Of a stretch of DNA of 20,000 nt, positions 1 through 20,000 are shown one piece after another. Made by a program: the position numbers and the translations under genes. Source of the stretch: an uncultured virus (IMG/VR IMGVR_UViG_3300042569_002050) (lineage: Duplodnaviria > Heunggongvirae > Uroviricota > Caudoviricetes). Location of the stretch: positions 112,148-132,147 of the IMG/VR virus record IMGVR_UViG_3300042569_002050, one strand, 5' to 3'. A model generated the notes under the pieces. It saw only the letters and a program-made list of their open reading frames with translations. It did not search any database and had not been told where the DNA came from. Within the stretch, counting starts at the first letter, position 1; every line of letters starts with the position of its first letter.

Positions 1-110
1 CTCTAATGGCTGTTTCCATGAGGAAAGATGAGGAAGCAGGTGTTGAGGGGTTAAGTGAAGATGATGTTCTTAACATGTTGGGTGGTGTGAAGCCAGTTGC
101 GGAGGCGTAG
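1..110 (+). CDS. 3' end of a hypothetical protein (partial, ...LMAVSMRKDEEAGVEGLSEDDVLNMLGGVKPVAEA*)
   Basis: Frame 3 is open from the window edge to TAG 108-110. The stop abuts the first cassette motif, as for later genes in the array. Confidence 0.6.
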   Translation, partial: LMAVSMRKDEEAGVEGLSEDDVLNMLGGVKPVAEA

Positions 111-161
111 GCTGGCGTAGTTCTTTAGTGTACATTTACGTTATAAATTAAAATTAAAATT
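105..161 (+). promoter_or_regulatory. Early cassette promoter motif copy 1
   Basis: GGCTGG (110-115), N14, GTACATTTA (130-138), then A-rich leader to ATG 162. Confidence 0.7.
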
Positions 162-554
162 ATGGCTACAAGATCATTGATTGGGATTAATTTAGACAAC
201 GGGATTACTAAAATTGTTTACTGCCATTGGGATGGGTATCCATCTGGGGTGGGTCAGACGCTAATGGAAAATTACACTTCACCTACAAAAGTAGATGCGT
301 TGTTGAGATTGGGTGATTTAAGTACACTGGCTTCAACTCCAGAACAATCAGTGGCTTACCACCGCGATAAGAAGGAACCGTGGGGGATGGTTGAACCCAG
401 GGAAGTGAATACTAGTGAATTGGGTACCGTAGCCCAAGATTATGGGGTGGATTACGTGTACACTTATAACGATAATTTCGAATGGGATTGCTCCAGACTG
501 AAGTATGCAGAAGGGGAGCTAGTACCAGTAAAGATAGTAGCCGACGTGGCTTAA
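162..554 (+). CDS. Conserved phage hypothetical protein (YCHWDGYP motif family)
   Basis: 130-aa ORF with MATRSxIG...YCHWDGYP, a pattern recurrent in phage hypothetical proteins; A-rich leader. Confidence 0.8.
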   Translation: MATRSLIGINLDNGITKIVYCHWDGYPSGVGQTLMENYTSPTKVDALLRLGDLSTLASTPEQSVAYHRDKKEPWGMVEPREVNTSELGTVAQDYGVDYVYTYNDNFEWDCSRLKYAEGELVPVKIVADVA

Positions 555-585
555 AAACGGTTCATACTTTTAATTTTTAATGGTT

Positions 586-620
586 AGAGGAGCTGGGTGT
601 CTACCCGGCTCCCTCTTTCT
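586..620 (+). terminator. Hairpin, probable intrinsic terminator
   Basis: GGAGCTGGGT (589-598) / ACCCGGCTCC (603-612), loop GTCT, followed by CTCTTTCT. Confidence 0.65.
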
Positions 621-626
621 ATGCTT

Positions 627-678
627 ATGTGGCTGGTCAAGGCTAGCAGCGTACATTGATGTTATAAAATTAAAAGTT
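627..678 (+). promoter_or_regulatory. Early cassette promoter motif copy 2
   Basis: GGCTGG (631-636), N14, GTACATTGA (651-659); ATG at 679. Confidence 0.75.
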
Positions 679-816
679 ATGATTAAAATTATTAAGAACC
701 TATACGGTTATTTGAGTTGTAAGTACTGTGGTAGAGATTGTGGATCGACTGGTTCAGGAATGTCTATTAACGGTATGTGTGAAAGATGTTATGAAAACGG
801 AGGTGATGACGAATAG
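679..816 (+). CDS. 45-aa putative zinc-ribbon miniprotein (CKYC...CERC)
   Basis: Start reassigned from 580 to ATG 679, downstream of the motif and AAAATTAAAAGTT leader. Two CxxC pairs and an acidic tail. Confidence 0.7.
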   Translation: MIKIIKNLYGYLSCKYCGRDCGSTGSGMSINGMCERCYENGGDDE

Positions 817-825
817 TTAAACCTA

Positions 826-881
826 ACGTGGCGGGGCAGAGTTCACTGCGTATATTTATAACGTAATTAAATTTAAAACGT
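826..881 (+). promoter_or_regulatory. Early cassette promoter motif copy 3
   Basis: ACGT-GGCGGG (830-835), N14, GTATATTTA (850-858); ATG at 882. Confidence 0.75.
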
Positions 882-1097
882 ATGAATATAAGCGCAGACA
901 CTCTCGCATTAATCCGCTCCGAAATTGGAGACTTCACAATATCACAGGTGGGTGGAAGGATCACACTCAGATTTGGCTTCTGGAAACGCGTCAACCTTTA
1001 TCAACTTCAAGACATCCTAGGATCTCAAGCGATGGTGTTTGAGGACGAAATCGAGGATGACGATTGCCGAACCAGATGGAACTACAAGTTAGCTTAA
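882..1097 (+). CDS. Hypothetical protein (71 aa)
   Basis: ORF lies between motif copies 3 and 4 and has an A-rich leader. Confidence 0.75.
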   Translation: MNISADTLALIRSEIGDFTISQVGGRITLRFGFWKRVNLYQLQDILGSQAMVFEDEIEDDDCRTRWNYKLA

Positions 1098-1152
1098 CGT
1101 GGTTGGGCAGGGCTCACATCGTATATTTACACCGTACTTAAAAATAAAAGTT
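1097..1152 (+). promoter_or_regulatory. Early cassette promoter motif copy 4
   Basis: ACGT-GGTTGG (1101-1106), N14, GTATATTTA (1121-1129); ATG at 1153. Confidence 0.75.
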
Positions 1153-1434
1153 ATGAACAAAAAAGAAATCAAAAACGCGATTAACAAAGCAGCATATCAG
1201 TTTGCTGAGTCACTAGGTTACGAAGTGCATGATGATGGAATGGGTGGATCGGTTGCGTTCATCAAACCGGAAACAACAAATTCTGATGACACGATCGAGT
1301 GGAGCCGTAGTTACCATGATACATGCGTGTTGAATTGGGCTAGTGATGAGGCGAAAGCCGACGCCGACAAGATCGACATGCACATGGAGTCGATCATTGA
1401 CGATCTTAAAGCTCAGTACGTTCCGAAAAAATAA
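1153..1434 (+). CDS. Hypothetical acidic protein (93 aa, MNKKEIK...)
   Basis: Start reassigned from GTG 1099, which lies inside the motif, to ATG 1153. Confidence 0.75.
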   Translation: MNKKEIKNAINKAAYQFAESLGYEVHDDGMGGSVAFIKPETTNSDDTIEWSRSYHDTCVLNWASDEAKADADKIDMHMESIIDDLKAQYVPKK

Positions 1435-1439
1435 GCGGA

Positions 1440-1494
1440 ACGTGGCTGGTCAAAGCTATCTGCGTACATTTACGACGTACTTAAAATTAAACGT
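1440..1494 (+). promoter_or_regulatory. Early cassette promoter motif copy 5
   Basis: ACGT-GGCTGG (1444-1449), N14, GTACATTTA (1464-1472); ATG at 1495. Confidence 0.75.
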
Positions 1495-1770
1495 ATGAAC
1501 AGAATAAAAATGATGGCTCTATTGAGCGAAAAGTGGAAGGTGAAGTTCGTAAGAACGACTGAGGAGTTCAATGGTTCAACAGACGGCATCTGGATGTCTG
1601 GTGAGAACGGAGAGACAAACGGTGAAGGATTTGAGCTGTTCGATTATTATAATGAAAATTACGATCAGTATGAGTTCGGCGTTCACCACAGTATCAAGGA
1701 GTGGGCTGAAAGCAGAGGCTGGTACTTCGAGTGGAACGATCCAGGAACAATCATGTTGTGGAAGGATTAA
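1495..1770 (+). CDS. Hypothetical aromatic/acidic protein (91 aa)
   Basis: ORF lies between motif copies 5 and 6; C-terminal GWYFEWNDPGT. Confidence 0.8.
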   Translation: MNRIKMMALLSEKWKVKFVRTTEEFNGSTDGIWMSGENGETNGEGFELFDYYNENYDQYEFGVHHSIKEWAESRGWYFEWNDPGTIMLWKD

Positions 1771-1771
1771 A

Positions 1772-1833
1772 GCGAGGCGGGTCAAGACCCGCTTCATATA
1801 TTTAACGTATAATAAAAATTAAAAATAAAAGTT
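1772..1833 (+). promoter_or_regulatory. Early cassette promoter motif copy 6 (10-bp hairpin)
   Basis: GGCGGG (1776-1781), N14, ATATATTTA (1796-1804); stem GAGGCGGGTC/GACCCGCTTC. Confidence 0.75.
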
Positions 1834-2052
1834 ATGAAGCAATTATTAGATCGCATTGGGTATTCAGTTGTAGGATTAATGGTATTATTATTCTTAGAAG
1901 GGATCGTCACATTAGGTAGTGCATTTAAATTCGAGACGTACAACTGGCTCGGGTACGTTGCACAAGCAATGCTCATTTACCTAGCCGTATGGCTCGCTAA
2001 TAAAGCCTACGATGATGAAGCACCTAAGAAAAACCGTCCAACTACGTTCTAA
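1834..2052 (+). CDS. Small membrane protein, 2 predicted TM helices (72 aa)
   Basis: Hydrophobic stretches IGYSVVGLMVLLFLEGIVTLG and WLGYVAQAMLIYLAVWLA; basic tail. Confidence 0.75.
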   Translation: MKQLLDRIGYSVVGLMVLLFLEGIVTLGSAFKFETYNWLGYVAQAMLIYLAVWLANKAYDDEAPKKNRPTTF

Positions 2053-2103
2053 CGTGGTTGGTCATAGTTCGGTTCGTATATTCACGGTATAAAATTAATA
2101 AGT
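2052..2103 (+). promoter_or_regulatory. Early cassette promoter motif copy 7
   Basis: ACGT-GGTTGG (2056-2061), N14, GTATATTCA (2076-2084); ATG at 2104. Confidence 0.75.
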
Positions 2104-2334
2104 ATGAAGCGTAAAAGCAAAACAAACGATCAAATGCTGATCGAGTTAATCAAGTCAAATACCCCGATGCAAAATGCATTATTAAGGGAACGTATAGTAA
2201 CTATAATGAATGCTACAGTGGATAGCATCACCAACACCCCTGAGAGTTGGAGCAACGGGATAATCCATCCAGGATTGTATCTCGAGTTAAACGATAACGT
2301 GAACGAGAAAATCGGCTTTCAACTTAACAGTTAA
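2104..2334 (+). CDS. Hypothetical protein (76 aa)
   Basis: ORF lies between motif copies 7 and 8. Confidence 0.75.
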   Translation: MKRKSKTNDQMLIELIKSNTPMQNALLRERIVTIMNATVDSITNTPESWSNGIIHPGLYLELNDNVNEKIGFQLNS

Positions 2335-2388
2335 GCGGGGCGGGGCAAAGCCCCGTTCGTATATTTACGTCGTAATAAAAAATAAAAT
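2335..2388 (+). promoter_or_regulatory. Early cassette promoter motif copy 8 (hairpin)
   Basis: GGCGGG (2339-2344), N14, GTATATTTA (2359-2367); stem GGGCGGGGC/GCCCCGTTC with AAA loop. Confidence 0.75.
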
Positions 2389-2607
2389 ATGAGCATGTTA
2401 AAATTCAATGACGGTGAAACGTTTGATTTAAGTGGGCCATTACGTTTAGAAAGACGAAAAGATGGACTGTATGTGGTGGGTGAAAACAGAATGATGGCTG
2501 TAAATGACGCTCTTGAAGGTAAGAAATACATTGAATTCACTAACTACCAACTCGCTCAAATGAGAAAGTGGGATGAGATTGACTTCAGAAACGACGATAG
2601 ATTATAA
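2389..2607 (+). CDS. Hypothetical protein (72 aa)
   Basis: ORF follows motif copy 8 and has an A-rich leader. Confidence 0.75.
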   Translation: MSMLKFNDGETFDLSGPLRLERRKDGLYVVGENRMMAVNDALEGKKYIEFTNYQLAQMRKWDEIDFRNDDRL

Positions 2608-2627
2608 ATCATTAAACTAATAAAAGT

Positions 2628-2834
2628 ATGTTAACGAAACGAATGAACGATTTAGAAAGACAAGCAGACGCGATTGAAGAAGCTGCAGTCAATAAGCAAA
2701 TTAAGGATACAATCGATGTGAACACCTTAATGAACATGAACGATATGTATTACGTAGGCAACCTAGTGGATGTAGATGGTAATGGGTGGGTGACTAAAGC
2801 TGAAGCGCAAGCGATATTAAATGAAATAAGCTAA
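2628..2834 (+). CDS. Hypothetical protein with EF-hand-like loop (68 aa)
   Basis: A-rich leader AATAAAAGT; DVDGNGWVTKAE at codons 48-59. Confidence 0.7.
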   Translation: MLTKRMNDLERQADAIEEAAVNKQIKDTIDVNTLMNMNDMYYVGNLVDVDGNGWVTKAEAQAILNEIS

Positions 2835-2898
2835 TAATCAGCCATTAAATAAGCTATATAAACGATTATCAAGTACTAACCAATAAAGATATAATAAG

Positions 2899-3072
2899 AT
2901 GAAAGTATTAATTAATAATAGTTGGATCGAGCTATCAGTATTTACGGGTATAATGTTCGGTATCGCTGAGGCCGAGGGTGAATTACTTATTATGGTGGGT
3001 CCGTTTGCCGTGATTATTAAGGCGCGGAAGTTTAAAAAACGCAACCGTAAGAAGCACCCGAACGAGCTGTAA
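2899..3072 (+). CDS. 57-aa hypothetical protein, hydrophobic core and basic tail (not in ORF track)
   Basis: Translated by hand: MKVLINNSWIELSVFTGIMFGIAEAEGELLIMVGPFAVIIKARKFKKRNRKKHPNEL*; A-rich leader. Confidence 0.65.
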   Translation: MKVLINNSWIELSVFTGIMFGIAEAEGELLIMVGPFAVIIKARKFKKRNRKKHPNEL

Positions 3073-3104
3073 CGGGCACCCGGGCAACCGGGCACTCGGG
3101 CGCG
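3073..3104. repeat. Tandem 8-bp repeat x4 (CGGGCRnn)
   Basis: CGGGCACC CGGGCAAC CGGGCACT CGGGCGCG. Confidence 0.85.
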
Positions 3105-3120
3105 TGACCGAAAAACCCTT

Positions 3121-3200
3121 ATAGACGGTATCGAGACGATAGCGGTACAATAGCGGTTTGATAGCGAAGTGCTCCCACGGTAATTGCGGTCAATCGACGG
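3121..3200. repeat. Degenerate ATAGCGGT repeats, 11-bp period
   Basis: ATAGCG at 3139, 3150 and 3161; related ATAGACGGT at 3121 and ATTGCGGT at 3183. Confidence 0.7.
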
Positions 3201-3424
3201 GCCGTAGGCAACGCAAAAAAGCTATGGGTATTCTCAACACAAACACTATAAACATGGGCCGACAGGTATATACGAATATATTTGGCTCCAAATCGCGATT
3301 CTAATTTCCGAAAATACCCCTTTGTCCCACATTTGCAAATCCCCAAAAAGAGGTCTTGAACAAAACTCGTTTCAAGTGGCAAGGTATATACGTTATATTC
3401 ACCTCAAATGTTAAACCATTAGCC

Positions 3425-3922
3425 ATGATACGCCTCACCCACGATGAAGCCAAACAATACCGTCAATTAAATCCAGACACCGATTTCAAGTACCACATGA
3501 AGTCTGCTATCGGTTACACCCTTACCCCCGATACAAATAATCCAGGCTGGGAGTCCATCACATATTATGGTGCTAGTTGGATCGATCCTACTCTTACCCC
3601 ACACAATCCTCATTACGTTTACGTTCTTTGTAACCCATCTATGCCGGGTATATGTAAGATTGGGTATACGACGACAACTGTTTATGATCGCGTTCGCCAG
3701 CTTAATTTAGCTACGGGTGTGATTACACCATGGTATCCTGTATTTGCATATAAGTGTCCTAACGGCCGTATGTTAGAGAGTGAAGTTCATAATGAACTCG
3801 AGAAATTAGGCGCACGGATCAACAAAAAACGTGAGGGTTTCTATATGTCGTCTGATGATGCGCGTAAAATTATTGAAAAATTAGGTTCTAAATATCAAAA
3901 TCAATTGAATGAAAAAGATTAA
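3425..3922 (+). CDS. T5orf172/MUG113-like GIY-YIG domain protein (putative endonuclease)
   Basis: YVYVLCNPSMPGICKIGYTT...RVRQLN...LESEVHNEL...REGF matches the T5orf172 pattern. Likely start is ATG 3425 rather than TTG 3356. Confidence 0.8.
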   Translation: MIRLTHDEAKQYRQLNPDTDFKYHMKSAIGYTLTPDTNNPGWESITYYGASWIDPTLTPHNPHYVYVLCNPSMPGICKIGYTTTTVYDRVRQLNLATGVITPWYPVFAYKCPNGRMLESEVHNELEKLGARINKKREGFYMSSDDARKIIEKLGSKYQNQLNEKD

Positions 3923-4103
3923 TTTATTAATGGTTATTATTACTTGGGTATTTGCTCACGTATTAGTTTATAACACCCACCACTATTTAGTGGAAATTTA
4001 TGGTCATTATATCCATTTTATGTTAGCTGTATTTTTACTTGCGGTATATGTTCACTATCGTTTGTTTAATCATATGATCTCTAAAATTTCCACATATTTA
4101 TAG
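3909..4103 (+). CDS. Small His-rich membrane protein, 2 predicted TM (64 aa)
   Basis: Two hydrophobic segments; overlaps the upstream stop. Confidence 0.6.
   Translation: MKKINLLMVIITWVFAHVLVYNTHHYLVEIYGHYIHFMLAVFLLAVYVHYRLFNHMISKISTYL
4094..4102 (+). promoter_or_regulatory. Putative late promoter ATATTTATA
   Basis: The same motif recurs in intergenic gaps at 4180, 6333, 9215, 12477 and 18335. Confidence 0.5.
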
Positions 4104-4110
4104 TATATAC

Positions 4111-4179
4111 GGATAGTTGTAGGGTAGTGGCTCTCAAACGGTTTTGACCAAGGAGAGTTACGTCTTATTTAAACTATTT
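4111..4179 (+). ncRNA. Long multi-stem hairpin (structured leader or small RNA)
   Basis: Nested pairings GATAGTT/AACTATT, GTAGGG/TCTTAT, GTGGCTCTC/GAGAGTTAC and GGTT/GACC, many with G-U pairs. Confidence 0.45.
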
Positions 4180-4194
4180 ATATTTATTGATAGC

Positions 4195-4719
4195 ATGGCA
4201 ATTTATAAAGTAAAAGCAGAAGATAAAGCAGCGTTGTTAAATCGTTTAGAAAGACTAAACGTTAATATCAACTCAAACGATTTGAAAAATAAATCTGCAT
4301 TCCAAAACGGAACTGTTGTAAATTATTTTGAATTGTCTGTTAACGATCCTGAACAAGAAGAAAAAATTAACTCTATATTAAACCAATCACCCGCAATAAA
4401 TAAAATAAGCGAAATGGAAAACAAGAAAAAAATGACTAAAGACGAATTAAAAGAAATGGTTCGTCAAGAATTGCAAGCTGTATTAGCTGAAAAGAAGAAA
4501 GTTAAAGACGAAGATAAAAAAGAAAAAATTGATGAGAATGAAGATGTAAGTGAAAGTTTACTTGCTGATGCTGCTCCAATTTTAGCTACTTTACTTGGTG
4601 TAGGTGGTACTTTAGCAGCTTCAATCATTGCTGACTTAAGAAAAGCAAAAACTCCAGAAGAAAAGAAACAAGTATTACAAAGCGTTGCTAACCAAATCAG
4701 CAAATCTAAAGGTTTCTAA
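4195..4719 (+). CDS. Hypothetical protein (174 aa), possible head-associated protein
   Basis: Start reassigned to ATG 4195, after ATATTTATT at 4180. Contains MTKDELKEMVRQEL and a C-terminal hydrophobic helix. Confidence 0.7.
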   Translation: MAIYKVKAEDKAALLNRLERLNVNINSNDLKNKSAFQNGTVVNYFELSVNDPEQEEKINSILNQSPAINKISEMENKKKMTKDELKEMVRQELQAVLAEKKKVKDEDKKEKIDENEDVSESLLADAAPILATLLGVGGTLAASIIADLRKAKTPEEKKQVLQSVANQISKSKGF

Positions 4720-4746
4720 TAACTCCTAGGTAAATTTATAATTATC

Positions 4747-4779
4747 GAGCGGCTTGTGAAAACAAGTCGCTCTTTCTTT
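4747..4779 (+). terminator. Intrinsic terminator
   Basis: GAGCGGCTTGT-GAAA-ACAAGTCGCTC followed by TTTCTTT. Confidence 0.8.
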
Positions 4780-4828
4780 GGCTACACCATTTTCCGTTCG
4801 TACATTGAGTATTAAAAATAATAAAATA
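4777..4828 (+). promoter_or_regulatory. Diverged copy of the early-type promoter
   Basis: TTT-GGCTAC (4780-4785), N14, GTACATTGA (4800-4808); ATG at 4829. Confidence 0.6.
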
Positions 4829-4996
4829 ATGAGATACAAAGATCTACTATTACAAAAAGTTGAGCAGTTGGACATCATGATTAACAACTTGAACCTACTT
4901 GCTAGAGAAGGACAAATCAATGATGGTCACTTCGAACAACTAAAAGACCAAATTGAGGAAATTCGTTATCAAATTTCATTAGAAAACGAAGACTAA
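4829..4996 (+). CDS. Hypothetical coiled-coil miniprotein (55 aa, MRYKDLLL...)
   Basis: Start reassigned to ATG 4829 with leader AAAATAATAAAATA. Confidence 0.7.
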   Translation: MRYKDLLLQKVEQLDIMINNLNLLAREGQINDGHFEQLKDQIEEIRYQISLENED

Positions 4997-4999
4997 TAT

Positions 5000-5242
5000 A
5001 TGTTAAGTCAAGAATGGCAGGGCATATTACATTGGGTTAAAACAGAATTAAATGAGCCTCAACGCACTCAACTTCTTACGTTATGTGAGAAGTTTGAGGC
5101 GACCCAATTACCTAAGAAAACTTTTTTTAAACTCGAGACGGAAGCCAAACCAAAGCGTCAATCTAAAAGAGATATACAGAATAAACTTATATCGGAAAAC
5201 CCCAACGCAGATAATTTACAAAATATTTTAAAAGGATTTTAA
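5000..5242 (+). CDS. Hypothetical protein (80 aa)
   Basis: ORF is tightly packed in the operon. Confidence 0.7.
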   Translation: MLSQEWQGILHWVKTELNEPQRTQLLTLCEKFEATQLPKKTFFKLETEAKPKRQSKRDIQNKLISENPNADNLQNILKGF

Positions 5243-5243
5243 T

Positions 5244-5531
5244 ATGGAAATAATAATAGGAATATTAGGATTTATAATTATAGTTCTAGGTTTTACAACT
5301 TGGAATCTATTAATGAAGAATGAAAAAGCAGAAGATTTAATTAATGAACAAGATACGTTAATTAATGATTTAACTTCTAGTGTAATTAAAATAGATGAAG
5401 TTATTACACAATTAGACTCATCAGGTGCATTTGAAAACGATGATGAAATAGGAACATTTTTTGAACAAATAAAAAGTATGAGAGATACTTTATTAAACAA
5501 TTTAGATAAAAAAGTAGAAAATAATGTATAA
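5244..5531 (+). CDS. Membrane-anchored coiled-coil protein (95 aa)
   Basis: N-terminal TM IIIGILGFIIIVLGFTTW followed by an acidic coiled coil; overlaps the sigma gene start. Confidence 0.75.
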   Translation: MEIIIGILGFIIIVLGFTTWNLLMKNEKAEDLINEQDTLINDLTSSVIKIDEVITQLDSSGAFENDDEIGTFFEQIKSMRDTLLNNLDKKVENNV

Positions 5532-6318
5532 CGGATATTACGATAATGATAATTTCGATGCTGCTAAGTTTTTAGATGAACAGATGGGTCCTGCTTTAAC
5601 TAAGAAAGGAAACGTACGTAAACGTAAACCAAAGCAACCTAGAATATATTTTACAGAGGATACAGAAAATGCGATTGTTGAATACTTATCACATACTGAT
5701 CAAGATATTCGTAATAAAATATATAATACCCGTATTGCATATGGTTTTTATAAATTAGCAGAAAATATTATCCATACATTTAAGTTTTATTATACTGATA
5801 TGGATACGATTGAAGATCTAAAACATGAAGTAGTAGCATTTCTTCTTGAGAAACTCCACCTATATAACCAAGATAAAGGTAAAGCATATTCATATTTCGG
5901 TACTATTGCTAAACGTTATTTAATAGTTTACAACCAGAACAACTATAAGAAACTACAAGAAAAAGTAAATATGGACGAAGTAAACGATGAAAATGATATG
6001 TTCGTCGATAATAACATAGGTTTAGATGAGGAGAAGAATGAGCTTAATATGTTTTTAGATCAATATGTTGCTTACATTGATAAGCACATTTATACTATAT
6101 TTCCTAAACAACACGATGCACGAACAGCGGATGCTATTATTGAATTATTCCGTAAGAGAGAAAATTTAGAAATATTCAATAAAAAAGCATTATACATTTA
6201 TATTCGTGAAATTACAGATGTTGATACACCTCAAATTACTAAGATCATTAAAAAATTAGATACAATACGTCTTAAATTATTTAGTGAATTTTATGAACAT
6301 GGATATATCAAAATGTAA
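5524..6318 (+). CDS. Phage RNA polymerase sigma factor (sigma70 region 2, T4 gp55-like; probable late sigma)
   Basis: YKLAENII...EDLKHEVVAFLLEKLHLYNQDKGKAYSYFGTIAKRYLI resembles sigma region 2.2-2.4; lies just upstream of the structural module. Confidence 0.7.
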   Translation: MYNGYYDNDNFDAAKFLDEQMGPALTKKGNVRKRKPKQPRIYFTEDTENAIVEYLSHTDQDIRNKIYNTRIAYGFYKLAENIIHTFKFYYTDMDTIEDLKHEVVAFLLEKLHLYNQDKGKAYSYFGTIAKRYLIVYNQNNYKKLQEKVNMDEVNDENDMFVDNNIGLDEEKNELNMFLDQYVAYIDKHIYTIFPKQHDARTADAIIELFRKRENLEIFNKKALYIYIREITDVDTPQITKIIKKLDTIRLKLFSEFYEHGYIKM

Positions 6319-6332
6319 CCTTTATTTTTTTC

Positions 6333-6341
6333 ATATTTATA
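6333..6341 (+). promoter_or_regulatory. Putative late promoter ATATTTATA
   Basis: Intergenic, starting 30 nt before ATG 6363. Confidence 0.55.
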
Positions 6342-6362
6342 CGTAAATAACACATAAATATC

Positions 6363-6758
6363 ATGGAAAATTTCAACCAAGTCATATTTGGTAAAAAAAC
6401 TTTCTCGGATTTATTGCAGGATATATATAAGACTACGAAAAAAACTGAGGATAGAATCGAAGAGCTAATCATGGCTCTTAAACCATTCATCAATACTCCA
6501 GCAGATGCTGTGATGATTGTTCCACTTATTAAGGAATATCTGGACGTTCAGGTAAAAAATAATGATCATTTAGTAAGAATGGCATCTGTTGTTCAGAGAG
6601 CCATGACTAACAGCGCTTCTGCTGGTAGTAGTGACTTATTAATTTCTGAAGAAGAAAAAGAACAATTATTACTTGAAGTTAAGAAAATGGGGGATGAAAC
6701 AAAACAATTAGAACATATTGATACTAATGCTACTAAAATATTAGAAAATGGCAATTAA
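6363..6758 (+). CDS. Hypothetical helical protein (131 aa)
   Basis: ORF track; first gene of the late operon. Confidence 0.8.
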   Translation: MENFNQVIFGKKTFSDLLQDIYKTTKKTEDRIEELIMALKPFINTPADAVMIVPLIKEYLDVQVKNNDHLVRMASVVQRAMTNSASAGSSDLLISEEEKEQLLLEVKKMGDETKQLEHIDTNATKILENGN

Positions 6759-7932
6759 GTATGGTTTATCATCTATAACAAAATCACCTACAACATCATC
6801 ATCTTCTCCCTTTAAATTTAAGGTTGGGAAGGTGTTTGCTACTGTTATGGATGAAAAAACTCCTTCTAAAAAGGTTTTTGATGAATGTGGGGGTTGGCAG
6901 GGAATAGGTACTGTTTTATTTAAACCTTATAATAGTAGTAGGAACGAAGATAATTATATTGAAAACCAAACAAGCAAAACTGTATTAGGTTATTCAAAAG
7001 CTAAACCTCTTTTTCCAAATCAAAAATATTATCCTTTAAAAGGAGAATTAATCTTAATATTTTCTTTACCTTCAATAAACACACAAACAACAGATTCAAG
7101 TTCAACTCCATCATATTATTATATTACAAATATAAATTTATGGGGTAATAATCATCAAAATGCTCAAACAGCAGATCCAGAAGCTCCTTTAGGTTTAGGT
7201 TTTGAGGAAAATCAATCTATTGAATCAATTTTACCTTTTGAAGGTGATTATATACTTGAGGGAAGATTTGGAAATACTTTAAGATTTGGTTCTACGAATA
7301 AAATTAATACAGGAGAAAATTTTTGGAGTGATAGTGGAAAAAATGGTGATCCTATTACTATTTTAGCTAATGGTCATAGTTTTGGCAGTGGTACGTTATA
7401 TGTTGAAGATATTAATAAAGATGCTTCTGCTTTGTATTTAACATCTACTCAAAAGGTTCCATTAGAGGTATCTAAGACAAAATTAAATCCTCTTTCTACA
7501 ACGACCCTACCAAACAAATATTTAGAAGGTTCTCAAGCAATTCTAACATCTGATAGAGTTATTATAAATTCTAAAAAAGAAAATGTTTTAGTATTTGCTC
7601 AAAATAATATTGAATTATATACAAAAAATACTATTAGTTTAGATGCTGATGATAAATTTGTAATTAATTCACCTACTATTTTATTAGGATTAAATGGTAG
7701 CTCAGTCCCTGAAGAACCAGTACTATTAGGTAATGAAACTATTAAATTATTAAACTCATTACTTACAAGTTTATCTTCATTTAGTACTATATGCTCTTCA
7801 GCATTAAATGGATCTAAAGGTAGTCCTATAACTCAACTTAATACTGCCGCCAGAGGGTTAAAAGAATCAGTAGATAATTTAATCCCTAAATTAGAAAAAA
7901 TTAAATCACAGAAAGTAAGAGTAGCAAAATAA
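6748..7932 (+). CDS. Baseplate hub/central spike protein (gp5/GpV-like)
   Basis: N-terminal OB-like region (YYPLKGELILI), GDYILEGRFGNTLRFG, C-terminal beta-strand repeats and EPVLLG; position upstream of gp25/gp6. Confidence 0.6.
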   Translation: MAIKYGLSSITKSPTTSSSSPFKFKVGKVFATVMDEKTPSKKVFDECGGWQGIGTVLFKPYNSSRNEDNYIENQTSKTVLGYSKAKPLFPNQKYYPLKGELILIFSLPSINTQTTDSSSTPSYYYITNINLWGNNHQNAQTADPEAPLGLGFEENQSIESILPFEGDYILEGRFGNTLRFGSTNKINTGENFWSDSGKNGDPITILANGHSFGSGTLYVEDINKDASALYLTSTQKVPLEVSKTKLNPLSTTTLPNKYLEGSQAILTSDRVIINSKKENVLVFAQNNIELYTKNTISLDADDKFVINSPTILLGLNGSSVPEEPVLLGNETIKLLNSLLTSLSSFSTICSSALNGSKGSPITQLNTAARGLKESVDNLIPKLEKIKSQKVRVAK

Positions 7933-9215
7933 TGTCTAATACAATCAACATATCAGGGTTAGCATCTAATGCATCAGCCGCTAAAAATAAATTAGAATCT
8001 CTTAAAAATATAAATGTAGAGAAATTAGCAAAAGATAAGCTAAAACAACTAACAACAAGCCCTATTCAACGTATTTTAAACGATATTGAAGAAGCTAAAA
8101 GTAAAGTTGAAACTTTAAAAACAGATACTTTTGGTAAATTTGCAGATTTAGATAAACGTATTGAGAATAAGTCAATTACTAGGGAAGAGGCTGATAGGAT
8201 TAAGCAAATTGTACAAGGTAATTTTGATAAGGAACAAGAAGAATTACAAGATTTTATAGCTGATAAAACAGAGGATTATCAAAAATTAATTAGTAATAGT
8301 AAAGAAGCAATTAATGCTAAATTAAAATTAGCAGATGAAAAAATTAAAGGTATTTTAAGGAAAAGTCATAAAAGAGTTAAAGGCAAAAATGCTAAAATAA
8401 TAAAAGATTTATTAAGAGGAGCATTAAATGCCGCTAAAAAGAATCCTGTTCCTATAATCATGGCTTCTTTAACTATAACTTGTCAACTAGTTTCAGTAAG
8501 AAATAAAAGAATTGAAGAATTAGTTGATAATGTTAATAGTGTTATTGATAATATTCAATCTAAAGAAGACGTTAAAAAAGCAACTTTATTAAGAAATAAT
8601 GCTATTAGAATTATAAATGAAAATGAAGCTAAAATTAATTCAATAAAGAGTATTTTAGAAAGAATTTCACTTATATTATCTATATTAGATATCATATTAG
8701 TATTAGCTGATGTACTTTTACCATTACCAACACCCCCAGGACCTTTACCTGATATTGTAACCCCAGCTAAAGAAAAATTTAGAAAAAAATATGAATTAGC
8801 TGTTGAAATATTAACTGGGTTATTAGCTGCTATTTCTATTATAAGATTATTATTAGACAGAATTATTGAAGAATTAGAAGAACAAAAAGAAAGACTTAAA
8901 GAAATTGATAAATTTTTTGACGAGCCTTCAAATCTATCGGCATTTGATAGAACTGATTTAGATGCAGTTTTACAAACATTATCACCATCAGGAAACTTAG
9001 GTACTATAGATTCGGGTTATAAAGGATTTACATTTGCTATAAAAGAAGAAAACGATTCAAGATTCGTCGTGGCTGGAAATTCTCGTCGTTATGCGGTTGC
9101 TTTAAATCGAGATAAGAATGAAGTATTACAATCTCAACGTTCTTTTACACTAGACCCTGACATTCTTATTGAAGAACTTAAATTAATCATAGATCAACAA
9201 AATCTTAAAGCTTAA
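7932..9215 (+). CDS. Coiled-coil protein with hydrophobic hairpin (427 aa), probably virion-associated
   Basis: K/E-rich helices; ISLILSILDIILVLADVLLPLPTPPGP and ILTGLLAAISIIRLLL; TAATG coupling. Confidence 0.7.
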   Translation: MSNTINISGLASNASAAKNKLESLKNINVEKLAKDKLKQLTTSPIQRILNDIEEAKSKVETLKTDTFGKFADLDKRIENKSITREEADRIKQIVQGNFDKEQEELQDFIADKTEDYQKLISNSKEAINAKLKLADEKIKGILRKSHKRVKGKNAKIIKDLLRGALNAAKKNPVPIIMASLTITCQLVSVRNKRIEELVDNVNSVIDNIQSKEDVKKATLLRNNAIRIINENEAKINSIKSILERISLILSILDIILVLADVLLPLPTPPGPLPDIVTPAKEKFRKKYELAVEILTGLLAAISIIRLLLDRIIEELEEQKERLKEIDKFFDEPSNLSAFDRTDLDAVLQTLSPSGNLGTIDSGYKGFTFAIKEENDSRFVVAGNSRRYAVALNRDKNEVLQSQRSFTLDPDILIEELKLIIDQQNLKA

Positions 9216-9223
9216 TATTTATT
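9215..9223 (+). promoter_or_regulatory. Putative late promoter ATATTTATT
   Basis: Fills the short gap before ATG 9227. Confidence 0.4.
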
Positions 9224-9226
9224 ATT

Positions 9227-9583
9227 ATGGATGCTAAACAATTCAAATCAGTTATTAAAGAAGCAGTTCGCGAAGCAGTTCGTGAAGAAATTGGCTTAAT
9301 GTTATTGGAACAATTAAAAAGTGGAAATGCTGTACAAAGTAAACCACTTACTGAAAATCGTTCATTATCATTTGATAGTGGGGATGTTCATAGTGTTGGA
9401 ATGAGATCACAAGTTGGTAACAAAATGGCAGAAATGTTCGGAATGCCAGCAGGTGCTAAACCTCAATCAAAAAACCTACAAGTAGATCCAAATAGTGATA
9501 ACCCATTTGCTGCTTTTATTAATGATACTGCTAATAACCTTAGTCCTCAAGAAATGAGACAAATGTTACAATCACAAGGATAA
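9227..9583 (+). CDS. Hypothetical protein (118 aa)
   Basis: N-terminal MDAKQFKSVIKEAVREAVREEI helix. Confidence 0.75.
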   Translation: MDAKQFKSVIKEAVREAVREEIGLMLLEQLKSGNAVQSKPLTENRSLSFDSGDVHSVGMRSQVGNKMAEMFGMPAGAKPQSKNLQVDPNSDNPFAAFINDTANNLSPQEMRQMLQSQG

Positions 9584-9993
9584 TGCCTACACCAAGAATA
9601 TATCGTGTTGATCCTAGAGATTTGCAAAAAAATATTGCAATTGGTCTTAGTATTCCTTTTAATAAGTTCTCTGCTTTTAAAAGCACGTATAGTACTAAAG
9701 AACAGGTAAAATATAATTTAATTAATCTTTTATTAACTAATAAAGGTGAAAGAGTTGAAAATCCTGAATTTGGTTGTGATATTAAAAAGTCTATATTTGA
9801 TTTTATCAACACGGATAATATTAATAAAATTAATAATAACATAAGGGTTGGTGTACAAACATTTATACCTGAAATAAATTTAGAAAACGTAATCATTACC
9901 CCTGAACCAGATCAAAACTATGTAAATGTAAAAGTTGAATATAGTATGAGAATATCAGGAGAAGCGGATGAAATACAAATTAACTTTGAATAA
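9583..9993 (+). CDS. Baseplate wedge subunit, GPW/gp25 family
   Basis: QVKYNLINLLLTNKGERVENPEFGCDI signature; about 136 aa; precedes the gp6-like gene. Confidence 0.9.
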   Translation: MPTPRIYRVDPRDLQKNIAIGLSIPFNKFSAFKSTYSTKEQVKYNLINLLLTNKGERVENPEFGCDIKKSIFDFINTDNINKINNNIRVGVQTFIPEINLENVIITPEPDQNYVNVKVEYSMRISGEADEIQINFE

Positions 9994-11822
9994 TGTCTGA
10001 AACAAAAAACATATCGTATTTAAACAAAAGTTTTAGTGATTTTAAATCAACTTTGATTAATCATGCTAAGACTTATTTCCCTACAGTACATAATGATTTT
10101 TCAGATGCATCACCAGGAATGATGTTTATTGAAATGGCTTCTTATGTAGGAGACGTTTTATCTTTTTATCTAGACACTCAATTCCAAGAAAATTTACTCT
10201 TATACACAAAAGAAAAAAGCAATGCTTTATCTTTAGCTTATGCTTTGGGGTATAGACCTAAAATGTCATATGCTTCATATGTTGATTTACAAATGTCTCA
10301 AAGAGTACCTTTGATTACAAATTTATTAAACAATACACAAATTCCAGATAGTAATTATTATATGATAATTCCTGAGAATAGTGTTGTTGAAAGTATAAAT
10401 GGTGTAAAATTTTTAACTACTGAATTGGTTGATTTTTCTAAAGAAGAAAATAGAACTATATTCTTTGAAAACACAGGATTTGCTAGAGTTACAAAAACCG
10501 TAAAAGCAATCTCAGCAGAAATTAAAACAACTACTGTTGATTTTGGACAAACCCCACAAAAATTCACAAGTACTACTATATCTGATAATCGAATATTAAA
10601 TATATTACAAGTAACCGATAGTACAAATGGAATTTGGTATGAAGTACCATATTTAGCGCAACAAGGTATCCCACAAAGAGCAACAAACCCAACTTATAAT
10701 ACAGATTCTATTCCGTATTTATTAAGTTATATAGAATCACCTAAAAGATTTGTTACTAGATTTAAAGAAAATGGCGATTTAGAATTACAATTTGGAGCAG
10801 GTATTAATTCATCTTCAGATTCTTCTATATTACCTAATCCAAATAATTTAAGTATTGGTATAGATGCTAACGTATATGACCCAGCTAATTCATTTAATAA
10901 AGCAACCGTAGTAACTACTAGAGAATATGGATTAGCACCAACAGGTGTTTTAACTATAAAATATCTTGTAGGTGGTGGTGTTGCTTCTAATATTTCATCT
11001 AATGAAATCGTAAATAGAAAGTTTAATTTAGCTGATATTACTTTTAATGGTAATGTAACATCTCCACAAAACACTGATATTTTTAATAGTATGATTATAA
11101 CTAATCCTGAACCTGCGGTTGGGGGTAGAGATGAAGATACTGTTGAAGAAATTAGACAAAATACCCTTTATTCATTCTCTTCTCAAAATAGAGTAGTAAC
11201 TAAAGAAGATTACATTAATAGAGTACTTAGCATGCCTAGTCATTTTGGTTCTGTAGCTAAAGTATATGCAATTAATGATTTTGCTCTATCTCAAAATTCA
11301 GGAAATGATCGTTTATTAGATAATAACCCACTATCTATTAGTTTATATACTTTAGGATATAACGCTAATAAACAATTAATCATGCCATCTTCTGTATTAA
11401 AAAATAACATTAAAAATTATTTATCACAGTATAGAATGGCCACTGATGCTATTAATATTAAAAATGCTTATTATCTTAATATAGGTATTAATTTTGATAT
11501 TTCTGTTTTACCAACGTTTAATAATAAAGAAGTATTAAGTAATTGTATAAAAGCATTAAAAGATAAATTTAGCATTGAAAATATGCAAATAAATAAACCA
11601 TTAGTTATATCTGATGTAAATTCAACTTTATTACAAGTTAGAGGAGTTCAATCAATATCTAAGGTTGAAATTGTAAATAAATCTGGAGGTAATTATTCTC
11701 CATATAGCTATGATATTAATGGTGCTATTAGAAATAATATATTGTATCCTTCATTAGACCCATCTATATTTGAAATCAGATTCCCAGATATAGATATACA
11801 AGGAAGAATTGTAACTTTATAA
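9993..11822 (+). CDS. Baseplate wedge subunit, T4 gp6/baseplate J-like
   Basis: DFSDASPGMMFIEMASYVGDVLSFYLD, LQFGAG and GGRDEDTVEEIR...QNRVVTKEDY signatures. Confidence 0.9.
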   Translation: MSETKNISYLNKSFSDFKSTLINHAKTYFPTVHNDFSDASPGMMFIEMASYVGDVLSFYLDTQFQENLLLYTKEKSNALSLAYALGYRPKMSYASYVDLQMSQRVPLITNLLNNTQIPDSNYYMIIPENSVVESINGVKFLTTELVDFSKEENRTIFFENTGFARVTKTVKAISAEIKTTTVDFGQTPQKFTSTTISDNRILNILQVTDSTNGIWYEVPYLAQQGIPQRATNPTYNTDSIPYLLSYIESPKRFVTRFKENGDLELQFGAGINSSSDSSILPNPNNLSIGIDANVYDPANSFNKATVVTTREYGLAPTGVLTIKYLVGGGVASNISSNEIVNRKFNLADITFNGNVTSPQNTDIFNSMIITNPEPAVGGRDEDTVEEIRQNTLYSFSSQNRVVTKEDYINRVLSMPSHFGSVAKVYAINDFALSQNSGNDRLLDNNPLSISLYTLGYNANKQLIMPSSVLKNNIKNYLSQYRMATDAINIKNAYYLNIGINFDISVLPTFNNKEVLSNCIKALKDKFSIENMQINKPLVISDVNSTLLQVRGVQSISKVEIVNKSGGNYSPYSYDINGAIRNNILYPSLDPSIFEIRFPDIDIQGRIVTL

Positions 11823-11834
11823 ATTAAATAAAAT

Positions 11835-12434
11835 ATGAACCTAGAAAAATTAAAAGGACACATTCCCGAGGCGGTCATAGCCCAAATTCCAGGAGTTATG
11901 GAAAAATTCCAAATAAATACTCCATTAAGATTAGCTCATTTCTTAGCACAATGTGGTCATGAATCAGGTGGATTTAGACTAACAAAAGAAAATTTGAATT
12001 ACAGTGCTAAAGGATTAACAAACACATTTAGAAAATATTTTCCAACAGAAGCATCAGCTGCGGCATATGCTAGAAAACCTGAAAAAATTGCTAACAAGGT
12101 TTACGGTAATAGAATGGGTAATGGACCTGAATCTTCTGGTGATGGTGCTAAATTCTGTGGCCGTGGTTATATTCAATTAACAGGAAAAGACAATTATACT
12201 GCATTTGGTAAATCTATTAATGAAGACTTAATATCAGACCCAACAGTAGTAGCAGGAAAATATGCTTTACTATCAGCTGCATGGTTCTTCAGTAAAAATG
12301 GTTTACATAAATTAGCAGATGGTGGTGCAACTGATGCAGTTGTTACACAAATCACTAAGCGTGTTAACGGTGGAACTATTGGATTAGCAGATAGAATTAA
12401 ACACTTTAAAGAATATCATGCATTATTAGCATAA
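11835..12434 (+). CDS. Glycoside hydrolase family 19 endolysin
   Basis: RLAHFLAQCGHESGGF, ENLNYS, GRGYIQLTGKDNY, SAAWFF, ITKRVNGGTIGLADR. Confidence 0.93.
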   Translation: MNLEKLKGHIPEAVIAQIPGVMEKFQINTPLRLAHFLAQCGHESGGFRLTKENLNYSAKGLTNTFRKYFPTEASAAAYARKPEKIANKVYGNRMGNGPESSGDGAKFCGRGYIQLTGKDNYTAFGKSINEDLISDPTVVAGKYALLSAAWFFSKNGLHKLADGGATDAVVTQITKRVNGGTIGLADRIKHFKEYHALLA

Positions 12435-12461
12435 TATTTTAAATAACACATAATTAAATAG

Positions 12462-12509
12462 GAGTTTCCGGTTGCTATATTTATATGTAGCATAACCGGA
12501 AACTCTTTT
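12462..12509 (+). terminator. Long hairpin with T-tail enclosing a late-promoter motif
   Basis: GAGTTTCCGGTT (12462-12473) / AACCGGAAACTC (12494-12505) perfect 12 bp, an inner GCTATAT/ATGTAGC stem, then TTTT; ATATTTATA at 12477-12485. Confidence 0.7.
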
Positions 12510-12511
12510 AC

Positions 12512-13579
12512 ATGGCCGTATATAAATTATTCCCTGAAAAGGACGCAACAATTTTCTCATATTACCCTGCAGTTAATACAGGGATAGACGAGATTCTAGA
12601 AATTAGCACATTTGAAAGTGCATTCACAAATACAAGAGAATCTTCTAGAGCTCTTATTAAATTTTCAACAAGTGAAATAAGTGATATTATTTCAAATAAA
12701 GTGTCTGGAAGTAATTACAAAGCATATCTAAAACTATATTTAGCAAATGCTTCTGAAATCCCAGCAGATTATAGAATAATGTGTCACCCTATTTCAGGAT
12801 CTTGGGATGTTGGTACAGGTCGTTTAGCAAATTCTCCATCTACAACAGATGGTGTAAGTTGGAGTAATAAAACTGTAGTAAACACTTGGATAAGTGGAGG
12901 TGGTGATTGGCATACAACCCCAACATCTTCTCAATCATTTACTAATAGTGATGAAAAAGACATTGAAATAGATGTTACATCAACTGTAGCTGCGTTTTAT
13001 GCTTATGAAACAAATCCATTTGCTTCTGTAAAAATACAAAATGAGGGTTTTATATTAAAACATTCAAGTAGTATAGAATTTTCAACAGGAAGTTCACCAT
13101 TCGAGTTAAAATATTTTTCATCAGATACTCATACTATTTATCCTCCTTGTTTGGAAATTAGATGGAATGATAGTACATTCGTTACTGGTAGTTTAACTGT
13201 AACTAATAATCATAAAGCTGTTGTTTCTTTAAAGAATAACAAATCTGAATTTCAACAAGATTCGGTTAATAAATTTAGATTAGGAGTTAGAGATCAATAT
13301 CCACCAAGAACATTTAATACTAACCAATTGTATATAACTGGGTCTAAGTTATTACCTAGTTCATCATATTGGGCTATTAAAGATTTAGATACAGATGAAT
13401 GGGTAGTTGATTTTGATACTAATTATACTAAAATAAGTGCTGATCCTACTTCAAGTTTCTTTACAGTTCATATGAATGGATTACAACCTGAAAGGTTCTA
13501 CAAGATTTTGATTAAATCAGTAATTGATGGTTCAACTATTGTATTTGATGAAGATTATATTTTTAAAGTAATTAGATAA
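12512..13579 (+). CDS. Virion structural protein with DNRLRE-like domain (355 aa)
   Basis: KDATI...NTG...RALIKF...AYLKLY...FSSD...PCLEIRW pattern; structural context. Confidence 0.55.
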   Translation: MAVYKLFPEKDATIFSYYPAVNTGIDEILEISTFESAFTNTRESSRALIKFSTSEISDIISNKVSGSNYKAYLKLYLANASEIPADYRIMCHPISGSWDVGTGRLANSPSTTDGVSWSNKTVVNTWISGGGDWHTTPTSSQSFTNSDEKDIEIDVTSTVAAFYAYETNPFASVKIQNEGFILKHSSSIEFSTGSSPFELKYFSSDTHTIYPPCLEIRWNDSTFVTGSLTVTNNHKAVVSLKNNKSEFQQDSVNKFRLGVRDQYPPRTFNTNQLYITGSKLLPSSSYWAIKDLDTDEWVVDFDTNYTKISADPTSSFFTVHMNGLQPERFYKILIKSVIDGSTIVFDEDYIFKVIR

Positions 13580-13908
13580 TGGCTAATATAAAAGTTGATA
13601 AAACTATTTTAGGAAGGAATGAAAGTGTATTAGACACAAATTTTAGTTTTTTTTCTAGAATTAATGCGACTCCTGATTTTAATATTGAAGATTTTTTTCA
13701 ATTGTATGAGGAGTTATTTTATCAAATTCCTAAAGAAGATGAAGTTGAATCTCATAGATATATTTTAAATAAAGAAGCCGAATATTTGGGAGTTAAATTA
13801 GCTGATGATTTAGATATTCAAGCATTGCTTGATGAAATTACTTCTTTAAGACAACAACTTTTAGAAGCAAAAACAATTATTACGGATTACACAAATAATA
13901 AAAAATAA
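13579..13908 (+). CDS. Hypothetical protein, C-terminal coiled coil (109 aa)
   Basis: TAATG-coupled on both sides. Confidence 0.75.
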   Translation: MANIKVDKTILGRNESVLDTNFSFFSRINATPDFNIEDFFQLYEELFYQIPKEDEVESHRYILNKEAEYLGVKLADDLDIQALLDEITSLRQQLLEAKTIITDYTNNKK

Positions 13909-16900
13909 TGGCTGAAATAAGGATCATAGGGAATATTAATAGTACTACTCAAACAAATAGATTTGATGAGAAAGATATTGCTTTACTAGGCCAAAATATT
14001 ATTGCAAATAATTTTGGATTAGCAAATGATTATATAGAATACCATATTACTGATGCTTTAGATAAGATTTTATCCCAATCTTATTCCTATCTATCATACA
14101 AATCTCCCTCAGATGTCGCTTTAAATTTAGATGGTACTTATTCTTCTTTAGAAATAGATCCTGTAGAAGATTTAAAACAACAATATAATAATGGTGAATT
14201 TCGAGTAATATATAACTTTTTTAGAAATAAAATAGGAACACCAGTTTCACCGCTTTTTATTAAAGAAATATCTGATGATAGAACAGAAATTAGAGTAGGT
14301 TCTACTTTTTTAAATAATGATTTAATAAAAGAACAAACAGATATTTTAATTAATGAGATTAATAATACTCCTTATTTAAAGTACTATTTAGCAAACTTTA
14401 GTAGAAATAATACACCTGTTATTATCAATATTGATCTAGATACAACAGAAGACACATTCTATATCTTAATCAAATTCTACAAACCACTCTCAGAAAGTAT
14501 TTCTATAAAAGATACTTTTTGGATTGTAGATGAAATTATTGATAGTTATAATTTTAATATTAACTTAGATAGATTACTAATATTAGATGCAGCTCCTACT
14601 ATTAAAGGACCTAATTTTAGTGTTAAAGTAGATTTTAATAATTTAAGTACACCTTACCATAATTACAATAGTTTAGTTAATCAATTAACAGGTTCTAATC
14701 ATAATTTTATTAATCAGTATTTAGAAGGATCTATTGATCTTAATACAGACTATACAAATTTTGATGATTTTATTAGATTTAGTTCAGCCGAGAGTAGAAT
14801 TTCAAATTTTGTAAGTAAAGTTACTACAATTCAGAATTATGAAATTACATCATCAATTGTAAGTTCTAGTAATTTAGCAAATAAAGCAACCGAATTAGCA
14901 TATTATTCATCAAGTATTAATTCAATTATTACTGGATTTGATGGGTATGAAAAATATATGTATTTTGAATCAAGCTCATACGCTTATCCAAAAACAACAA
15001 GTACAAAGCCTTTTATTTTACAACCAGTAACATCATCTGTTGTTACTAACTGGTATAATAATAGAATAATAGCAGCACAAGATTATGATTTAGATAATCA
15101 AGACCATTTAATACAATTAATTCCTAGCTATCTTCTTGAAGATCCAGAAAATACTCCATACTTAACATTTGTTAATATGATGGGTCAGTATTTTGATAAT
15201 ATATGGATTTATTTAAAATCAGTAACCGATTTATATAAGAACGAGAATAATCTTGAAGAAGGTATATCTAAAGATATTGTATTCCATGCTTTACAATCAT
15301 TAGGAGTTCATTTATATAATAGTAAAGCAGATGTAGATTTAGATTTAGCTTTATTGGGAGCTAATAGTGGAAGTATTGGTAATTTAAACAATATTCCTAA
15401 AAAAGATTTAGTTGCTGAAGTATATAAAAGAATATATCATAATATTCCTTTACTATTTAGCTCAAAGGGTAGTAATAAAGGATTAGATCATTTAGTTAAT
15501 ATATTTGGTATTACAGGTAGTATTTTACCTATTAAAGAATATGGTGGTAATACTAAACAAAATACATTACTAGATAGTAATAATGATAAAATTAGAGTTA
15601 TCTCTACTCAAATTACAGGAAGTGTTTTATCTCCTTATGTACGTCTTGAAGAAGAATCAACTAATATCACATTAGTTAGATCAACTGATTATCACAAGAT
15701 TGATATTTCATTCTCACCTCAAAATGAAATAGATAACGTTTTATCATCATCTATTTCTTCTGTTATTTCTAACTTTGAGATTGACAACTATGTTGGTGAT
15801 CCTCGATTTGAACTTAGTGGAAGTTATCCTACATTAAATACTTTAAGACAATCTCATATAACTTCAAGTTTTACAACAGAGTTTGATTATGCTGGTTTTA
15901 TTGGGTTAATTAAATTTTTTGATAATTCTTTATTTAAAATGTTGAAGGATTATGTACCTGGAAGATCTACGTTATTAACCGGTATTACTATTCGTCCACA
16001 AAATTTAGAAAGAATTAAGTTTAAAAGATTACAACCTAATATTACTAATCAAACAATACATGAAGCAAATTATAATGGGCCTATAATTACTGAGGATAAT
16101 GATTATTTATATAGTTTATTGCCTGGTAATAGAGAAGCATTTTATAGTGGAGAATTAAGTGGAAGTTGGCCTGATATTAATGAATATTTTGAAGATTCAA
16201 ACCCAAATCCATTCTTAGTTACAACAACTTCAAGTTCATATGAATTTGAACGTACTGATTTTAATGTTACTTTAAATAATTCTCTTATAAGTAGACCTTC
16301 AACTAAAGTTCAAAAATTAACTCCAATATATTCTTATAATGTAAGTGGTGTTTTACAACAAAGTTCTGAAATTCAAGTTCAAACAGATGTTCAAGATAGT
16401 AATGAATCTTTAAAATCATTTGAACGTTCTAGACATGCTGGGGTTAAATTAACAGGTGCAACATATAACGATTATACTGATGGAGATATATCATTTGGTA
16501 AAACTGCTGTTATAAATAATCAAGTTAGAAAATTAGGTTTATTTTCTGAAGTAGTTAAAAGTAAATTTTTACCAAATAGAAATAATGTAGTAACTAAGTA
16601 TCTTGTAGATGAAGAAGGTAATTTAACTGAACTAAACCAACGTAATAAAAATTGGGAGGAAGTTCAAAGGACATTCCCCACAAATGATACTTTAGACGTT
16701 TCATTATTTGATAACCAAAAATATAGCAATCAGAAAAATTTAGATGGAACTAAATTAATATTTGAAAGTGGATATTCATATTCTCCATTATTATACATTA
16801 GCGGAAGTGATACTATCTTGTATTTCCAATCAGATATTGGTAATATTTCTAAAGAATTAGAAGCTACCCATTCTATAGGTCTTATTACTAGTTCATTAGG

Positions 16901-18317
16901 GGGTTCACCAGATTATCCTTTGTTCACAACAGGGTCAGATAAAACTATATTTAATGTATTTACATTTTTAAATAGAAATATTAACTCAACAAATGATTAT
17001 CATGGGGGTACGTTAAGCCCAAATACTTACCCATCATATTCAGTTCCAGAAACAGGATTATATGATATTACAGCAAGTGTTGGTTATGAAATTACTATGT
17101 CTGATGGAGGAAATGTTACTTGGTCTTTAGAGATAGTGAGTGGAAGTACAATCATAGCGAGTGGTAGTCAAGTTGTAATTATAGAAGACAAAGTTGAAGC
17201 AACTCAATTTACTGGAGGGGGTGTATTTTATCAAAATTATGGAGGTGGTAGTGAAACATTTACTTATCAAGGATATGCATACCAGTTAACCACAGACATA
17301 GTTAATTCAGTGGGTACAGTTATATTTCCTAAAGGACAAACAATTTATGGATATAATGTATTTGATACTGTAAACCCACCAAACCAAAATGATTGTAACA
17401 ATTGTTTCCCATCTTTCTTAAACAGTATATCGTTATGGGGATTGCAAGAAAGTATAACAATGTGGAGAGATACAGGTCAATGTTTTGCAGGATTTGGCCA
17501 AACATTTCCTTGTGATTCTTATAGTTATTATGAATACTATGACACTTATAATTTGTATGAAATTCCTAACATATATAGTGTTGCTGAGTCTACAACTATT
17601 AATCTTAGTGTAACAACACAACAAAGTTTAAATAAAGATGCTAATATTGAATTTAGAATAAAACAAAAGAATTTATCTGCAACTAATTATACTGCTAGAT
17701 TCAATACTAGAGGATCTTTACAAATAAAATCAGTATCAAATCAAATAAACCAACTACCTAGTGCAACTACTGGATCTACTGGATTTATTGATTCTGTACA
17801 ACCCACATCAGGATCTGTTACTAGTAGTATTACTTTAAATAATCAATTAACTAGTTTTTTAGGATATACTTTTATTCCACTACCTCCAACTGGATCCGGA
17901 ATACCCCAACATTCTTTATATCCTACTTATGGAGATGTAGATTATAAATTCGAATTAGGATACTATGATATGATAATTCACCATGATACTAGTGGATCAA
18001 TATCTGAATATAGAATTTTAAATACTAAAGTAGTAAATTCTAAATTAGTAATAGATATCTCTCCAGCGTTTGATAATGATGATAAAGCAAGAGATTTTGA
18101 AGATCCAAGTAAATACTCAAAAATATTATTCTTAAAAAGATTAAAAGACGAAACAAATACAATTATAAACTTTATAAAACGTGATGGTAAAACATCATAT
18201 GGTTTTATAATCCCTGATGATATACACCCAGACGTATTCGCAAACATCGACACAATTACTCGTGAAGTAAAAACAAAAATGATTGAAGGTGGTGGTATGG
18301 ATGGTGGTACATTATAA
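13908..18317 (+). CDS. Large baseplate/tail structural protein (1469 aa), gp7/P2 GpI-like segment plus C-terminal beta domains
   Basis: LIPSYL...MMGQYFD and NIPLLFSSKGSNKGLDHLVNIFG resemble gp7/GpI motifs; late YSVPETGLYDITASV beta-sandwich motif. Confidence 0.6.
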   Translation: MAEIRIIGNINSTTQTNRFDEKDIALLGQNIIANNFGLANDYIEYHITDALDKILSQSYSYLSYKSPSDVALNLDGTYSSLEIDPVEDLKQQYNNGEFRVIYNFFRNKIGTPVSPLFIKEISDDRTEIRVGSTFLNNDLIKEQTDILINEINNTPYLKYYLANFSRNNTPVIINIDLDTTEDTFYILIKFYKPLSESISIKDTFWIVDEIIDSYNFNINLDRLLILDAAPTIKGPNFSVKVDFNNLSTPYHNYNSLVNQLTGSNHNFINQYLEGSIDLNTDYTNFDDFIRFSSAESRISNFVSKVTTIQNYEITSSIVSSSNLANKATELAYYSSSINSIITGFDGYEKYMYFESSSYAYPKTTSTKPFILQPVTSSVVTNWYNNRIIAAQDYDLDNQDHLIQLIPSYLLEDPENTPYLTFVNMMGQYFDNIWIYLKSVTDLYKNENNLEEGISKDIVFHALQSLGVHLYNSKADVDLDLALLGANSGSIGNLNNIPKKDLVAEVYKRIYHNIPLLFSSKGSNKGLDHLVNIFGITGSILPIKEYGGNTKQNTLLDSNNDKIRVISTQITGSVLSPYVRLEEESTNITLVRSTDYHKIDISFSPQNEIDNVLSSSISSVISNFEIDNYVGDPRFELSGSYPTLNTLRQSHITSSFTTEFDYAGFIGLIKFFDNSLFKMLKDYVPGRSTLLTGITIRPQNLERIKFKRLQPNITNQTIHEANYNGPIITEDNDYLYSLLPGNREAFYSGELSGSWPDINEYFEDSNPNPFLVTTTSSSYEFERTDFNVTLNNSLISRPSTKVQKLTPIYSYNVSGVLQQSSEIQVQTDVQDSNESLKSFERSRHAGVKLTGATYNDYTDGDISFGKTAVINNQVRKLGLFSEVVKSKFLPNRNNVVTKYLVDEEGNLTELNQRNKNWEEVQRTFPTNDTLDVSLFDNQKYSNQKNLDGTKLIFESGYSYSPLLYISGSDTILYFQSDIGNISKELEATHSIGLITSSLGGSPDYPLFTTGSDKTIFNVFTFLNRNINSTNDYHGGTLSPNTYPSYSVPETGLYDITASVGYEITMSDGGNVTWSLEIVSGSTIIASGSQVVIIEDKVEATQFTGGGVFYQNYGGGSETFTYQGYAYQLTTDIVNSVGTVIFPKGQTIYGYNVFDTVNPPNQNDCNNCFPSFLNSISLWGLQESITMWRDTGQCFAGFGQTFPCDSYSYYEYYDTYNLYEIPNIYSVAESTTINLSVTTQQSLNKDANIEFRIKQKNLSATNYTARFNTRGSLQIKSVSNQINQLPSATTGSTGFIDSVQPTSGSVTSSITLNNQLTSFLGYTFIPLPPTGSGIPQHSLYPTYGDVDYKFELGYYDMIIHHDTSGSISEYRILNTKVVNSKLVIDISPAFDNDDKARDFEDPSKYSKILFLKRLKDETNTIINFIKRDGKTSYGFIIPDDIHPDVFANIDTITREVKTKMIEGGGMDGGTL

Positions 18318-18331
18318 TAAAATTTAAAACT

Positions 18332-18347
18332 TGTATATTTATATACA
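18332..18347 (+). promoter_or_regulatory. Putative late promoter inside the inverted repeat TGTATAT-TT-ATATACA
   Basis: ATATTTATA at 18335-18343; ATG at 18362. Confidence 0.55.
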
Positions 18348-18361
18348 GTAACTAATAAACT

Positions 18362-19021
18362 ATGGCAATATTAAATCCTTCTTTTGTAACTGTCGATGCG
18401 GTTTTAACCAAAAAGGGCCGCGAACTGTTAGCTCGTAATGATGGCTCATTCCAGATTACACAATTTTCATTAGCAGATGATGAAGTTGATTATACTCTAT
18501 ATAACCCAACTCATCCATCAGGCTCAGCATATTATGGTGAAGCAATCGAAGCTATGCCTATCATTGAAGCTTTCCCAGATGAAGCTCAAATTATGCGATA
18601 TAAGTTAGTAACTTTACCAAGAGGTACAAGCAAAATGCCTGTTATTTCTTTAGGTTCTTCTTCAATAATTTTGAAACAAGGTGCTTCTTTAAGTATTACT
18701 CCTCAAACATTAAATTATCTAGGTGCAAATAGTACTTTTGAAACTAATGGATATGTAATGAGTGTTGCTGATGTTCGTTTAGTTTCTACTTTTAGAGGTG
18801 CTGGTATTACTGGTGCTACTGTAGGTACTAACACATTAAATACAACAAGTGGTACTAAATTATCTAAAGCAGAAATTGGTACTTCATTCACATTAACTGG
18901 AACTACAATTAATACATTATTTGGTACTACTGCCACTTCATTAACTACTACAATTACTGTAACTGGTAGAGATAGTGGTTCTAGAATTACAGTTCCTTTA
19001 ATCATTCAAAAAGTTAATTAA
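18362..19021 (+). CDS. Virion structural protein (tail-collar/baseplate-like, 219 aa)
   Basis: DAVLTKKGRELLA...ITQFSLADDEVDY motif; Thr-rich Ig-like C-terminus. Confidence 0.55.
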   Translation: MAILNPSFVTVDAVLTKKGRELLARNDGSFQITQFSLADDEVDYTLYNPTHPSGSAYYGEAIEAMPIIEAFPDEAQIMRYKLVTLPRGTSKMPVISLGSSSIILKQGASLSITPQTLNYLGANSTFETNGYVMSVADVRLVSTFRGAGITGATVGTNTLNTTSGTKLSKAEIGTSFTLTGTTINTLFGTTATSLTTTITVTGRDSGSRITVPLIIQKVN

Positions 19022-19028
19022 TTAACAT

Positions 19029-19985
19029 ATGTCATTTAATAGATACAACACAGAAGATTCAGTAATAAGCTCAGAAACCGTAGTACGTGGTTTATGGAGT
19101 GGAGATAGTGCTACACTTTCAGCCGTAGCTACTTCATCAACTCAAGCAGCTGCTTCAAAATTTTATTTAGACGTATACAATGCAGGTGAAGTAGCATTTT
19201 CTATTGAATATGCACATATTTCTGGTTCAGGCTCAACTTATTTTAATTCAAGTGTAACTAGTTCTACTTCTACTAAAGTTGTATATGGACAATATAGAAA
19301 CCTAATTTATGGTAGTGAAGAAGCAACTTTTCAAATTGGAGGTTCTACTGTAAGTCAATTTTATGTAATTAACGTAGCAAGATCTCGATACAAAGAATCT
19401 TTACATCCTGGTTCTTTAACCTTAGCATTAAGTGGAAGTTCTGGAATTATTTCTTTAACAGATAATAGCACTGTTTTAACTACTAGTCAATTTATTGATA
19501 GTAATAGATATTTTAATATTGTTAGTGGATCTGCAGGAACACCTGCTAATACAACAGTATATGGTCATATGTTCCCTGATTTAGGTTTAATCGTTCTGAA
19601 TCCAGGTGCATTAACAGGATTTATGACAGCTCCTGCTGTAACAACAAACACTTACGAAAACAATAATGCTAAATTATATACTTCTATATTAGGTGCTACA
19701 ACAGCTGGAAGATTATTTAGATTACAATCATCTGAAACTATTTCATCACGTTTCTTCTTTACAAGAATTAAGAACAGTGAATATAATTATACTTCGAATC
19801 CATCAATTATTGATAGTAAAGGCAATATTCTTTATACTACATTAATTGATAATCCACAAACTTATATCACAACTGTAGGGTTATATAACGATAATAATGA
19901 ATTATTAGCAGTTGCTAAATTAAGCAAACCATTAGTAAAAGACTTTACTAAAGAAGCATTAATTCGTATTAAGTTAGACTACTAA
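19029..19985 (+). CDS. Virion structural protein (318 aa)
   Basis: C-terminal YITTVGLYNDNNELLAVAKLSKP motif, similar to tail-collar fibre domains; S/T-rich. Confidence 0.55.
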   Translation: MSFNRYNTEDSVISSETVVRGLWSGDSATLSAVATSSTQAAASKFYLDVYNAGEVAFSIEYAHISGSGSTYFNSSVTSSTSTKVVYGQYRNLIYGSEEATFQIGGSTVSQFYVINVARSRYKESLHPGSLTLALSGSSGIISLTDNSTVLTTSQFIDSNRYFNIVSGSAGTPANTTVYGHMFPDLGLIVLNPGALTGFMTAPAVTTNTYENNNAKLYTSILGATTAGRLFRLQSSETISSRFFFTRIKNSEYNYTSNPSIIDSKGNILYTTLIDNPQTYITTVGLYNDNNELLAVAKLSKPLVKDFTKEALIRIKLDY

Positions 19986-20000
19986 TATAAAAGAAATGTT

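Follow-up and report, generated by a model that had tools for sequence, protein, structure and literature searches.

What is encoded in the short interval that separates a small early gene from the promoter of its neighbor in this uncultured virus? The stretch of DNA analyzed here (the window, 20,000 nt) corresponds to positions 112,148 to 132,147 of the IMG/VR record IMGVR_UViG_3300042569_002050, a source record of 132,147 bp referred to below as G000. A preliminary description of the window had proposed that the interval is a non-coding insert that gives rise to a small RNA antisense to translation starts. The best explanation of our comparisons is that window positions 553-626 are a copy of a conserved ~75-nt RNA module that a clade of uncultured freshwater myophages carries in an early-gene 3′UTR. 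We rate at slightly better than even the chance that this module acts as a 3′UTR-borne trans-antisense RNA, masking, in a host of the Bacteroidota type, an A-rich start region that has no Shine-Dalgarno (SD) sequence.

An early promoter-leader motif (..TGTACATTTACGTTATAAATTAAAATTAAAATT; 111..161, + strand), read directly from the sequence, lies ahead of a 130-aa gene, and transcription of the module would start from this putative promoter. The gene itself (an ORF at 162..554, + strand) belongs to the phrog_1987 family (E = 6e-29). Its product matches no Pfam family, and its AlphaFold model (pLDDT 72) matches no PDB fold at E <= 0.001 (best E = 0.23). The module sits in the 3′UTR of this + strand gene and begins 4 nt past its stop codon. 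A purine-rich lead-in (AAAAAC; 553..558, + strand), semi-conserved in the alignment, overlaps the stop codon (TAA, 552-554) and reads AAAGAC, AAAGAA or AAAGAG in relatives. It is followed by a U-rich antisense tract (GGTTCATACTTTTAATTTTTAATGG; 559..583, + strand), delimited by alignment, folding and a complement search, that is invariant among relatives. As RNA, the tract is complementary to approximately -20 to +7 of a target start region, AUG included, and it is unpaired in the predicted minimum-energy fold. Next is a two-tier hairpin (586..616, + strand), supported by folds, a terminator scan and compensatory changes, with a lower tier of AGAGG/CCTCT, an upper tier of AGCTGGGT/ACCCGGCT, one U.G pair and the loop GTCT. 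A pyrimidine-rich tail with a weak U-tract (TTCTATGCTT; 617..626, + strand) adjoins the 3′ side of the hairpin.

The module is followed by the next early promoter-leader motif (ATGTGGCTGGTCAAGGCTAGCAGCGTACATTGATGTTATAAAATTAAAAGTT; 627..678, + strand), and the same motif recurs at window positions ~826, 1095, 1438, and 2050. The motif at 111..161 is a member of the CGTAYATTTA family, whose copies are arrayed on the + strand of G000 from ~94.7 to 117 kb, and ~172 of the 179 ORFs of the record are on this strand. Downstream of the motif at 627..678, and outside the module, is a Cys-rich 45-aa early gene (679..816, + strand). This gene is missing in a natural variant, in which a contig from an RNA library joins position 648 to 848. 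An ATG at 580 opens a 78-aa frame that crosses hairpin and promoter and ends within the following gene; we rejected this frame as spurious, since relatives do not have the downstream sequence in common.

Direct reading confirmed all sequence observations of the preliminary description. The sequence quoted for 551-585 is present, its reverse complement is AACCATTAAAAATTAAAAGT ATG AAC CGT TTT TAA, and the start regions to which this complement was likened are found at 1481 and 1141. The near-direct repeats said to flank the insert are located at 544-551 (ACGTGGCT) and 627-634 (ATGTGGCT). The strong hairpin reported at 589-612 proved to be the core of a longer stem (586-616), and comparison with relatives supports a non-coding stretch within the 3′UTR of the upstream + strand gene.

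The folding of the + strand is stronger than expected by chance: a 101-nt stretch that includes the hairpin reaches -33.7 kcal/mol (z = -3.18), a value equaled by 0 of 200 shuffles, as compared with -21.2 kcal/mol (z = -1.70) for the opposite strand. The + strand hairpin is also the more stable one in all 27 distinct copies of the module (mean -21.0 vs. -16.1 kcal/mol). Compensatory changes occur in five of the nine consensus hairpin pairs, and the U.G pair is retained in 16 of 21 copies. The terminator scan scored the hairpin core in the window (589-612) as terminator-like (10 pairs, 7 of them G-C). In relatives, the tail that follows the hairpin may be rich in U (TTGTTTTGTTAT) or poor in it (GCTTGGAACGGC), with 2 to 9 T per 12 nt. 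The hairpin is likely a terminator or 3′-end structure of the RNA, although termination at this point is uncertain because the post-hairpin U-tract is weak in many copies. The hairpin sequence followed by TTTTT also occurs in unrelated phage contexts. An Rfam scan of window positions 400-800 (E <= 10) returned three chance-level hits, none of them FopS; the best reached 12.8-14 bits (E = 7.6-9.6) vs. gathering scores of 41-59, and thus the module could be assigned to no Rfam family.

The coding end, linker, hairpin, and tail all vary among relatives, unlike the tract. The 23-nt core of the tract is unchanged in 11 of 11 relatives found via the neighboring protein (60-100% amino acid identity). 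Variable columns account for 0 of 23 in the tract vs. 41 of 60 elsewhere (Fisher p = 3.5e-9); the tract count was obtained with 8 protein-ascertained copies and likewise holds for all 21 aligned copies. When copies were instead found via the hairpin alone, the 21-nt core was present without change in 19 of 40, while upstream of the hairpin the remaining 21 were unrelated in sequence; there were no intermediates. Searching relatives thus showed that the U-rich, CAT-containing single-stranded tract followed by a conserved hairpin, as proposed from the window, has been retained. Of 28 distinct copies of the module, 22 follow a homolog of the 130-aa gene (34-100% identity). The module is also retained in two relatives (L016 and L029) where this gene itself is absent; there the lead-in is kept as AAAGAAGG, with no stop codon adjoining. 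The module recurs in many independent IMG/VR contigs, and 43-98% of the words sampled from window positions 1-3000 are present in 18 DNA runs labeled as lake or fresh water. Therefore, the stretch is not an assembly artefact.

How did the module arise? Acquisition as a cassette between direct repeats, as first suggested, finds no support in its distribution: since it follows homologs of the 130-aa gene in most distinct copies, the module is old and syntenic. The repeat pair (ACGTGGCT/AYGTGGYT in relatives) is seen only in close relatives, where its first member is formed by the closing codons of the gene and its second is simply the 5′ half of the promoter motif that comes next. Inspection by eye revealed no terminal inverted repeats of a mobile insert, and with one or two copies per genome the module does not have the features of a MITE-like element with target-site duplication. 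The preliminary description had itself raised the idea of a remnant of an inverted gene start. The complement does contain a perfect leader, an ATG, and AAC, and an origin as an inverted gene-start copy is likely. Nonetheless, decay would be expected of a relic, yet the tract is invariant beside neighboring proteins that are 34-100% identical. As for a real minus-strand mini-gene (MNRF*), its peptide is unconserved in length and sequence (MNRF*, MNRL*, MNLI*, MNPL*, MNRV*, or longer read-through). In addition, nearly all genes are on the + strand and the minus-strand hairpin is the weaker in 27 of 27 copies. We thus give very little credence to a relic or mini-gene without + strand RNA function. 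The module is neither a decaying relic nor a random insert.

The complement of window positions 561-587 matches 27 of 27 nt at G000 92263-92289, in a + strand gene start region. The start at G000 92285 is that of a 79-aa membrane-protein gene, on the same strand and 20.4 kb upstream of the module. A second complement, a 19-nt part, matches G000 85990-86008; a 216-aa gene is placed at G000 86012. These 27-nt and 19-nt inverted repeats are the two longest in the 132,147-bp record, ahead of an unrelated repeat of 18 nt, and a search of five related records with the tract pattern in backward order returned 0 matches. Pairing of the tract with the 79-aa gene start is predicted at -35.3 kcal/mol, the best of 171 start regions, whereas the best duplex over 100 shuffled tracts is -23.0 kcal/mol. 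In total, 36 of the 171 start regions score <= -12 kcal/mol, whereas the 100 shuffles average 11.9 such regions and never exceed 25, and early genes occupy most of the top 25 scores below the two main targets. These results support the earlier proposal of a sequence antisense to phage start regions, which the comparison of relatives shows to be under strong selection, and add to the general likeness to leaders one outstanding, perfect target.

In the 79-aa protein, residues 20-38 form the one clear hydrophobic helix (Kyte-Doolittle 2.09), and another hydrophobic stretch is weaker. It matches no PHROG family, no Pfam family, and no cultured phage, and its homologs (1154 clusters at E <= 0.001) are named only “hypothetical protein.” The label “holin-like” was a guess from size and hydrophobicity, and was dropped as it is supported by no family match. 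Host mRNAs had also been suggested as targets, but no conserved host target emerged when the 21-nt sense core was compared with 185,579 species genomes. There were 16 matches, without a common host gene among them. Eleven are in Bacteroidota-labeled records and lie mostly at the starts of unrelated genes, with two preceding frames of only 4-5 codons; one of the 16 (L171), on a binned contig of 2.8 kb, is simply the phage module.

An alternative is that the tract, which resembles the complement of the common early leader, acts only in cis, folding in read-through or full-length transcripts onto the start of the next gene, or else pairing with the start of its own gene (5′-3′ UTR pairing), such that the message is translated only from its proper promoter or at a set level. 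The layout fits, since the tract is upstream of the next early promoter and gene, and there is a precedent in the occlusion of the T4 genes e, soc, 49, and I-TevI, as outlined in PMC3014915. However, pairing is weak with the gene's own start region (-10.2 to -12.8 kcal/mol in 9 relatives) and with that of the next gene (-6.1 to -16.1 kcal/mol in 8 relatives; a moderate -13.8 kcal/mol for the 45-aa gene in the window). These values are near those of shuffled tracts (start-region mean -7.9, mean best -16.7 kcal/mol) and far from the -35.3 kcal/mol of the distant target. Of the ~25 early junctions in a genome, moreover, no more than one or two contain the tract, and the genes downstream of it vary among relatives. 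Action in cis only is therefore improbable in our judgment.

The trans-antisense reading draws on the joint occurrence of tract and target. Six records span both places (G000, G001, G002, G003, G005, and contig 3300042361_000735), and in all six the antisense and sense copies are on opposite strands, in the order sense copy, 13-25 kb, module, co-directional with the genes. One of these phages is distant (G002: 43% identity for the neighboring protein and 32% for the target-type protein), and there the tract is matched at 25 of 25 positions and the sense leader at 23 of 25 despite the protein divergence. In four genomes that are 92-100% complete (G010, G012, G016, and G022) the homolog of the 79-aa gene has another leader, and we found no antisense tract copy with hairpin and no clear 130-aa gene. 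Two further records (G006 and G004) have a sense copy without the module, but the expected module site is beyond the contig end, making them uninformative either way. Presence and absence thus go together; covariation of seed and target was not found. The sense leader differs by 1-3 nt, at its edges or inside, in L048, L052, and L054-L057, with the tract constant. Searches for compensating tract variants gave 0 antisense modules among 9 and 34 hits, and none of six records with other leaders on the 79-aa homolog has an antisense copy of its own leader.

A tract that does not track changes in the sense leader, is invariant at 23 of 23 positions, as is typical of a protein-recognized site, and is tightly linked to one protein family (the 22 of 28 copies noted above) might instead belong to an RNA 3′-end module in which it serves a role other than antisense, for example as a binding site for an RNA-binding protein of phage or host, or as a signal for stability or processing. 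In that case, its match to gene starts would reflect only an origin as an inverted leader copy. In Bacteroidia, sRNAs are described as working with RNA-binding proteins such as RbpB (PMC11697453). What such a role leaves unexplained is the exact sense copy at the membrane-protein gene start in 6 of 6 records with both loci, as well as the pairing kept in G002 at 32% target-protein identity, while in much closer homologs (80-87% identity) the leaders are fully turned over. On balance we consider it unlikely.

Less likely again is a double-stranded DNA site, either the operator of a phage regulator or an inverted recombination pair, of which a genome would hold two or three copies in either orientation. 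Exactly one forward and one reverse copy are present in each of three complete genomes, and the sequence of such a site is by definition conserved on both strands. However, a DNA site has no need of a fixed orientation to transcription, and in 21 of 21 antisense copies found by pattern the tract reads on the gene-rich strand. Nor would it need a place after a stop codon or an adjoining hairpin with G.U pairs possible only on the + strand. No inverted isomer was seen, and the order of the copies is constant in all six records spanning both loci.

We thus return to a trans-antisense RNA, for which the module has the features expected of 3′UTR-derived sRNAs: a location 3′ of a stop codon on the same strand, a hairpin in common with the mRNA, and a conserved, complementary, single-stranded seed. 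Bacteroidota ribosomes disregard SD sequences and select starts via unstructured A-rich leaders; in Bacteroidia, such a leader, not SD pairing, is decisive for initiation. Judged from sequence, the module most likely makes an RNA that blocks translation of the 79-aa gene. It would be co-transcribed with the 130-aa gene from the early promoter, and the hairpin would end or stabilize the transcript. The RNA would then present the unstructured, U-rich tract of 25 nt, which could pair perfectly over 21-27 nt with approximately -20 to +7 of the small membrane-protein gene, 13-25 kb upstream on the same strand. Because initiation in Bacteroidia relies on the unstructured leader, a duplex at this place should exclude the 30S subunit, and a perfect duplex of at least 21 bp may also attract double-strand-specific cleavage. 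The likely effect would be to restrain synthesis of the membrane protein during high early transcription. A weaker, broader damping of early messages is also possible, since the tract resembles the complement of the leader common to ~20 early genes.

The host is probably a Flavobacterium-like member of the Bacteroidota, based on the nearest cultured phage and on the SD-less, A-rich start regions. Cultured relatives are distant and recognizable only at the protein level (the best is Flavobacterium phage vB_FspM_immuto, 44% identical in a baseplate protein), and megablast of window positions 1-2400 against cultured phages gave no match. The RNA evidence consists of unstranded contigs from four metatranscriptome runs at depths of 2-6, for which DNA carry-over is possible. 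With that proviso, two contigs cover the module, one with 540-648 joined to 848-987 (X19) and the other spanning 531-657 with unlike sequence before 531 (X20). The RNA-library contigs lack cover at 301-500 of the 130-aa gene, and such gaps prove nothing.

Full invariance over 23 nt exceeds what is needed for pairing with one drifting leader, which suggests several targets or some other constraint. One broader idea is an “anti-Kozak” riboregulator with a graded set of targets, which would do as an RNA what RegA does in T4, but in hosts without use of SD pairing. The tract would mirror the optimal A-rich start region of Bacteroidota, found also at unrelated host starts. The perfectly matched membrane protein, possibly lysis-related, would be restrained as a timer, early leaders would be weaker targets in an early-to-late switch, and host messages might be affected. 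The many targets would account for the complete invariance of the tract. We view this extension as speculative and rather doubtful.

If the trans-antisense reading is true, the module shows how phages time protein synthesis in hosts that ignore SD sequences, provides a natural 25-nt translation-blocking tract for Flavobacterium genetics, and points to a very widely conserved 79-aa membrane protein for which dose or timing is evidently important. A few temperate coliphages are known to control translation by antisense RNA, and 3′UTR-derived sRNAs are known in Hfq-using bacteria. One such phage RNA, c4, is processed from the 5′ part of its target's own operon and pairs via short loop sequences, as part of a temperate-phage immunity system. 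In the titles and abstract openings covered by our literature search, no conserved trans-antisense module was reported in a virulent-type Bacteroidota phage.

As in c4 of P1 and P7, where base pairing acts on translation (Citron and Schuster 1990, cited in PMC8198154), a phage RNA would act by pairing on a non-overlapping phage gene. Unlike c4, the pairing element here is a linear 25-nt tract in a 3′UTR, separated from its target by 13-25 kb, and the annotated ORFs included none noted as a lysogeny gene. The bacterial 3′UTR-derived sRNAs outlined in PMC7398697 and PMC9731577 likewise have the terminator hairpin in common with an mRNA, carry the seed just upstream of it, and target the starts of other mRNAs. 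Those described there are enterobacterial and Hfq-dependent, with short, imperfect seeds, whereas the present module is viral, with a perfect complement of 21-27 nt, and the inferred host phylum uses other RNA-binding proteins (RbpB; PMC11697453). The FopS sRNAs of Bacteroides thetaiotaomicron are described as repressing translation initiation at the 5′ ends of target mRNAs (PMC11697453), but they are chromosomal, multicopy, stand-alone genes, with no relation to the module in sequence or structure.

Like type I toxin-antitoxin systems, as summarized in PMC2887945, the module would set an antisense RNA against a small hydrophobic protein, but its partners are neither overlapping nor adjacent, being 13-25 kb apart across records (20.4 kb in G000), and it falls outside that class. 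The surrounding array resembles T4-type PeSL cassettes, with hairpin and early-promoter motifs between tiny genes (PMC2839356, PMC4122927), and can be classed with them by its motif copies and the 648-to-848 joint. The antisense module cannot: PeSLs, as portrayed in those accounts, are without an antisense tract, and the module is one special junction per genome, with no repeated unit and one or two copies. Finally, in a phage of related lifestyle, T4 RegA and the T4 occlusions, according to the account in PMC3014915, also deny A+U-rich start regions, AUG included, to the 30S subunit, and occlusion of gene e is reported there to avoid untimely synthesis of a lysis protein. RegA is a protein, and occlusion in T4 relies on local hairpins of a single transcript, whereas the best complement of the tract is on another transcript.

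The source record (132,147 bp; IMG/VR), of which the window is the final 20 kb, has an estimated completeness of 77%, and a crude ORF map places 172 of its 179 ORFs on the + strand. Proteins of the window match baseplate-wedge (genes at 9583-11819) and endolysin (11835-12431; phrog_181, E = 1e-70) PHROGs. By protein, the closest cultured relative is Flavobacterium phage vB_FspM_immuto, whose baseplate protein is 44% identical; megablast of window positions 1-2400 against cultured phages returned no match. The start regions of the 172 + strand ORFs have no SD and are A-rich, with A peaking at 56-68% over positions -14 to -11 and again at 55-58% over -6 to -3, which is the pattern described for Flavobacterium johnsoniae in the available text of PMC6847099. 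Because of this relative, these starts and the presence of window DNA in sequencing runs labelled lake or fresh water, we infer a Bacteroidota, Flavobacterium-like host.

The module under study (window 553-626, + strand) lies in the 3'UTR of a 130-aa ORF (162-554, + strand; TAA stop at 552-554). It comprises a U-rich antisense tract (GGTTCATACTTTTAATTTTTAATGG, 559-583), a two-tier hairpin (586-616) whose core (589-612) was called terminator-like by a scan, and a pyrimidine-rich tail 3' of the hairpin that ends before 627, where an early promoter-leader motif of the ordinary kind begins, belonging to the next + strand gene. Re-reading the sequence confirmed all strings and coordinates quoted in the preliminary description. 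Folded as RNA, the + strand reaches -33.7 kcal/mol (z = -3.18) and leaves the tract unpaired, against -21.2 kcal/mol (z = -1.70) for the opposite strand. A 78-aa frame (580-816), in phase with the downstream 45-aa gene, opens at an ATG within the tract (AATGG); we judged this frame spurious, though a gene caller might annotate it.

About 25 intergenic motifs, each before a tiny gene, occur on the + strand (window 110-2400; source record approximately 94.7-117 kb). Each runs from a short hairpin or TGGnnGGnCA box through CGTAYATTTAC to an A-rich leader whose last bases are GTTATG or GTATG, with a -7 box that we take to resemble the Bacteroidota type. In an RNA-library contig (run X19), positions 648 and 848 abut and the 199 nt between them are missing. 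The break falls between two copies of the promoter motif and takes out the Cys-rich 45-aa gene (679-816); this joint is a natural gene gain or loss at motif seams.

Fetching relatives via the 130-aa protein, blind to the tract, gave 11 loci (60-100% identity). A 23-nt core of the tract lies directly 3' of the gene in all 11, while the last codons, linker, hairpin sequence and all downstream sequence differ among them. None of the 23 tract columns varies across the eight distinct copies ascertained by protein, versus 41 of the 60 other columns (Fisher p = 3.5e-9), a pattern that argues for a tract conserved under selection. The reading of the tract as a relic or a mini-ORF is contradicted by this conservation and by the variability of the minus-strand peptide. 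The exact 25-nt sense string matched 30 places, nine of them sense copies at gene starts; in the 21 antisense places a hairpin follows the tract, which is read from the gene-rich strand. A scan with the hairpin top found 40 places, 19 with the exact 21-nt core and none with a half-way tract variant; the remaining 21 have unrelated sequence upstream and resemble ordinary terminators. These tract-less viral matches (L127, L132, L134, L138, L145, L146, L161, L164 and others) carry the same hairpin top, GCTGGGTnTCTACCCGGC, U.G pair included, in unrelated contexts; TTTTT follows it in many, and eight form one group with common flanks.

Five of nine consensus hairpin pairs show two-sided changes, an inserted C-G pair is compensated, and the U.G pair is retained in 16 of 21 copies. 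The + strand fold is the more stable in all 27 distinct copies (mean -21.0 versus -16.1 kcal/mol), most of which add a lower stem containing more G.U pairs. G.U pairs become C.A mismatches on the opposite strand. Selection on the structure therefore acts in the + strand transcript.

Window 561-587 has its full complement (27/27) at 92263-92289 of the source record, which spans the stop codon of a 202-aa gene and, after it, the leader of a + strand 79-aa gene through its ATGAA. At 85990-86008, in the leader of a 216-aa gene preceded by a terminator and a promoter-like box, 19 nt of the tract complement recur. These two rank first and second in length among the record's inverted repeats (the next unrelated one is 18 nt), and chance complementarity between tract and start region is ruled out. 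Among 171 start regions of the record, those of the 79-aa (-35.3 kcal/mol) and 216-aa (-24.1 kcal/mol) genes give the best duplexes with the tract, followed mostly by early-array genes (-22 to -14 kcal/mol). Thirty-six of the 171 reach -12 kcal/mol or better, against a mean of 11.9 and a maximum of 25 for 100 shuffled tracts. The endolysin start (ATGAACC..) ranks 10 of 171 at -17.1 kcal/mol. The tract might instead act in cis, by occlusion or 5'-3' pairing, an alternative that we keep but whose pairing energies are just -6 to -16 kcal/mol.

Three complete relatives (G001, G002 and G003) each carry a single antisense copy and a single sense copy, one on each strand, and a backwards-sequence control gave 0 matches in these three. 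Both copies are also present in two partial records (G005 and contig 3300042361_000735), so that, with the source record, all six records spanning both places have the pair; the sense copy always sits 12.8-25.3 kb upstream of a module and is co-directional with the genes. Only a sense copy is present in two other records (G004 and G006), and the expected module place is beyond the contig end in both. In the distant G002 (130-aa homolog 43% identical) the tract is intact (25/25), the leader matches at 23/25, and the sense copy fronts an 84-aa protein 32% identical to the 79-aa protein (pairwise E = 2e-4). Eight further viral contigs (L186-L193), which end before the module's place, carry a one-base sense-leader variant, CCAATAAAAATTAAAAGTATGAA, before a gene starting MKQFL../MKQFP.. 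that by eye resembles this 84-aa type.

The 79-aa protein is very widespread. It occurs at 159 viral loci, the best 80 of which show 80-100% identity and come from records spanning 4 to 335 kb, and in 1154 protein clusters (E <= 0.001) that are either unnamed or labelled 'hypothetical'. Its gene lies outside the window, at 92285-92524 of the source record, and conservation of this degree is unusual among small membrane proteins of phages. One hydrophobic helix stands out clearly in the protein (residues 20-38), alongside a second, weaker stretch; its tail is charged, and PHROG, Pfam and cultured phages gave no match to it. An N-terminal hydrophobic helix is found in the 216-aa protein, the 84-aa protein of G002 and an 85-aa protein (L018) whose gene lies behind another exact sense copy; the hydrophobicity check covered these three and the 79-aa protein. 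One more exact sense copy precedes a gene for a 166-aa protein (L037).

The 21-nt core is kept in only about nine of the best 80 loci, those at least 91% identical; another A-rich sequence serves as the leader in the 67 loci whose homologs are 80-88% identical. Four records with other leaders (G010, G012, G016 and G022; 92-100% complete) contain no copy of antisense tract and hairpin and no clear 130-aa homolog. These other leaders and the joint presence or absence indicate that leader turnover is fast, yet target leader and tract are found together. We detected no tract/target covariation: the tract is constant while close relatives carry differences of 1-3 nt in their sense leaders, scans for tract variants that would compensate hit gene starts only (antisense modules 0/9 and 0/34), and six phages with other leaders had no antisense copy of their own leader. 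That the tract never varies points to several targets or to a protein partner, and it fits the alternative of a protein-binding 3' module, which we also keep.

A 130-aa homolog (34-100% identity) ends at the module in 22 of 28 distinct copies, and in two of the six copies without a homolog match (L015, L135) the C-terminal codons are identical by eye. On one contig the module follows each of two paralogs (L039, L041). At two loci (L016, L029) the 130-aa gene is absent and the module adjoins the 3' side of the preceding gene, which ends ...VAEA/...IAEA, as does the ORF upstream of the 130-aa gene in the window; the module is thus retained for its own sake. A 2.8-kb contig from a MAG labelled Gammaproteobacteria (L171), probably phage DNA binned into a bacterial MAG, carries a 57% identical 130-aa homolog with the module. 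The module is syntenic with the 130-aa gene family and is not a jumping cassette. The preliminary description had noted near-direct repeats at 544-551 and 627-634 and proposed acquisition as a cassette. The repeats are not general: the upstream repeat is the final codons of the gene (..GAC GTG GCT in close relatives, ..AAT ATT GCT CTA AAT in others) and the downstream one is the 5' half that the next promoter motif normally has. A cassette with target-site repeats is therefore not supported, while the reading as an antisense 3'UTR module is.

We consider an antisense mechanism somewhat better than an even bet. An early promoter ahead of the 130-aa gene would yield an mRNA with the U-rich tract exposed in its 3'UTR and its 3' end formed or protected by the hairpin. 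The tract would pair with -20 to +7 of the target mRNA, and the duplex would block initiation in a host choosing starts by an unstructured A-rich leader, as described for F. johnsoniae in the available text of PMC6847099. Plausibly, a membrane protein would be withheld early or kept from excess. Contigs of two RNA libraries cover the module, although they are unstranded, shallow and possibly DNA, and the U-tract after the hairpin is weak in many copies. These two points, with the invariance of the tract and its lack of covariation, are why cis action, protein binding and a third alternative, a site in duplex DNA, are all kept beside the antisense mechanism, as is, despite the evidence contradicting it, the relic or mini-ORF reading.

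The module matched no Rfam family (window 400-800). The array around it is PeSL-like, resembling the PeSL terminator/promoter cassettes of T4-type phages (PMC4122927, in part). As far as the available portions of these sources go, the closest systems in working to the proposed module are the c4 antisense RNA of P1 and P7 (PMC8198154) and 3'UTR-derived sRNAs, and the FopS sRNAs (PMC11697453) would be a parallel in host phylum and effect. The proposed effect would also be that of the T4 RegA protein, which blocks initiation on A+U-rich, AUG-containing sites, and of the local hairpins that block initiation of T4 genes e, soc, 49 and I-TevI (PMC3014915, in part).
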